Notes: generated by a model from the letters alone, not told the origin. 64,000 nucleotides of DNA from an uncultured Phocaeicola sp. (GCA_944320855.1 CALUJF010000006.1:17399-81398); one strand, 5' to 3'. Shown: positions 1-64,000, counted from the stretch's first letter. A program made the numbers and translations.

Positions 1-381
1 CAGGTACTGAAACCCAAATTATTGCTCGGCAGGATGACATTCCGTACCAATGAACAACGCATAAAATGGTTGGCTATGGATTTGCCTGATGGAATGTATT
101 GGGGTGGAGAAAGCGGAGCGAATATGTTAGATTCTTATTTGGAACCCGGTGCTTTTGATATATATACACAAATCCCTGCCGCACATTTACTGAAAACAGG
201 TTTTGTAAGATTTGATGAGAAAGGTGAGATAAGAATATATAAGAAATTTTGGAATTGGGAAGCGGAAAACCATCTTGTCCCTCCAATTCTCACATACGCA
301 GATTTGATTGGTAGCGGCAATAGCCGTTGTATAGAAATGGCTGAAAGACTTTTGGACCATGAACTTAAAGATTACAAGTGA
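1..381 (+). CDS. 3' end of a gene entering from the left edge; the C-terminus resembles AbiEi-type (type IV toxin-antitoxin antitoxin-like) proteins
   Basis: Frame 1 is open from base 1 to the TGA at 379-381, so the TTG at 22 in the ORF track is internal. The C-terminal stretch VPPILTYADLIGSGNSRCIEMAERLL resembles the conserved tail I recall for Bacteroidetes AbiEi_3-like proteins. This rests on recall only. Confidence 0.3.
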   Translation, partial: QVLKPKLLLGRMTFRTNEQRIKWLAMDLPDGMYWGGESGANMLDSYLEPGAFDIYTQIPAAHLLKTGFVRFDEKGEIRIYKKFWNWEAENHLVPPILTYADLIGSGNSRCIEMAERLLDHELKDYK

Positions 382-680
382 GAAAATAGCCAATCCACTA
401 TTGGTGGAGTTGTTGAAAAAATTGACTGACAGCTTCAATCGTATGGGGTGTGAGTTTTCAAATAAAACCTACCTTATTACAATAAATATAGTTAATTTGA
501 AGTTTAGACCAATGCATATAATAGTAAAAGCCCATAAAATATTAAAAATAGACTGTTTATAAAAGGTGAAAAAAAGAATGAAATTAAAAATAGAACAAAA
601 ATATCAAGAATAGACCTTGCAGAATATGCTAAAAAGCAGTTATTTTGCAGCGTGAAATTATGTAATATATTAAAAAGGAA

Positions 681-3401
681 ATGAAAAGAATTAAAATCCT
701 GTTTTCTTTGATAGCTTTTGTGGCTATTATGGTGTCTTGTAATAAGGAAGATTCTTATTCTTCAGAGGCTGGAACCGGGCATATAGTATTAGGGAACATA
801 ATGCTTGATTCTGAAACATTAAGCTTTAGTTCCTCTACATCACGTTCTGGTGATGGAAGCGATAATACTTCTCAGTATGTGCGCGAAGTAAACAATGATG
901 ACTTCAAGAATGGTTTTAATGTTACGATGAAGTATCATGATGAAGAGGTGTTCAAATATGTAATGACGCAGGAAGAAATTGATTCCATGCAGAAAAAAGA
1001 TGAAGAAGGTGCTGATACGGAAGAAGATTCTGGGTCTGAAGGCTCTGAAAGTACAGTAGAGAATAATACTGTCGTTGACTGGAATGATTTGATGAAGCCT
1101 GTAGAGTTGCGTGCGGGAACGTATCTTGTTTCTGTAAATTTCAGTGATTTGTCAAAAGAAGGGTTTGATATGCCTTGTTATATTGGTGAGGAGAATATCA
1201 CATTGAAAAAGAATGAAACCAAAACGATAGAAAATATAACTTGTAGTTTGGCTAATTCTATCTTCAGTGTGAAATATGCGGATGCTTTTAAGGAATATTT
1301 TACAGACTATAGTGTGTCTATGACTACATCTTACGGCAACGAAATAGTATTTGCCAAAGATGAAACCAGGGATGCATATCTTTCTCCTGGAAAGATAGAT
1401 ATATATGTAACCGCAAAAAGGGAAGGACAGTCTGAAGCAAAATATAAATTGGATTTGAGTAAAATTAGTGATTCTACACCTGAAGATGGTGAAGATACTG
1501 ATGATGACATATCTAATGGGATATTTAAGGCAAAAAGAAAATATATTATAACTCTTGATGTAAATGCGGATAAGGCTGTTTTGAAAGTAATATTTTCAGA
1601 TGAAGAGAGTGAAAACAAGGAGGTCGAAATAGATATTTCAGATGCGGCTCTTAATGCAAAGGCACCTGTCATGACTGGAAATAACCTGGTTAGTGGGGAA
1701 CTTGTAGAGATAATAGAGGGTAGTGTAGGAAGCGAGAAATATTCTGTGGCTATAAATGCAGAAGGTGTTATAAAAGAATGTATTCTTACTACTCAATCTC
1801 AATATTTGTTGGATAAAGGATGGCCTACAGAGGTTGACTTGGCTTCGAGTGAAATACCTGAAATGGAAAACAAGAATAAACTGAAGGAATTGGGTCTTGA
1901 TATTAAAGGTCTGACAACAAATATCGACCAGTTTGCTTGGGTTGACTTTACTAATGTGATAAACTCCATAGCCGAAGGAAAGAAGGTTGAATTGAATCTT
2001 TCTGTAACAGATAGGTTCGGAAAAACAAGTGAGAACAAATTTGTAGTTTCTGCTACAACGACTGCTTGTGATTTCGCTGTTGCTGCAACTGAAGATGAAG
2101 CAAAATTCTTGGGAAACACATGTATGGTGGATGTTTCTTTCATAAAAGGAAATCCTAATAATATTAAGTTCTCATTGGAAGATGGCAAAGTTCTAAATAT
2201 TGTTGAAACACAAAAAGTTGAAGGGGTTTCAGACGGTAAGGAACACCATATAGTAACATTGCAGGGTGGTAGTGATATACAGTTTATTAATCCTTTTAAT
2301 GTTAAGGCAAAGTATCTTGATTATGATTTGACTGCGGAGAATTTGCCTGTATCTATGGGTATATTGTTAGATAATGGATTATATAATGTCTGGGCTAAAC
2401 GTGCGACTGTGCATTTGTATAATGAAGTTGCAGAAAATGTGATTATCCAAAAAAAGGAATCTGACGGAAACTGGGTAAATGTTGAAAGAGTATTAAATAA
2501 TGGTGCTGAATTAACTGCCTATGATTTAACCCCTGATACTCAAATTGAATTGAGGGCAGTAAATAAAGTAGAAGAAACAGATATTACCAATGAGTTAACT
2601 TTCAAAACATGGAATGTGGCTGATCTACCTAATGGAGATATGGAAGATTGGACTGTTGGACCAAATAATATGATAGGACATGGAGATACTAAGTTAGGTT
2701 TGGATTTAAATTATACATATACTCATGAACCATATAGATCATGGGAGAGATGGTATCCTTATACATCTTCAGATATTCCACATTGGGATACTGTAAATGA
2801 ACTAACTACTTCTTTGGGGAAAGAACAAAAAAGTTTTTTTAGTTTTGGTACAGGAGATAAACGATGGACACGATATGTTGCTAATTCTGGAACCATAAGA
2901 ACTGATGGTAATGGTGGTGGATATGCGGCCTTAGTAAGAACTGTTGGTTGGGGAGATGGTAATACTGCCTTAGGTAATTCTAGTGATATAAATATAATTA
3001 CTCCGGGAGAATTATATTTAGGCTTTTATACTTCAGCTCCACAATATGGTATATCTTTTAATGGTGTACCTGATGGCTTACGATTTGATTATAAATATAT
3101 AACAAAAGCTTCAGACCGTTTTACAGTGCAAATACAAATGTATTCAGGTGAAACGTTAATGGTTGATCAAGTTTTAGACTCAAAAGATGCAGTGCCGGTA
3201 GATAATTGGACTGAAAAGTATATACCTTTTGCCTATTTGAATAAACAAACAGAACCAACGTCTTTATCTATTATATTTAGATCTGGCACTTCCACTTCAA
3301 AGGATGATATAAGAATATTTCCTAGTGGGGCAAATCTTACAACTGGTGAAAACGTTGGTAGTGAACTTTACTTAGACAATATAGAATTAATTTACGAATA
3401 A
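681..3401 (+). CDS. large surface lipoprotein: DUF4493-like N-terminus, acidic linkers, Ig/FN3-like segments, C-terminal PCMD-like domain
   Basis: 906-aa ATG ORF with a signal peptide and lipobox (AIMVSC/NKED). The N-terminal pattern FDMPCYIGEE..CSLANSIFSVKY is shared with the next two ORFs. There are two Asp/Glu/Ser-rich linkers. The C-terminal module (LPNGDMEDW ... LYLDNIELIYE) is paralogous to the C-termini of 4626..6857 and 8467..10116 and fits my recollection of PF13201 (PCMD). Confidence 0.7.
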   Translation: MKRIKILFSLIAFVAIMVSCNKEDSYSSEAGTGHIVLGNIMLDSETLSFSSSTSRSGDGSDNTSQYVREVNNDDFKNGFNVTMKYHDEEVFKYVMTQEEIDSMQKKDEEGADTEEDSGSEGSESTVENNTVVDWNDLMKPVELRAGTYLVSVNFSDLSKEGFDMPCYIGEENITLKKNETKTIENITCSLANSIFSVKYADAFKEYFTDYSVSMTTSYGNEIVFAKDETRDAYLSPGKIDIYVTAKREGQSEAKYKLDLSKISDSTPEDGEDTDDDISNGIFKAKRKYIITLDVNADKAVLKVIFSDEESENKEVEIDISDAALNAKAPVMTGNNLVSGELVEIIEGSVGSEKYSVAINAEGVIKECILTTQSQYLLDKGWPTEVDLASSEIPEMENKNKLKELGLDIKGLTTNIDQFAWVDFTNVINSIAEGKKVELNLSVTDRFGKTSENKFVVSATTTACDFAVAATEDEAKFLGNTCMVDVSFIKGNPNNIKFSLEDGKVLNIVETQKVEGVSDGKEHHIVTLQGGSDIQFINPFNVKAKYLDYDLTAENLPVSMGILLDNGLYNVWAKRATVHLYNEVAENVIIQKKESDGNWVNVERVLNNGAELTAYDLTPDTQIELRAVNKVEETDITNELTFKTWNVADLPNGDMEDWTVGPNNMIGHGDTKLGLDLNYTYTHEPYRSWERWYPYTSSDIPHWDTVNELTTSLGKEQKSFFSFGTGDKRWTRYVANSGTIRTDGNGGGYAALVRTVGWGDGNTALGNSSDINIITPGELYLGFYTSAPQYGISFNGVPDGLRFDYKYITKASDRFTVQIQMYSGETLMVDQVLDSKDAVPVDNWTEKYIPFAYLNKQTEPTSLSIIFRSGTSTSKDDIRIFPSGANLTTGENVGSELYLDNIELIYE

Positions 3402-3417
3402 AAATACGCAACATACA

Positions 3418-4620
3418 ATGAAAAAACTATTTTTTACATTAGCAGTATTACTATCAAGTATAGTGATATTCTCATCTTGCCATAGCGAAGAGATGAATCT
3501 GAAAGTAAACCAGACCGGTGAGGTTCGATTGTCCTCTATTAAAATGACATACAATACAGAGCCGGTTGTATCTGTTTCGCGTGCGGCAGATGATTTGTCT
3601 GAATATGTAATAGGTATATATACTACTTCTGACGAATTAGTTCAGGAATGGACATACAGTAGTATGCCTGAAGTTTTTGCTTTGCCTATAGGAAACTATA
3701 CAGTTAAGGCTCATTCACCTGAAGTTGTTGGTGCACAGTTTGATACACCATATTGTGAAGGTGAATCAGCTGAGTTTGAAATAAAGAAAGACAATGTCAC
3801 AGATGTTGGAGAAATAAAATGTACACTTAAAAGCATAAAGGTGACTATTGAGTTTGATCAAAAGCTTAAAGCTCTCATTGATGAAGGTGGAGTAATAGTT
3901 AATGTAGGAGAAGAAACTCTGACTTTTACTAAAGATGAAACACGTTCAGGTTTCTTCCATGGTAACGGACAGACGAATACAGTTGATGTAGAATTCGATG
4001 CTGTGGTTGAAGGTGATCAGGTTAATAGAACAGAATCTTATTCAGGATTAAGTGATGGAACTGAATTGAAATTGACTTTTGGACTTAAAGAGTCTGTTGA
4101 TGTTAATCCGGGAGAAGGTGTTTCTTATGTTTCAAATAATCTATTGATTTCCGATGAATATAAAGAAATAGGAGTCAGTGGAACATTTACTCCTGATATG
4201 GAAGAAATACCGGATGTTGATGTGATGATGATAAAGGGAGTAGGTTTTGATATTAATGGCGACCCTCTTACAGATTTCTCTAATGGTGTTGTAGTAGAAC
4301 TTTATGCTCCAAAAGGAATGAAAGATGTAGCTGTGAATATAACTTCCACAAATACTATGTTTGAATCAGCCGTTTCCGGTGTATTTAGAAGTAATAAATT
4401 CAGTCTTATGGATGAAACTTTGCAGGAAACATTAGGTGGTTTGGGCCTTCCTGTAAAAGATGATATTTTAGGAAAGAAAAAAGTAATATTTGATATTTCT
4501 AAATTCATGTCATTCCTTGTAGATGATAGTTTGGCGGGTGTACACACATTTGGCATTACTATAACTGATATGGAAGATACTTCCATATCCGCTAACTTGG
4601 TGATAGATACTTCTAAATAA
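3418..4620 (+). CDS. DUF4493-like lipoprotein
   Basis: 400-aa ORF starting 16 bp after the previous stop, with lipobox IFSSC/HSEE. The N-terminal segment (GEVRLSSIKM...LPIGNYTVKAHS...FDTPYCEGESAEFEI..CTLKSIKVTIEF) is paralogous to the N-termini of the flanking ORFs. Confidence 0.65.
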   Translation: MKKLFFTLAVLLSSIVIFSSCHSEEMNLKVNQTGEVRLSSIKMTYNTEPVVSVSRAADDLSEYVIGIYTTSDELVQEWTYSSMPEVFALPIGNYTVKAHSPEVVGAQFDTPYCEGESAEFEIKKDNVTDVGEIKCTLKSIKVTIEFDQKLKALIDEGGVIVNVGEETLTFTKDETRSGFFHGNGQTNTVDVEFDAVVEGDQVNRTESYSGLSDGTELKLTFGLKESVDVNPGEGVSYVSNNLLISDEYKEIGVSGTFTPDMEEIPDVDVMMIKGVGFDINGDPLTDFSNGVVVELYAPKGMKDVAVNITSTNTMFESAVSGVFRSNKFSLMDETLQETLGGLGLPVKDDILGKKKVIFDISKFMSFLVDDSLAGVHTFGITITDMEDTSISANLVIDTSK

Positions 4621-4625
4621 AATTA

Positions 4626-6857
4626 ATGAAAATGAATATGAGAAATATATCATTAATATTATTTTCAATTCTCCTGATTGCAGCCTGTAAGCAGGAGGAT
4701 AGGTTTGATTCGCAGGGTATATTAAGCTTGAACAGTAGCTATAATGAAGAAACTATTGTGGCTACACGCTCCGGCCTGTCAGACGAGGAACAGGAAACTC
4801 TTAAGAATAATAGCAAAGTAAGAATATATAAAGGAGGCAAACTGATTCTGAAGTATATGTCATGGTCAGAAATGCCTTCAGAGATATTCTTGCCTGAGGG
4901 TAATGATTATAAAGCCCGGGTATCTACCGGTGATTCCGTTTTGGCTTCATTTACAGATAAAACATACGAGGGTAATGAGCCTTTTACTATAACTAAAGGC
5001 TCAAAGACTGATGTTGAAGTTAGATCCAATATCATAAATACTTTGGTTGATGTTGTCTTTGATTCTGATTGGGTCAGTTATGCGACAGATTTAGTTGTAA
5101 CTGTTTCAGTTGATGCAGAAAACGGCTCATTGGAATTCATAAACGGGGAATTGAAAACAGGATATTTTATTTGTCCAAGCGGAAAAGAGTATCTGAAATA
5201 TACACTCAAAGGAACTTCTGTCAATGGTAAACCGTTCAGTGTGACGGATGTTTTAAGGGATGCTGAAGGAAATCAGATAAGGATTAATCCTTCTACTAAA
5301 TATACCATTACATTTAATCCTAAAAAAGGAGAGCCAGGGGATAATAGTATGGGTGGTGGATTCTTTGAAATTGTAGTGGATGAGACACCATTGGATACAG
5401 TAGATAAGGAAATAAGTATCTATAGGAAGCCTCATATTACAGCTACTAATAACGGTGAGAGTATAGACATTGAAGAGCCATTGGTTTTATTTTCCGGTGT
5501 TTCTATAAGTCCTGTATTTACTATTAAAGGTAGTACACCTTTATCGGCAGCTACATTGAATTGCAGCAGGTTTACAGAAATAGAACTCAAAGAAAATCTT
5601 AATTTGTTTAATCAGGATGATATTACTTTATTGTCACAGAAAGGAATAACAGCTGGGTTTACTAATAGTAATGGCGATTTAACAATAAATTTCGGAACTG
5701 CTTTAAATACTTTGTTAAGTGATGAAGGAGAGGTGAACATTGTTTTCAATGCTACAGACTCATATAGCAATATTCAACCCGAAGCAGGAGACAAAACCAT
5801 GACTAAAGAGTTCAAAATAATTGTAAACAATATGGCTGTTGAGCCTCTTGATGTTCCGCGTTATGAAATGTGGGCTAAAAAGGTAAAGCTTCACGGTCAG
5901 GTAATTGAAGGACGAACTCCTGGTGAAGATGCCGGATTTATGTATCGTGTGAAGAAAGAAGCACAACAAGAAGAGTCAAACGAATGGATTAAGATACAGA
6001 CTACTTCTCAAGAGGATGGGCAGTACAGGTATGAACTTAAAGGTCTGACTCCTGCCACTACTTATGAGTTTACTATGTATGATGGTGATAATGTTAATGA
6101 AACTATTAAGGAGTTTACTACTGAAGAAGCTGCGCAATTGCCTAATGCCGGATTTGAGGAATGGATTAATTCTGGTGGTATTATTTATCCAGTAAAAGAA
6201 GGTGAACAATTATTTTGGGATAGTGGAAATAAAGGAGGTTCAATGGCAAGTACAAACATAACAACACAGGATACTCAATATTTCCATAGTGGAACAAGTT
6301 CTGCTAAATTAAAGTCTCAAAAAGTTTCTATACAATTTGCAGCCGGTAATCTGTTTATAGGTGAATATATAGACACTGAGTTGGAAGTAAGTCTTTCAGG
6401 TGTAAAAGGTCATGGCATTTTAGGCTTTGGAAGACCTTTCTCATCTCGCCCAATGGCTTTGAAAGGATATATACGTTATGAATGTGGAACGGTTGATAAT
6501 GGTGGTAGCCATATTTCTAATGAGCAGAAAGATAAGGGTATTATATATGTAGCACTGACGGATGGTGAAGGTGAAGATTATAATGGTACAAAGTGGTCTT
6601 GTGTTGTTAAAACTAAAAGTGGAAAATATTTTGATAAAAATGCTTCAAATATAATAGCCTATCAGGAAAATATTTGGGATAGCAGTACGGAAGGAGATGG
6701 AATGATACCGTTTACAATAGAGTTAGACTATCGTTCTATGGAAAGAATCCCGAATAAGTTGGTGATAGTTGCAGCTGCGAGCATGTATGGTGATTATTTT
6801 GAGGGTAGTACCGGCAGCACCATGTGGCTCGATGACCTCGAATTAGTATATGAATAA
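4626..6857 (+). CDS. lipoprotein with DUF4493-like N-terminus, FN3-like segment and C-terminal PCMD-like domain
   Basis: 743-aa ORF with lipobox LLIAAC/KQED. It has an FN3-like YRYELKGLTPATTYEFTMY segment. The C-terminal module runs from LPNAGFEEW to MWLDDLELVYE and is paralogous to those of 681..3401 and 8467..10116. Confidence 0.7.
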   Translation: MKMNMRNISLILFSILLIAACKQEDRFDSQGILSLNSSYNEETIVATRSGLSDEEQETLKNNSKVRIYKGGKLILKYMSWSEMPSEIFLPEGNDYKARVSTGDSVLASFTDKTYEGNEPFTITKGSKTDVEVRSNIINTLVDVVFDSDWVSYATDLVVTVSVDAENGSLEFINGELKTGYFICPSGKEYLKYTLKGTSVNGKPFSVTDVLRDAEGNQIRINPSTKYTITFNPKKGEPGDNSMGGGFFEIVVDETPLDTVDKEISIYRKPHITATNNGESIDIEEPLVLFSGVSISPVFTIKGSTPLSAATLNCSRFTEIELKENLNLFNQDDITLLSQKGITAGFTNSNGDLTINFGTALNTLLSDEGEVNIVFNATDSYSNIQPEAGDKTMTKEFKIIVNNMAVEPLDVPRYEMWAKKVKLHGQVIEGRTPGEDAGFMYRVKKEAQQEESNEWIKIQTTSQEDGQYRYELKGLTPATTYEFTMYDGDNVNETIKEFTTEEAAQLPNAGFEEWINSGGIIYPVKEGEQLFWDSGNKGGSMASTNITTQDTQYFHSGTSSAKLKSQKVSIQFAAGNLFIGEYIDTELEVSLSGVKGHGILGFGRPFSSRPMALKGYIRYECGTVDNGGSHISNEQKDKGIIYVALTDGEGEDYNGTKWSCVVKTKSGKYFDKNASNIIAYQENIWDSSTEGDGMIPFTIELDYRSMERIPNKLVIVAAASMYGDYFEGSTGSTMWLDDLELVYE

Positions 6858-6876
6858 CAGATAAATTAACAGAATA

Positions 6877-7605
6877 GTGAAAAATAAATTATTATACATC
6901 TGCATCCTTTTGTGCCTGCCATTAATGGCTACGGCACAAAAGAAGCAGAGAGATATTGCCGATAATGTGTTTGTCCCTAAGGGGCAGTGGATTACAGGAG
7001 CCAGTGTATCTTACTCTGAGCATACGGAGAAGAACTATCAGTTCCTGATAATCGATAAGTTTAATGCAGACGGATATAATTTCAAGTTCAGTCCGCTTGT
7101 GTCGTATGCCATAAGGAATAATTTGACACTTGGAGGACGTTTCTCATACGGACGTACGCTGACTAAGTTCGATGGCCTGTCTTTAGGGTTGGGCGACGAT
7201 CTTTCATTCGATTTGGATGATACATACCAGCTGAAACATTCGTATTCAGTGATGGGAATAATGCGAAACTATATCAATCTTGGTACAAGCAAGCGTTTTG
7301 CACTGTTTGCCGAAACTCAACTGAAATTCGGCGAAAGCAGGACAAAGCTTGTGACAAGCAATGGTGATGAACTAACAGGTACTTACACAAACTCTGTAGA
7401 CTTGGGTATCGGAGTGGTTCCGGGCATTGTAGCTTTTGTAAACAATTATACGGCTGTAGAAGTAAGTGTGGGCGTTCTTGGTGTGGATTTCAGCAGAACG
7501 AAACATAAGACAGACCAGCTTTACACAGGCGAGCAGTCGTCGAGCGTTGCCAATTTCAGAATCAATTTATTCTCTGTAGGCTTGGGTATAGCCTTTTACT
7601 TATAA
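6877..7605 (+). CDS. small outer-membrane beta-barrel protein
   Basis: 242-aa ORF with a GTG start and an SPase I-type signal (PLMATAQ/KK). It shows alternating amphipathic strands rich in G/S/T/Y/N and an aromatic C-terminus (LGIAFYL). Confidence 0.55.
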   Translation: MKNKLLYICILLCLPLMATAQKKQRDIADNVFVPKGQWITGASVSYSEHTEKNYQFLIIDKFNADGYNFKFSPLVSYAIRNNLTLGGRFSYGRTLTKFDGLSLGLGDDLSFDLDDTYQLKHSYSVMGIMRNYINLGTSKRFALFAETQLKFGESRTKLVTSNGDELTGTYTNSVDLGIGVVPGIVAFVNNYTAVEVSVGVLGVDFSRTKHKTDQLYTGEQSSSVANFRINLFSVGLGIAFYL

Positions 7606-7608
7606 TAT

Positions 7609-8460
7609 ATGTGTATGAGGAAGATAATATTTACTATATTTGCACTGCTGTCTGTGGCAGCAGGCTTGATGGCGCAGGGACGTGACACTATAATTATACG
7701 TGATACGGTTTATATCGACGTGAAGGAAAAGAAGACTGCTTTTGAAGACAAGTCGAAACTTATTCCTGAAAAGTCTATTGGACGTTTTGACCGTGGTATA
7801 TTGAACTACAAGCTTATTGAAAAAGGAAAATGGATGGGAGGACTTACATTCTCTTTCATTAATTATGAGAGTGAGGAGGGTAGTCTGCTATATTCTATGC
7901 TTGGCGATTTCGATGCCAATTTCTCTGTCAAGGCTTTCAATCCTTATGTGGGATATGCCTATAGCAATAACAGTGTTGTGGGATTGAAGTTCGGATATAA
8001 CCGTCTGATTGGCGATTTGGGAAACATTGATTTGAATCTTGGTTCGGACATGAGTTTCAGTTTCGGAGGAATGAGATATTCGGAAGATTTGTACTCTGTA
8101 GGTTTGTTCCATCGTTCATATATCGGTCTTGACCCAAGCGGTATGTTCGGACTGTTTAATGAAACGCACGTCACTTACAAGCGCGGACATTCCAACTTTA
8201 CAAACGGAAAATCGGACAGTGCGGATATTACCAACACTGAGACTACTATCAACGAGCTTAGAGTAGGTATAAACCCGGGTGTGGCTGTATTTATCACCAA
8301 GAATGTGTCGGCAGAAATGTCGTTTGGTGTAGCCGGATTCAAATATCGTTCGGAAAGACAGAACAACAGCCTTGGTGAAGAAGGAAAGCGTGATACGAGT
8401 GGTGCTGATTTCAAAATCAATATCCTGAATATCAACATAGGTTTAACTTTTTGTTTGTAA
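7609..8460 (+). CDS. small outer-membrane beta-barrel protein (second copy of this type)
   Basis: 283-aa ORF starting 3 bp after the previous stop, with signal peptide AAGLMAQ/GRD. It has a strand-loop pattern similar to 6877..7605 and ends INIGLTFCL. Confidence 0.55.
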   Translation: MCMRKIIFTIFALLSVAAGLMAQGRDTIIIRDTVYIDVKEKKTAFEDKSKLIPEKSIGRFDRGILNYKLIEKGKWMGGLTFSFINYESEEGSLLYSMLGDFDANFSVKAFNPYVGYAYSNNSVVGLKFGYNRLIGDLGNIDLNLGSDMSFSFGGMRYSEDLYSVGLFHRSYIGLDPSGMFGLFNETHVTYKRGHSNFTNGKSDSADITNTETTINELRVGINPGVAVFITKNVSAEMSFGVAGFKYRSERQNNSLGEEGKRDTSGADFKINILNINIGLTFCL

Positions 8461-8466
8461 TGCGAC

Positions 8467-10116
8467 ATGAATAACAGATTATATATATCGTTGGCAGGTG
8501 CTGTGGCTCTGGTTTTTGCCATGTGTGGCTGCATAAAGAATGATTTGCCTTATGGTAAGGTTCCATTGTCCATTACTGCTTTTTCAGTATCCGGACAGAC
8601 GGGCGATGCGGTGATTTCTGAAAAGGACATGACTGTGACTGTAAATTTGGAGGAAACAGCCAATCCTGCAAAATCGGAATTGCTGAATATCGAGTATAAG
8701 GCTACTTTGAGGGATGGAAGTGACAACAACTATCACAATAATATCGAGTCAAGCGTAAAGAAAGGCGATGTGCTCGATCTTACTCATAATCTTGATGTGA
8801 AACTTTCGTTGTTTCAGGAATATAACTGGAAGATAGTTCCTGTGCAGAACATTGAAAGAGTGTTCAAGGTTGCCAATCAGATGGGTAAACCGGTGTTTGA
8901 TGCCGAACAGAAAATGGCTGTGGCATACATTCAGAAAGATTTGCCTCTCTCCGGAGCAGAGCTTCTGGAACTGAAACTTGGACCTCAGGGCAGTGAAGAG
9001 AGTGGAGTAGTGAAAGGTGTTGTAAGTCAGGAGAACGGATGGAAGTTCTACAAAAACTATATCGAAGCTTCTGTAACAGTGAAATTCAGCGATTTTATAG
9101 ATGAAACATGGAGTATAAGAATCTATAATTTCGACCAGGACATGACTAAAGCTGCAAATCCGGGAGTAAGGGTGGCATGGCTTTATGGTATTGGAATGGA
9201 AGGTCAGACATGCGGATTTGAGTACAGAAAGGCTGATGACACAGAGTGGACAGCAGTTCCTTCGTCGGATATAGAAATGGATGGTACGGACTTCAGCACA
9301 GTGCTGACAGGTTTGACACCGGAAACGAAATATGTATGCCGTGCAAAAGTTGGCGACATAGAGGGCGGTGAAGTTGAATTCACTACACTTGGTGAGGTGG
9401 AAATACCTAATATGGGATTTGAGAACTGGAGCCAAAATGGAAAAGTGATATGTCCGTGGGCTGAAGGTGAAGAATCTTTCTGGGATTCGGGAAACAAAGG
9501 AAGTACAACCGTAAGTGAGAATGACAATATTACCATGGGAGTAAATGAACCACGACCGGGAAGTAGTGGTTCTACGGCAGCCAAACTTGAAAGCAAGGCT
9601 ATTGTCGGAGTTATGGCAGCCGGTAACCTCTTTATAGGAAAATATAAGGAAACTCAGGGTATGAACGGGTTGTTAGGATTCGGTAGAACATTCCAGACTT
9701 TCCCTACCAAGCTTACAGGATACTATAAGTATACTCAGGCTACTATCGACAAGACTTCAAAAGGGTATGAAGACCTTCAGGGGCAGCCGGATACAGGTAT
9801 TGTATGGATAGCATTGGTCAGTGGCAATCCGGACAGCGACGGTACATATGTAGAGATTAAGACCGATAATACGAACAACAACGGTAAGTACTTCGACAAA
9901 GATGCCGACTACGTCCTTGCATACGGAGAAATGAACATCAACGAAACCGTGCCTGATTACAAGAAGTTTGAAATAGAGCTTGAATACAGACGTACCGATG
10001 TAGTGCCATCCGCTATTATAATAGTATGCTCAGCCAGCAAGTTGGGCGATTATTTCACCGGTGGAACAGGCTCTACGCTTTGGGTGGACGATTTCGCTTT
10101 GGAATATGATTATTAA
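8467..10116 (+). CDS. lipoprotein with FN3-like segment and C-terminal PCMD-like domain
   Basis: 549-aa ORF with lipobox FAMCGC/IKND. It has an FN3-like FSTVLTGLTPETKYVCRAKV segment. The C-terminal module runs from IPNMGFENW to LWVDDFALEYDY. Confidence 0.7.
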   Translation: MNNRLYISLAGAVALVFAMCGCIKNDLPYGKVPLSITAFSVSGQTGDAVISEKDMTVTVNLEETANPAKSELLNIEYKATLRDGSDNNYHNNIESSVKKGDVLDLTHNLDVKLSLFQEYNWKIVPVQNIERVFKVANQMGKPVFDAEQKMAVAYIQKDLPLSGAELLELKLGPQGSEESGVVKGVVSQENGWKFYKNYIEASVTVKFSDFIDETWSIRIYNFDQDMTKAANPGVRVAWLYGIGMEGQTCGFEYRKADDTEWTAVPSSDIEMDGTDFSTVLTGLTPETKYVCRAKVGDIEGGEVEFTTLGEVEIPNMGFENWSQNGKVICPWAEGEESFWDSGNKGSTTVSENDNITMGVNEPRPGSSGSTAAKLESKAIVGVMAAGNLFIGKYKETQGMNGLLGFGRTFQTFPTKLTGYYKYTQATIDKTSKGYEDLQGQPDTGIVWIALVSGNPDSDGTYVEIKTDNTNNNGKYFDKDADYVLAYGEMNINETVPDYKKFEIELEYRRTDVVPSAIIIVCSASKLGDYFTGGTGSTLWVDDFALEYDY

Positions 10117-10134
10117 TTCATATATTTGCATGAT

Positions 10135-12099
10135 ATGAAACGAAGGCTTATATACATGGTTGTGGCAGTTATGGCTTTTGCAGTGTCGGCATGTACTGCA
10201 GAAGAGATAATCGATGCCCTAAGGGGGTATTCCGACATGTATATAAGCCCTTATGTCATGGACGGTTCTTCTCAGAAAGAGGTGACAGGCGATGAAACAG
10301 GCAGCGGTTTCCGTAAAGGTGACTCGCTTGCATTGGTTATTTTCTCCGAAGGGTATAGCCCCAACTGCTACGAAGAGGGATTTATTCAGACTGCAATTTT
10401 CGATGGAAGTATCTGGAATGCAGACTGTGCTTCGGCTTTCCAGCCAAATACTGTAGAGTGGAAGCCGATAGATAACCTGAAATGGAAAGCTATGGGAGAA
10501 AACTTTGAAATCTATGCATACACTCCCGACGTAAGACAGGTCCTGGCATGGCCTTCGTATAACGGAAAAGTTTCTGTAAACCAAGATACTTTTGAGAATT
10601 TCCGACGCAGTGATTTCTTGTTTGGCAGGGTTGCTACCAAAAAGACCAACAGTTACGTGTCTATACCTATGGAGCACAAGCTTGCCATGCTATCAGTAGA
10701 ATTGTTAAGTTCGGAAGAGTCGTCTGTGCATTTTGACAATATGAGCGTGACTGCTTATACGGATTTCTGGGCGCATCTTTCTCTCGACAAGGTTTACTGC
10801 ATAAACGGCGATATGAAGTCTGTTAAGGCTTATCGACAGAATGACACCATATTTTCTGTAATTCTTCCGGCCCAGAACCTTTCGGAAGGACAGATTGTTT
10901 TCTCCATGTCCGATGGAACACGAAAAGTACTCCCTGTAGTGATGGATATGGAATTCAGAATGAAGCATAAGGTTAAGGCTGTATGCTCGGAAGGCGGTAG
11001 GGTAGATATTCTGAGCGTCGATAAAACGCCATGGGGAATGGTTGAATCAGATGATAATGACGATGAACCTAAATCTTATACCACCGGTGAGGTGATAGTC
11101 TACCATAAAAGCAGTAATGCAAATCCGGTCACTATGGTTGTGACGGGAGACGGATACACGGAAAATGACTTGCAGTACGGAGGTAAATTTGAGAAAAACG
11201 CACGTTCGGCTCTGGATTTTCTGTTTGGTGTAGAACCTTACAAGTCGTACATGGATTATTTTAATGTGTACATCATTCCTGCTCTGTCTGTTGAGTCGGG
11301 CGCTGACAACTATACAATTGGGCTCGACAGAAATACTTACTTTAATTCCGGATGGAGCGACGACGGCAAAGATATGTATGCCAATGATGTTCTCTTGATG
11401 AATTTTGTCCGGACTTTTTGCCCTGATTTTAAGGATGGAAAGCTCACTTTGGACAATCTGCCAATATGTTTGCTGGTTAATGATGTACGTCATGGGGGTA
11501 TCTGCTATTCATGGAAATCAGGAAAATCATTTGCTATTGTGCCTACTACAGAGGGCGAATGGAAACTTCCGGGTAACGAGGAAACGGGGATAAATGTGTG
11601 CAACTGGAGAAATACTTTCCTGCATGAATATGGTGGACACTGTTTTGGAAGGTTGATGGATGAGTATTATCAGGAAGAGAGCGGAAGTACATATGACATG
11701 GGAGCCATAGAAGGCCATTCATGGGAAATGCCTTTCGGATTGAATATTACAGCCGACGAAACCGGTGTGAATGACATGGTTTATTGGGAAAGAATGATTG
11801 GCGATGAGCGTTTTCCTAAGGTAGGGATGTATGAAGGCGGTTATAATTATGAATATGGAATATGGCGTTCGGAAGAAGTCAGCGCGATGGACGATAACCG
11901 CAGATACTTTAATGCAGTTTCCCGCCGGATTATAGTTGAGCGAATTATGAAAATTTCCGGTCAGGAATTCGATTATGAGGATTTTTGTACTAAGGATGTA
12001 GATTATGACGAATTGCGGGATGCTGTTTCCATACCTACAAGAAATCCTTCCGGAATTGAAGTGTTTCCACATACTCCGCCACCGGTATTTATGGATTAG
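10135..12099 (+). CDS. lipoprotein: fimbrillin-like N-terminal domain fused to an M64 (IgA-peptidase-like) metallopeptidase-like domain
   Basis: I prefer the ATG at 10135 (MKRRLIYMVV..AVSAC/TAEE) over the TTG at 10126. The N-terminal ~300 aa carry the fimbrillin-type signature SDFLFGRV..VSIPMEHKLAMLSVELL. The C-terminal half has NTFLHEYGGHCFGRLMDEYY, close to the M64 HEFGHSFGGLADEY block as I recall it but with one extra residue between the histidines. Confidence 0.65.
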   Translation: MKRRLIYMVVAVMAFAVSACTAEEIIDALRGYSDMYISPYVMDGSSQKEVTGDETGSGFRKGDSLALVIFSEGYSPNCYEEGFIQTAIFDGSIWNADCASAFQPNTVEWKPIDNLKWKAMGENFEIYAYTPDVRQVLAWPSYNGKVSVNQDTFENFRRSDFLFGRVATKKTNSYVSIPMEHKLAMLSVELLSSEESSVHFDNMSVTAYTDFWAHLSLDKVYCINGDMKSVKAYRQNDTIFSVILPAQNLSEGQIVFSMSDGTRKVLPVVMDMEFRMKHKVKAVCSEGGRVDILSVDKTPWGMVESDDNDDEPKSYTTGEVIVYHKSSNANPVTMVVTGDGYTENDLQYGGKFEKNARSALDFLFGVEPYKSYMDYFNVYIIPALSVESGADNYTIGLDRNTYFNSGWSDDGKDMYANDVLLMNFVRTFCPDFKDGKLTLDNLPICLLVNDVRHGGICYSWKSGKSFAIVPTTEGEWKLPGNEETGINVCNWRNTFLHEYGGHCFGRLMDEYYQEESGSTYDMGAIEGHSWEMPFGLNITADETGVNDMVYWERMIGDERFPKVGMYEGGYNYEYGIWRSEEVSAMDDNRRYFNAVSRRIIVERIMKISGQEFDYEDFCTKDVDYDELRDAVSIPTRNPSGIEVFPHTPPPVFMD

Positions 12100-12128
12100 C
12101 TGTTTTCCCCTTAATTTTTTATCGTTTG

Positions 12129-12238
12129 ACATATGTCGGTATTCTTACTTACATATGTCGGTATTCTTACTTACATATGTCGGTAATCTTACTTACATAT
12201 GTCGGTAAGTTAACTTACATATGTAGGTAAAAGAAAAT
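12129..12238. repeat. tandem direct repeat, 5 units of 22 bp, each starting with the 8-bp palindrome ACATATGT
   Basis: Unit starts are at 12129, 12151, 12173, 12195 and 12217. Units 1-2 are identical (acatatgtcggtattcttactt), units 3-4 differ at a few positions, and unit 5 is degenerate (acatatgtaggtaaaagaaaat). Confidence 0.95.
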
Positions 12239-12549
12239 GTCAAAGTAAAATCAATCACGAGATTTGAATTAAGATTATGCTTTATTTTTCAAAAAATAAA
12301 AAAGTATTCTGTTATTTTTACGAATATACAACGCTAACTCTTTGTAAAGTTAACTAAAAATGTTCATAGGTGTTGTATTTGTATTATGATAATGCCGGTT
12401 TTATGGGTATTGCGTAGATAATAGTTTGTGTGATAGTGTGTTAGCCTTATTTGTGTGTGTTGAGATTTTCTGCCTGTCTTTTGTTAAGAGTGTTAAATTT
12501 AACCGATATTAAAAAGTACTATAAAAACTGCAAATTATAAATTTAATAC

Positions 12550-12557
12550 TATATTTG
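12550..12557 (+). promoter_or_regulatory. candidate Bacteroides-type -7 promoter box (TAtaTTTG) upstream of the pilus-like operon
   Basis: Exact match to TAnnTTTG, 34 nt upstream of the ATG at 12591. I saw no clear -33 TTTG partner. Confidence 0.3.
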
Positions 12558-12590
12558 CCATGTTTGTATTACAAAACGCGTTAAAGGTAT

Positions 12591-13691
12591 ATGAATAGGT
12601 GTTTGGAAAGATTCCACGTGGTATTTCCTATATTAACAATATTTGTTTTGTTTTGTTCAATAAATCCATTGTCATCACAAAATAAAAGACCGGGGATAAT
12701 AAAGGAAGATACCATAGTTAAGTTTAAGGACAGATGGTCGTTCAGAACCAATGCTGTGGGATGGTTGTTGACTGTCCCCAATGCAGCTGTGGAGTTTGAC
12801 CTGACTAACTCTGTCTATAATAAACTGACGCTTGGTGTCGAAGGGAAATACAACGGATATACCATGCATAACCATTTGCCTTATAACGTCTTCAATTATT
12901 GGGAAGTAAAGCCCGAAATCAGAAAGTATTGGCGCACGGAATATAGACCTAAAACAGGGAATAAACCCACTTTGCGTGAGAAACTGTTCTCCAAGCAGAG
13001 GGAGAAACCCAGATATTGGAGGGCATATTACATGGGAGGATATGTCAATGCCGGCGGTTATGATTTTAAGTTTTCTGATGAAGGAGTCAGGGGTGAATAT
13101 ATAGGTGCCGGATTGACTGCCGGATATAGCGTCCCCCTCTATTCTTATAAGAGTGGTGCCATAGACCTTGAATTTGGTGGAAACATAGGTTTGATGGTTA
13201 CCAAAAACAGCGGCTTCAGGCTTGATATAGAGAATAACGAATACATACCAACTGCCAATGTAAAAAACTGGCATATGGTGCCGTTTCCTGTAATTACTGA
13301 TTTAAGGGTGGCCTTTGTGTTCAGGTTCAATTCCATAAAGGATAAGTACAAACGTACTGATTATGAAAAGATTAGAATGCGAGAGGCTGCCAAGGTGGAG
13401 AAAAAACGTCAGAAAGACTCTATCAGAGTGGCTCGACACTTAGAAGACAGTTTGCAGGATTTGAGAAAGAAGTTTGTCAAAGACTCTATAAAAGCAGCCA
13501 GACTTTTGCAGGACAGCCTGGAGGATGCAAGAAAGGCTTTTGTTAAGGACTCTCTGGAGAACGTGAAAAAGCTTGAAGCTGCCGGCGAAAGGAAACGCGG
13601 AAAGAAAGACGATGAGGACAAAAGTACGGATAATGTTCCATTGAAGACTGAAGATGAAAATAACGATGCTTTGATTAAAAAAGAAGATTGA
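12591..13691 (+). CDS. DUF3575-like outer-membrane beta-barrel protein with a charged helical-repeat C-terminal tail
   Basis: 366-aa ORF with a signal peptide. The segment FRTNAVGWLLTVPNAAVEFDL..LTLGVEGKYN and later strands resemble the DUF3575 pattern also seen in 19484..20044. The C-terminal ~100 aa are Lys/Asp/Glu-rich with 22-aa repeats. Confidence 0.6.
   Translation: MNRCLERFHVVFPILTIFVLFCSINPLSSQNKRPGIIKEDTIVKFKDRWSFRTNAVGWLLTVPNAAVEFDLTNSVYNKLTLGVEGKYNGYTMHNHLPYNVFNYWEVKPEIRKYWRTEYRPKTGNKPTLREKLFSKQREKPRYWRAYYMGGYVNAGGYDFKFSDEGVRGEYIGAGLTAGYSVPLYSYKSGAIDLEFGGNIGLMVTKNSGFRLDIENNEYIPTANVKNWHMVPFPVITDLRVAFVFRFNSIKDKYKRTDYEKIRMREAAKVEKKRQKDSIRVARHLEDSLQDLRKKFVKDSIKAARLLQDSLEDARKAFVKDSLENVKKLEAAGERKRGKKDDEDKSTDNVPLKTEDENNDALIKKED
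13413..13580 (+). repeat. in-frame 66-bp (22-aa) tandem repeat inside the DUF3575-like gene
   Basis: KDSIRVARHLEDSLQDLRKKFV, then KDSIKAARLLQDSLEDARKAFV, then the partial KDSLENVKKLEA. Repeat starts are at 13413, 13479 and 13545. Confidence 0.85.
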
Positions 13692-13694
13692 CCT

Positions 13695-14846
13695 ATGGGA
13701 CTTAAATTTAGGATATACTATGTAATAATGTTGCTTGCCACTGTTGCAGTGGTGTCGTGTGCGCGTATGGAGGTACAGGATGCAGCAACCAAACTCGAGT
13801 ATTCCGGGCTTAGCTTTAACTATGTTTGGGATACCCAGTCTGCCGATGCCACCAAGGATTCGCTGTACTGCATAATAAACAAGACCAGATATACAAGCCA
13901 TTATTTCCTTAAGACAGATGCAAACGGTGCAATAAAGAGCGACAAAACCGTGGATAGCAAGGAACAGGTGGTAGACGGTGTACAGTTCGACTCAAAGTAC
14001 TATCTGAAGTCGGGCGAATATACTATATATGTAATCGACAAGCCTCAGGAAGGACTGTCTGTCGACTCGCTGAAGAATTTCGTACAGTCTGAGGCTATAT
14101 CTCCCAATGACATAGTGCTCAGGGTGCGCGAACAGAGTATCGATGATATGGAGATTCTGAAAGACGAGGCGTGGGAAGGCACAAGCTGGATGAGCACATT
14201 GAACGGTAATTACCCATATTTCTATAATATCGACTCTGTAAGGTTTGATGTGAAAACCGATTATATCGTGGAAAACGGTGTTGATGCGACTCTTGAATTC
14301 AAGCCTTTCAATATCACCCAGAAAGTGGTCATGCCGTTTATAGTAACTGCAGAAGAGGGCGTGAACATACAGAAAATCCTGATAGAGTTTTCAGGTGTAT
14401 TGGAGAGAAGATACCTTACAGGCAGCAAGGCTATAATGGGGGATAATGATAAAGGTATAGGTAGGGTAATCCTGAGTGCGGAGGCTGTCAAGAAAGAGGG
14501 GAATGATATATATTATCAGGCTGTGCTGCATACTTTGGGACTTATACCGAATTTGGAAAGTGATGTAATAGCCAACGGTCCGGGAGCTATTTACTTGGCG
14601 ATATTTGCCGAGGCTGAAGGTAAGAAGAAGATGCTTAGAACAACGAAGAATATTTCCAGGTATATCAACGAATCAGGAGGTGTGGCCTTTGATGATAAAG
14701 AAAATGTGTTCGAAATACTTAAGAACGAGGTAGTGCTTAATACGGGCTTCCATTTCAATGTGACCAAACGGCAGATAACTTCTGATACGGAAGACGGAAT
14801 CCAGGAATGGGAGGGTGAAGGAAATGATTTTGAAGGTGAAATCTGA
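13695..14846 (+). CDS. fimbrial-operon lipoprotein, possibly an Mfa2/FimB-type anchor subunit
   Basis: 383-aa ORF with lipobox AVVSC/ARME, positioned directly before four fimbrillin paralogues as in Mfa/Fim-type loci. The sequence assignment is weak and rests on recall and context. Confidence 0.4.
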   Translation: MGLKFRIYYVIMLLATVAVVSCARMEVQDAATKLEYSGLSFNYVWDTQSADATKDSLYCIINKTRYTSHYFLKTDANGAIKSDKTVDSKEQVVDGVQFDSKYYLKSGEYTIYVIDKPQEGLSVDSLKNFVQSEAISPNDIVLRVREQSIDDMEILKDEAWEGTSWMSTLNGNYPYFYNIDSVRFDVKTDYIVENGVDATLEFKPFNITQKVVMPFIVTAEEGVNIQKILIEFSGVLERRYLTGSKAIMGDNDKGIGRVILSAEAVKKEGNDIYYQAVLHTLGLIPNLESDVIANGPGAIYLAIFAEAEGKKKMLRTTKNISRYINESGGVAFDDKENVFEILKNEVVLNTGFHFNVTKRQITSDTEDGIQEWEGEGNDFEGEI

Positions 14847-14856
14847 TAGTCTGAAA

Positions 14857-16080
14857 ATGAAATGTCTATTTAAACATATAGTTCCGATGATGGCAGCGGC
14901 ATGCCTGATGCTCGTAGCCGGATGTGCAGACAGGTCATATCCGGGAGAGGAGACTTTGCTCAGGGATATGAATCTCATTCCTGAGCATGGAACATATCCT
15001 ATAAGAGTGTCGGTAGGAAACTCGCAGTTGGATGAGAATACCAGAGCATCAGAAGTTAAGAATGAACTTACTGATACTGTATATGTATATGCCTACAGTA
15101 AGGATATGACGGCCAATTACAGTTTCGATTCGGATTTCGACAAGAATGTGTGTCTGCTCGACGGACTGATACAGGACAAGAAGTCAAAACACGGAAAAAG
15201 GGCTATGTTGCTCCAGGACGAACCGTTCCTGACATGGATGAACGAACCGAAAACCGTATATTTCCACGACAACAACCAGCCGTACGATTTCTTTGCTTAC
15301 TACCTCGACGGAGCATATATGGACGATAAGGAGATAACGAAGCTCGAGGACAGGATAAAGATGAATATCACTATAGACGGAACAAACGACATAATGAGTT
15401 CCAAGGCTGAAGTGACGGAAGAACAGCTCAGTGCAAGTTCTAACTCGGAAGCCGACAAGGAGAGGGTGAAGAACATGAGTTTCAGTAATCTTACGGCAGA
15501 ATGGAACGTACAGCCTATATTCCTGTTCAAGCATCACATGTGTCGCTTCATGTTCTGGCTTTATGCCCAGAATCCTAAAGTAGGGGGTGTATACATAGAA
15601 AGCATTAATGTGAAATCGAAAACCAAAGGCGTATTTACCGTGGCAAGCAGTACCACAGGAAACATGGGGGTAGATTTCTCGCAAGAGCAGGAATATATAC
15701 CTATTTTTCTTAGGGACAAGGACAGGACAGAATTAGATAAAGATACCTATTGTCCGAAAGTAGATGGTGTGGATTTCAGCAAACCGGTTTATGAAAGGGA
15801 TGCCGTACAGGTGGGCGGCGAGCTGATACTTCCTCCGGGTGAGACCCAGTATCTCTATTCGGTGAAGATGAAGCAGTTCCTTAACGGTAAGTGGGAGTAT
15901 AATGAAACGCCATACACACCATTGCCGATGGAAGAAGGCGAAACTTTCAGCCCTGGAAACCAGTATAACGTAAAGTTAGCCGTTTACGGAATCCAGGAAG
16001 TAAGAGCGGAAGTAACTCTTACCCCATGGAAATTTGGCGGCAGCATAGTAATAGACCCGGATAAAGATTTTGAGAATTAG
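14857..16080 (+). CDS. fimbrillin-family (type V pilin-like) lipoprotein
   Basis: I prefer the ATG at 14857 (MKCLF..LVAGC/ADRS), which avoids a 32-nt overlap. Features are a beta-strand followed by TR63/AS, the central signature FKHHMCRFMFWLYA, and the C-terminal VTLTPWKFGGSIVID. Confidence 0.65.
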   Translation: MKCLFKHIVPMMAAACLMLVAGCADRSYPGEETLLRDMNLIPEHGTYPIRVSVGNSQLDENTRASEVKNELTDTVYVYAYSKDMTANYSFDSDFDKNVCLLDGLIQDKKSKHGKRAMLLQDEPFLTWMNEPKTVYFHDNNQPYDFFAYYLDGAYMDDKEITKLEDRIKMNITIDGTNDIMSSKAEVTEEQLSASSNSEADKERVKNMSFSNLTAEWNVQPIFLFKHHMCRFMFWLYAQNPKVGGVYIESINVKSKTKGVFTVASSTTGNMGVDFSQEQEYIPIFLRDKDRTELDKDTYCPKVDGVDFSKPVYERDAVQVGGELILPPGETQYLYSVKMKQFLNGKWEYNETPYTPLPMEEGETFSPGNQYNVKLAVYGIQEVRAEVTLTPWKFGGSIVIDPDKDFEN

Positions 16081-16116
16081 AATAATTTTTAGTGTTTAAT
16101 TTAATTTTATTTTATT

Positions 16117-17337
16117 ATGAACAAAACGTGGATTTTTGCAACAATGGCTCTCGCATTGGGAACAAGTTGCTCAAAAGACAAGGGGATTGACATTGACGAT
16201 TCTTCTTTAGAGGAGATTGTATTAGGCGTGGGGTCGAGTGTAAGTGTACAACCATCATCAAGAGGTAATGGTGCTGTTGGTGGACTTGGTGGTGTTGACA
16301 CTCCTAACAATTGGAATGGTGAACAGATTTATGTGTACTGTATTAGCAATGGGGAATACGGTGTAACCGGAGCTGCAAAAACAGTGAAGATTGATGGTGA
16401 ATTGGCTACAGCTCCTAATGGAACTGAAGATGAGCATGGAGTAAACAAAACTACATTAACTTGGAATCAGACAACTCCATACTATTACAATGGTAAAGAT
16501 GTGTATGATTTTTATGGTGTACATATAGATGATGCAACAGTCGAACCTGCTGATATGAAAATAGGTCAAGCTGATCCGGCTGATGGCTTCTCTGTAGATA
16601 TTACAATAGATGGTACGCAGGATATTATGGTTGCACAACCTGTTAAGACTGATGATATTACTGCTGCTGCAAATGCTGAAGTAACTGCAGCGGATGTTGA
16701 TAGAGTATATAGTGCATGGTCTGCAAGACGTAATGTAGTTCCTAATTTAGTGTTTAAGCATCTGCTGACGAGATTTAATTTCCAGGCGCAACTTGGTGAT
16801 ACAGAAACTGAAACAAAAGAAGACGCTCCTGATGCAATTAAAATAACTAAAATAGAAATATTGAATGTTTATGATAATGGAACATTGAATATTATACCTG
16901 TAAGTGGTGATCAATCTTTAGAACCTAAAGGTAAGGCAGAGACAGCAGTGAATTTTGTAGTTAAATCCAAATCAGAAGATGGAAAGTTAACAGATTTAAC
17001 AGCCGTACCTGTAATATCTAAAACTGCAGCACCAGTGGGAGAAGATGTTCTTTTATATCCAGAAGCAAGTTATACTATTAAAATTTATACTGAACAAGAT
17101 AAAAATCAAAATGGAAACACTGAAGATAAAGATGAGAAATGGAGTGAAGAATTCCCTATAGCTTTGAGTAAAGGTAGTTTCGTAGCAGGCTCTATGTATG
17201 ATATAAATATAAAAGTATATGGTCTTCAGAACATAAAAGTAGAAGCAAGTTTAACTCCTTGGGAAAATGGTGGCTCTATAAATGTCGATTCAGATAATAC
17301 CGGAAAAAAAGATGATACAGGAACGACTGAACCATAA
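16117..17337 (+). CDS. fimbrillin-family (type V pilin-like) lipoprotein
   Basis: Lipobox LGTSC/SKD, SSR49/GN after the first strand, FKHLLTRFNFQAQL, and the C-terminal ASLTPWENGGSINVD. Confidence 0.7.
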   Translation: MNKTWIFATMALALGTSCSKDKGIDIDDSSLEEIVLGVGSSVSVQPSSRGNGAVGGLGGVDTPNNWNGEQIYVYCISNGEYGVTGAAKTVKIDGELATAPNGTEDEHGVNKTTLTWNQTTPYYYNGKDVYDFYGVHIDDATVEPADMKIGQADPADGFSVDITIDGTQDIMVAQPVKTDDITAAANAEVTAADVDRVYSAWSARRNVVPNLVFKHLLTRFNFQAQLGDTETETKEDAPDAIKITKIEILNVYDNGTLNIIPVSGDQSLEPKGKAETAVNFVVKSKSEDGKLTDLTAVPVISKTAAPVGEDVLLYPEASYTIKIYTEQDKNQNGNTEDKDEKWSEEFPIALSKGSFVAGSMYDINIKVYGLQNIKVEASLTPWENGGSINVDSDNTGKKDDTGTTEP

Positions 17338-17368
17338 ATTTTATTTATAAATTATAAAAACGTTTATT

Positions 17369-18412
17369 ATGAAGAAAAGTATTTTATTCAGTATGGCTTT
17401 AGTAGCTGCTTTCAGTAGTTGTACTAAAGATAACAGTGTTGACAATAGCAACAATAATAACAATGATTTGGTAGCTATTGAATTTGGAACAAAGATGGAT
17501 ATTGACGTCGAAGAGGTTTCTCCTGCTTCAAGAGCTGCTGTAACCGCTTTCGATGGAACTCAGGAGTTAGGTATATTTGTATTGGCAGAAAATTTGGGTG
17601 CAGGTGAAACATGGCAAGGAGCTGATAAAGCCATGTTGTGGAATAATGTATTGACAACAATAAATGGTACAACTGCAACTCCTACTTTGGCAGAAGGTGT
17701 AGACAGTAAGTATTACCCTAATAGTGATAAGTATAACTATAATTTCTTTGGATACTATCCAAGACAGGAATCGCCAACGATTAATGATGATGATAAAACA
17801 GTAACTACTACAATAGATATTTCAAGTAGAACCGTTGATGTTCTTCATGGTAAAGCAACAGTTGCCGGTAATGGTTATAATGCTACATATGTAAAAGAAA
17901 ATGGTGTTCCTACAATTGATTTCAAACATTTACTTACACAGATACAGTTTAATATTAAGGCTGCTGATACTGATTTTGGAGAAGGAATAGTTACTGTAAA
18001 GAGTGTAAATGTTGCTAACGGAACAGACGAAATTACATTGACTATTGCTGATGCGGATGGTTCTACTGCTGGAACGGTTACTCCTGCTACTGAAGATGTA
18101 GAATTCTCTGTTGGACCAAAATCTGGTGAGGGTGAAATAACAAGTGCTACAACAGAAAAAGTTCCATTTGGAAGCACTGTTATGCTTTACGCTGCAGAAT
18201 CTAATCAAGCATTTACGGTATCAGTTACAATGATTGATGATGAAGGCGAAGAAGTTATAACTGAAGCAAAACCAGTTTCTCCAACAGGTGGTTTCTTAAG
18301 AGGACACTCTTATAATGTAACTCTTAATATGAGCAGCTTTACTTTAGTGTCACTCGAAGCTTCACTTACTGGTTGGGTAGAAGTTGAAGATGACGTAAAT
18401 GTAGATTTCTAA
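17369..18412 (+). CDS. fimbrillin-family (type V pilin-like) lipoprotein
   Basis: Lipobox AFSSC/TKD, ASR55/AA after the first strand, FKHLLTQIQFNIKA, and the C-terminal ASLTGWVEVEDDVNVDF. Confidence 0.7.
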   Translation: MKKSILFSMALVAAFSSCTKDNSVDNSNNNNNDLVAIEFGTKMDIDVEEVSPASRAAVTAFDGTQELGIFVLAENLGAGETWQGADKAMLWNNVLTTINGTTATPTLAEGVDSKYYPNSDKYNYNFFGYYPRQESPTINDDDKTVTTTIDISSRTVDVLHGKATVAGNGYNATYVKENGVPTIDFKHLLTQIQFNIKAADTDFGEGIVTVKSVNVANGTDEITLTIADADGSTAGTVTPATEDVEFSVGPKSGEGEITSATTEKVPFGSTVMLYAAESNQAFTVSVTMIDDEGEEVITEAKPVSPTGGFLRGHSYNVTLNMSSFTLVSLEASLTGWVEVEDDVNVDF

Positions 18413-18422
18413 GAAACCTTTT

Positions 18423-19481
18423 ATGAGATTATTAATATTAATAATATCAGTATTTTTACTTCTCCCTTCCTGCAGGAAGGGAGAAGTTCCCTCTTCTCCA
18501 CCTTCTAACTCTACAGAAGATAATAATACTTCCGGAGGTGATATAGATGACGAACGCGCAAAAGAAATAACTTTTACAGCCGGATTAAGTGCGTCTATAG
18601 AGCAATATAATGGAAGTAGGGCACCAATCGAGGGTAATACTCTTCCTGTAGGTGGAAAAGTAGGAATATGGGGCGTATATGCAGATAAAGAAATCTGGAG
18701 CATATATCCTGATGCGTATAGGATATCTATTTCTGGGAGTCAAGCAACAATGACAAATGCTGAATATGAGATAAGAGAGAATAATAAGCTTTATCAGAAA
18801 TATTTAGCTCAGTATCCAACAAAGGATTCCGGGTTTAATGGGTTGGTAGTTTATGGGTATTATCCTTACACAGAAAATTATAGTTATGATTTGAATGATA
18901 AATGTTTTATAAAGACCACTTTGGATAATCTGAACATGGCTAATACCACAGATTATTTATATGTGGTTAGAAAATTTTATGAAACGCCATCTGATGATAA
19001 TACTGTTGCTACATTGGAATTTAAACATGCGCTGAGCAGGATTCATTTTAATTTCAATAAAACTACAACAGATGTTGTTTTAAATAAAATATCAGTTGTT
19101 GCGAAATCTTCTCTTGATGGTTATCTGTACGTCGAGGATGCAAAATGTGTTGCCGCAAATTATAACCAAGTAAGTGCTCTAAACATGGATTGTAATAATA
19201 TTAATCTGAACACGGACGAGAAGGTCGAATATGATTATTTATTGTATCCGGATACTCAGATTATCAGTATAACATGTTATTTCAATGGAGAGGTTGAGGG
19301 CAAACTTTTACCTGGAGTAAGTGGATTGACTTTGGAGGCAGGAAAGTTTGTAAATATAAATATTAATTATTCTCCTAAAGAGGCTATTGTGGATGGAAAT
19401 TTATCTGTTTGGGAAGATTCAAATACTAATATGGATTTTGAAATAGATGAAGAAACAGGTGACGTAACTCTAAACCAATAA
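18423..19481 (+). CDS. fimbrillin-family (type V pilin-like) lipoprotein
   Basis: Lipobox LLPSC/RKG, GSR66/AP after the first strand, FKHALSRIHFNFNK, and the C-terminal GNLSVWEDSNTNMDFE. Confidence 0.65.
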   Translation: MRLLILIISVFLLLPSCRKGEVPSSPPSNSTEDNNTSGGDIDDERAKEITFTAGLSASIEQYNGSRAPIEGNTLPVGGKVGIWGVYADKEIWSIYPDAYRISISGSQATMTNAEYEIRENNKLYQKYLAQYPTKDSGFNGLVVYGYYPYTENYSYDLNDKCFIKTTLDNLNMANTTDYLYVVRKFYETPSDDNTVATLEFKHALSRIHFNFNKTTTDVVLNKISVVAKSSLDGYLYVEDAKCVAANYNQVSALNMDCNNINLNTDEKVEYDYLLYPDTQIISITCYFNGEVEGKLLPGVSGLTLEAGKFVNININYSPKEAIVDGNLSVWEDSNTNMDFEIDEETGDVTLNQ

Positions 19482-19483
19482 TT

Positions 19484-20044
19484 ATGAAACATATAAAAAT
19501 TATACTTCCAATATTATTGCTGTTTTGCAGTTATACACTTGTTTCTGCCCAACAGATAGCCATAAAGACTAACGGACTTATGCTTCTTGCCCTTACTCCA
19601 AATTTGGAATGCGAACTTGTTACGGGAGAACATTCGAGCTTTAACGTAGGAGCATTCGGACACAAGAAACCATATGGTATAGACTCGAAGGTCGTTGGCC
19701 TGCAAGCCGAATACAGGTATTGGTTTAACGGCAGGCCTATGACCAGAGAGTATATAGGAGTGGCGGCTTTAGGCTCTACTTATGATATGCAAATGAGAAA
19801 TCATGTGTACGATGGTGACGCTATAGGGCTTGGACTTACTGCAGGGTACTCGATATCTTTAGGCAGAAAGTTTAATCTGGAATTCTATGGCGGATTCGGG
19901 GTGTTGGCGTTTGCACAGAAATTTTATTATAAATATGATAACTATGAGGATTATTTCCCGGATGGAAATATCTCAACTAATTCTAAGGGATTCAAACTCT
20001 TTCCTACTAAACTTGGAATATCTATTTCGTATATCATTAATTAA
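19484..20044 (+). CDS. DUF3575-like outer-membrane beta-barrel protein
   Basis: 186-aa ORF with signal peptide LVSAQ/QIA. It contains IAIKTNGLMLLALTPNLECEL..AEYRYWFNGRPMTREYIGV, the pattern I associate with DUF3575. Confidence 0.65.
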   Translation: MKHIKIILPILLLFCSYTLVSAQQIAIKTNGLMLLALTPNLECELVTGEHSSFNVGAFGHKKPYGIDSKVVGLQAEYRYWFNGRPMTREYIGVAALGSTYDMQMRNHVYDGDAIGLGLTAGYSISLGRKFNLEFYGGFGVLAFAQKFYYKYDNYEDYFPDGNISTNSKGFKLFPTKLGISISYIIN

Positions 20045-20053
20045 TGGCAATGT

Positions 20054-22345
20054 ATGAAAACTGAATTTAAGCAGATAAAAATACTTATATTGTTTCTGGC
20101 TCTTTATGCAGGATATGTACCGGTGATGGCACAACAGATAAAGTTGGTGTCAGGACGTGTGCTGGATAAAGAATCCAAATTGCCTTTCAAGGACGAGGCA
20201 GTATATATTTATGCTTTTAATACAGTGGCTGCGGCAGTTGAGGCCAAAAAGGTGATAGACAGTTCCAGTGGTGCGGTGTTCAGCGACGGACAGGAGATAG
20301 CGGACGAAGGTGGTTATTACGAAATAAGGGTGGCTGATACGGGTGCTCTGATTTTCAAGGTGGGACTTGGTGAGGCTGTTCTTAAAGAGGTGAACTACCA
20401 GATGGAAATCAATGCTTTCATCGATGCGGGTATCGTGCTCGAAACGGTGGAAGTGACAGGTACGCTGCAGGATATCGCACCGAAAGAGGCTGCCCCTACG
20501 CTGATAGGAAACAAGCTCATAATGAGAAACTCTTTCCCTATTCCGGCACAGTTCGGAAAAACGAATGCGCGCCTGATAATTCAGCCGTATGTGATGGTTT
20601 GCGATAATCAGGATACGGTAGAGTTTACGAGACCAATGGTGTACGACGGGGAACAGTACAGGATGACTCAGGAAAGAAGAATGCTTTATAACCTGAAGAA
20701 TGACCCGCTCGTGGAGTTTGCTGCTAAAGTGCCATTGACAGAAACTGCCATGAGGATAGAGTGGGAAGACACTGTAATGGTGCCTGATCCAACCAAGAAT
20801 TATTATGGTAATGCCATTATACAGCTGGAGGATTATAATATGGTGTACTATAATAAACTGACGAAGATTATCAGCTGTGAAGCAAGAAGACCTCTTAAAT
20901 TCCTTGAATATTCGCTCGACAGATATTCTCTTGATTTCAATGACTATAAAAGAAGGGCGAAGAGGGAACTCAGGAATACGGCGGCAAATGTATCGCTGAC
21001 TTTCCTTGTAAACAAGGCGGAAATTGATAATAAGGACCCTAACAATGAGGTGCAGCTTAATGAGCTGAAGAACAATCTGATGAATATCATAAATTGTGAG
21101 GATTGTACGCTTAAGGAGATACATGTGACGGGTGTGTCTTCGCCTGAGGGTAACTATCAGTCGAACTTGGCTTTGGCAAAGCGAAGGGCGATATTTGCGA
21201 AAAACCAGCTGAACAGGATGTTGCCTGCAGGTTCTTTGTCGAGAACGTTTTTGCCTGCTCCGGATGCGAGGGTGGCGGAATGGAGTGAGCTGATTCCTGT
21301 TCTTGAGGCTGATTCATGTTTTAAGGAAGCTGAGGAGATAAAGAAGATTATAGAGGAAAACCCGGACAGCCAGCAGAAACAGTATTTGGCTATCAGGAAA
21401 CTGCCGTATTACAACACGGTGGTGAAGGAGCATCTCGGAAGTCTGAGGTATATGAGGTTTGAATATAAACATGAGATTTACAGGGAGTTGACACCCGAAG
21501 AAATCTTACAGAGATATGAGACGGATGAGGACTATAGAACCGGAAAGAAGGATTTTGCCCTGTATGAATACTGGCATTTGTTCCAGATGGTGAAGGATTC
21601 TGTTCAGCTGGAAAATCTCTATAGAAGGGCTTACAAGGCTTCGATGGAATCGGAAGGTCAGCCGTGGATTTTGCCTGCCAACTTGTTGGCTGTGTCGTAC
21701 CTTTCAAGGGATACTGTCGATACTTCTATTCTGGAGCCGTTTATCGACCGAAGAACAAGAGGGGCTAATGTGGTAAGGACGCGTATGGACGGTGTGACAA
21801 AGGAGATTATAAACCCTGAAGCTGTGGTGGCTAATCAGCTGAGCATGTACGTGAAGGCAAATAACTTTGAACAGGCGAGTGTCATGGCACAGATTTTGCC
21901 GGATACGGAGAAGAATGCTCTTCTGAAGGCTTACGCCATGTGTCTGGGTGGATACTACAGGGGAGGAAATACGGCAAAAGAGAGGGAGGAGGCTAAGAAG
22001 ACTTTCGAACTTGTGAAGAATTCTTCGTCGATGAACGAGGTGGTTATGCATCTGGCCATGGATACGAAAAGGGATGATGCGATGGCTAAGATAGCGGTAA
22101 AGAAGCTTCCGACGGATAATCCGAGAGCGTGGTATATGAAAGCTATAATCTATAACAGGGAAGGGGATACCGGATTGGAAAATGCCGTGAACTGTCTGAT
22201 AAAGTGCTTTACGCTCGATCCTAAGTATATCCCTATTGCCGAAACTGACGGTGATATAGGTAAGGACTTGTTTGAATATACAATGGAGATGTACGATATC
22301 AATAAGGATATGATTGATATATTGATTCAACAATATAAACTCTGA
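20054..22345 (+). CDS. large exported protein, DUF3868-like N-terminus with an OmpA-like peptidoglycan-binding segment and a helical C-terminal region
   Basis: 763-aa ORF with signal peptide VPVMAQ/QIK. It has a carboxypeptidase-regulatory-like start (VSGRVLDKESKLPF) and an OmpA-like block HVTGVSSPEGNYQSNLALAKRRA. It follows a DUF3575 gene, an arrangement I recall from Bacteroidales loci. Confidence 0.5.
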   Translation: MKTEFKQIKILILFLALYAGYVPVMAQQIKLVSGRVLDKESKLPFKDEAVYIYAFNTVAAAVEAKKVIDSSSGAVFSDGQEIADEGGYYEIRVADTGALIFKVGLGEAVLKEVNYQMEINAFIDAGIVLETVEVTGTLQDIAPKEAAPTLIGNKLIMRNSFPIPAQFGKTNARLIIQPYVMVCDNQDTVEFTRPMVYDGEQYRMTQERRMLYNLKNDPLVEFAAKVPLTETAMRIEWEDTVMVPDPTKNYYGNAIIQLEDYNMVYYNKLTKIISCEARRPLKFLEYSLDRYSLDFNDYKRRAKRELRNTAANVSLTFLVNKAEIDNKDPNNEVQLNELKNNLMNIINCEDCTLKEIHVTGVSSPEGNYQSNLALAKRRAIFAKNQLNRMLPAGSLSRTFLPAPDARVAEWSELIPVLEADSCFKEAEEIKKIIEENPDSQQKQYLAIRKLPYYNTVVKEHLGSLRYMRFEYKHEIYRELTPEEILQRYETDEDYRTGKKDFALYEYWHLFQMVKDSVQLENLYRRAYKASMESEGQPWILPANLLAVSYLSRDTVDTSILEPFIDRRTRGANVVRTRMDGVTKEIINPEAVVANQLSMYVKANNFEQASVMAQILPDTEKNALLKAYAMCLGGYYRGGNTAKEREEAKKTFELVKNSSSMNEVVMHLAMDTKRDDAMAKIAVKKLPTDNPRAWYMKAIIYNREGDTGLENAVNCLIKCFTLDPKYIPIAETDGDIGKDLFEYTMEMYDINKDMIDILIQQYKL

Positions 22346-22351
22346 TTTGGG

Positions 22352-23659
22352 ATGATGAACTTGAAATATATATATGTATTAATCGTTTTGGCATGTGTAT
22401 CGTGTCTTGATGTAATGGCTCAGAAAGACAGCACTGCGGTTAATGATACGGTTCAGGATAAGAAGTTCTTCAACGCTCTTGACTATTCTATGCAGAAGAG
22501 ATTCAGGAACAAGAATGTGGGCTTCACGAACGAAAGGTGGGTGGATAATTCTTTTATCGACATGAAATTCGGTGTGGAAGGACTGGAGCATAGAGAAGGG
22601 GCGGAGATAGGTCTGTTTAAGACTCTGTCGGTGGGCTACGGCAAGTATTTCTCGCCTGTACACGGACTGAGAATCAGTGCTAACGGTGGATGGGCCTTGC
22701 ATGAAAGAACGAGCGATGCATATATGAGGATGGGTGGACAGATTAATTACCTGTTCAACATGTCGGCATATCTTTACGGATTCAGGCCGGACAGGCTTTT
22801 GGAGGTTTCCACTATTCTCGGTTTGGGATATACATATTCCAAGATGATGAAGTATGAGGCTTATCATGTAGGTGACATCCATGTCGGATTGCAGCTGAAA
22901 CTGAATGTCGCTCCGCAGATGGACCTTGTGGTAGAACCGCTTCTTACTCTGTATTCTGACGGTATAGACAATTATACGAAAACCAACTGGCACAAATATG
23001 ATGTGGGGTATGGGGCTATGATGGGTTTCTCCTACAGGCTGTCGCATAGCAGCAGGTCAAGGGATTACAATAAGGAAGAGAAGAATGCTTTTGTAAGTAT
23101 CGCCGCAGGTGGACAATATCAGTTCTCGAATGCCACTAAGGAGATAGGGATACTGAAAACTATGGGACCGGACGTGCAGCTTTCTGCTGGTAAATGGTTT
23201 TTGCCGTATCTCGGTATGAGGGTTTCTGCTTTCTGGGGCAAAAATACATGGAACAGACATTTTGTTTATGATGAAAAGGGTGAGAATATAATCGGTGAAA
23301 CTAAACTTAAGGAAATGTATATGGGAGCCAGGCTGGAAGCTATGGTCAATCTGTTGGAGTTTGCCGAACTTGACATTAACAGGTTCTTGGCAGTTTCGGT
23401 TTTGGGCGGTCTGGAAGTTGGCGGAATGAAGAAAAATGACTTGTCGCAAAGTATCAGATTTGCTTATTATGCTTTCACCGGCGGTATTCAGGCGAAATAC
23501 AAATTTAATGACAGATGGGGTGTGTTTTTTGAACCAAGACTCTCGCTCGTTCCTTATACTTATGTACCAAAGGATGGTAATGGAATCCCTCTTATGGATA
23601 GAGAGCATTATTCCGACAATGTGTATAGCCTGAACTTAGGTGTGGAATACTGCTTCTGA
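22352..23659 (+). CDS. outer-membrane beta-barrel protein (porin-like), last gene of the pilus-like operon
   Basis: 435-aa ORF with signal peptide LDVMAQ/KDS, an alternating strand pattern, and the C-terminal LNLGVEYCF (terminal Phe). Confidence 0.55.
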   Translation: MMNLKYIYVLIVLACVSCLDVMAQKDSTAVNDTVQDKKFFNALDYSMQKRFRNKNVGFTNERWVDNSFIDMKFGVEGLEHREGAEIGLFKTLSVGYGKYFSPVHGLRISANGGWALHERTSDAYMRMGGQINYLFNMSAYLYGFRPDRLLEVSTILGLGYTYSKMMKYEAYHVGDIHVGLQLKLNVAPQMDLVVEPLLTLYSDGIDNYTKTNWHKYDVGYGAMMGFSYRLSHSSRSRDYNKEEKNAFVSIAAGGQYQFSNATKEIGILKTMGPDVQLSAGKWFLPYLGMRVSAFWGKNTWNRHFVYDEKGENIIGETKLKEMYMGARLEAMVNLLEFAELDINRFLAVSVLGGLEVGGMKKNDLSQSIRFAYYAFTGGIQAKYKFNDRWGVFFEPRLSLVPYTYVPKDGNGIPLMDREHYSDNVYSLNLGVEYCF

Positions 23660-23792
23660 TAAATGGTTCTGTGAAAGATGTGAAAGTGAATTTAACTTGT
23701 GTTTTTAGGCTTTTTTTAAGGATATTTACTGAATATCCCGATTTAGTCCAGTATTAGCTGTAGCGGTCAATTATGATTCGTGACAGTGGTAG

Positions 23793-23823
23793 AAAAATCC
23801 CCATGGCGGTTCAAACCATGGGG
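23793..23823 (-). terminator. rho-independent terminator of the 23848..24282 gene
   Basis: The 8-bp stem ccccatgg (23799-23806) pairs with ccatgggg (23816-23823) around a 9-nt loop. On the minus strand it is followed by a T-run (plus-strand aaaaa at 23793-23797), 25 nt after the stop. Confidence 0.6.
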
Positions 23824-23847
23824 ATAAGGTGTCAAATAACAAAAGTA

Positions 23848-24282
23848 TCAATATGAGATACTTAGTGAACCTAATTTCTCTGAAATGTCTTTCAAAGCTC
23901 TGTTGAGGGTGGCAAGTTCTTCATCTGTGAACTTTGCAGGCTTTCCGTTTACGATGTTACCGTTCATTCTTTGGTATAGCCACGAACGGCTTTTATTGAA
24001 ATAATGTTTGGCAAGATATGATAGCGAGATAACGTCCGAAACTTCCTGCATCTGGAGCCTTATTGTTCTTTCCTCAAGAGTATCTATTCTGTTGTCTATA
24101 TCCTGCATTCTTCCAGATATAAAATCCGCAATAGTCTTTTTATCATCATCCGAGTTATAACGTGAGGCTATGAATTTCACTTTATCATAAAACTCAGTTG
24201 AATCAGTTCCCAACATTGGTATTAGTGCTGATAATTCTTCGTGTAGTGTCATAATGCTATTATTTTTAAGTCCTCCTGTCAA
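23848..24282 (-). CDS. small HTH-like protein, DUF5053-like
   Basis: 144-aa ORF; an alternative start at the MTLHEEL Met is possible. The C-terminal LSYLAKHYFNKSRSWLYQRMNGNIVNGKPAKFTDEELATLNRALKDISEKL matches my recollection of DUF5053 proteins found in Bacteroides mobile or phage-like regions. Confidence 0.45.
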   Translation of the reverse strand: MTGGLKNNSIMTLHEELSALIPMLGTDSTEFYDKVKFIASRYNSDDDKKTIADFISGRMQDIDNRIDTLEERTIRLQMQEVSDVISLSYLAKHYFNKSRSWLYQRMNGNIVNGKPAKFTDEELATLNRALKDISEKLGSLSISY

Positions 24283-24293
24283 AGAGGGTTGTT

Positions 24294-24476
24294 TTACTTC
24301 TTTTTTTCTAATTCTGCTAAGATTTTGTCTATCGCGTTAAGTCTGTCCAATCTTTTGTTTATTTCCTCTTCATTGTAAGCTCCGGTTATTTCTGCCAGAA
24401 ATCTTAGCTGGTCTAATTCTTTTTTAAGAAAACTCCTTTGGATAAACAAATCTTTTTTAATCTGTTCTAAACTCAT
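24294..24476 (-). CDS. 60-aa coiled-coil-type small protein of unknown function
   Basis: ATG ORF located 11 bp upstream of the DUF5053-like gene on the same strand. It has a heptad-like charged sequence (LKKELDQLRFLAEI..LDRLNAIDKILAELEKKK). Confidence 0.35.
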   Translation of the reverse strand: MSLEQIKKDLFIQRSFLKKELDQLRFLAEITGAYNEEEINKRLDRLNAIDKILAELEKKK

Positions 24477-24692
24477 AGTTTACATCTCTTATTATTCGAC
24501 AAAACAAATATAATAATCATTTGATTATAGTGCAAGTTTTTGTTACTTCTTTTGTTTATAAATTTACTTTTAATATTTAGTGACTAAAAATTACCTTTAA
24601 ATAGAAGTATAGACTAATATTTCGACTAATGAATTTTATCACCTGTTGTAACGTTTGGGAATATCGTATCTTTATAAATGCTTGACATATAC

Positions 24693-24732
24693 AAAAAAGA
24701 TACTCCTAACAATCTCTATTGCCAGGAGTATC
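24693..24732 (-). terminator. candidate rho-independent terminator downstream of the LytTR regulator gene
   Basis: The 9-bp stem gatactcct (24699-24707) pairs with aggagtatc (24724-24732). On the minus strand it is followed by TTTTTT (plus-strand aaaaaa at 24693-24698). Confidence 0.5.
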
Positions 24733-24899
24733 ACAACACAAAAACTAAACTAGACTTAACTAAACTATTTTAAATGAGAAGTTTCACAACTTCTGTTCTT
24801 TATTCATTGCAAATATATGTTTTTTTATAACAAATACAAAAATATTGATAGATTTTTTACCGTGTTTTTGACAAAAAAGTTGAAACTGTAACTAAATAC

Positions 24900-25628
24900 T
24901 TAAATAATATGTTTATTAACATATTCCTGTAACATTATTTTGTAAGTTTCGGATATCGGGATGTATTCTTTGCCGAAAACGATACGTCCTTTATCTATTA
25001 TTTTTATTTTTTGTTTCTGGACGATAAACGAGCGGTGAACTCTTATAAAACGCTCTGCCGGCAGCTTTTCCTCTAATGCTTTCATGCTTATGAGTGACAG
25101 GATAGGGCGTGCGCTGTCTTCGGTATATATCTTTACATAGTCTTTCAGACCTTCGATATATAGGATTTTGTCAAGTTCCACCTGTATGAGTTTGTAATCA
25201 CTTTTTACATAGATATACTCTGTCTTTTCAGGTTGAATATTGGGTTTTTCGCCTTCTGCTTTTAGTTTCATATTAAACCATTCCATTGCTTTGCCTACGG
25301 CTTCACTGAAGTCGGCATAGCTAATAGGTTTTAACAGATAGTCGAGCGCATTTGCACGGTATCCGTCGATGGCATATTGTTCAAAGGCGGTAGTGAATAC
25401 TATTCTTGTGTTTTCGGGAACCATTTTCGAGAACTCCAGTCCGTTAAGGTCGGGCATTTGTATGTCAAGAAATAGCAGGTCCACCGGATTATTGGGAAGT
25501 TCATTCATGGCCTGGATGGCACTGGAGTATGTGCCGCAGAGTTCCAGCGACGGGGTTTTCTTTACATATCCCGCTATCAGTCCGAGAGCCAATGGTTCAT
25601 CATCGATTATAGCGCACCTTATTGTCAT
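24900..25628 (-). CDS. LytR/AlgR-family response regulator (receiver + LytTR DNA-binding domain)
   Basis: Receiver motifs are IIDDEPLA and LLFLDIQMPDLNGLEF. The C-terminal LytTR-type block is FIRVHRSFIV. Confidence 0.9.
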   Translation of the reverse strand: MTIRCAIIDDEPLALGLIAGYVKKTPSLELCGTYSSAIQAMNELPNNPVDLLFLDIQMPDLNGLEFSKMVPENTRIVFTTAFEQYAIDGYRANALDYLLKPISYADFSEAVGKAMEWFNMKLKAEGEKPNIQPEKTEYIYVKSDYKLIQVELDKILYIEGLKDYVKIYTEDSARPILSLISMKALEEKLPAERFIRVHRSFIVQKQKIKIIDKGRIVFGKEYIPISETYKIMLQEYVNKHII

Positions 25629-25648
25629 AGTTATATTGTGTATGAGGT

Positions 25649-26698
25649 TTATATCTTAAGTATTATGGATGAGTTGTAAATGCTGTTGTTGTCGCCGAGC
25701 CAGCATTTCCATTCGTAACGGCCGGCATACAGCAGTTCGAGCCTTTTGCTTACCTGCTCCAGCCCTATTCCAGAACCGCTTTTGTCGGTCGTTGTCTTAG
25801 GATGGTTGCTGTTCTGAATGGTGCATATTATGCTTTCTTCGTTTTCTTTTATTATGATTCTGATAAAGCTTTCTCCCGTAGGTGAGATTCCGTGCTTGAA
25901 TGCATTTTCTATCAGCGATATGAAGATGAGCGGTGCTACTGGAGTCTGGCTGTTGTCCTTAATTCTGAAGTGGGTTTCTATGTTTACGTCTTCTGATACC
26001 CTTATTCTCATAAGTTCTATATAGTTCTTAATGAAGTCTATTTCTTTCTTCAGAGGGACGTACATGGACTGATTGTCGTAAAGCACATATCTGAGCAGTT
26101 TGCTTAGTTCCTGTATGGCTTCCTGTGCCTTGTCAGTGTCAATGGCTACGAGGGCATATATATTGTTCAGCGTGTTCAGCAGGAAATGTGGGTTCAGTTG
26201 GTTTCTAAGGTTTCTCAACTCCGCCTCTTTCATGCTTTTTACTGCTTCCCGTCTGGCTAATTCGGTTTCGTTCCATCTGATACTCAGACGTATTGCTACA
26301 CTTAGTCCTGCAGAGAAAATCAAACTGGCTATATCTCTGATGACGAAAACTATTTGTGAAGGTGGATTGCGTCTGAACATGTCCGGTGGTGGACCGGGAA
26401 CATGCATATCGTTCCACCATCTGATGGCCAAAGACAACAATATTATGATTAATGCATTAACAGCCAAGAACTTTCTTTTGTGTTCGTTGAACAGAAGTTT
26501 CGGGATAAGAAGGAGATAGTTGAGGTAGAAGATTGTAAAAAGTGTGGCAGGAACGATGGAGAATCGCAGGAATTCTTTCCAGTTGATACTTCCATTGTCA
26601 CTCTGTGCCATTATTATAGGGAAGCCGAAAAATAATATCCAGCAGAAGACGTGTATGGATATTTCCAGCAATCTGTTGTTGCGGTTGTTGTGCGTCAT
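25649..26698 (-). CDS. membrane sensor histidine kinase, LytS/YehU-type (His_kinase domain)
   Basis: There are several N-terminal TM helices. The H-box region is LRNQLNPHFLLNTLNNIYAL, and the ATPase block has NAFKHG and GSGIGL. It lies 20 bp upstream of the LytTR regulator. Confidence 0.85.
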   Translation of the reverse strand: MTHNNRNNRLLEISIHVFCWILFFGFPIIMAQSDNGSINWKEFLRFSIVPATLFTIFYLNYLLLIPKLLFNEHKRKFLAVNALIIILLSLAIRWWNDMHVPGPPPDMFRRNPPSQIVFVIRDIASLIFSAGLSVAIRLSIRWNETELARREAVKSMKEAELRNLRNQLNPHFLLNTLNNIYALVAIDTDKAQEAIQELSKLLRYVLYDNQSMYVPLKKEIDFIKNYIELMRIRVSEDVNIETHFRIKDNSQTPVAPLIFISLIENAFKHGISPTGESFIRIIIKENEESIICTIQNSNHPKTTTDKSGSGIGLEQVSKRLELLYAGRYEWKCWLGDNNSIYNSSIILKI

Positions 26699-26808
26699 GG
26701 AATTGATTTTTTTTGTATTTGTACAAAAATAATAGAATATTGTAAGTTATGCAAATTCAGATACTGCTCATATATGCATGTCTTACTGAACGGTTGTAGG
26801 GAATTTCA

Positions 26809-26853
26809 AAGCAGCGCTGCGATACTTCCGACGAAGTACCTGCAGCACTGCTG
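26809..26853 (-). terminator. candidate terminator hairpin after the ABC efflux operon
   Basis: A long imperfect hairpin pairs gcagcgctgc (26811-26820) with gcagcactgctg (26842-26853), with an inner tacttc/gaagta pairing. On the minus strand only a short TTT follows. Confidence 0.4.
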
Positions 26854-26917
26854 AAAAGGAAACCAAAGTTATGAAGAACAAAGAAGTTCCGTATTTATAG
26901 AATGAAGTTGTATTCCG

Positions 26918-28138
26918 TTATTCGTATCTCAATGCTTCTATCGGGTCAAGACAGGCAGCTTTCTTTGCAGGATACCACCCGAAGAATACTCCGGTGAAGG
27001 TACATACTGCAAACGACAGGAGTACGCTCCATGGCTGTACATATACAGGCCAGTTGGCTACTGTCTTGATAATGTACGATGCACCGCATCCCAATATTAC
27101 CCCTATAAGTCCTCCGGTGATGCTTATCAATACTGACTCTATAAGGAACTGCGACAGGATGTCTATTCCTCTTGCTCCTACAGACATTCGCAGACCGATT
27201 TCCCTGGTACGTTCTGTAACGGATACATACATGATGTTCATAATACCGATTCCACCAACTACAAGTGATATTCCGGCTATGCATGCAAGGAGTGTTGTCA
27301 TCAGGTCTGTAGTAGTGTTGAGCATTGAACTTAGCTCCTGTTGTGTCCTGATGGTGAAATCATCGTCGTCAGTTTCTTTCAGCTTATGTTCGCGTCGCAG
27401 AATCTTAGTTATTTCATCTACAGCCTCTTCTGTCATGTCTTCAGTCAGTGCCGATGCAAAAACGCCGCTCAGATATGTCTGTGCAAGAAGACGTTTCATT
27501 ACGGTGGAGTAGGGTGCCAGCACCACATCATCCTGGTCCATACCCATTGAGTTATATCCTTTTGATTCAAGTACACCTATAACTCTTAGCGGCACCTGAT
27601 TGCAGCGTATTACTTTTCCTATCGGGTCGGTACCGTCCGGGAATAGGTTTTCTACAATCGTAGAACCGATAACACAGACTTTTGCAGCTGTGCGGATATC
27701 GTCTTCGGTAAACATTTCGCCCTGTTCTATCTTCAGCTGTCTGATATTGAGGTAGCCTATGCTTACACCACTTACGGACGAAGGATAGTTATTGGCTCCC
27801 GATATGAGCTGTCCGCTGGCTGATACGTTCGGGCTGATGTCCGAAAGATATATGCATTCGTCTCTCAGTGTTTCGTAGTTCTCAAGTTTCAGGGTATGCA
27901 TAGACGATGGGTCCTGTCTTACTCCGCCTCGCATTTCGCCTCCCGGATGAATCATAATCATGTTTGACCCCATCTCCGAGATTTGTTTCTGGATGCTTCG
28001 TTTCGAGCCTTGTCCTATGGCAAGCATGGCTATCACCGATGCCACACCTATTATGATGCCAAGCATCGTAAGGAATGCCCTCAGCTTGTTGTTGGACAAT
28101 GCTCTGATAGCTATTTTAAAAAGATTTGTTCCGTTCAT
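26918..28138 (-). CDS. ABC transporter permease, MacB/FtsX-type
   Basis: 406 aa with an N-terminal TM helix, a large periplasmic domain and a C-terminal FtsX-like 3-TM bundle (TERTREIGLRMSVGA motif). Confidence 0.9.
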   Translation of the reverse strand: MNGTNLFKIAIRALSNNKLRAFLTMLGIIIGVASVIAMLAIGQGSKRSIQKQISEMGSNMIMIHPGGEMRGGVRQDPSSMHTLKLENYETLRDECIYLSDISPNVSASGQLISGANNYPSSVSGVSIGYLNIRQLKIEQGEMFTEDDIRTAAKVCVIGSTIVENLFPDGTDPIGKVIRCNQVPLRVIGVLESKGYNSMGMDQDDVVLAPYSTVMKRLLAQTYLSGVFASALTEDMTEEAVDEITKILRREHKLKETDDDDFTIRTQQELSSMLNTTTDLMTTLLACIAGISLVVGGIGIMNIMYVSVTERTREIGLRMSVGARGIDILSQFLIESVLISITGGLIGVILGCGASYIIKTVANWPVYVQPWSVLLSFAVCTFTGVFFGWYPAKKAACLDPIEALRYE

Positions 28139-28163
28139 TGTAAAAATGTTTTATTGTTCCGCA

Positions 28164-28910
28164 TCAGTCCTCATCATTCTTTGGCAGGGCTGCAAGTGCC
28201 TCTGCCGCCGAGAGGATATTGTTGTTTACGGTATCTTCTATCACATGTCCGTCGCGAAGGCGAATGTTGCGGCTGCTGTACATTGCCAGTTCCGGATTGT
28301 GGGTAACGAATATTATTGTTCTGCCTTCGGCATGCAGCTTTTGGAATAGTACCAGAATCTCGAACGAAGTGCGAGTGTCAAGGTTACCTGTAGCTTCGTC
28401 GGCCAGGATTACGGCAGGGTTGTTCACCAGTGCTCTGGCTATTGCCACACGCTGCATCTGTCCTCCTGACATCTGGTTCGACTTGTGTTCCAGTCTGTCG
28501 CCCAATCCCACGGCTATAAGTGCCTCTATGGCTCTTCTGCGTCTTTCAGCGGCAGATACTGACGGGTTATACATCAGTGGTAATTCTACGTTTTCTACTG
28601 CTGTGGTCTTAGGCAGAAGATTATAGTTCTGGAATACGAAACCGATTTTCCTGTTTCTCAGTACAGCCCTCTGAGGTTTGCTCATTGTCCTTACCGAAAC
28701 TCCGTCCAGCAGATATTCGCCGCTTGTAGGTGTGTCAAGACATCCAAGTGTGTTCAGCAAGGTTGATTTACCCGAGCCTGATGTACCCATGATAGTGACA
28801 AACTCGCCCTCGTTTATGCTGAATGATACTCCCCTGAGCGCATGTACTGTTTCGTCTCCCACACGGAAGTTACGCTTTATGTTCTGTAATTCAATTACTG
28901 TCTTGCTCAT
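28164..28910 (-). CDS. ABC transporter ATP-binding protein (MacB/LolD-type)
   Basis: Walker A GTSGSGKST, signature MSGGQMQRVAIARAL, and Walker B ILADEATGNLD. Confidence 0.95.
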   Translation of the reverse strand: MSKTVIELQNIKRNFRVGDETVHALRGVSFSINEGEFVTIMGTSGSGKSTLLNTLGCLDTPTSGEYLLDGVSVRTMSKPQRAVLRNRKIGFVFQNYNLLPKTTAVENVELPLMYNPSVSAAERRRRAIEALIAVGLGDRLEHKSNQMSGGQMQRVAIARALVNNPAVILADEATGNLDTRTSFEILVLFQKLHAEGRTIIFVTHNPELAMYSSRNIRLRDGHVIEDTVNNNILSAAEALAALPKNDED

Positions 28911-28934
28911 GGTGATTAATCCTTTTGCTTGAGA

Positions 28935-30140
28935 TTATTTTTTCTTGTTTCTGTTAGGTGGACCCGGCATGAACGGATTCTGTTCGCCTCCGGCCTCACT
29001 CATTTCAGGCATTTCACCTTTTACTATTGTTTCAGTTACGATTTCAGTTCCTTCGCTGATGCCTGAAACTATCTCTGTGTTTGAACCGTCGCTCATGCCT
29101 GTTTTTACAGGATGTGCTGTGAATGATGTTTCATCCATTGTCCATACCTTCTTTGGTGAGTTACAGTCTTTTATGGTCTTTCCACCGGCTAATTTCTTGT
29201 CCGGAGTAAATCGGAGAGCCTTGTTCGGAACTACAAGAACATCCTCGCGTGTGTCTGTAAAGATTGTCACGTTGGCTGTCAGTCTTGGTTTCAGTTTCAG
29301 GTCCGGATTGTCTGCTGTGATTACTACTTCGTATGTTACGACAGTTTCCGATGTAGTACTTGCCGACGAACTGCTGCTGTTTGTACTGCCCAAACGTATT
29401 TGTATCACTCTCCCTTCGAACACATCGTCCGGATATGCATCTACTGTAAATGTAACCCTTGCACTGTCTTTGACTCCGGCTATGTCTGCCTCGTCCACAT
29501 CAGCCACTACCTGCATCTTTGTCAAGTCCGCTGCTATTGTGAAAAGGGTCGGAGTCTCGAAACCTGATGCTACGGTCTGGCCTTCTTCCACTTCGCGGCT
29601 TGTCACGACACCGTTGATAGGCGATGTAATGGTGGTGTACGACAGATTTCTCTGTGCCTTGGCCAGTGCTGCCTTGCTCTGGTCGTAAGTGCTTTTCGCA
29701 CGGCGGTAGTTGTATTCGTACTGTTCGTATTCAGTATCGCTGATAAGTTGCTTTTCGTGCAGAGTCTTGTTTCTCTCGTAAAGTTTTTCCTGATAGATGT
29801 ATTCTGCTTCCGCACCGTCGTATGTAGCTTGCGCTGACTGAAGGTCGCTAATAAGAGTTACACGATCCATTTCGGCTATAACCTGTCCCTCTTTCACTAC
29901 AGAGTTGTAGTCCACATAAATCTTGTCGATGATACCTGATACCTGAGTACCGACTTCTACTTCGGTTACCGGTTCTATTGTACCTGTAGCTGTAATGGAA
30001 TTGCTGATAGTTCCTTTATGTACTGCCGAAGTGGCGAAACTTATAGTCTGGTTTGATTTTTTTCCACCGAAGATCCACAGTCCTGCTCCTGCAAGCACTA
30101 TTATTGCAGCTGCGCTGATGAAAACCTTTTTCTTGTTCAT
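28935..30140 (-). CDS. efflux periplasmic adaptor (HlyD/MacA-type membrane fusion protein)
   Basis: N-terminal TM anchor, a lipoyl-like segment, a coiled-coil hairpin and beta-barrel segments typical of MFPs. It sits between the TolC-like and ABC genes. Confidence 0.9.
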   Translation of the reverse strand: MNKKKVFISAAAIIVLAGAGLWIFGGKKSNQTISFATSAVHKGTISNSITATGTIEPVTEVEVGTQVSGIIDKIYVDYNSVVKEGQVIAEMDRVTLISDLQSAQATYDGAEAEYIYQEKLYERNKTLHEKQLISDTEYEQYEYNYRRAKSTYDQSKAALAKAQRNLSYTTITSPINGVVTSREVEEGQTVASGFETPTLFTIAADLTKMQVVADVDEADIAGVKDSARVTFTVDAYPDDVFEGRVIQIRLGSTNSSSSSASTTSETVVTYEVVITADNPDLKLKPRLTANVTIFTDTREDVLVVPNKALRFTPDKKLAGGKTIKDCNSPKKVWTMDETSFTAHPVKTGMSDGSNTEIVSGISEGTEIVTETIVKGEMPEMSEAGGEQNPFMPGPPNRNKKK

Positions 30141-30194
30141 AAGTAGTTGTTTTATTTAATTTTTCTAACTTCTTTACCTTCTCTACCTTCTTTA

Positions 30195-31538
30195 CTACAA
30201 TTTAATTTCGTTTCCAGCATAGAAATCAAGTAATGCCCTGTCGAGAATGGCCATGTACTTGGCCTGAACACGCTGCTGCTGTGCACTCAGAAGATTGTTC
30301 TTCTCTGTCAGCAGTTCCACTGTGTTCTTTATGCCGAGATTGAACTGTTCGTTCACTATATCAAAGCTTGTCTGGCAGCTTTCCAGTTTGCTGTTTGCTG
30401 CTTCATACTGCTGCTGTGCGTTCAGAGCATCCAGCCAGAGGGTTTCTATCGTGGAGTACAGCTCCTTTTGTTTGTTTATCAAATCGAGTTGTGATGAACT
30501 GTAGCTGATTTGTGCTTTCTGAACAGCACTTTTAGTCTGGCGGTTGTTGAAGATTGGAATACTCAGGTTGATACCAATCATGTTGTTCCATCCGTATTTC
30601 ATCTGCTCGGCCCAGTTGTTTGTGCTGGCATTGTTTGTCATGCTCGATGTTGAGGCCGACAGGCTGATGGTAGGGAGGTAGCCTGCCTTTGCAGTTTTGA
30701 TGCCGAGTTTTGCATTGTCAATGCTGAGTTTGCTGCTCTGTATTTCCGGTCTTGATGTCAGGGCTGTATTGTATACGTCTATCTGGCTTGGCAGAACTGC
30801 CATCACATCTTCGTCGTTCAGTTCCGGAAGGTCGAGAATCATTTCTGTAGTACCGTCCAGTTCCAGCAACTGTTTCAGCTGAAGCTTATAGTTTCTCAGT
30901 GAGCTTTCTGCTGTTACAAGTTGGTATTTGTCGTTGCTTGCCTGAGCCTCCAGTTGGGCTACATCGGATTTTGACAGGCTGCCTTCGTTGAAAAGCTCCA
31001 CTGCACGTTTGTATGTAGCTTCGCTTACTTCTAATGTATTTTTGTTTATCGCTACAGATTCGTTGGCATACAGAATCTGTACGAAAAGTTTCGTAATCTC
31101 TTCCTGAAGCATATTCTCTGTTTCGGCTACGGACAGACCGGCTATTTCCTTGTTGGTTTTCTGCTGTTTGAGGTTGTTCAGTCGTTGTCCTCCGTTCCAC
31201 AGGGTCCATTGTGCGCTCAGGTTATAGCTACCGTTGTAGGTGGTATTGCTGTTACTTGTGATAATTTCGGTACCGCTTACGGTTGCACTCGTTTCCTGAT
31301 AAGGGCGGTTTACCAGATTATGTCCCGTAGAGAACGACAAGCTTGGAAAGAGAGATGCCTTTGCGCTTTTCACATCCACATCAGCCTCTTCGAGCGAGAG
31401 TTTGTTCTGCTGCAGCTGTATGTTTTTCTCCAGAGCATAGTCAATGCAGTCCTGAAGGCTCCAGGTCTTGTTTTCCTGGGCATAAAGTCCTGCGCTTGAA
31501 CCAAGTACTGCGATAATGAATAAATCTCTTTGTCTCAT
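30195..31538 (-). CDS. TolC-family outer-membrane efflux protein
   Basis: I prefer the start at the ATG at 31538 (MRQRDLFIIAVLGSSAGLYAQ/ENK). The TolC-type N-terminus is SLQDCIDYALEKN, followed by two helical repeats. The longer ORF to 31664 adds a non-signal N-terminus. Confidence 0.9.
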   Translation of the reverse strand: MRQRDLFIIAVLGSSAGLYAQENKTWSLQDCIDYALEKNIQLQQNKLSLEEADVDVKSAKASLFPSLSFSTGHNLVNRPYQETSATVSGTEIITSNSNTTYNGSYNLSAQWTLWNGGQRLNNLKQQKTNKEIAGLSVAETENMLQEEITKLFVQILYANESVAINKNTLEVSEATYKRAVELFNEGSLSKSDVAQLEAQASNDKYQLVTAESSLRNYKLQLKQLLELDGTTEMILDLPELNDEDVMAVLPSQIDVYNTALTSRPEIQSSKLSIDNAKLGIKTAKAGYLPTISLSASTSSMTNNASTNNWAEQMKYGWNNMIGINLSIPIFNNRQTKSAVQKAQISYSSSQLDLINKQKELYSTIETLWLDALNAQQQYEAANSKLESCQTSFDIVNEQFNLGIKNTVELLTEKNNLLSAQQQRVQAKYMAILDRALLDFYAGNEIKL

Positions 31539-31703
31539 ATTGTTTACTGTTATCTTAAATTCATTTCCTGCAGCGAAATTATTCCTTATATAATATAATG
31601 GCAAAAAAGATAGATTTGACAAAGAAATCTGTGGACAAAACCTTGATTTTTCACGATAAATCATTTACTTTGTAATCATTATAAAAATATATACTTATTA
31701 ATT

Positions 31704-31925
31704 ATGAGCATAATCGGAATTTACAGGTTTTATGCAGACGGTTTCAAGTCGATGACTACAGGACGTATACTCTGGCTTATAATCCTGCTGAAACTTTTTG
31801 TAATGTTCTTTATAATCAAACTGTTCTTTTTCCCTTCATTCCTGAAAGACAAGACCACAGAGGAGAAGCAGGACTATGTAGGCAATGAATTGATTATCAG
31901 GGCATCGGACTCATATGCAAAATAA
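31704..31925 (+). CDS. small membrane protein, DUF4492-like, preceding cydA
   Basis: 73 aa with one hydrophobic helix, immediately upstream of cydAB. I recall DUF4492 genes in this position in Bacteroides. Confidence 0.55.
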   Translation: MSIIGIYRFYADGFKSMTTGRILWLIILLKLFVMFFIIKLFFFPSFLKDKTTEEKQDYVGNELIIRASDSYAK

Positions 31926-31957
31926 CTAATCAAACCAACTTAATAAAACTTTATTTT

Positions 31958-33460
31958 ATGATTGAAGCTATTGACACTTCTTTGATTGACTGGTCGAGGG
32001 CACAGTTTGCCTTGACAGCCATGTATCACTGGCTGTTTGTTCCGCTCACATTAGGCCTTGCGGTGATAATGGGAACAATGGAAACAGTCTATTATCGTAC
32101 AGGTAATGAGTTCTGGAAACGTACAGCCAAGTTCTGGATGAAACTGTTCGGAATCAATTTTGCCATAGGCGTTGCTACCGGGCTTATTCTTGAGTTCCAG
32201 TTCGGAACCAACTGGAGTAATTATTCATGGTTTGTGGGCGACATATTCGGTGCCCCTTTGGCCATAGAGGGAATATTGGCTTTCTTCATGGAGGCTACAT
32301 TCATAGCCGTGATGTTCTTCGGATGGGAGAAGGTGAGCCGACGCTTCCACCTTGCATCCACATGGTTAACGGGGCTTGGGGCTACGATTTCGGCATGGTG
32401 GATACTCGTTGCCAATTCGTGGATGCAATACCCTGTAGGAATGGAGTTCAATCCTGACACCATGCGCAATGAGATGGTAGACTTCATGTCAGTGGCATTC
32501 TCGCCGGTGGCTGTTGTCAAGTTCTTCCATACAGTGATAAGCAGCTGGATTTTAGGAGCTGTGTTCGTGGTGGGAGTGAGCTGCTGGTATCTGATAAAGA
32601 AGCGTGAGAAAGAATTTGCCAAGGCAAGCATAAAGGTGGCCTCAGCGGTAGGTCTGTTTGCTTCAATCGTGACTGCTGCAACCGGCGACCAATCGGCATA
32701 CCAAGTGGCACAGGTTCAGCCTATGAAGCTTGCATCGATGGAGGCACTTTACGATGGAAGTGCGCATGCCCCACTTACTGTAGTAGGTCCTGTAGAGATA
32801 CCGGAGATGCTTTCCGTACTTGCCACACACAGTACAGACGGATTCGTTCCGGGTATAAACGATATAATGAAAGGCGGATATGAGTTGGCAGACGGCACGA
32901 AAGCCCTCTCTGTAGATGAAAAGATTGAGCGCGGAAAGATGGCCATAAAGGCATTGGCCGATTACAGACAGGCTAAAAAGGAAAGCGATACCGCAGTTAT
33001 GGAGTCCTCACTCCGTGTGCTTGATGAGAATATGCCGTATTTCGGCTACGGATATATAAAGGATACATCCACACTCGTACCGAATGTGAATCTCATGTTC
33101 TGGTCATTCCGTGTGATGGTAGGTCTGGGAATGTATTTCATCGTCCTGTTTGCCGTTCTGATGTTCCTCACCTGGAAGAAAACATGCAATGTGGACTACC
33201 ATAACTGGCTGCTGTGGTTAGGGTTGTGGAGTATCCCTCTGGCATATATCGCCAGTCAGGCCGGATGGATAGTGGCGGAGGTTGGACGCCAGCCATGGAC
33301 CATTCAAGATATGCTGCCAGTGGATGCGGCGATATCCAAACTTGAAACAGGCTCCGTGCAGACCACATTCTTCATATTCCTCATCATGTTTACCGTCCTT
33401 CTGATAGCCGAGATAGGAATTATGCTGAAGGCTATAAAGCACGGTCCTGAGGATAAATAA
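31958..33460 (+). CDS. cydA: cytochrome bd ubiquinol oxidase subunit I
   Basis: The N-terminus WSRAQFALTAMYHWLFVPLTLG, GWEKVS and EVGRQPW are hallmark CydA motifs. Confidence 0.95.
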   Translation: MIEAIDTSLIDWSRAQFALTAMYHWLFVPLTLGLAVIMGTMETVYYRTGNEFWKRTAKFWMKLFGINFAIGVATGLILEFQFGTNWSNYSWFVGDIFGAPLAIEGILAFFMEATFIAVMFFGWEKVSRRFHLASTWLTGLGATISAWWILVANSWMQYPVGMEFNPDTMRNEMVDFMSVAFSPVAVVKFFHTVISSWILGAVFVVGVSCWYLIKKREKEFAKASIKVASAVGLFASIVTAATGDQSAYQVAQVQPMKLASMEALYDGSAHAPLTVVGPVEIPEMLSVLATHSTDGFVPGINDIMKGGYELADGTKALSVDEKIERGKMAIKALADYRQAKKESDTAVMESSLRVLDENMPYFGYGYIKDTSTLVPNVNLMFWSFRVMVGLGMYFIVLFAVLMFLTWKKTCNVDYHNWLLWLGLWSIPLAYIASQAGWIVAEVGRQPWTIQDMLPVDAAISKLETGSVQTTFFIFLIMFTVLLIAEIGIMLKAIKHGPEDK

Positions 33461-33498
33461 CACTATATGAATCTGATAAAACATTATTTACATTTGAT

Positions 33499-34650
33499 AT
33501 GGAATCTACATATATATTCTTACAGCACTACTGGTGGTTCATAGTATCACTGTTGGGTGCAATACTGGTGTTCCTGCTTTTTGTGCAGGGAGGCAACTCT
33601 CTGATTTACCGCATCGGTCAGACAGAGGAGGAGAGAAAGATGCTGATTAACTCCACTGGCAGAAAGTGGGAGTTCACGTTTACCACTCTTGTCACTTTCG
33701 GAGGAGCATTCTTCGCATCGTTCCCGTTGTTCTACAGTACAAGTTTCGGAGGCGCGTACTGGCTGTGGATGATAATACTTTTCACTTTCGTGCTTCAGGC
33801 GGTATCGTATGAGTTTCAGTCCAAGCTTGGCAACCTGCTCGGTCAGCGTACATACAGATACTTCCTTATTCTGAACGGTGTGATGGGGCCGCTGCTTCTT
33901 GGTATGGCTGTATCTACATTCTTCTATGGCTCAAACTTTGAGGTGACAAAGGATAATCTGACAGAATTGGGCATGCCTGTCATCAGCTCATGGTCTAACG
34001 GATGGCACGGGCTTGATGCCTTTGCCGAGCCATGGAATCTCGTGTTGGGTATGGCTGTATTCTTCCTTGCAAGACTTCTTGGAGGAATGTATTTCATCAA
34101 CAATATAGATAATGATGCGATAGAAACCCGTTGCCGCCGACAATTGGTTTCCGATGCAGTGCCTTTCCTCTTGTTCTTCCTGGCATACGTCATACGCACA
34201 TTGCTTAAAGACGGATTTGCGGTAAATCCGGAAACTCAGATGATAGCGTTGGAACCGTATAAATATTTCAATAATTTTGTGGATATGCCATACCTTCTTG
34301 TACTCTTCCTGCTTGGGGTTCTCTTTGTGCTTTATGGTTTGGGTAAAAGCATACTTTCGCTTGCATTCAAGGGAGGTATATGGTATTCAGGCATAGGAAC
34401 AATCCTTACTGTTCTGTCATTGCTGCTTGTTGCCGGATATAACAATACGGCATATTATCCTTCGCTGACGGATATGCAGAGTTCGCTGACAATATCAAAC
34501 AGCTGCTCCAGCCTGTTTACTCTCAAGACCATGGCATACGTGTCAATTCTGGTTCCGTTTGTATTGGCATACATATTCTATGCATGGCGTGCTATCGACC
34601 GCAAGCCAATCACTGCAGATGAGATAAAGAATGATGACCATGCATATTGA
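33499..34650 (+). CDS. cydB: cytochrome bd ubiquinol oxidase subunit II
   Basis: 383-aa polytopic membrane protein directly after cydA, with a typical CydB N-terminus (LQHYWWFIVSLLGAILVFL). Confidence 0.9.
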   Translation: MESTYIFLQHYWWFIVSLLGAILVFLLFVQGGNSLIYRIGQTEEERKMLINSTGRKWEFTFTTLVTFGGAFFASFPLFYSTSFGGAYWLWMIILFTFVLQAVSYEFQSKLGNLLGQRTYRYFLILNGVMGPLLLGMAVSTFFYGSNFEVTKDNLTELGMPVISSWSNGWHGLDAFAEPWNLVLGMAVFFLARLLGGMYFINNIDNDAIETRCRRQLVSDAVPFLLFFLAYVIRTLLKDGFAVNPETQMIALEPYKYFNNFVDMPYLLVLFLLGVLFVLYGLGKSILSLAFKGGIWYSGIGTILTVLSLLLVAGYNNTAYYPSLTDMQSSLTISNSCSSLFTLKTMAYVSILVPFVLAYIFYAWRAIDRKPITADEIKNDDHAY

Positions 34651-34677
34651 TACTTGATTCAGATAAACATATAACAG

Positions 34678-34730
34678 AATGTGCCGGACAGCAGCTTTTC
34701 CTTTTAGCAGTTTCCGGCACATTTTGTTTT
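34678..34730 (+). terminator. rho-independent terminator after cydB
   Basis: The 11-bp stem aatgtgccgga (34678-34688) pairs with tccggcacatt (34713-34723) and is followed by ttgtttt. It lies between the convergent cydB and thioredoxin genes. Confidence 0.6.
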
Positions 34731-34764
34731 AGAAATATCACATTTCGTTTTTAGTTAATATGTC

Positions 34765-35124
34765 TTACCCTAAAAGTACCTTCTGTATAGCCTCCTTCAA
34801 TGCAGGCTTAGGCATAGCACCCTGGGCCATCTGCGGCGCACCTTTCATAGGTACGAAGAGCAGTGTAGGTACGCTGCGTATAGCGAACAGTCCGGCCAGT
34901 TCCTCTTCCTGGTCAACATCTATTTTGTAGATATCTATCTTTCCGTCGTATTCCTCTGCCAGTTCGTCCAGTACCGGGGCAAGCATCTTGCAAGGTCCGC
35001 ACCATGTGGCATAGAAGTCTATCAGAGCAGGACGCTCACCCAGAAACTTCCATTCGTTAGGGTTAGTTTCATAGTTGGCCACTTTATTCAGGAATTCTTC
35101 TTTAGTCAGATGTTTTGCTTTCAT
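34765..35124 (-). CDS. trxA: thioredoxin
   Basis: 119 aa with the active site WCGPCK and a thioredoxin-fold pattern (IDFYATWCGPCKMLAPVLDELAEEY). Confidence 0.9.
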   Translation of the reverse strand: MKAKHLTKEEFLNKVANYETNPNEWKFLGERPALIDFYATWCGPCKMLAPVLDELAEEYDGKIDIYKIDVDQEEELAGLFAIRSVPTLLFVPMKGAPQMAQGAMPKPALKEAIQKVLLG

Positions 35125-35228
35125 ATTCGTAAATTTTTAGTTATTTATTTCAGTTTATTATATTAAAATGTATATAGTTGCCGCGCTCAGTAAAGGAGTG
35201 CCTTGTCAACTCATCGACTGAAGCCTTG

Positions 35229-35471
35229 TCAACTCTTGTCAGGGTTGTATGTTTTTACTATATCCTTATATATAGGCTTTGTCTTTTGGCTTGTTCCGCA
35301 TCCGCTTCCAGAGCAGCAGCATGACTGGTTTATGACAGCCATGAATGCCAACAGCAATCCAAGAGTTGTGAGAAAATGGTCGCCGGAGTAGATACCGTAT
35401 ATTGCAAATCCTGCTCCTGACAGAAGTCTTATCAGTCGGAATATGTCCCAATTCCTTAATAATTCGTTCAT
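35229..35471 (-). CDS. small membrane protein, DUF2892 (YgaP-like) with a Cys-rich tail
   Basis: 80 aa with two hydrophobic helices (RLIRLLSGAGFAIYGIY, TTLGLLLAFMAVI) followed by CCCSGSGCG. It lies upstream of and co-oriented with the thioredoxin gene. Confidence 0.55.
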   Translation of the reverse strand: MNELLRNWDIFRLIRLLSGAGFAIYGIYSGDHFLTTLGLLLAFMAVINQSCCCSGSGCGTSQKTKPIYKDIVKTYNPDKS

Positions 35472-35528
35472 GGTAGTAATCGTTTATTGTTTCTGATGCA
35501 AAAATACGTCACTCTCGCTACACCGACA

Positions 35529-35564
35529 ACAGATTATTTCTATCTTTGTATAGACAAAATCTAT
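35529..35564. promoter_or_regulatory. candidate OxyR-type operator (two ATAG-N7-CTAT-like elements) in the oxyR / DUF2892-trx divergent region
   Basis: ACAG-attattt-CTAT lies at 35529-35543 and ATAG-acaaaat-CTAT at 35550-35564, 6 nt apart. The E. coli OxyR consensus is ATAGntnnnanCTAT repeated with N7 spacing. Confidence 0.4.
35541..35548 (+). promoter_or_regulatory. candidate -7 promoter box (TAtcTTTG) for oxyR
   Basis: Exact TAnnTTTG match 23 nt upstream of the ATG at 35571. It overlaps the candidate operator. Confidence 0.45.
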
Positions 35565-35570
35565 TGAACC

Positions 35571-36500
35571 ATGAATTTACAACAGATGGAATATATCGTG
35601 GCACTTGACAAGTACCGCCATTTCGTACTTGCAGCCGAGGCATGCGGTGTGACTCAGCCCACACTAAGCGCCATGATTCAGAAGCTTGAAGAAGAGCTGG
35701 ATGTGAAGATATTCAGCCGCGACAGAAAGAACATTGCCCCGACGGCCATTGGAGAGAAAATAATACGTCAGGCACAGATAGCACTGAATGAATCGCAGAG
35801 GATAAAGGAACTCGTTTCGGACGAAACAGGTACTATGAAAGGCAGTCTGAGGATAGGAATACTTCCCACTATTGCGCCTTATCTGGTTCCGGACTTCATT
35901 CATCATTTTCGTAATTCCCATCCCGATGTAGACTTGTTTATAGATGAGAAAGAGAATGCCTCCCTCGTACGCGAACTCCGTTTCGGCAACATCGACATAG
36001 CCATTTCCACCTTGCCGGAGGATAGGGAAGGGATACTTGAGATACCGGTCTATATAGAAAAGTTCGTGGCATATTTCTCGTCCGGGTGCAGTCAGGCACA
36101 TAAGATAATAGCGAGCGGAAATCTGCCGGCCGAGCATATGTGGATTCTTAAGGAGGGACATTGCGTACCGAACGGTGCGATGAACTTCTGCAAGAACAAG
36201 GATATAGGAAACCATATCTACGAGGCCGGGAGCATAGAAACTCTTGTCAGGATAGTGGACCGCAACGGCGGATATACCATTATTCCGGAGCTTCACATTC
36301 CTTTCCTGTCCGACGCTCAGAAGGAAAACGTAGTGCATCTGAATGGCAATCCTCCTGCACAAAGGTGTATCTCCATACTTATAAAAGACGATTTCATAAG
36401 GGAGCGTGCCGTAAATGCCGTGCTGGAAACCCTTAAATCAATAATTCCGTCCTATATGATGGAGGAAAGGCTGAGGAAACATAAGATAAAACTCCGATAA
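35571..36500 (+). CDS. oxyR: LysR-family redox-sensing transcriptional regulator OxyR
   Basis: The N-terminal LysR HTH is MNLQQMEYIVALDKYRHFVLAAEACGVTQPTLS. The segment LKEGHCVPNGAMNFC aligns with the E. coli OxyR C199...C208 redox pair (GHCLRDQAMGFC). Confidence 0.85.
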   Translation: MNLQQMEYIVALDKYRHFVLAAEACGVTQPTLSAMIQKLEEELDVKIFSRDRKNIAPTAIGEKIIRQAQIALNESQRIKELVSDETGTMKGSLRIGILPTIAPYLVPDFIHHFRNSHPDVDLFIDEKENASLVRELRFGNIDIAISTLPEDREGILEIPVYIEKFVAYFSSGCSQAHKIIASGNLPAEHMWILKEGHCVPNGAMNFCKNKDIGNHIYEAGSIETLVRIVDRNGGYTIIPELHIPFLSDAQKENVVHLNGNPPAQRCISILIKDDFIRERAVNAVLETLKSIIPSYMMEERLRKHKIKLR

Positions 36501-36510
36501 GAACAAAGCG

Positions 36511-36576
36511 TGACACGTACGTGTTCCGCCCGCGTCACGAACGTGTTCCGCCCGTTACACGTACGTGTTACGGTTT
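36511..36576. repeat. tandem direct repeat, 3 units of 22 bp containing the palindrome ACACGTACGTGT
   Basis: Units are tgacacgtacgtgttccgcccg (36511-36532), cgtcacgaacgtgttccgcccg (36533-36554) and ttacacgtacgtgttacggttt (36555-36576). The array lies between the convergent oxyR and ATPase genes. Confidence 0.9.
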
Positions 36577-36641
36577 CTGTGTCGAGGAATTTCACTAAAG
36601 GTTTAAGTTCATCTTGGGATAAAAATCCTGAAAACCTCCAT

Positions 36642-37961
36642 TTACATATCATCCATTGACAGCCCTTCATAGGAGATTTTATACCCTTTGAACTCACCTG
36701 TGGCGCGCAAAAAGGCTTGTACCTTATGTTTAAGCATCTCTATATCAATGTTTACTGCCTTGTGTTTCACCTCGAAGAATGTGGCTTCTTCGTTCAACTC
36801 ATTCTCAACCACGATATCGATTTCATTCTCGCCCTTGCGATCCCACCAACCTCCGATGCGTGTGTAGGCTTGACGCTCTATCAGTACACGTCTGAAATAG
36901 CGTTCAAGCATCAGGCCGCTGAATGTCTCGTAGTCACGGTTGATAATCGTCTTCATGCTTTCGTAGTTTTCTATTTCCAACATATAACTGTACTTGTAGA
37001 TAAAGCGGAACCAGAAAGTGAAGAAGTTGTCTTCTATCGTATAGCGTACATTCTTGGTGGAACTTTTTTCGAAAAGGGGCTGCTTCTTGGCAATCACTTC
37101 GTACTCATTTTCCAGTTTGGTCAGGTAGCCGCCGATTTCCCTGCCTACCACGTTCTCTATTTCCGAACGGGAGGTCTTGCCTCTCGCTATGGCCGACAAA
37201 ATTGAGAAATACACCCCATAATCCTTGCCGAACTCCTCGATAAGGATAGCTTTCCCTTCTCCTAAGAAGATGGAGTCGGCCTTTATGATGTGGTCAAGCA
37301 TGGCAGACTTGGTCGTAGCCCCTGAATCCACAAGCAATTGTACATACTTGGCTACTCCGCCTGTGAACGAATACAGGGCAAGCAGGTCTTCTGCCGTGTG
37401 GTCAGGATAGTATTCCGTGAGGATTTCCTTAAGCACCGCCGGAGTGAACGGACGCACGGTCATAAAACGTGTCTGCCTGTTATACAGTGGTTCCTTCCTG
37501 TCCTTGAATATCTTCGTCATCATGGAGTATATCGAGCCGCAGACGACAAGGTTCATACGGGCTTTCGTGCTATATAAGTCCCAGATGCGCTGCATGTCAC
37601 TGTACACTGATTTGTTCACTCGGAAGAACTCCTGAAACTCGTCAATGAACAGCGTGATGGGACGCTCCGTGGAAAGTTTCATCAGGAATTCGAACACATC
37701 GGCGAAATGTTCCGCCCGTCCCATTGTCGGGATTCCTAATTTCTCTTCTATTTCAAGCCTATAATCTTCGCACAAGTCACCTTCGGCTTTTCGGGCAACG
37801 AAGAAATATAGGATAGGTTCATCCTCGTATGCCTTCCATACGAGAGAGGTCTTGCCAATACGGCGACGTCCTGTCACTACCGTGAACTGGGCGTTGTCTT
37901 TTGACATCCGTCGAATCTCACGCAAGGATGCTATTTCTTTTGTCCTGTCAAAAAATCTCAT
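36642..37961 (-). CDS. AAA-type ATPase (archaeal-ATPase/PF01637-like) with a DUF234-like C-terminal domain
   Basis: 439 aa. The N-terminal FFDRTKEI..FTVVTGRRRIGKTSLV is a Walker A, and LFIDEFQEF is a Walker B. The C-terminal GGWWDRKGENEIDIVVENE..ATFFEVKHK has an (E/D)..D-x(n)-E-x-K-type nuclease-fold pattern typical of DUF234 as I recall it. Confidence 0.8.
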   Translation of the reverse strand: MRFFDRTKEIASLREIRRMSKDNAQFTVVTGRRRIGKTSLVWKAYEDEPILYFFVARKAEGDLCEDYRLEIEEKLGIPTMGRAEHFADVFEFLMKLSTERPITLFIDEFQEFFRVNKSVYSDMQRIWDLYSTKARMNLVVCGSIYSMMTKIFKDRKEPLYNRQTRFMTVRPFTPAVLKEILTEYYPDHTAEDLLALYSFTGGVAKYVQLLVDSGATTKSAMLDHIIKADSIFLGEGKAILIEEFGKDYGVYFSILSAIARGKTSRSEIENVVGREIGGYLTKLENEYEVIAKKQPLFEKSSTKNVRYTIEDNFFTFWFRFIYKYSYMLEIENYESMKTIINRDYETFSGLMLERYFRRVLIERQAYTRIGGWWDRKGENEIDIVVENELNEEATFFEVKHKAVNIDIEMLKHKVQAFLRATGEFKGYKISYEGLSMDDM

Positions 37962-37983
37962 ATCATTTGTTCTTTTTTTATTC

Positions 37984-38001
37984 CCGAAACACCTGTTTCG
38001 G
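37984..38001. promoter_or_regulatory. 18-bp palindrome CCGAAACA-cc-TGTTTCGG, 23 bp upstream of the ATPase start codon
   Basis: Perfect 8-bp inverted arms at 37984-37991 and 37994-38001. A third TGTTTCG half-site lies at 38009-38015. Confidence 0.3.
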
Positions 38002-38219
38002 AAATGACTGTTTCGCTACTGCAAAGATAATATGTTTTTCCATAAATAGAGATGATTTGCTTATTTTTAAGGGAGAAACAGTGATTAAACACTGCTTTAT
38101 ACTAATAAATCAAATTACACTACGGGATAGAAACTCCGCTTTCGTTATGCATAAGCAGTAGAAATTCTCTTGACATCCTCTTTTAATAAAAAATATTAGG
38201 ATAATTTGATACCATTTTA

Positions 38220-38227
38220 TATTTTTG
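38220..38227 (+). promoter_or_regulatory. candidate -7 promoter box (TAttTTTG) for the phosphoglucomutase gene
   Basis: Exact TAnnTTTG match 42 nt upstream of the ATG at 38269. Confidence 0.4.
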
Positions 38228-38268
38228 TGGATAATTAATCATATAATCATTTTAAATAACAATTAATC

Positions 38269-40014
38269 ATGGGAAACGAAGAATTAATTAAGCTTTGCAT
38301 TGAAAAGGCACAGAAATGGTTGACGCCTGCATACGATGCGGAAACTCAGGCGGAAGTAAAACGTATGATAGAAAACGAAGACAAGACTGACTTGATTGAA
38401 GCTTTCTATAAAGACCTTGAATTCGGTACAGGCGGTTTGCGCGGTATCATGGGTGTAGGTTCAAACCGTATGAACATCTATACTGTAGGTGCTGCCACTC
38501 AGGGCTTGTCAAACTATCTTAACAAATGCTTTGCAGGCAAGAAAGATATCTCTGTAGTTGTTGGTCACGACTGCCGTAACAACAGCCGTCTGTTTGCTGA
38601 AATCTCTGCAAACATCTTCTCTGCAAACGGTATCAAGGTATATCTTTTCGACGATATGCGTCCTACTCCTGAAATGTCATTCGCTATCCGTCACCTTGGC
38701 TGCCAGAGCGGTATCATCCTTACTGCTTCACACAATCCTAAGGAATACAACGGCTACAAGGCATACTGGGATGATGGTGCACAGGTACTTGCTCCACACG
38801 ACAAGGGTATCATCGACGAAGTGAACAAGATTGCTTCTGCTGCTGATATCAAGTTCGAAGGCAACAAGGATCTTATCCAGATTATCGGTAAGGATGTAGA
38901 TGATGTTTATTTGGAGAAAGTTCACTCAATTTCTATCGATCCTGAAGTTATCAAACGTCAGAAAGACCTCAAGATTGTATATACTCCTATCCACGGAACA
39001 GGTATGATGCTTATCCCTCAGGCTCTTAAGATGTGGGGATTCGAAAATGTTCACTGCGTGCCTGAACAGATGGTAAAGAGTGGTGATTTCCCGACTGTAA
39101 TCTCTCCAAACCCTGAAAATGCTGAGGCTCTTACACTTGCTATCAACCTTGCAAAGAGCATCGATGCCGATATCGTTATGGCTTCCGACCCAGATGCTGA
39201 CCGTGTTGGTATGGCTTGCAAGAACAGCGAAGGCGAATGGGTACTTATCAACGGTAACCAGACTTGCTTGATTTTCTTGTACTACATCATCAAGAACCGT
39301 ATCGCTATGGGTAAGATGAAGGGTAATGAATTCGTTGTGAAGACTATCGTTACTACTGAACTTATCAAGGCTGTGGCTGACAAGAACAATATCGAAATGT
39401 ACGACTGCTACACTGGTTTCAAATGGATTGCACGTCAGATTCGCCTGAACGAAGGTATCAAGCAGTACATCGGTGGTGGTGAAGAAAGCTACGGATTCCT
39501 TGCTGAAGATTTCGTTCGCGATAAAGATGCTGTTTCTGCTTGTACTCTTCTTGCTGAAATCTGTGCTTGGGCTAAAGACCAGGGCAAGACATTGTATGAT
39601 GTATTGATGGATATCTATGTAGAATACGGTTTCTCTAAGGAAGTGACTGTTAACGTAACTAAACCGGGTAAGAGTGGTGCTGACGAAATCAAGGCTATGA
39701 TGGACAACTTCCGTGCATGTCCTCCAAAGGAACTTGGCGGTTCTAAGGTTGCTCTTGTTAAGGACTATAAGACTCTTAAGGCTACAGACGGCAACGGTAA
39801 TGTAACTGACATCGATATGCCGGAACCATCTAACGTACTTCAGTTCTTCACAGAAGACGGAACTAAGATTTCTGTACGTCCTTCAGGTACAGAACCTAAG
39901 ATTAAGTTCTACATGGAAATCAAGGGCGAAATGGCATGTCCTAAGTGCTACGCCGGAGCATGCGCTGATGCTGAAGAAAAGATTGAAGCTGTCAAAAAAT
40001 CTCTTGGTATCTGA
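38269..40014 (+). CDS. pgm: phosphoglucomutase/phosphomannomutase (alpha-D-phosphohexomutase family)
   Basis: 581 aa with the catalytic loop TASHNPKEYNGYK, the metal loop DPDADR, the sugar loop GGEESYG and the phosphate-binding RPSGTEPK. Confidence 0.9.
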   Translation: MGNEELIKLCIEKAQKWLTPAYDAETQAEVKRMIENEDKTDLIEAFYKDLEFGTGGLRGIMGVGSNRMNIYTVGAATQGLSNYLNKCFAGKKDISVVVGHDCRNNSRLFAEISANIFSANGIKVYLFDDMRPTPEMSFAIRHLGCQSGIILTASHNPKEYNGYKAYWDDGAQVLAPHDKGIIDEVNKIASAADIKFEGNKDLIQIIGKDVDDVYLEKVHSISIDPEVIKRQKDLKIVYTPIHGTGMMLIPQALKMWGFENVHCVPEQMVKSGDFPTVISPNPENAEALTLAINLAKSIDADIVMASDPDADRVGMACKNSEGEWVLINGNQTCLIFLYYIIKNRIAMGKMKGNEFVVKTIVTTELIKAVADKNNIEMYDCYTGFKWIARQIRLNEGIKQYIGGGEESYGFLAEDFVRDKDAVSACTLLAEICAWAKDQGKTLYDVLMDIYVEYGFSKEVTVNVTKPGKSGADEIKAMMDNFRACPPKELGGSKVALVKDYKTLKATDGNGNVTDIDMPEPSNVLQFFTEDGTKISVRPSGTEPKIKFYMEIKGEMACPKCYAGACADAEEKIEAVKKSLGI

Positions 40015-40039
40015 TAAATTTAGTAATCAGTTAAATGGC

Positions 40040-40072
40040 TTTTAAACACCGTTTAAATACTGTTTAAACAGT
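40040..40072. repeat. three 11-bp phased units (T/G)TTTAAA-NNNN
   Basis: Units are ttttaaacacc, gtttaaatact and gtttaaacagt. The middle unit is identical to a unit of the array at 55098-55141. Confidence 0.85.
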
Positions 40073-40090
40073 GCTCGAATATTACTCAGA

Positions 40091-40145
40091 CTGCATCGGA
40101 TGATGATTGTGATAACAATATCATCCGGTGCAGTTTATTTTTTGT
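40091..40145 (+). terminator. rho-independent terminator after the phosphoglucomutase gene
   Basis: The 14-bp stem ctgcatcggatgat (40091-40104) pairs with atcatccggtgcag (40120-40133), with one G-T position, and is followed by tttattttttg. Confidence 0.7.
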
Positions 40146-40188
40146 TAAAATCCTAATAACCATAAGTCTATGAGTGTGGAAAATACAT

Positions 40189-40196
40189 TACCTTTG
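40189..40196 (+). promoter_or_regulatory. candidate -7 promoter box (TAccTTTG) for the MATE gene
   Basis: Exact TAnnTTTG match 26 nt upstream of the ATG at 40222. It lies inside the longer ORF-track call, which argues for the downstream start. Confidence 0.45.
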
Positions 40197-40221
40197 CATC
40201 CCGGTAAAAAGTACAGGATAT

Positions 40222-41589
40222 ATGGCAAAGTCTAAAGAGATGACATCAGGGGCTCCTCTGCCTCTAATATTGAATTTCACAGTTCCTCTTTTATTGGGAA
40301 ATCTGCTTCAGCAGACATATTCGTTTGTCGATGCTGCCATCGTGGGTAAGTTTCTTGGTATCAATGCACTGGCATCTGTAGGTGCAAGTACGTCTGTTGT
40401 GTCTCTTATCCTTGGTTTCTGCAACGGATGTTGTGGTGGTTTCGGTATTCCTGTAGCTCAGAAATTCGGGGCACGCGATTATGTCACTATGCGCAGGTTT
40501 GTGTCAGTCAGTCTGAAACTTGCAGGAGTAATGTCTGTTGCCATAGCTATTGTTACGAGTCTGCTTTGTGCCTATATCTTGAAATGGATGCAGACACCTG
40601 ATAATATCATGGAGGATGCGTATCTTTATCTATTGGTTACTTTTATCGGAATTCCGTGTACTTTCTATTACAATCTTCTTTCCAGCATCATACGTGCATT
40701 GGGAGACAGTAAGACTCCGTTCTGGTTCCTTCTTATATCTACTGTACTGAATATTGTTCTCGATTTGGTATGTATCCTTGTGTTGGGGTGGGGTGTTGCC
40801 GGTGCAGCCATAGCCACGGTAGTTTCGCAGGGAGTATCGGCACTGATGTGCTATAAGTATATGTACCGCAAATTCGATATTCTTAAGACTACTCCGGCCG
40901 ACAGACGTTTCCGACCGGAACTGGCAAAGCAGTTGCTCTACATAGGTGCACCTATGGGACTTCAGTTCTCCATAACAGCCATCGGCAGTATAATGCTTCA
41001 GAGTTCCAACAATGCTTTGGGTACGGCATGTGTGGCGGCATTTACTGCAGCTATGAGGATAAAGATGTTCTTCCTGTGTATGCTCGAAAGTCTTGGTATG
41101 GCGATGGCAACGTACAGCGGACAGAACTACGGAGCAGGAAAACCGGAGAGAATATGGCAGGGCGTGAAGGCTGCCATGATGCTTACGGTGGCTTATGTGG
41201 TAATGGTAAACTTAGTTTTGTGGAATTTCTCTGAGGAGATAGCGATGCTGTTTGTCGATGCCTCTGAAACAGAAGTATTGGCCGACACAGCATTGTTTCT
41301 GCATGTATCGGCTTCATTCTTCATATTTTTGGGTATGGTATGTATATTCAGATATACTATTCAGGGAGCAGGTTATACCCAGCTTTCCATGCTTTCCGGT
41401 GTGGCAGAGATGATAGCACGTATATTGGTGAGTGTGGTAGCAGTTCCTATGTGGGGATACTGGGCAGTCTGCTTCGGTGACCCTGTGGCATGGATGTTTG
41501 CTGTGGCCTTTCTTCTTCCTGCATTCAGATATGTCTATCGCAGGTTATGCCATATCGTGGAGAAAGAGAAAGCTCTGCATACCGCATGA
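40222..41589 (+). CDS. MATE-family efflux transporter
   Basis: I prefer the start at MAKSKEMTSGAPLPLILNFTVPLLLGNLLQQTYSFVDAAIVGKFLG, a typical MATE N-terminus. The protein has 12 predicted hydrophobic segments. Confidence 0.9.
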   Translation: MAKSKEMTSGAPLPLILNFTVPLLLGNLLQQTYSFVDAAIVGKFLGINALASVGASTSVVSLILGFCNGCCGGFGIPVAQKFGARDYVTMRRFVSVSLKLAGVMSVAIAIVTSLLCAYILKWMQTPDNIMEDAYLYLLVTFIGIPCTFYYNLLSSIIRALGDSKTPFWFLLISTVLNIVLDLVCILVLGWGVAGAAIATVVSQGVSALMCYKYMYRKFDILKTTPADRRFRPELAKQLLYIGAPMGLQFSITAIGSIMLQSSNNALGTACVAAFTAAMRIKMFFLCMLESLGMAMATYSGQNYGAGKPERIWQGVKAAMMLTVAYVVMVNLVLWNFSEEIAMLFVDASETEVLADTALFLHVSASFFIFLGMVCIFRYTIQGAGYTQLSMLSGVAEMIARILVSVVAVPMWGYWAVCFGDPVAWMFAVAFLLPAFRYVYRRLCHIVEKEKALHTA

Positions 41590-41590
41590 T

Positions 41591-42331
41591 TTAGTTTTTC
41601 ACTTTCATCCTTTTCCAGATACATCTCGGAATTAGTTTCCAGAAGAATACTAAGATGCTGTATTTCCAGTCTATTATGGCTACCCGTTTATTTCTCCTTA
41701 AGGCTTTTACTATCAGTTTAGCTGCATATGGTGCTTTCATCAGCATAGGATAGTTCTTGCCGTCGTTAAGCAGGTTTGTAGCAACGAACCCGGGACGTAT
41801 GTCGGTGAAACGGATATTCAGTTTCTGCATTCCGGCAAGCTGCTCGAGTGCATCTATATATGTGTTCTGGAATCTCTTTGTTGCAGAATAGGCTGGTGCT
41901 ATTCCCAATCCCTTTGTACCGGCTATTGAGCTAATCACAGCTATGTGTCCTTTGCCTTTCTCCTTGAAATATCTGAAGGCAGTGCCTACTAATCTGGTAA
42001 ATCCTGTTCCGTTTGTTTCAAGTGTATTCAGCTCTATATCTGCATCAAGTCTGGCATTCTGATATCCTATGCCCGAACTGTGGAAGTACATGTCCATACC
42101 GCCGAGCTCGTCAATCAGAGCGAGGAGCGCCTTGTCAGAATTGCTGTCCTTTACGTCTATAGCCTTTATGCATACCTGTTCGGGAAATTCCGATTGTAGC
42201 ATTCTTAAATTCTCTTCTCTGCGGCCTGCCAGTCCAAGCTTCCAGCCATCTGAAAGCAGAAGTCGTGCCACCTCATATCCTAAGCCGGAAGTGGCTCCCA
42301 TTATCACTGCGCGTTTCGTATTGTTTGTCAT
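41591..42331 (-). CDS. short-chain dehydrogenase/reductase (SDR) family oxidoreductase
   Basis: The TGxxxGxG-type motif is GATSGLGYE and the catalytic motif is YSATK. It is 246 aa. Confidence 0.9.
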   Translation of the reverse strand: MTNNTKRAVIMGATSGLGYEVARLLLSDGWKLGLAGRREENLRMLQSEFPEQVCIKAIDVKDSNSDKALLALIDELGGMDMYFHSSGIGYQNARLDADIELNTLETNGTGFTRLVGTAFRYFKEKGKGHIAVISSIAGTKGLGIAPAYSATKRFQNTYIDALEQLAGMQKLNIRFTDIRPGFVATNLLNDGKNYPMLMKAPYAAKLIVKALRRNKRVAIIDWKYSILVFFWKLIPRCIWKRMKVKN

Positions 42332-42340
42332 TGCTGTTCT

Positions 42341-45300
42341 TTATCTGTTTGATTTGATTTCGTAAATAAACTCCTTGTATTCAGGGATATTACCATTCTT
42401 TCCCAGATAATATCTTGATATCATTGGCATCTGCTCATTTAGGTTGATGAACTCCTTTCCCAAGTGGCTGCAGAAAGCCATATACGCATTCCTGTTTGCC
42501 ATATTTCCCGCATCATCCCTGTAAATGGTGATATAGTGGTTCGTAGGACGTGCATGCACAAGTTGGTTTATGTGCATTGCGAGATGCCTTGCTTCAAGCG
42601 GAGATATACTTCCCATAATGTTCGACATATTGAAAATCACAAGCTCCGGAAGTATGGAATGTGATTTCCAGAATCCGTCGCTTACAGCCGTGATGCGTGG
42701 ATACAGACTCCATTTCACATGTCTGTAGCTTTCGGATGTCAGGAATCTCTCGCTTGCCTGTCCCATTTCTTCCGTAGGGTATATTCCCAAGTAATATATA
42801 TCCGTATGATTCAGCTGTCTGCACAGGTCGATGAATGCCAGTCCCGATGCAGCAGATTCGTATGATATATCGCAGAATACCACTCTGCCAGATACATTGC
42901 GTATGGCTTCCCTCAGCCAGTTTCCGCAATCCTCGTACATAGCCATTGCAGCCGAGTATTGTTTCCTCATTTCGTGGAAGTTGAACAGTAGGGTATAGTC
43001 GTCGGCTTTCAGTCCGTGCAGAGAGTTGAAATCCGTTCTTCCGTACGAAATCACTTCTTTGGCACGGGCGATATCCATTCCTGACATAGAGGTACTTTCG
43101 GAATATTGCTTTTCTATTATATCCCTGAAAGCCTGTTCAAATTCCGGTTTTATGGAATACGATTTCTCGTCCGTTTCCCAGTTCGTATCATACGAGGGTA
43201 TTCTGAAGTTACCTTTGCAGAAATCTTCCGTATCAGTTTCTATAAATCCGTTGTTCATGCGGATATATTCCATCAGCTTGTAGAATGTGATACTTGCGTT
43301 GAGAACCAGCGGATTACCTGTAAGTATCATCTGCTTTCTTGCGCGTGTGATGGCTACATTCAGTTTGCGGTCGATGATGGCATCTTCCTCTCTGAATGTA
43401 TTCGATGTCAGGAAGTTAAGCTGGCTGCTGTTCCTTACGGTGAATGAATATATAATGATATCCCTCTGGCTTCCCTGATATCTTTCTACAGTGTCGATGG
43501 AGATATTCATCAGTTCCGGAATGCCGAGAGATGAGATCTCCTTCCTTATCATTGCTATCTGGTTGCGGTAAGGCACAATGATTCCTACCGTCTTGTCTGC
43601 ATCGAAACAGTTCTCCGTCAGACCGTAGATTCTTTTCAGCAATGCCGCTATGATTCTTGCCTCGTTAATGTTTGCCTTGTCCGAAGATGCGGATATGTTT
43701 TCCGGGGTAGGAGCAGTGATGAAAACCATTCTCCTTGAAGTGAGAAGCTTTTCTATCATGTCCGGATTTTCCGGTATGTCGGCATACGGCAATTCCTCTT
43801 TCTGATGAGGTAGAGGTACACATTCCAGACACTCACGGCTGTAGAATGTGGTGTTCGGGAATTCAGCTATGGCCGGGTGCATTCGTCCCTGTTTCCTCAG
43901 TACGCTTTTAGCCCTTTCATCACTCTGCCTGTACAGTCTTTCGAACAGTGAGTTTCTGCAGTCATACAGTCCTATAACGTTCAGAAGCGGGTCTGTTACC
44001 TTGGCACATTCCGCATTCTGGAGTGCGATGGCAGGCAGCTGTTTGTAATCGCCTATAAGCACAAACTTGTCTATCGCATTGTTGTTGCCACTTCTTGCGG
44101 ATAGTATTCCTATCAGGTCCGGTTCAAGAATCTGTGAGGCCTCATCTATTATTGCCATATCGAAGTGCTTTATGTCAAACAGATTAAGCCTGTTGTTTAT
44201 GGAAGTAGTCGTTCCAACGAATATCCTTGTGTCCGAAATCTTCTTTTTGATGTCAGCAAGTTTCGGACAGTCTTCCAACTGTTTTTTCAGCAGGAACGGT
44301 TCGAATCTTCTGTCGCACGACATTTCATGCCCTATGCGGATGAAAGGCGTTTCGGATGCAATTCCCGAATCGACAAGCATACTGCAAATCTCGTCTACAG
44401 CCCTGTTGGTATACGATAATAGCAGCAGAGATGTATTCTTCTCCGAAAGAGCTTCTTCCACCATAAACCTCAGTGCGCACGAAGTCTTGCCCGTACCCGG
44501 AGGGCCGACAAGCAGGAAATAGTCCTCTGCCTGTTTCTCCTTTAGGATGATTTCATCAAAGCGTCCGTAACTGCCGTTCAGCTTTATTCCGTCATTGAAC
44601 GACGGCTCCCTGCTTCCTAAGAGAAGCTCTTTTCTGTCCGTGCGTGCCGACAGGAAAGAGAAAAGTCCTCTTATCCCGGCCGATGCCGAAACGTCCGATG
44701 AGTCATGTTCGATGGCAAAAGTTTCGTCATCGCCACCTATTATATCCTTGTTCTGCTGTCCGTTTCTTAGTATTATTGTAACACTGTCATGAGTGATTTC
44801 CGTAATGTTGCCTTTCATAAGAATCTCGTTTCTCACGTCAGGCTTATCAGTGTACGGATAGAATATTACTATATCTCCCTTTCTGAAATTAGGCAGAAAG
44901 TCTTCTCCCTGCACAGGTATGCTTAGTTCTATCAGGTCATACCCCTTGTTGGGCGAACTCTTGCGTTTGTCTTTTATTTTCAGACCGGTAAGAATGTTTC
45001 CGTTCTCTATTTTCTCTGCTAACGGAGTGTTCCATACCGAAGCGAAACCTCTGGATGAGTCGTCATTGCCTCCAGTGCGCGAGAGTACAGATTCCTTGCA
45101 TATGAAAGTAAAGAATCGCTGGAAATAAGCCTTTTCCAGTGGTGAGCAGTGTTTCAGAGTCTGAATGGTTTTATACAGTTCCGGCTCCTGATAGTCGGTC
45201 CAGAGCTTGTTGTGCACTTGCAGCTCGTTCAGCAAGTCAGTGTCTATTTCTTCCGTTACTTTCGAGATAGCCCCTTCGCTGAAGGCCATTTCGTTGCACA

Positions 45301-46618
45301 CTATCATGTTTCTCAGCTTGATACTCTCGCGGAAGAGTTTGTCCGTGAAATGCTCTATTATAAGTCCGTCCGTATATTTGGAGTAGAGCAGGAAGGTCTG
45401 CATATCCTCTGTGGCCTTTCCGAAGTTGTACATCAGAACGCCCTGATACAGCATCATCTGTATGAAATGGTCTTCCTTATGCCTCTTGTTGTACTCGTCC
45501 TTTTTGCCGGCCTTCTGTTCTATAAGGACCTTGAAGTCCTTTTGCAGCAAGTCCACACGTCCCTGCAATCCAAGTTTCTCGCAGATGAACGATGCTTCCA
45601 GCATGACCTTGTTTCTGTCGAACGAATGTATGCTGTGCGGCAGTTTGTCGTTTACGAAAGAGCGTATATTCATCATCTGTGTCTGCGCCATGGCATGAAA
45701 ATTCTCCGGTGGGGTACATGTGCAGAAATCAAGTGCCGAAGCCGAGAAGAATTTCTTCAGACTGCCGGCGTATGTCACAGGCTCCGTATTCTTCTCGTTG
45801 ATATAGTCATCGAGAAACTGTCCGGCCAGGTTACCCATAAGCGTGTGAGGATTGCTTACCTTAGGCTTTATGCGGCTCATGAAATAGTTCAGCGGATGAT
45901 GTCCGTACTCCCTGAAGCACGAAGCCAGCGAACTGATGTCGAGAAGGAAATCCGGGTGGAGTATTATCAGCTCCGGTATATAGTGGTTCTCCTCGTCCAC
46001 CTTCACTCCGAGCAGGTTTATCTGCATGTTCTCCTCCAGCAGGTCGTTCAGATACAGCATATCGCCGTTGAATCCCCCTTTGGCATAGTTTATTACTATC
46101 ATCGGGTCCTCGTCGCTGTCCGTCGATGCGAAAATCAGATTCTCGTTCCAGCTGTTCACCGATGCTCTGACGTAAGGGATATGCGACAGGCGTGTCCCGC
46201 TGTACGGGCGGTTGGAATGCGGAATCTGCGGAAGTATGTATGCCGGAATGTCCTCTTCAAAGCCTAACGATATGAATCTCACTATAGCCCTGAGGTCGTA
46301 GAGATACTCATTCATGTCCGGCTGGAAGTTGTCACCCATGGCCGAGTTGCAGTTACGCCTCATGGTCTGTATGGCATATCTGTCCGATGGAGTCATCTTC
46401 TTTTCCTTGCAGATGAAGTCCAGTCTGGAGAACATATTGGCAAATGAGGCCGTCACTCCCGTAGTCAGTTCGTATGATGCCTGTTGCAGAACCTTATATA
46501 GCAAAATGTACTTAGCCCGCAGGTTGTCTTGCGACGCTGCGGGCTGAGTATGTATTTTTTCTATTCTTTGGAAAAAATCAAAAGACTGTATGTCGATGTG
46601 TTCCGGTCTGTCTGTCAT
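42341..46618 (-). CDS. 1425-aa multidomain protein: unassigned N-terminal region, PD-(D/E)XK (RecB/Cas4-like) nuclease, SF1B Upf1/Dna2-like helicase, unassigned C-terminal ~295 aa
   Basis: Nuclease motifs are GRVD356LL, IE367QK369 and Q387MMLY391. Helicase motifs are GPPGTGKT (705-712), IIDEASQ (823-829), LIGDYKQLPA, RKQGRMHP, VERYQGSQRD and NVAITRARK. Residue numbers were counted from the ORF translation. Confidence 0.85.
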   Translation of the reverse strand: MTDRPEHIDIQSFDFFQRIEKIHTQPAASQDNLRAKYILLYKVLQQASYELTTGVTASFANMFSRLDFICKEKKMTPSDRYAIQTMRRNCNSAMGDNFQPDMNEYLYDLRAIVRFISLGFEEDIPAYILPQIPHSNRPYSGTRLSHIPYVRASVNSWNENLIFASTDSDEDPMIVINYAKGGFNGDMLYLNDLLEENMQINLLGVKVDEENHYIPELIILHPDFLLDISSLASCFREYGHHPLNYFMSRIKPKVSNPHTLMGNLAGQFLDDYINEKNTEPVTYAGSLKKFFSASALDFCTCTPPENFHAMAQTQMMNIRSFVNDKLPHSIHSFDRNKVMLEASFICEKLGLQGRVDLLQKDFKVLIEQKAGKKDEYNKRHKEDHFIQMMLYQGVLMYNFGKATEDMQTFLLYSKYTDGLIIEHFTDKLFRESIKLRNMIVCNEMAFSEGAISKVTEEIDTDLLNELQVHNKLWTDYQEPELYKTIQTLKHCSPLEKAYFQRFFTFICKESVLSRTGGNDDSSRGFASVWNTPLAEKIENGNILTGLKIKDKRKSSPNKGYDLIELSIPVQGEDFLPNFRKGDIVIFYPYTDKPDVRNEILMKGNITEITHDSVTIILRNGQQNKDIIGGDDETFAIEHDSSDVSASAGIRGLFSFLSARTDRKELLLGSREPSFNDGIKLNGSYGRFDEIILKEKQAEDYFLLVGPPGTGKTSCALRFMVEEALSEKNTSLLLLSYTNRAVDEICSMLVDSGIASETPFIRIGHEMSCDRRFEPFLLKKQLEDCPKLADIKKKISDTRIFVGTTTSINNRLNLFDIKHFDMAIIDEASQILEPDLIGILSARSGNNNAIDKFVLIGDYKQLPAIALQNAECAKVTDPLLNVIGLYDCRNSLFERLYRQSDERAKSVLRKQGRMHPAIAEFPNTTFYSRECLECVPLPHQKEELPYADIPENPDMIEKLLTSRRMVFITAPTPENISASSDKANINEARIIAALLKRIYGLTENCFDADKTVGIIVPYRNQIAMIRKEISSLGIPELMNISIDTVERYQGSQRDIIIYSFTVRNSSQLNFLTSNTFREEDAIIDRKLNVAITRARKQMILTGNPLVLNASITFYKLMEYIRMNNGFIETDTEDFCKGNFRIPSYDTNWETDEKSYSIKPEFEQAFRDIIEKQYSESTSMSGMDIARAKEVISYGRTDFNSLHGLKADDYTLLFNFHEMRKQYSAAMAMYEDCGNWLREAIRNVSGRVVFCDISYESAASGLAFIDLCRQLNHTDIYYLGIYPTEEMGQASERFLTSESYRHVKWSLYPRITAVSDGFWKSHSILPELVIFNMSNIMGSISPLEARHLAMHINQLVHARPTNHYITIYRDDAGNMANRNAYMAFCSHLGKEFINLNEQMPMISRYYLGKNGNIPEYKEFIYEIKSNR

Positions 46619-47433
46619 TAGTTTGCATTTTCTGTTTCAGAAGGTATTTCCAATATGTATTCCATAGTAGCTTCTTCCAACTTGCTGTATTGACCTTTAT
46701 AAATATCAGTTACGTCCTGAGACAATATATATTTATTTTCATCGCTTTGTTCATATAAATTCAAAACTATTTTCTGGAAGTTGTTATTGCTTGGCAGCAT
46801 TATGGTGAATTCTGTAATAGGCAATTTCAAATCGTCATCGAACGAACTGTTTTGATTGAAAATTCCGGAAATATAATCTTCATCTTCTGATGTCCAAATA
46901 GAAACATTACCATTGTTGAAATCTTTAGAGATGTATGTGAATTCAAAACGGCCCCCAATCTTGGCTATTGAGTTCTCCATCATTTTACTGTTGATTTCAT
47001 TTATTTGATTTTGAGTAAGTTCGCCTCCGATAATATTTGTCTTTATTTCTTTAACAATATAACATCTGTTTTTATTCTGTACAGCTACTATTATTCGGCT
47101 TAAATTGTCTTCACTGTCACTAATCTGCAGATAACTGCTTCCTTCTTTAACAGGACTTATTGTTAGAATTTCTCCATTATAATTGTATGTAATGACATTT
47201 TTATTATCATTTTCTATTATATCAATGATATATTTACCGTTCCCACCTTTTATATTATATTGCTCACCATCGGTAAATTTAGTAAGTTTTATAGTATCGT
47301 TGTTTGACACTACAGTCTTTCCGTCTATGCTTGTCAGTGTGATAGGAGAGTAACTGTCGCCGCATGAAGAAAGCGAGCTGATAAAAAATATACTTGTCAG
47401 AACAGTCAATGCTGAAAATAGATTTCTTTTCAT
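46618..47433 (-). CDS. lipoprotein of unknown function (Ig-like N-terminal segment), translationally coupled to the nuclease-helicase
   Basis: 271 aa with lipobox SSLSSC/GDS. The segment NIKGGNGKYIIDII..ILTISPVKEGSSYLQISD looks like a bacterial Ig-like fold. Its TAA overlaps the downstream ATG by 1 nt (minus strand cTAATGac at 46615-46622). The gene is visibly more AT-rich than its neighbours. Confidence 0.6.
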   Translation of the reverse strand: MKRNLFSALTVLTSIFFISSLSSCGDSYSPITLTSIDGKTVVSNNDTIKLTKFTDGEQYNIKGGNGKYIIDIIENDNKNVITYNYNGEILTISPVKEGSSYLQISDSEDNLSRIIVAVQNKNRCYIVKEIKTNIIGGELTQNQINEINSKMMENSIAKIGGRFEFTYISKDFNNGNVSIWTSEDEDYISGIFNQNSSFDDDLKLPITEFTIMLPSNNNFQKIVLNLYEQSDENKYILSQDVTDIYKGQYSKLEEATMEYILEIPSETENAN

Positions 47434-47505
47434 TTTTACTTGGTTTTATTGTTAATACATCGCAAAGTTATAAGATTATGTGAGAAATCAAAAATTACTC
47501 ACAAA

Positions 47506-48780
47506 TTATTTCTTGCCGAATTCATTGTCAATCTTCAGCAATGATGTAACCCAGAACGTGGCAGCCGTGCATATCATTATCCAGATGAAGAACATGCGGT
47601 ACCCCATTGTTTCCTGCAGCCAGCCGGCTATCATTCCCGGCAGCATCATTCCCAACGCCATAAACGCCGTACATATTGCATAGTGTGCAGTCTTGCTTTC
47701 CCCTTGCGAGAAATAAATCATGTAAAGCATATATGCAGTAAAACCAAAACCATAGCCGAATTGTTCGATGAAGATGCACAAATTTATAACCGGCAGACTG
47801 CTGTGCTGGAAGAAACTGAGATACACATAAACGATGTCGGGCAGTGATATAGCCCATACCATAGGCCAGAGCCATTTCTTCAGGCCGTGGCGCGAGACGG
47901 CTATTCCTCCCAATATACCGCCGAGCGTAAGACCTATCACACCCACTGTCCCCTGTGTGAAACCTATCTGCTCTGTGGTCATTCCCATACCGCCCTTTTC
48001 TATAGGGTCGAGAAGGAAGGGGATACCCATCTTGGCCAGTTGCGCTTCAGGCAGACGGTAGAGCAGCATGAACAGTATAGCTACAGCAGCCTGTTCCTTC
48101 CTGAAAAAAGAACGGAATGTATCTATGAATGACGACAGAATACCTTTTGAACCATTGCTGTTCACCTTTATATCCGACGACGGACGCGGAAGAATCCATC
48201 TGTGATACAGCCACAGTCCGATGAACAGTCCTGCGAGAATGTAGAAAGTGATGCTCCAAGCGCGGCTGATGCTCCCTCCGCTGCTTTCCAGATATCCGGC
48301 CAGCATAATCAGTCCACCTTGCCCTGTGATAGTGGCAAGACGGTAGAAAGTACTTCTGATACCTACAAACAGAGCCTGTTCGTGTTGCGTAAGCCCTATC
48401 ATATAGAACCCGTCGGCCGCTATGTCGTGAGTGGCAGAGCTGAAAGCCATCAGCCAGAAAATGGCGAGAGTAGTCTGCAGGAACGAATCCGTAGGAATGG
48501 TGAAAGCTATCCCGGCCAGTCCGGCACCTATCAGCAACTGCATGGCAGTTATCCAGTAGCGCTTGGTCTTTATGATGTCTACAAACGGACTCCAAAGCGG
48601 CTTTATAACCCATGGCAGGTTAAGCCAACTGGTATAAAGAGCCACTTCAGTGTTAGAAATCCCCATTCGCTTGTACATCACGAGCGATATTATCATAACG
48701 GCCACGTAGGGCAGCCCTTCGGCAAAATACAGCGAAGGTACCCATGCCCATGGCGAACGTGTTTTCATTGTTTTGTGCAT
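47506..48780 (-). CDS. ampG: MFS transporter, AmpG-type muropeptide permease
   Basis: 424 aa. The N-terminal SLYFAEGLPYV..WLNLPWVIKPLWSPFVD matches the AmpG signature (LPW.lK.LWsP.vD), followed by about 12 hydrophobic segments. Confidence 0.75.
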   Translation of the reverse strand: MHKTMKTRSPWAWVPSLYFAEGLPYVAVMIISLVMYKRMGISNTEVALYTSWLNLPWVIKPLWSPFVDIIKTKRYWITAMQLLIGAGLAGIAFTIPTDSFLQTTLAIFWLMAFSSATHDIAADGFYMIGLTQHEQALFVGIRSTFYRLATITGQGGLIMLAGYLESSGGSISRAWSITFYILAGLFIGLWLYHRWILPRPSSDIKVNSNGSKGILSSFIDTFRSFFRKEQAAVAILFMLLYRLPEAQLAKMGIPFLLDPIEKGGMGMTTEQIGFTQGTVGVIGLTLGGILGGIAVSRHGLKKWLWPMVWAISLPDIVYVYLSFFQHSSLPVINLCIFIEQFGYGFGFTAYMLYMIYFSQGESKTAHYAICTAFMALGMMLPGMIAGWLQETMGYRMFFIWIMICTAATFWVTSLLKIDNEFGKK

Positions 48781-48884
48781 ATATTTAAGTATACAAGTTA
48801 ACGAGTTGACAAGTCGACAAGGTTTTTGTTAAATAGTAGACAGGTTTTCCTGTTACCTTGTAACTGTGGCCTTGTTACCTTTTA

Positions 48885-50198
48885 TTAATAAACTCTCCTT
48901 ATTTCAGCCCCCTTATAATAGTGTAAAAGAATTTTATCGTAGGAATATCCCTTTTCCCCCATCATGGCGGCACCTATCTGGCATAAACCCACTCCGTGTC
49001 CCCATCCGGCACCGGTGATGACAAATCCATCAGGCATACAGTCCTGACTATCGGTCTTATCCACCACAAAAGCAGAGCTGAACAGATGGCTTTCCGACAA
49101 TGCACGTCTTATTTCCAGTTCCTTACCTATTGCCATAGTACGCAGCGTTCCAACAATTTTCAGTCTGGAGATTCTTCCCGACTTACCCCTCTGCATAGGA
49201 ATCAGGTCCTTTATCCCACCGAAATCAATTCCCGTTTTTCGGTGAATCAGTTCCGATATCTCCTTTTGCGAGTATCTCACTTTCCAGCGGTAGAAATCAG
49301 TCGTTTCGCGGTCATAATTGTTAAGTATCTGTTTCAGAACCTTTTCGTCATGCGTATTGCAGAAGGCATCAGGATTGCTCCGTATCCATTTGTCGGCATT
49401 CTCCTCTATGCTCAGGTCCGGTATAGAGTCGCAGTCCGCATTGTCCGCTACAGGTTGCAGATACGGAAAATCCTTGTCCTCCCAGCAAGTGTCGAATGTT
49501 TCCGATACCCCTCCGCAGCATTTTGAGAATCTTGCATCGCAGATGTCATTGCCGTACATAAGTACCATACCCTCAGTTTCTTTCACCGCCTTTGCCACCG
49601 ACGGATTGGATGCCTTTGTTATCCCCTGATACCTCTGACAGTGGTCGTCGGCACATACATCGAAAAGCGTATGGTCCTCGCGGTCGTACCATCTGATTAA
49701 GCTGTTTTCATCTTCTGTACAGTCCTGTTGTAAAGATTTATGTACATTCTTCCCTCTGTTCTCAATCTGAGCCAAAAGCCAGCTTCGCGATATCACCGCA
49801 TGCGATTTCAGAAATTCCAATGACGAAGTGGCGCACATCTCGGACGAAATCACACTCACTAAATAATCCTCCACCGGCAGAATGTTTACAGCTATCACGT
49901 TCCCGCCGTCAGTAATCAGTTTCAGTTTTCCGGTGAAGGTCTGCTCCTCCTGCCTTTCCCAGTGGTAGGAGATACCTATGGTGACATTGTGCAGCGTAAA
50001 TGAACAGTCGCTGTTCTCAGGCACTAATTCTACTGTTTCCGCTTCATCCTTGCCGAACAGAAACCTGCCGTTTCCGGTGGCAGAAACACTTTGCAGTCCG
50101 GTAAGCACCGTCCCGTCAGGAGTCAGAAATCTGCCGTTCAGTGTGAATGATATCTCTTTTCCGGTTATTATACCTACGTTTATATATGGTTTTTCCAT
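48885..50198 (-). CDS. SpoIID/LytB-domain protein (peptidoglycan-acting, amidase-enhancer/lytic transglycosylase-type)
   Basis: The C-terminal [35 protein letters not shown] is the SpoIID/LytB hallmark. Confidence 0.85.
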
Positions 50199-52540
50199 GA
50201 TGAAACTTCTTTGTAAATCCTTGTTATGTCAGCCTCATTGATTTTTCTGAAATCCTCTTCGCGCGGAGTCACTATAAGTCCGGCCATGTCCAAAGCACCC
50301 GGACTGACAAGTATCTGTTCCTCTCCCTCGGCAAAATAGCACGACGGTCTGTGTGCCTCCCTCGGGAAATAGGCACAAATGAATCTGCCTTCGTCATCCC
50401 TCCACGCAAACATATTGTACCGCGGTTCCGGTTCACTTTCGTGGACAGGCTGAGAGTCTAAATATCTGAATAGCAACGCTGTATCAATATCCCCCGAAAG
50501 CGATGTGAAGACCTTTATCGGACAGGCGAATCCGTTTACGGAATAAGCCTTACATACATCGCCGCTCTGCATTCCGGCAGTATCATCCTCTATGGCTGAT
50601 TTGAAAATCTCATTCCATTGTGCGATAAAAGGAATATCCTTCTTCCTTGCAGCCTGGAAATGAAAATGGTCAGGAGCGGAAGCACCGCATTTCGCACCAT
50701 TGTAGAAGATGGCATATCCCTGTCCGAAATAATCCTCTACCTTTTGCAGAATCTTCATCGGCAACTGCATTTCAGCCTTGTCGGCAAGTGTCTGCGGAAT
50801 ATGTTCTTCCGAAGAGATGGTGAGATGTCCTGGCAGGATAGGGTACGGGTTTATCCTGATGCTGAACCTCATACCGGCATCAATGCTGATGGAATCCTGT
50901 TCCTCCGGTTTGTTATTCGTGCATAGGAAGCACGGACGCGCATCGATGGACGATTTGTCCAGTTTGGCCATAGTAGACACTGCCCTTGCCGGATTGAACT
51001 GTACCTTTATTGTATTGCCGCCTATATTTACACATTTCGTTTTTATATCCTTCAATGCTTCATGATTCTTGCGGCAGAGTTCCCATTTCTCAAACTGTGT
51101 GGCAGTAAATTCGTCGGCCTCCCTTTCCGCCAATCCGCGTCGCATGTTTATTTCGAGAGTCCTCAGACTGTCCTTATACGCATTGTTCAGGTTTATTTTC
51201 TCTATGCTCAGTGCTGCATCCGAGTTCCCTTCCCATCGGCGGCACAGATATACCACATCATAAATCCTTCCAATCTTATAGTTTCTCGAGAAAGCCAGTC
51301 CGAGAGCATAATCCTCGCCATAACTTGTGTTCGGCACTCTGATTTCACGCAGCAGCGGAGTGTAGAAAGCACGCGGAGCACCCAATCCGTTTATGCGCAA
51401 GGCATTGTTATGTCCGTTCCCGTCAGTCCATTCCTTGTGGTCAATCACCCCCGGAGGCAATGTCTCCAGACTGAAGTTAGTCATTCTGTATGAGCCTATC
51501 ACCATGGCGCACTTCTCTGTACGGAACTTGTCTACAATGGTTTGCAGAGTTTTAGGACTGCTGTAGAGGTCGTCGCTGTCCAACTGAACTGCATAGCGTC
51601 CGCACGCCGGATGGTCGATACCCATGTTCCAGCACCCTCCAATACCGAGGTCCGTACGTTCCGGAACTATATGTACCACCTTCTCGTTGTCTTTGTATCT
51701 GTCAATACATTCTGTCGTTCCGTCTGTAGAATGATTGTCTATAATTATGACGTTGAATTTGAAATCCGTTTCCTGTTCCAACACCGATTTAATGGCATCG
51801 TCTATGGTCCTCACCCTGTTTCTCACAGGAATAATCACGGAAGCCTCGCATCCGAAATCCCCCTTTTCAGTATCTATAAGCCTTGTTCTTTGCGGCAGAT
51901 ACGCACCTATTTTTCTCAGATGAAAGGTAAACGCCTCTTCGCGCTCTATCTGCACATTGCGGTTGCGCGGGTCTACATAGTCGAACTGTTTCTCTCCCGA
52001 TTTCCGCAAATCATCCTCCACCTCGGTGTAGAGAAACTCCCTTATATGTACAATCCTCGCAATCCTTGAAACAGCGAGCCTTAAAGCGTAAAGTCCTGAG
52101 TAATAATATTCTTTCTGTGCCTTAAGACTCTCCGCAGCCCTACGGAGAACATCCGTTCTGAACATTATCAGTGAGCCGAAATCGAAATCGTCGCGCACAC
52201 TGCCTTCCTGATAGTCGATGACCGGATGAGGCGCACACACTCCCTCTTTCATAATGTAATGGTCGGCATACGCCATGCCGGCACATTCAGGAGTGAGATA
52301 GTCCGCCATACGCTCAATGGCTTTATATCCGAGATTCAGAGGATAAGGTTTGGTATACAGCAGAACAAAATCCGTATCTGCCAGACTGCATATCCTTCTT
52401 ATCCCTTCCGAAGTATTTATTTCGTTGATTCCTACATTATATATATGTTTCACCGGTCCGCATCCTTCCGATATTCCCTTTACGGATGAATTGACCGCTT
52501 CATTATCCGAAACAGCGAAAAAAGTTATATCTTTGTCCAT
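50180..52540 (-). CDS. fusion protein: unassigned N-terminal ~220 aa, family-2 glycosyltransferase domain, C-terminal DUF4922/HIT-like (HxHxQ) domain
   Basis: The GT2 core is [42 protein letters not shown]. The C-terminal [12 protein letters not shown] is an HxHxQ motif of the GalT-type HIT branch. It overlaps the SpoIID gene by 19 nt. Confidence 0.8.
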
Positions 52541-52636
52541 AGTTCATACCAATTTCTGGATTGCTACTGCAAATATATAAAAGTACGTTGGCATTTGTTA
52601 TAAAATGTGTCAATTTTTTCTGCCGGAAATGCCGTA

Positions 52637-52702
52637 TAAAAACGACAAAGCGTTTTAAGTCAAACGACGAAACGTTTTATGTCAAACGACTAAGCGTTTT
52701 TT
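52637..52702. repeat. tandem direct repeat, 3 units of 22 bp, each with dyad AAACG-N6-CGTTT
   Basis: Units are taaaaacgacaaagcgttttaa (52637-52658), gtcaaacgacgaaacgttttat (52659-52680) and gtcaaacgactaagcgtttttt (52681-52702). They lie in the divergent region between the GT2 fusion gene and the heparinase-like gene. Confidence 0.9.
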
Positions 52703-52814
52703 TTCGAGATTTGAAATCGTACTACAATAGATAATTGTGATAATTTTTGTAAAAACATTGAGTATATTATCTATGTCTTTCGTATAAGCTGAAAAATACA
52801 AACTTATAGATATC

Positions 52815-55088
52815 ATGAAAAGAATATTATTCGCAACGGCATTTTTATTGTCATTATTGGTGGTAAATGCGGGCAACAACAGGAAACTGCTGTACACCGG
52901 AGAGCTTGTTTCCTCCGCAAAACAGAAAATGGAGAAGGATTCATTGATGCAGAAAGCATGGAATGAAATAAAATCTGTGGCTGATGCTCAGCTTAAACGT
53001 AACTCTGTAGATAAGTTGGATTATCTGTCATTGGCTTATATAATGACAGGCGACAAGGCATATTCAGATAAAATCAGGGCAGTACTGAAGGGCGTAGTAA
53101 ATAATAAAGCTTGGGCAAGCTCGGAAATGCTGAGCCGCAAACCGGCATGGCGTTCGGACTTGGGAGTGGCGCATAAGGCTTATATGACTGCAATTGGTTA
53201 TAATACTGTGTATAACGATATGAGCGCTTCGGAGCGTAAGCAGATAGCGGATGCTTTGTACAGACTTGGTGTGGAGCCTCTGCTTGGCGACTGGGTTATG
53301 GAACCGACACGTATACACTCGCTGAATTCGATGGGACATAACTGGTGGACCTCGTGCGTATGTATGGGTGGTATTCTTGCGTTGAGTATTCAGAATGAAG
53401 TGCCTCAGGCTAAGGCAGGTACGGATGCTGTGTATGAGATGTTGCCGGAGTGGTTCCTATTTGCAGGTGATGTATTGCAGCATAAACCTAAAACTTTCGA
53501 TGAAGCGGGAGGTATGTATGAGAGTCTAAACTATGCCAACTTCGGTATTCAGGAGGCATTGCAGTTCTATATAGCATGGGGAAACATCAACGGCAAGAAA
53601 CAGTTGCCGGAACTTTCGCATTTCGACAAGCTTTGCGATTATTTCATGCATGTTTGCTATCCGCGTACAGGTATGCTTTACAGTCTGAATTTCGGCGACA
53701 GTCATAAGAATATCTCTGCAGAGAGCAGCCTGATACTTCTTTATTCGCTTGGCGTGAAGGACGACAATATACTTTGGTATATCAGTCAGGTGGAGCAGGG
53801 ACAGCATCGTGACGGTTATTTCCTCAATAAACCGATGGGATTTCTTTATACTCCCGACTTAAGCAAGGCTCCAAAACTGCCGGAACAGAAGAATTCGCAG
53901 CTTTTCTCTGATTTCGGATGGGCTACTATGCGTACTTCGTGGGAAAAGGATGCTACTATGCTTGCCGTAAAGAGCGGGCATACGTGGAATCACTCTCATG
54001 CCGATGCTAACTCGTTTATACTGTTTCACAAAGGTGTGGATATCATAAAGGATGCGGGCAACTGCTGGTATCCGAAACCGGAATACCGTAACTATTTCTT
54101 CCAGAGCCAGGCTCATAATGTGGTGTTGTTCAACGGCCAGGGACAATCGCGCGAACAGCAGTATAACGGTTCATCGTTGAGAGGAAATATGTATAATCTG
54201 ATGGATGCAGGTAACATAAGATATGTTATGTCGGACGGCACGGGACCGGTGTCTGATAATTTCAGCCGTAACTTCCGTCATTTCCTGTGGATGGATAATG
54301 TGATATACATGATAGATGACCTGAAGACACATACTTACGGAGATTTCGAATGGTTGTGGCATCCGGGAGGTGAGGCTAAAAAGAGTGGAGCTGACCTTAC
54401 TGTGACCAACGGTGAGGCTTCGGTAGTTATCCGTCCGCTGTATCCGCGCCTGTTGGCATTGTCGGATTTCGTACACGATTATCCTGAGGACCTCTACTGG
54501 GAAATAGTTGAGGCTCCGCATGAAGACTTGAACGGAAAGACTGAGAAGTATTATTCATTCCATTTGCCGGGCAAGTTCAACCGTGTGAAGGGGCTTACTG
54601 CAATAATTATAAAGGACAATCCGAAGCAAAAGGAACTTCCGGTGATGGAAAGACGCGAGGGTAAGGACTGGATTGGCCTGAGAGTGAAGTTTCAGGGTAA
54701 GGTGACAGACCTGTATATCAACCAGCTTGCCGACGGAAGGCTGATGCACAGCAACTCATGGATAGAGGCTGACGGATGGACAACTGATGCATATATGTTT
54801 GCCGTTACTTATAAGGAAGGGGAGAAACCTTCGGCTGCGAAAGAAATGTTCGTATGCTATGGCAGTGCACTACGTCGTGACGACAAATCTTATTTCTCGT
54901 CTATGTCCAAACTGTTCGTCATAAAGAAGGAAGAGAAGGACGGATGGAAGCTGTGGATACAGGGACAGCCGTACATGAATGCCTCGTTCGGAACTTCTTC
55001 TGTACGTCCGGCCGGATTGTGGGTAAATGACAAGGAAATGAAGTACACTTATAAGGATAATTCTATAAAGGTGAGAATCGAAGAGTGA
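52815..55088 (+). CDS. heparinase II/III-family protein (polysaccharide lyase-like), exported
   Basis: 757 aa with signal peptide LLVVNAG/NN. The alpha/alpha-toroid-type N-terminal half is followed by GHTWNHSHADANSFILF, the hallmark His-rich block of heparinase II/III-like proteins. Confidence 0.8.
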   Translation: MKRILFATAFLLSLLVVNAGNNRKLLYTGELVSSAKQKMEKDSLMQKAWNEIKSVADAQLKRNSVDKLDYLSLAYIMTGDKAYSDKIRAVLKGVVNNKAWASSEMLSRKPAWRSDLGVAHKAYMTAIGYNTVYNDMSASERKQIADALYRLGVEPLLGDWVMEPTRIHSLNSMGHNWWTSCVCMGGILALSIQNEVPQAKAGTDAVYEMLPEWFLFAGDVLQHKPKTFDEAGGMYESLNYANFGIQEALQFYIAWGNINGKKQLPELSHFDKLCDYFMHVCYPRTGMLYSLNFGDSHKNISAESSLILLYSLGVKDDNILWYISQVEQGQHRDGYFLNKPMGFLYTPDLSKAPKLPEQKNSQLFSDFGWATMRTSWEKDATMLAVKSGHTWNHSHADANSFILFHKGVDIIKDAGNCWYPKPEYRNYFFQSQAHNVVLFNGQGQSREQQYNGSSLRGNMYNLMDAGNIRYVMSDGTGPVSDNFSRNFRHFLWMDNVIYMIDDLKTHTYGDFEWLWHPGGEAKKSGADLTVTNGEASVVIRPLYPRLLALSDFVHDYPEDLYWEIVEAPHEDLNGKTEKYYSFHLPGKFNRVKGLTAIIIKDNPKQKELPVMERREGKDWIGLRVKFQGKVTDLYINQLADGRLMHSNSWIEADGWTTDAYMFAVTYKEGEKPSAAKEMFVCYGSALRRDDKSYFSSMSKLFVIKKEEKDGWKLWIQGQPYMNASFGTSSVRPAGLWVNDKEMKYTYKDNSIKVRIEE

Positions 55089-55097
55089 TTAATTACT

Positions 55098-55141
55098 GTT
55101 TAAACGCTGTTTAAATACTATTTAAATGCTTTTTAAATGAA
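55098..55141. repeat. four 11-bp phased units (G/A/T)TTTAAA-NNNN running into the next start codon
   Basis: Units are gtttaaacgct, gtttaaatact, atttaaatgct and ttttaaatgaa. The last unit contains the ATG at 55137. Confidence 0.85.
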
Positions 55142-56216
55142 AAAACTGATTGGTTCATTCTTGGTTTTATTGTCGGTGTGCGGATGTATGTCATGCTCGC
55201 ACAATAAAACAACCGGATATGATTTCATGCCGCTTGACACTCTAATACAGTCGTGGATGAATAAGGAGTATTATCCGGGGGGAGCTGTATGTGTTGCTAA
55301 AAACGACACTGTACTGTTCTCTAAGTGCTACGGGGATTTTACTCCTGATACAAAAGTGTATGTTGCTTCGGCCGGGAAGTAGGTAGCAGCGGCTGTCATA
55401 GCAGCTGTGGTGGACAGAACGGAACTTGACTGGGATGATGAGGTACAGAAATGGTTGCCTGAGTTTGCCAGCGACCCTAAGGGAAGTATCAGACTAAGAC
55501 AGTTGCTTTCGCATACTTCGGGAATACGTCCTTATCTGCCTGAACCGAGAGTGGATAACTATAACAGTCTGGACTCGGCTGTAGCGGAGATTCTGCCTCT
55601 TGATACAGTATTTGCAGCCGGCAGACGGTTTGAATATGGTGGCCTGGCAATGCAGGTGGCAGGAAGAATGGCAGAAATGGCGTATGGCAATGATTTCGAG
55701 ACATTGTTTCAGACTCTGATAGCATCTCCTTTGGAAATGAAAAATTCTCATTTCACTCCGGTGAACACAGACGGAGGCCATGCTCCGATGTTGGGAGGTG
55801 GGCTTTGTACTACGCTCAATGACTATATGGCTTTCCTGAAAATGATTTACAACTATGGGGAGTATGACGGAAAAAGGGTCCTTACTCACGAGAGTGTCAT
55901 TGAGATGCAGAAAGACCAGGTAGGCGCTGCCCGGATTTCATCCGGTGAATATGTGGAAAGGGCCTTGGGAAAAACTCATAGCGGAATATATGGCCTGGGA
56001 GAATGGCGCGAACTTATAGATGAAACTACCGGTGAGGCATATCAGATAAGCTCGCCCGGATGGGCAGGAGCATATCCGTGGATAAATAAAAGAGATAGTG
56101 TCTATGGTTTCTTTATTGCCCATGTGACAGGTTCGTCGCAAAAGAAAGACGGTTTCTCTTCATTCTATGGAAGTCCGGTGATTTCCGCTACGGTAACTCA
56201 AATATTGAACAGATAA
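55137..56216 (+). pseudogene. beta-lactamase-fold serine hydrolase interrupted by one in-frame TAG (55380-55382)
   Basis: ORFs 55137..55382 and 55407..56216 are in the same frame. Read through, the junction is VYVASAGK*VAAAVIAAVVD. The stop falls directly after the S-x-x-K nucleophile motif, where a hydrophobic residue (TGG Trp is one mutation away) would be expected. A Y-x-N-like block, FEYGGLAMQVAG, follows. Confidence 0.7.
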
Positions 56217-56230
56217 AAACTATATTTATT

Positions 56231-58153
56231 ATGAAAGGAAAAGTATTAACACTAACATTGTCTTTATTATCACTACAGGCTATGAATGCACAGTCTGTAT
56301 ATCCTGGCTTGTTTGAAGATAAACAGAAAATCAGTTCCGGTATTGAATATTCTGCCAAGTGTTTTGACCTTGAAGATGTACGTCTTTTAGACAGCAGGTT
56401 TAAAGACAATATGGACAGAGATTCAGTATGGATGGTTTCAATAGATGTTGACAGACTGCTACACAGTTTCCGTACTACAGCCGGTGTTTATGCCGGACGT
56501 GAAGGCGGATATATGACTGTGAAAAAGCTTGGAGGTTGGGAATCGCTTGACTGTGAATTAAGAGGACATGTGACAGGACATCTTCTTTCAGCTTATTCGC
56601 TTATGTATGCGGCAACCGGAAGTGATGTTTTTAAATTGAAGGGAGACAGTCTGGTCAGTGGATTGGCTGAAGTTCAGAAGGTATATGGTACTGGATATTT
56701 GAGTGCTTTTCCCGAAGAGCTGATTAACAGAAATATTCGTGGAAAAAGTGTCTGGGCACCATGGTACACCCTTCATAAAATATTGTCCGGACTGATAGAC
56801 CAGTATCTGTATTCAGGAAACATACAGGCCTTGGATATAGCTGCAGGTATGGGAGACTGGGCTTACGGTAAGCTTCATATTCTTGATGACGATACTCGCA
56901 GACGGATGATAAGAAATGAGTTCGGTGGAATAAATGAGTCATTTTACAATCTGTATGCCCTTACTGGTGATGAGAGATATAAATGGCTTGCCGGTTTCTT
57001 CTATCATAATGAGGTTATTGACCCTCTGAAGAAAAACATTGATGACCTTGGAACCAAACATACCAATACGTTTATTCCAAAGGTTTTGGCAGAGGCCAGA
57101 AATTATGAGCTGTCGGGTGATGCAGTGAGCAGAAATCTGTCGGAGTTCTTTTGGAAAACAATGATTGAAAAACATTCTTTTGCTCCCGGATGCAGCAGTG
57201 ATAAGGAACATTTCTTTGATACCGGTAAATTTTCTAAACATATAACCGGATATACGGGGGAAACATGCTGTACTTACAACATGTTGAAACTCAGTCGCCA
57301 TCTGTTCTGTTGGAATGCCTCGTCCCATGTAGCCGATTATTATGAATGTGCTTTGTATAACCATATACTTGGACAGCAGGATACTGAAACAGGTATGGTG
57401 GCGTATTTCCTGCCGTTGAAGACGGGCAGCCATAAAGTTTACAGCACTCCGTTCAATTCGTTCTGGTGTTGCGTTGGAAGTGGGTTTGAAAGTCACGCCA
57501 AGTATGCTGAAAGTATTTATTACCATAATGCCGAAGGCTTGTTCGTTAATCTTTTTATTCCTTCTGTGCTTACATGGAAAGAAAGGAATGTCAAAATAAC
57601 CCAGCTTACAGAATTTCCATACAAGGAGAACGTAACTTTAAAGGTTGAAACTGATAAACCAACCGAATTTGTAGTATATTTACGCTATCCGTCGTGGAGT
57701 AAGAATGTTAAAGTGAAAGTCAATGGCAAGAATTATCGTGTGAAAACCAATGAAAATGGATATATTGAGATTGACCGGACATGGAGAAACGATGACAGGA
57801 TAGATATTGTTTATCCTATGGAGTTACGATGGGAATATACTCCTGATAATAAGAATATTGCCGCACTGCTTTATGGACCTGTCGTGATGGCCGGAGAATT
57901 GGGTACGGAAGGAATGAAAGAACCGGCTCCACATTCAAATCCGGAATTATATAATGATTACTATACATACGATTACAACATTCCTGAAGGACTTGAAGAA
58001 AAGGCGAAAGTGAGTTGTAGAAAACCTGAAGACTGTTTTACAAAACAGGATGGATTAAAGTTTGTGTCGGACAAGGGAGTAGAAGTAGAACCTTTGTTTG
58101 ATGTACACAGACAGAGGTATGTGGTTTATTGGAATATTGAGAATAAGAAATAA
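56231..58153 (+). CDS. glycoside hydrolase family 127 (beta-L-arabinofuranosidase-like, DUF1680)
   Basis: 640 aa with a signal peptide. Motifs are GHVTGHLLSA, GETCCTYNM (E-x-C) and FWCCVGSG (CC), matching the Glu/Cys zinc and nucleophile set known for GH127 HypBA1-type enzymes. Confidence 0.85.
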   Translation: MKGKVLTLTLSLLSLQAMNAQSVYPGLFEDKQKISSGIEYSAKCFDLEDVRLLDSRFKDNMDRDSVWMVSIDVDRLLHSFRTTAGVYAGREGGYMTVKKLGGWESLDCELRGHVTGHLLSAYSLMYAATGSDVFKLKGDSLVSGLAEVQKVYGTGYLSAFPEELINRNIRGKSVWAPWYTLHKILSGLIDQYLYSGNIQALDIAAGMGDWAYGKLHILDDDTRRRMIRNEFGGINESFYNLYALTGDERYKWLAGFFYHNEVIDPLKKNIDDLGTKHTNTFIPKVLAEARNYELSGDAVSRNLSEFFWKTMIEKHSFAPGCSSDKEHFFDTGKFSKHITGYTGETCCTYNMLKLSRHLFCWNASSHVADYYECALYNHILGQQDTETGMVAYFLPLKTGSHKVYSTPFNSFWCCVGSGFESHAKYAESIYYHNAEGLFVNLFIPSVLTWKERNVKITQLTEFPYKENVTLKVETDKPTEFVVYLRYPSWSKNVKVKVNGKNYRVKTNENGYIEIDRTWRNDDRIDIVYPMELRWEYTPDNKNIAALLYGPVVMAGELGTEGMKEPAPHSNPELYNDYYTYDYNIPEGLEEKAKVSCRKPEDCFTKQDGLKFVSDKGVEVEPLFDVHRQRYVVYWNIENKK

Positions 58154-58169
58154 AAAATGATTTGATGCC

Positions 58170-59774
58170 ATGAGAAAGATATTAATGATTATGATGCTGG
58201 CCATGGTGTCAGTATGCACTTTTGCAGGAGAATGGCAGTGGAGTGTAGGTATTAAAGGTATGGTTTCTTCGGAAACGAACAGAAATCCGGATGCTTTTCT
58301 ATGGATTCCGCCTAAATGTGAGATGGTGAGAGCCGTGATGGTAGGGCAGCATAACATGTCGGAAGAAACATTGTTTGAAATGGACAGTTTCAGACAGAAG
58401 CTTGCCGATATGGGGGTGGGCATGATATGGATAACTCCCGGGCTTGACCAGCAGTGGAAAGTGGAAACAGGTGTGCAGAAAGCATTTGAAACCATGATGA
58501 ATGACTTTGCCGAGGTGAGTGGATATAGTGAGTTGAAATATGTTCCTGTTATTCCTATAGGACATTCGGCTATGGCTACATATCCGTGGAACTTCGCTGC
58601 ATGGAATCCGGAAAGGACTCTTGCCGTAATATCACTTCACGGTGATGCTCCACGTACTAACCTTTGCGGTTATGGCAGGGAAAACCTTGAATGGGGACGT
58701 ACGAGGAATATAGACGGTATTCCGGGACTGATGATTGAAGGGGAATATGAATGGTGGGAGGCAAGGGTTAATCCGGCACTCGCTTTCAGGATGATGTATC
58801 CGGACAGTTGTATATCTTTCCTCTGTGATACCGGAAGAGGACACTTCGATGTTGCATCACAGACAGCCGATTATATAGCCTTGTTCATCAGAAAAGCACT
58901 CGAATGGAGATATCCGCAAAATCAGAATATAGATTCTCCTGTGGCTCTGAAGAAAGTTAATGTGAAAGAAGGATGGTTGGCTGAACGCTGGTGGGGCGAC
59001 AAGGCAAAACGACCAAAAGCAGCTCCTTACAATAAGTATAAGGGCGACAGGCATGATGCTTTCTGGTATTTTGATGAGGAGATGGCTATGCTGACGGAAG
59101 ACAGATACAGGCAGCACAGAAACAAGAAGATGCAGTACATCGGTTTCATGCAGAATTGCGAACTTACGGGGTATAATTCGGCTTCGCACGTAAAAGCTGC
59201 ATTAAGATTTCTTCCTCATGAAGATGGGCTTACTTTCAATATCACCCCTGTGTTTACAGATTCATTGAGAACCGAACCAAGTGATGACAACACTGGTGGA
59301 AAGATTACGATGGATAGGGTATGCGGTCCTGTAGAAGTTATAAATGATACGACCTTCAGAGTAAGTTTCTACAGAATGGGTATGTATAATCCGCGTCGTA
59401 CGGCTGACATAACACTGCTGGCAAGCAATGGTGGTGACAAGAAATATAAGGGAGCTGTTCAGGAGTTAAGCCTTAAAATCCCTTACAGAAATACCGGTGG
59501 CAAACGTCAGTACATTATGTTTCCGGGTATAGAAGATATTTCTGCCGGAACAAAAGAAGTAACCCTGAATGCTGTTTCGGATTGCGGTCTTCCTGTTTCA
59601 TATTATGTTAAGCAGGGCTCGGCTGTAGTTGATGGCAATACTCTGAGAATAACCGATATCCCTGTAAAAAGCAAATATCCGGTTAAGGTAACTGTTGTAG
59701 CATGGCAGTACGGTATTGGCGGTAAAGTTCAGACTGCTGAACCGGTGGAGAGGGATTTTTATATCATTAAATAA
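58170..59774 (+). CDS. exported protein of unknown function, possibly alpha/beta-hydrolase-like with a C-terminal beta-sandwich
   Basis: 534 aa with an N-terminal signal peptide. VIPIGHSAMATYPW resembles a nucleophile elbow (G-x-S-x-[GA]-like). No family was recognised. It is the last gene of the heparinase-like/GH127 operon. Confidence 0.45.
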   Translation: MRKILMIMMLAMVSVCTFAGEWQWSVGIKGMVSSETNRNPDAFLWIPPKCEMVRAVMVGQHNMSEETLFEMDSFRQKLADMGVGMIWITPGLDQQWKVETGVQKAFETMMNDFAEVSGYSELKYVPVIPIGHSAMATYPWNFAAWNPERTLAVISLHGDAPRTNLCGYGRENLEWGRTRNIDGIPGLMIEGEYEWWEARVNPALAFRMMYPDSCISFLCDTGRGHFDVASQTADYIALFIRKALEWRYPQNQNIDSPVALKKVNVKEGWLAERWWGDKAKRPKAAPYNKYKGDRHDAFWYFDEEMAMLTEDRYRQHRNKKMQYIGFMQNCELTGYNSASHVKAALRFLPHEDGLTFNITPVFTDSLRTEPSDDNTGGKITMDRVCGPVEVINDTTFRVSFYRMGMYNPRRTADITLLASNGGDKKYKGAVQELSLKIPYRNTGGKRQYIMFPGIEDISAGTKEVTLNAVSDCGLPVSYYVKQGSAVVDGNTLRITDIPVKSKYPVKVTVVAWQYGIGGKVQTAEPVERDFYIIK

Positions 59775-59967
59775 CTTTCGCTATAAAAATTAGAATAAAC
59801 CAGGAGAGATGATTCCGATGCTTTAAGTATTGGAATTGTCTTTCTTTTTTTATAATGATAAGTGAAAGTTTGATAATATAACTTCCTTTGTCGTGATATT
59901 TTTTATGCTGTTATTTTAACATTCGGAGATTTTGCGTATGTTTGTGCTTACAAATAAAAACAGCAGT

Positions 59968-60477
59968 ATGGAAACAAAAAAGATAACAGTATCTGATGAG
60001 GATTTGCGCAGGGGAGCGGAAGAAGGAATGGACGCTTTTCTGAAGGTTTTTACGGATAAGTATATAGAAGTGACAGGCGGTGAAATCACAGCCGAGACAA
60101 TGCCTTTGCTCAACGGTTATCAGCACTCATTGTTGGGATATCATTTTTTCCGTGAAGAAGTGCTTGAAGGCGGATTCGTACAGTTGATTCAGAACGGATA
60201 TGGCCCTTATATCTTTGAGAATCCTTTTGCCAAGGCTATGAGGATGTTTGGTGCAAAGGATTTTGCGAAACTGATTTACGATGCGAAGGTGATATATGAT
60301 GCCAATAAAGAGGACTTGCAGAAAGACTGTACCGACGAGGAGTTCATGGCTATGTATGAACAGTATGAGGCATTCGATGACTTGGAGGAACAGTTCATGG
60401 ACATGGAGGAGATGGTTACTGCTACCATAGCCGAATATGTGGACGAACATTTGGACGATTTTGCAGCAATAGAATAA
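59968..60477 (+). CDS. DMP19/DUF4375-like protein (DNA-mimic family candidate)
   Basis: I prefer the start at METKKITVSDEDL. The segment LNGYQHSLLGYHFFREEVLEGGFVQLIQNGYGPYIFENPFAKAMRMFGA and the acidic C-terminus match my recollection of Bacteroides proteins annotated as DMP19 family. Confidence 0.45.
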   Translation: METKKITVSDEDLRRGAEEGMDAFLKVFTDKYIEVTGGEITAETMPLLNGYQHSLLGYHFFREEVLEGGFVQLIQNGYGPYIFENPFAKAMRMFGAKDFAKLIYDAKVIYDANKEDLQKDCTDEEFMAMYEQYEAFDDLEEQFMDMEEMVTATIAEYVDEHLDDFAAIE

Positions 60478-60559
60478 TTTTTTAAAAGTGTTATGCAGTA
60501 TTTATATGTATCCTGCATTACATATATAGTGTAATTAAATTTAAAAGAGAAAGATATTT

Positions 60560-61324
60560 ATGAAGAAAACAAAGTTTGCGGTGCTGTTCACCGCTATGAT
60601 GGCTGTATTGGGGTTGAGTTCTTGTTTGGGTGATCCGGATCCGTATAATTATGGTAAAGAATATATTAAGGTTGTTCCAAGTCTTAATGGTTGTTCATTC
60701 AAAAATCTCTACAAATTAATATTAAATCCTACCGATCAGTCTTTGATTTCGAGTTCTTTTATTAATATGGAATATGCATGGATATATTATAAGTATAAAA
60801 GGGAAGATTTGGTTACAGGTGTAAGTGAGATAGATGTTGAACTTCAGTCTGCTCCTGTTGCTATTAAAGAGTTATATAGTTCCAGTATTGAGAGTGACGG
60901 AAATTCATATATAGATTATGTTGGCTTGTCACAATATGCTTTCCCGTTTTATGATGCCAATACAATGTTTTTGGATATTCAGTATGATATAAAGAATGTT
61001 GGAAGTGATGAATTGAGCAGCGAATTGGCAAAACACTCATTGAGTATATCAAGAGTGAGTGAAGACTGTACTTCTGACAAGGTAGTTTTGAAGTTGAATC
61101 ATGAGGAGCTAGTATCGTCAGAGGATGACGAAGATGTCAAAAAAGGTGACTACGGTGATATACGTTATATAAATCTCTATTCTTTATTGAATGGTCAGAC
61201 TCCTGATAAATTGGTTATCAGATATAATAAGAGTACGAGTAGTGATAAAATAGAGTTGGATAGTTGTATTGTTAGTTACAAGGAAATTGTAAATACATAC
61301 TTCAATAACAACTCATCTATGTAA
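60560..61324 (+). CDS. lipoprotein of unknown function
   Basis: 254 aa with lipobox GLSSC/LGDPD. The gene is AT-rich. No family was recognised; a NigD-like assignment was considered but is not supportable. Confidence 0.55.
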   Translation: MKKTKFAVLFTAMMAVLGLSSCLGDPDPYNYGKEYIKVVPSLNGCSFKNLYKLILNPTDQSLISSSFINMEYAWIYYKYKREDLVTGVSEIDVELQSAPVAIKELYSSSIESDGNSYIDYVGLSQYAFPFYDANTMFLDIQYDIKNVGSDELSSELAKHSLSISRVSEDCTSDKVVLKLNHEELVSSEDDEDVKKGDYGDIRYINLYSLLNGQTPDKLVIRYNKSTSSDKIELDSCIVSYKEIVNTYFNNNSSM

Positions 61325-61366
61325 ATTTGTTGTTTTCTTATATAGCTGCTGAACAGGCAGCAAACG

Positions 61367-61408
61367 GGCAGTAAACGCTAAACATACAGTGTTTACTGCC
61401 TATTTTTA
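61367..61408 (+). terminator. rho-independent terminator after the lipoprotein gene
   Basis: The 10-bp stem ggcagtaaac (61367-61376) pairs with gtttactgcc (61391-61400) and is followed by tattttta. Confidence 0.6.
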
Positions 61409-61436
61409 TGTATTTACACATCGGAAACGGCCTGCA

Positions 61437-61458
61437 AAATACCTAATTTTAGGTATTT
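61437..61458. promoter_or_regulatory. perfect 10-bp inverted repeat AAATACCTAA-tt-TTAGGTATTT upstream of fldA (candidate operator)
   Basis: The arms at 61437-61446 and 61449-61458 are exact reverse complements. The element ends 56 nt before the ATG at 61515. Confidence 0.4.
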
Positions 61459-61514
61459 CAAAATCTTTACATTCATAGTTACTTTGCAATGTCAAATCAA
61501 TTAAATGTAAGGAA

Positions 61515-62018
61515 ATGAAAAAGACAGGAATTTTTTATGGTTCCACTACAGGAACTACAGAGGCGGTAGCAGGAATAATTGCAGGTAAATTGGGAGTTTC
61601 TTCTGCTGATGTACATGATGTGAGCAAGATGACTGCGGAAATGGTAAACTCATACGATGTCCTTCTGTTGGGTACGTCTACATGGGGCGACGGAGAGTTG
61701 CAGGACGACTGGTACGACGGAATCAAACTCCTGAAAGGGCTTGACCTGAGCGGTAAGCTTGTCGGCCTGTTCGGATGTGGAGATTCGGAATCGTATGCAG
61801 ATACTTTCTGCGACGGAATGGGAATCATCTATGAAGATTTGAAAGGTACAGGATGTGAGTTTATAAATGGTGTGTCTGATGCTGATTATACTTACTCTTC
61901 GTCCGTAGCTGTTGTAGACGGACAGTTCGTAGGGCTTGCCATAGACGAGATGAACGAGAGCGGCAAGACTGATGGGAGAGTGACTGCGTGGACTGAACAT
62001 ATCAAGACATTATTGTAA
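61515..62018 (+). CDS. fldA: long-chain flavodoxin
   Basis: 167 aa. The FMN-binding N-terminus is GIFYGSTTGTTE, followed by LLLGTSTWGDGELQDDW. Confidence 0.9.
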   Translation: MKKTGIFYGSTTGTTEAVAGIIAGKLGVSSADVHDVSKMTAEMVNSYDVLLLGTSTWGDGELQDDWYDGIKLLKGLDLSGKLVGLFGCGDSESYADTFCDGMGIIYEDLKGTGCEFINGVSDADYTYSSSVAVVDGQFVGLAIDEMNESGKTDGRVTAWTEHIKTLL

Positions 62019-62046
62019 AGATATTTATACGTAAAACCTATAGCCT

Positions 62047-62415
62047 ATGATGATGCAGAATGTAAATCCTACGGACATGAAAGTGTTCCTGAACCATGTG
62101 TATGAGTTCAAGAAAGGTGTACGACAGATGGTGCTTTACACCATGAACAGGAGAAATCAGGAGTTTGCCGTGAACCGTCTGAAGAGACAGCGTATAAAGT
62201 TTATCATTCAGGAGGTAGACAATGAACGTATCAATCTGTTTTTCGGCAAGGACGAGTGTATCAATGCCATACGGATGATAGTTACACGTCCGCTGAATCA
62301 GCTGACACCGGAAGAGGATTTCATTTTGGGAGCCATGCTCGGGTATGACATTTGCGGACAGTGCAGGCGTTACTGCGACCGCAAGATGAGGAAAAAATGT
62401 GTTTTAATAAACTAA
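62047..62415 (+). CDS. DUF2023-like small protein
   Basis: 122 aa. VFLNHVYEFKKGVRQMVLYT and its position directly after flavodoxin match my recollection of DUF2023. The C-terminal Cys cluster is CGQCRRYC. Confidence 0.5.
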   Translation: MMMQNVNPTDMKVFLNHVYEFKKGVRQMVLYTMNRRNQEFAVNRLKRQRIKFIIQEVDNERINLFFGKDECINAIRMIVTRPLNQLTPEEDFILGAMLGYDICGQCRRYCDRKMRKKCVLIN

Positions 62416-62464
62416 AATCTTGCTCGTATTTGTATTTCAGTTCCAATCATACTATTTTTGCAAT

Positions 62465-62839
62465 ATGAAATACATATACAGTGTCATAGGCTTTGTTTCG
62501 GTGTTGTTAGGCATTATAGGAATCTTTCTTCCTGTATTGCCTACAACACCTTTCCTTTTATTGGCGGCTGCATTGTTTTTCCGCAGCTCGCCGCGTGCCT
62601 ATAAGTGGCTGACTGAGCATCCGCAGCTGGGACCTTATATAAAGAGTTTCCGCGAGGATAAGTCTATTCCTTTAAGAATCAAGATTATATCCGTAGGTAC
62701 ATTGTGGATTACTGCTGTACATTGTATTGTTTTTATTTTTGATACGTGGTGGCTAAAACTGTTTATGGGAGTACTTGCCACTTGCATTACACTTTATATT
62801 CTTTCTTTTAAAACTCGCAAAAACAAATGTCAAGACTAA
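62465..62839 (+). CDS. YbaN-family (DUF454) inner-membrane protein
   Basis: I prefer the ATG at 62465 over the TTG at 62420. GIFLPVLPTTPFLLLAAALFFRSSPRAYKWL is the DUF454 hallmark. A TAttTTTG box lies at 62453-62460. Confidence 0.7.
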   Translation: MKYIYSVIGFVSVLLGIIGIFLPVLPTTPFLLLAAALFFRSSPRAYKWLTEHPQLGPYIKSFREDKSIPLRIKIISVGTLWITAVHCIVFIFDTWWLKLFMGVLATCITLYILSFKTRKNKCQD

Positions 62840-63822
62840 ACTTCCTGTCGCGCCAGGATGCTATAAAGAGAATGAACTATTATGGCAGAAGAGGAATACC
62901 GTTCTTCTTTCTGATAGATTTCGATGAAAAGGACTGTATTGTAGAAGAACCGGGTAATCTGCCGGCTGATGAAATCCAGTTCAGTTTTCCGTCAGGTGGA
63001 AATTATGATGAAGAACCTGCAGTAATGAAAGGAACTTTCGCATGGGAACCGCATCCGCAGACGATAGAGGAATATTCCCGTTCGTTCGACACTGTATATA
63101 AGAATCTGTATGCCGGAAATTCATTTCTTACCAATCTTACTTGTGGCACACCGGTCAGAACCGACCTTACACTTGAAGATATATTCATTCACTCGCGTGC
63201 CAAGTACAGGCTGCTGATGAAAGACCGTTTCGTAATGTTCTCGCCTGAGATTTTTGTAAGGATTTCGGATGGTATGATTTATTCCTATCCTATGAAGGGA
63301 ACGATTGATGCAGCCTATCCTGAAGCGGCTTCTGTAATTCTGAATGATGTGAAAGAATCGGCTGAACATGCTACGATTGTGGATTTGATAAGAAACGATT
63401 TGAGCCGGATAGCATCGGAAGTGACTGTCACAAAGTACAGATATATAGATGAGGTTCAGACACACAACGGCACTTTTCTTCAGGTCAGTTCGGAAATAAG
63501 AGGGCGCTTGCCGGAGGGTTTTCGGGATACATTGGGAGATATGTTTTTCAGACTTCTGCCTGCCGGTTCAGTGACAGGAGCACCAAAGAAGAAAACAGTG
63601 GAAATAATACGTGAGGCTGAGACATACGACCGAGGATATTATACCGGAGTAACAGGTTACTTCGATGGGAAAAATCTTGACAGTGCGGTTATAATACGAT
63701 TTGTGGAACAGCAACCTGACGGCACTATGGTGTTCAAGAGTGGAGGAGGCATAACCTTCAAAAGTGATATGGAAAGCGAATATAAAGAGATGATTCGGAA
63801 AGTTTATGTACCGTTTTATTGA
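62827..63822 (+). CDS. pabB: aminodeoxychorismate synthase component I (short chorismate-binding type)
   Basis: 331 aa. Chorismate-utilising enzyme motifs are EHATIVDLIRND, PAGSVTGAPK and GYYTGVTGY. Confidence 0.8.
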   Translation: MSRLNFLSRQDAIKRMNYYGRRGIPFFFLIDFDEKDCIVEEPGNLPADEIQFSFPSGGNYDEEPAVMKGTFAWEPHPQTIEEYSRSFDTVYKNLYAGNSFLTNLTCGTPVRTDLTLEDIFIHSRAKYRLLMKDRFVMFSPEIFVRISDGMIYSYPMKGTIDAAYPEAASVILNDVKESAEHATIVDLIRNDLSRIASEVTVTKYRYIDEVQTHNGTFLQVSSEIRGRLPEGFRDTLGDMFFRLLPAGSVTGAPKKKTVEIIREAETYDRGYYTGVTGYFDGKNLDSAVIIRFVEQQPDGTMVFKSGGGITFKSDMESEYKEMIRKVYVPFY

Positions 63823-64000
63823 AACAATATGTATAAACGACGGAGTGATAGAGAATCTGTCTGCCCATGATGAGAGGATGAACAATACAATCCGTATGCA
63901 TTATGGGAGTTCTGTCATGCCGGTTTCATTGGAGGACTTTATAACTGCTGAAGGTTGTGAAGGAAGAACCCGTTGCCGTGTGGAATATACTTCAGCGGTA
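63806..64000 (+). CDS. pabC: 5' part of an aminodeoxychorismate lyase / class IV aminotransferase-like gene, running off the right edge
   Basis: From the ATG at 63806 the frame is open to the window end (MYRFIETICINDGVIENLSAHDERMNNTIRMHYG...). It overlaps pabB by 17 nt. The N-terminus resembles Bacteroides PabC-like proteins as I recall them. It is absent from the ORF track because no stop lies in the window. Confidence 0.55.
   Translation, partial: MYRFIETICINDGVIENLSAHDERMNNTIRMHYGSSVMPVSLEDFITAEGCEGRTRCRVEYTSAV

What the first reader, a model, noticed from the sequence alone, without database searches (positions are those of the whole stretch)
42341..47433. Exported lipoprotein translationally coupled to a 1425-aa PD-(D/E)XK nuclease / SF1B helicase with two unassigned domains
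Seen in sequence: the TAA of the lipoprotein gene overlaps the ATG of the large ORF by one base (minus strand cTAATGac). The large ORF has a complete RecB/Cas4-type nuclease motif set (D356, E367-x-K369, Q387xxxY391) and a complete Upf1/Dna2-like SF1B motif set (GPPGTGKT, IIDEASQ, GDYKQLPA, QGRMHP, YQGSQRD, ITRARK). About 330 N-terminal and about 295 C-terminal residues carry no motif I can place. Established knowledge: single polypeptides combining a nuclease with an SF1 helicase occur both as repair enzymes (Dna2, AddAB-type) and as anti-phage effectors (Nhi-type nuclease-helicases, and the helicase-nuclease logic of Hachiman and Mokosh). Inference: pairing a cytoplasmic DNA enzyme with a secreted lipoprotein in one translational unit is not a standard repair arrangement. 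The lipoprotein gene is also visibly more AT-rich than its surroundings, which hints at an acquired two-gene module, either defence or an envelope-sensing-to-DNA effector. This is my best candidate for an undescribed system in the window.
Basis: partly seen in the sequence, partly recalled or inferred. Interest (0 to 1): 0.7.

Follow-up and report, generated by a model that had tools for sequence, protein, structure and literature searches.

The report
Dna2-like nuclease-helicase beside variable lipoprotein
A fast-varying cell-envelope lipoprotein gene sits in front of a large DNA-cutting and DNA-unwinding enzyme of an uncharacterised, Bacteroidales-wide Dna2-like family, but the two genes evolve independently in a stable chromosomal neighbourhood, so this looks like DNA maintenance rather than a new two-gene defence system.

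Summary
A 271-aa lipoprotein ORF (46618-47433, minus) ends in TAATG with the ATG of a 1425-aa ORF (42341-46618). All stated nuclease and SF1B helicase motifs are present, and only the lipoprotein gene is AT-rich.

The interpretation as an acquired two-gene defence or envelope-sensing module is not supported.
- The large protein belongs to a large family: 1235 clusters at 50% identity, mostly about 1130 aa.
- Family members lie in housekeeping chromosomal contexts in Bacteroides, Phocaeicola and Prevotella, and none was found in phage records.
- Its N-terminal half matches only mouse Dna2 by fold, but it lacks the Dna2/AddB/Cas4 Fe-S cysteines.
- Its C-terminal 305 residues are a class I methyltransferase fold. 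The SAM-binding motifs are lost here but intact in distant relatives.
- In 63 species genomes the helicase-SDR-MatE order is conserved. The lipoprotein is present in 46 of 63.
- The lipoprotein occurs in at least three divergent allele classes that recombine independently of the helicase.
- The helicase is under strong purifying selection (dN/dS 0.02-0.09).

Best reading: a Dna2-like DNA-end-processing enzyme with a dead methyltransferase module, co-transcribed with an unrelated variable lipoprotein. A defence role is not excluded.

The parts
47463..47492 (-). Candidate Bacteroides-type promoter: -33 TTTG (47489-47492), an 18-nt spacer, and -7 TAACTTTG (47463-47470), about 30 nt upstream of the lipoprotein ATG
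   Evidence: It is one of only two TAnnTTTG matches in 6.3 kb of this strand and the only one with a -33 TTTG. Sequence read. This is a consensus match only, not shown to be active.
47362..47433 (-). Lipoprotein signal peptide and lipobox (residues 1-24, LSSC24), followed by GDSYSP
   Evidence: Most orthologues have C[KSG]DD(D)Y after the cysteine, which matches the Bacteroides lipoprotein export signal CS(D/E)2 / K(D/E)2 (PMC6222051). The window copy has only one Asp.
47059..47361 (-). Lipoprotein N-domain (residues 25-125), a probable Ig-like beta-sandwich with the conserved motifs F..GE.F.I.GG.G.Y and YDG..LT..P
   Evidence: Alignments. Weak sub-threshold Pfam hits to Ig_NUP210_9th (8 of 28 members) and T2SS-T3SS_pil_N (5 of 28). 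It still aligns at the DNA level (92%) with the closest genome, L001.
46618..47058 (-). Lipoprotein C-domain (residues 126-271 plus stop), an allelic cassette of unknown fold
   Evidence: The DNA alignment with L001/L038 breaks at exactly 46619-47054, while the flanks are 92-96% identical. Three allele classes share 30-39% identity, and their distribution is incongruent with helicase identity. No Pfam or PDB sequence match.
46214..46618 (-). Helicase protein residues 1-135: N-terminal helical domain, conserved family-wide (invariant R87)
   Evidence: AF2 pLDDT is 80-94 for residues 10-130. This region is part of the 677-column Foldseek alignment to mouse Dna2 5ean_A. Conserved across 1235 representative clusters.
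45299..46213 (-). Residues 136-440: small beta-barrel (146-220), helical region, and RecB/Cas4-type PD-(D/E)XK nuclease core (E341, D356, E367-x-K369, Q387xxxY391)
   Evidence: These residues are invariant in 42 diverse family members. Weak Pfam Dna2 PF08696 hit at 196-331 (E 7.7e-4, 19.7 bits, below the 22.4 cutoff). Weak Cas4 hits. The AF2 core 337-424 is low confidence. No conserved Cys tetrad.
44549..45298 (-). Residues 441-690: helical stalk plus beta-barrel (542-640), like the stalk/1B elements of Upf1-like helicases and Dna2
   Evidence: Secondary structure. Foldseek hits to Dna2, Ighmbp2, SETX and Upf1.
43259..44548 (-). Residues 691-1120: SF1B (Upf1/Dna2-like) helicase core with Walker A K711, DEASQ 825-829 and all later motifs
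   Evidence: Pfam AAA_11/AAA_12. NCBIfam IGHMBP2-family helicase and PLuB_AAA matches, both below cutoff. PADLOC MkoA/MkoC/DpdJ hits cover this region only.
42341..43258 (-). Residues 1121-1425 plus stop: class I SAM-methyltransferase-like Rossmann domain with degenerate cofactor motifs. S1252-Y-E1254-S-A1256 replaces GxGxG, and Y1280 replaces the beta2 Asp/Glu.
   Evidence: AF2 pLDDT 88.5, pTM 0.88. Foldseek finds methyltransferases only, in PDB (METTL17 8csu_7 E 1e-6, lmo1582 2f8l, TrmN and others) and in BFVD. The alignment with relatives that keep GCGPxT and G[IV]D is; some of those relatives hit Pfam Methyltransf_25/31. dN/dS 0.06-0.085. The domain is absent in L042/L048 and in most of the family.
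41591..42331 (-). SDR-family oxidoreductase gene, 9 nt downstream on the same strand; probably the third gene of the transcription unit
   Evidence: Found directly downstream of the helicase in 54 of 63 loci.

Best explanation
The region holds two functionally separate genes that share a promoter.

(1) The 1425-aa protein is the Phocaeicola (plebeius/coprocola/caecigallinarum clade) branch of a large, uncharacterised Bacteroidales family of Dna2-like enzymes. The domain order is an N-terminal helical domain and small barrel, a RecB-type PD-(D/E)XK nuclease, a stalk and beta-barrel, then an SF1B 5'-3' helicase.

Inferred mechanism, by analogy with Dna2 and the bacterial Dna2-like enzyme Bad: the enzyme loads on a single-stranded DNA end or flap, the motor translocates 5'-3', and the strand is fed to the nuclease. 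This would process ends, flaps or stalled forks in chromosomal DNA maintenance. Like RecBCD or AddAB it could incidentally degrade foreign linear DNA.

The C-terminal 305 residues are a methyltransferase fold that has lost both SAM-binding motifs but remains under purifying selection. It most likely acts as a non-catalytic binding or regulatory module inherited from relatives in which the domain looks active.

(2) The 271-aa gene encodes an envelope lipoprotein, surface-exposed in most orthologues judging by their export signal. It has an Ig-like N-domain and a C-domain that exists as divergent, recombining alleles, which fits diversifying pressure from phage, host or competitors. It is co-transcribed with the helicase and an SDR gene, but the helicase does not need it.

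Shown: the anatomy, folds, motif states, distribution, synteny and selection. Inferred: the substrate, the polarity, the repair role, surface exposure and co-transcription.
For: Catalytic residues.
- The nuclease and helicase catalytic residues are invariant across 42 members that are only 34-57% identical.

Fold.
- The only significant PDB fold match of residues 1-690 is mouse Dna2 5ean_A (E 8.6e-11, 677 columns). It is followed by the Ighmbp2, SETX and Upf1 barrels.

Size and spread of the family.
- 1235 clusters at 50% identity have E<=1e-3, and 501 have E<=1e-30. The modal length is 1100-1170 aa.
- Chromosomal housekeeping contexts are seen in three genera. B. finegoldii has murF/alr-tatA-tatC-HEL. 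P. massiliensis has murF/alr then HEL. Prevotella has an MltF-like gene upstream.
- There are no phage hits. The 3 'plasmid' hits are non-mobilizable chromosome-like records. The viral-contig scan gave helicase-level hits only.

This clade.
- 63 species-level loci were found. HEL-SDR is kept in 54 and MatE in 45. A P-type ATPase is the usual upstream flank.
- dN/dS is 0.02-0.09 for all five helicase regions.
- No PADLOC model matches outside the helicase core, and no defence genes are adjacent.

Lipoprotein independence.
- It is absent from 17 of 63 loci.
- Its allele classes are incongruent with the helicase tree.
- The dS mosaics are reciprocal. Against L003 the lipoprotein has dS 0.01-0.08 and HEL 0.8-1.2 over residues 176-1425 (0.26 for 1-175). 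Against L001 the lipoprotein has dS 0.8-1.9 and HEL 0.05-0.33.

Methyltransferase domain.
- The model is high-confidence and all fold matches are methyltransferases.
- Motif loss here against retention in relatives is shown.
Against: - No experiment exists for any family member, and no paper on it was found.
- The AF2 model of the N-half is mediocre: pLDDT 67.9, nuclease core below 50, TM to Dna2 only 0.35.
- The Fe-S cysteine tetrad that defines Dna2, Bad, AddB and Cas4 nucleases is not conserved.
- Lineages are unusually divergent for a housekeeping enzyme. This clade is 36-44% identical to the Bacteroides, P. massiliensis and Prevotella homologues, and the two Prevotella homologues are 36% identical to each other. 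This clade is only 35-41% identical to the P. massiliensis copy although both are Phocaeicola. It may therefore be a paralogue or xenologue rather than the orthologue of the murF-linked copy.
- Relatives carry NERD and apparently active methyltransferase domains and a tightly linked DUF1848 gene. That modular pattern is more typical of defence or DNA-modification systems.
- The lipoprotein adjacency persists down to 25% lipoprotein identity, so a functional link cannot be excluded.
Confidence: 0.55

Rival explanations
1. The large protein is a chromosomally fixed anti-phage or anti-plasmid nuclease-helicase, working like Nhi, Hachiman, Mokosh or RecBCD. It would sense or attack foreign DNA ends or replication intermediates. 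The methyltransferase-like domain would be a remnant of an ancestral self-marking (restriction-modification-like) activity or a sensor.
For: - The helicase core scores best against the defence helicases MkoA/MkoC, DpdJ, PDC-S68/S37, ProA and Hhe.
- Distant relatives have an N-terminal NERD domain and a methyltransferase domain with intact SAM motifs, giving a nuclease-motor-methyltransferase order like single-chain Type ISP R-M enzymes.
- Divergence between lineages is high and domain content is patchy.
- A PDC-S27-like candidate defence ATPase lies 4.4 kb away.
Against: - The defence-model matches cover only the generic SF1B core, residues about 690-1120. None covers the N-half or reaches a curated cutoff.
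- The gene is present in every related genome found, at a syntenic site, under strong purifying selection, without island features or flanking repeats.
- It is absent from the phage collection and from mobilizable plasmids.
- In this clade the methyltransferase motifs are destroyed.
Confidence: 0.2
2. The lipoprotein and the helicase form a functional two-gene system. An exported lipoprotein would report an envelope event such as phage adsorption and control the cytoplasmic nuclease-helicase.
For: - The adjacency, orientation and short spacing are conserved in 46 of 63 species, even where the lipoproteins are only 25-35% identical.
- There is a 1-nt overlap here and in 5 close relatives.
- A single candidate promoter lies upstream of the pair.
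- The diversifying C-domain is what a phage-facing sensor would show.
Against: - A lipoprotein anchored in the outer membrane has no evident route to a cytoplasmic enzyme, and no transmembrane partner is encoded here.
- The helicase persists without the lipoprotein in 17 of 63 loci and in all other genera.
- Lipoprotein alleles reassort freely against helicase alleles, with breakpoints at the junction.
- The SDR and MatE neighbours are conserved just as well, so the conserved order is explained by shared ancestry within one genus.
Confidence: 0.07
3. The enzyme acts on RNA or on RNA:DNA hybrids. It would be a Upf1/Senataxin/IGHMBP2-like helicase working in RNA surveillance or R-loop removal, with the nuclease degrading the displaced strand.
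For: - The closest curated helicase models are IGHMBP2-family (TIGR00376, E 7e-47) and the MOV10-like MkoA.
- The fold matches to the barrel and stalk are Ighmbp2, SETX and Upf1.
- The methyltransferase-fold matches include many RNA methyltransferases (METTL17, TrmN, METTL16-like PsiM).
Against: - The nuclease carries the RecB/Cas4/Dna2 motif set, including QxxxY, which in characterised enzymes is a DNA nuclease (established knowledge).
- The only full-length fold match of the N-half is Dna2.
Confidence: 0.08

Closest known systems
Eukaryotic Dna2 (mouse Dna2, PDB 5EAN) and the bacterial Dna2-like enzyme Bad of Geobacillus stearothermophilus (PMC7430649)
   Same: - A single polypeptide with a RecB-type PD-(D/E)XK nuclease N-terminal to an SF1B Upf1-like helicase, joined by a barrel and stalk.
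- Dna2 is the only significant fold match of residues 1-690.
- There is a weak Pfam Dna2 hit.
- One database source names a homologue 'Dna2'.
   Different: - There is no conserved four-cysteine Fe-S signature. Bad and Dna2 require it.
- No sequence-level match to any PDB chain.
- The Pfam Dna2 score is below threshold.
- It has an extra C-terminal methyltransferase-like domain.
- The first ~135 residues form a family-specific helical domain.
Nhi (SERP2475) nuclease-helicase immunity protein (bioRxiv 10.1101/776245)
   Same: An N-terminal PD-(D/E)XK nuclease plus an SF1 helicase in one protein.
   Different: - Nhi is about 600 aa with a DUF2075/PF09848 helicase. It is rare (under 1% of genomes), often plasmid-borne and sits near defence genes.
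- This protein hits PF09848 only at E 0.022, is 1425 aa, and is syntenic and chromosomal.
Mokosh MkoA/MkoC and other defence helicases with AAA_11/AAA_12 cores (DpdJ, Hhe, ProA, PLuB)
   Same: The helicase core is the closest match (MkoA E 2.6e-54).
   Different: - The matches cover only residues about 570-1123 and are far below the curated cutoffs.
- There is no PLD-nuclease partner or domain.
- The N-half is unrelated.
Type ISP restriction-modification enzymes (LlaGI/LlaBIII type; from own knowledge)
   Same: The domain order nuclease - ATP motor - methyltransferase in one chain. This applies especially to the distant relatives with intact SAM motifs.
   Different: - The motor here is SF1B, not SF2.
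- There is no target-recognition domain.
- The methyltransferase motifs are lost in this clade, and no catalytic (D/N/S)PP(Y/F) motif is present.
Pseudo-methyltransferase modules such as the GRAS domain
   Same: A class I Rossmann methyltransferase fold retained without canonical cofactor motifs. GRAS proteins are among the fold matches.
   Different: The similarity is at fold level only (TM 0.3-0.5, about 10% identity). No specific relationship is implied.

Membership tests
Dna2 / Bad (Dna2-like nuclease-helicases) | RecB-family nuclease motifs (E, D, ExK, QxxxY) N-terminal to the helicase | tested here: met
   E341, D356, E367, K369, Q387 and Y391 are invariant in 42 diverse members.
Dna2 / Bad (Dna2-like nuclease-helicases) | Four conserved cysteines coordinating a 4Fe-4S cluster that spans the nuclease domain | tested here: not met
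   There is no Cys after QxxxY. C234, C301 and C346 are conserved in only 36, 26 and 35 of 42 members, and C299 in 9 of 42. The requirement is described for Bad, Dna2 and AddB in PMC7430649.
Dna2 / Bad (Dna2-like nuclease-helicases) | SF1B (Upf1-like) helicase motifs in the C-terminal half | tested here: met
   Pfam AAA_11/AAA_12. All motifs are invariant.
Dna2 / Bad (Dna2-like nuclease-helicases) | Overall fold of the N-terminal half (domain before the nuclease, nuclease, barrel, stalk) like Dna2 | tested here: inconclusive
   5ean_A is the sole significant Foldseek hit (E 8.6e-11, probability 1.0, 677 columns). However, TM is 0.35, the model pLDDT is 67.9 and the nuclease core is below 50.
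Dna2 / Bad (Dna2-like nuclease-helicases) | Sequence-profile membership (Pfam PF08696 Dna2) | tested here: not met
   19.7 bits against a cutoff of 22.4, E 7.7e-4, residues 196-331 only. The profile search of the PDB found nothing.
Nhi | DUF2075 / PF09848 helicase core | tested here: not met
   PF09848 scores E 0.022, 14.5 bits against a cutoff of 24.
Nhi | Sporadic, often plasmid-borne distribution near defence genes | tested here: not met
   The gene is syntenic in 63 species, has no phage hits and no mobilizable-plasmid hits, and has housekeeping neighbours.
Mokosh (MkoA+MkoB, or MkoC) | Full-length match to MkoA/MkoC, plus a PLD nuclease partner or domain | tested here: not met
   The PADLOC hits cover only the helicase region 795-1123. 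No PLD domain is found in the protein or its neighbours.
Hachiman (HamA+HamB) | A HamA nuclease partner and a HamB helicase | tested here: not met
   The PADLOC scans found no HamA or HamB model hit in either protein of the pair (E up to 0.1) or in the nine neighbours (E up to 1e-5).
Class I SAM-dependent methyltransferases | Seven-stranded Rossmann-like fold | tested here: met
   The AF2 model has pLDDT 88.5. All of the top 50 PDB matches listed and most BFVD matches are methyltransferases or proteins with that fold.
Class I SAM-dependent methyltransferases | Motif I (D/E)xGxGxG after beta1, and an acidic residue at the end of beta2 | tested here: not met
   The window has D1250-I-S-Y-E-S-A-A-S and G-I-Y1280-P. 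Relatives P0157, P0236, P0228, P0214 and others have DxGCGPxT and G(I/V)D. Only those relatives touch Pfam Methyltransf_25/31/12.
Type ISP restriction-modification | SF2 translocase, active N6-adenine methyltransferase and a target-recognition domain | tested here: not met
   The motor is SF1B. The methyltransferase motifs are lost. There is no further C-terminal domain: the protein ends with the methyltransferase fold.
Bacterial lipoproteins (Bacteroidota surface lipoproteins) | Signal peptide with a lipobox cysteine | tested here: met
   MKRN...ISSLSSC24. A cysteine-containing lipobox is conserved in the orthologues.
Bacterial lipoproteins (Bacteroidota surface lipoproteins) | Lipoprotein export signal C(S/K)(D/E)2 that directs surface exposure | tested here: inconclusive
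   Most orthologues read CKDD, CSDD or CGDD(D)Y. The window copy reads CGDSY, with a single Asp. The motif definition comes from PMC6222051.

The most novel reading that the evidence does not exclude
The whole family, this protein included, could be an undescribed class of single-chain nuclease - SF1B motor - methyltransferase genome-surveillance enzymes.
- Ancestrally it would work like an R-M system, with self-marking by the methyltransferase. Some lineages add a NERD domain and a DUF1848 partner.
- The Phocaeicola branch would have lost methylation and converted the domain into a sensor.
- Co-transcription with a diversifying surface lipoprotein would then tie expression of a phage-exposed envelope protein to an intracellular anti-phage nuclease.
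Probability: 0.12. Interest if true: 0.75.

Novelty: new variant of a known kind. Interest (0 to 1): 0.35.

Why it matters
- Bacteroidales are dominant gut bacteria whose DNA-repair and anti-phage equipment is poorly characterised.
- This work defines a very large family with no curated model for its N- or C-terminal regions. It has 1235 clusters at 50% identity and is annotated only as 'AAA domain-containing protein' or 'DEAD/DEAH box helicase'.
- The family has a Dna2-like architecture without the Fe-S cluster. If it is a repair enzyme, it is a bacterial analogue of Dna2 built differently from Bad.
- The subfamilies with NERD, an apparently active methyltransferase and a DUF1848 partner suggest a link between end-processing and DNA modification that could be tested.
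- The lipoprotein is a clear example of allelic-cassette variation in a gut commensal envelope protein.
- For the scan itself, the case shows that a start/stop overlap plus a local AT-rich gene does not by itself indicate an acquired functional module.

Tried and rejected
Residues 1-690 were searched instead.
It was redone with substrings of permitted proteins.
- Sequence-profile searches of the PDB with the N-half, the C-domain and the lipoprotein: nothing meaningful.
- Third homologue search, using a diverse family profile: it returned mostly the same Phocaeicola proteins again, so it gave little new diversity and no taxon names for distant members. The cluster look-up likewise gave almost no names.
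It returned only 25%-identity helicase-level hits, so it is a weak negative.
- Metagenome scan with a diverse nuclease-core alignment: rejected as too divergent. The single scan was then spent on the NERD-methyltransferase relative P0157.
- NJ tree to test whether the methyltransferase-bearing members form one clade: they scatter. At these distances the tree cannot separate repeated loss from domain shuffling.
- Literature searches for a described Bacteroides Dna2-like or Upf1-like nuclease-helicase, or for DUF1848: nothing relevant.
- Mobile-element boundaries: no meaningful direct or inverted repeats flank the pair.
- Considered and rejected: Nhi, Mokosh, Hachiman and Type ISP membership (see the membership tests), and an Fe-S Dna2/Cas4-type nuclease.
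- Not resolved: whether genomes of this clade also carry the murF/tatC-linked paralogue seen in B. finegoldii and P. massiliensis.

Full report
**1. Observation**

The two ORFs are exactly as described. 42341..46618 (-) encodes 1425 aa and 46618..47433 (-) encodes 271 aa. The minus strand reads ...AAC TAATG ACA..., so the stop and start codons share base 46618.

- The small protein has a classical lipoprotein signal (MKRN-hydrophobic-LSSC24).
All are invariant in 16 orthologues of 67-91% identity.
- GC is 0.31-0.33 over the lipoprotein gene against 0.43-0.51 around it.
- Pfam, NCBIfam and PADLOC recognise only the SF1B core (AAA_11/AAA_12, residues about 690-1120). Beyond that there are sub-threshold Dna2 (PF08696, residues 196-331) and Cas4 hits. 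The lipoprotein matches nothing.

**2. The large protein**

*A large family.* A phmmer search of residues 1-690 against 1.84 billion representative proteins found 1235 clusters at 50% identity with E<=1e-3, and 501 with E<=1e-30. Most align over the whole 690 residues. The modal total length is 1100-1170 aa, which is the N-half plus the helicase without the C-terminal extension.

Across 42 members that are 34-57% identical to the window protein, the following are invariant: R87, R151, P222-D223, G262, E341, G350, G353-R354, D356, E367, K369, G371, H384, Q387, Y391 and all helicase motifs. Both catalytic centres are therefore maintained family-wide.

*N-terminal half.* The AF2 model of residues 1-690 is of medium quality (pLDDT 67.9). 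The helical domain 10-130 scores about 90, but the nuclease core 337-424 is below 50.

- Its only significant PDB fold match is mouse Dna2 (5ean_A, E 8.6e-11, 677 aligned columns, TM 0.35).
- The next matches are the barrel and stalk regions of Ighmbp2, SETX and Upf1.
- The defining Fe-S cysteine tetrad of Dna2, Bad, AddB and Cas4 (PMC7430649) is not conserved.

The protein works like a Dna2-type enzyme in architecture, but it fails one defining membership feature.

*C-terminal 305 residues.* This domain gave a confident model (pLDDT 88.5, pTM 0.88). All of its fold matches are class I SAM-dependent methyltransferases or proteins with that fold: METTL17, lmo1582, nicotianamine synthase, GRAS, TrmN, PsiM, and viral DNA and RNA methyltransferases.

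About 14 of the 150 best representatives carry a homologous domain.

- In the distant ones motif I reads D-x-G-C-G-P-x-T and the beta2 end reads G-(I/V)-D. Some touch Pfam Methyltransf_25/31/12, and several also have an N-terminal NERD domain.
- In the window clade these positions read D1250-I-S-Y-E-S-A-A-S and G-I-Y1280-P. Both cofactor motifs are lost.
- The domain is nevertheless under purifying selection (dN/dS 0.06-0.085).
- It has been deleted in two species of the same clade, L042 and L048 (1137 aa).

I read it as a non-catalytic module derived from an active methyltransferase.

**3. Where the gene lives**

The genome-collection scan returned 63 loci. Of these, 62 are in Phocaeicola or 'Bacteroides' of the plebeius, coprocola, coprophilus, barnesiae and caecigallinarum group (48-98% identity). 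One is a Prevotella (41% identity, no C-domain). The window is closest to uncultured Bacteroides sp. UMGS630 (98%) and to B. caecigallinarum.

- An SDR gene follows the helicase on the same strand in 54 of 63 loci, and a convergent MatE gene follows in 45.
- The usual upstream flank is a P-type ATPase. In the window's subgroup it is AmpG-SpoIID-GT2 instead.

Outside the clade:

- The B. finegoldii homologue (1135 aa) follows murF/alr-tatA-tatC and overlaps tatC by 26 nt.
- The P. massiliensis homologue follows murF/alr.
- The Prevotella homologue follows an MltF-like transglycosylase.

Mobile elements and defence context:

- tblastn of the N-half found nothing in 50,697 phage records. Among plasmid records it found only three non-mobilizable, chromosome-like records.
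- No repeats flank the pair.
- The neighbours have no defence-model hits, except a DUF234 ATPase 4.4 kb away that matches candidate PDC-S27.
- dN/dS of all five helicase regions is 0.02-0.09.

This is the profile of a vertically inherited chromosomal gene, not of a defence island.

One caveat remains. This clade is only 35-41% identical to the B. finegoldii and P. massiliensis copies, which are 63% identical to each other. It may therefore be a paralogue or xenologue of that copy. I could not test whether both occur in one genome.

**4. The lipoprotein**

A 257-300-aa lipoprotein lies directly upstream of the helicase in 46 of 63 loci, at identities down to 25%. Its conserved motifs are C[KSG]DD.Y.PI.L, F..GE.F.I.GG.G.Y, YDG..LT..P, GG.F.FTY, and DVT..Y...YP.LEKAY.

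- Most copies carry a CS/K(D/E)2-type lipoprotein export signal (PMC6222051), which suggests surface exposure. The window copy (CGDSY) is weaker.
- Only weak Ig-like hints exist for the N-domain, and there is no PDB sequence match.
- 17 loci lack the gene. In L008, L019 and L033 the ATPase directly precedes the helicase. In P. coprocola (L044) the upstream genes are divergent.
- The 1-nt overlap occurs only in the window and five close relatives. Elsewhere there are overlaps of 4 or 11 nt, or gaps of 2-138 nt.

Among the closest genomes the gene is mosaic.

- DNA identity to L001 and L038 is 92-96% on both sides, but the alignment breaks at exactly 46619-47054, which is the C-domain.
- The C-domain falls into three allele classes with 30-39% identity between them. 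Their distribution contradicts the helicase tree. L001 has a helicase 98% identical but a different lipoprotein class, L003 has 92% and the same class, and L052 has 81% and the same class.
- Synonymous divergence confirms reciprocal recombination at the junction. Against L003 the lipoprotein has dS 0.01-0.08 and the helicase 0.8-1.2 over residues 176-1425 (0.26 for 1-175). Against L001 the lipoprotein has dS 0.8-1.9 and the helicase 0.05-0.33.

The low GC and the divergence are therefore properties of the lipoprotein alone. The two genes do not travel as a unit.

**5. Transcription**

A Bacteroides-type promoter consensus lies about 30 nt upstream of the lipoprotein ATG. It consists of TTTG, 18 nt, then TAACTTTG at 47463-47492. 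The only other TAnnTTTG in the 6.3 kb lacks a -33 element.

Given the 1-nt and 9-nt junctions, lipoprotein-helicase-SDR is probably one transcript. This is inferred and was not shown.

**6. Mechanism**

The best-supported reading (confidence 0.55) is a Dna2-like ssDNA-end, flap or fork-processing nuclease-helicase of chromosomal DNA maintenance. It carries a dead methyltransferase-fold module and is co-transcribed with an unrelated, allelically diversifying envelope lipoprotein.

Rival readings:

- A fixed anti-phage or anti-plasmid nuclease-helicase (0.20). This is supported by the NERD and methyltransferase modularity of relatives and by the high divergence between lineages.
- A genuine lipoprotein-helicase system (0.07).
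- An RNA or R-loop enzyme (0.08).

**7. Comparison and novelty**

The closest known enzymes are Dna2 and Bad. They share the architecture and the nuclease and helicase motif sets. This protein lacks the Fe-S cluster, has a different N-terminus and has an added pseudo-methyltransferase.

It is not Nhi (no DUF2075 core, different size and distribution). It is not Mokosh or Hachiman (only generic helicase similarity, no partners). It is not Type ISP R-M (SF1B rather than SF2 motor, no target-recognition domain, dead methyltransferase).

I found no paper describing this family. I rate it a new variant of a known kind.

Interest is moderate (0.35). The proposed two-gene system is not supported. The family itself is large, unannotated and architecturally distinctive, and its branch with NERD, methyltransferase and DUF1848 deserves separate study.

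Noticed in passing
window 36642-37961 (-): A 439-aa ATPase_2 + DUF234 protein matches the PADLOC candidate single-gene defence system PDC-S27 (E 1.3e-46). Among the 63 related loci it is present only in the window and L052, so it is a variable insertion between LysR and PGM.
   Followed up: partly
window 24693-24801 (-): Rfam match above the gathering score to the Bacteroides sRNA BTnc049 (87 bits, E 7.7e-14).
   Followed up: no
L076-L095, L134, L140, L146, L152 (metagenome loci); e.g. L077 7935-8999 and L152 7886-8971: Distant relatives of the helicase (about 1620-1650 aa) have an N-terminal NERD domain and a C-terminal methyltransferase with intact SAM motifs. In 21 of 80 loci they are immediately preceded (2-33 nt) by a DUF1848 (PF08902) gene. 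In L077 a RecD-like helicase lies just upstream as well. This conserved pair is uncharacterised.
   Followed up: partly
L097-L131, L143, L144 (human-gut metagenome contigs): About 25 of these independently assembled contigs end only about 50-240 nt upstream of the start codon of the NERD-helicase relative; a few more end 320-1140 nt upstream. This is a recurrent assembly break. It suggests a repeat or a strain-variable or invertible element just upstream.
   Followed up: no
window 46619-48783 compared with L003 and L001: There is a reciprocal recombination mosaic. The AmpG-like MFS gene plus the lipoprotein gene are nearly identical to L003 (dS 0.01-0.18), while the adjacent helicase (residues 176-1425) has dS 0.8-1.2. 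Against L001 the pattern is reversed.
   Followed up: yes
L064 8971-12378 (Bacteroides finegoldii 'plasmid 23') and L074 (Phocaeicola massiliensis 'plasmid 17'): These PLSDB 'plasmid' records carry murF/alr, tatAC, dxs and trkAH and are typed non-mobilizable, so they look like chromosomal fragments. The helicase homologue overlaps tatC by 26 nt in L064.
   Followed up: partly
L042 9995-13408 and L048 3926-7339: Two species of the same clade (Candidatus Phocaeicola merdavium and an uncultured Bacteroides) encode a 1137-aa version that ends right after the helicase core. This is a natural deletion of the methyltransferase-like domain, with the SDR gene still downstream.
   Followed up: partly
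L035 8107-9762 and L037 6214-7869: In two divergent 'P. plebeius' MAGs a different 551-aa lipoprotein (lipobox LISC/LLSC) occupies the position upstream of the helicase instead of the 270-aa family.
   Followed up: no
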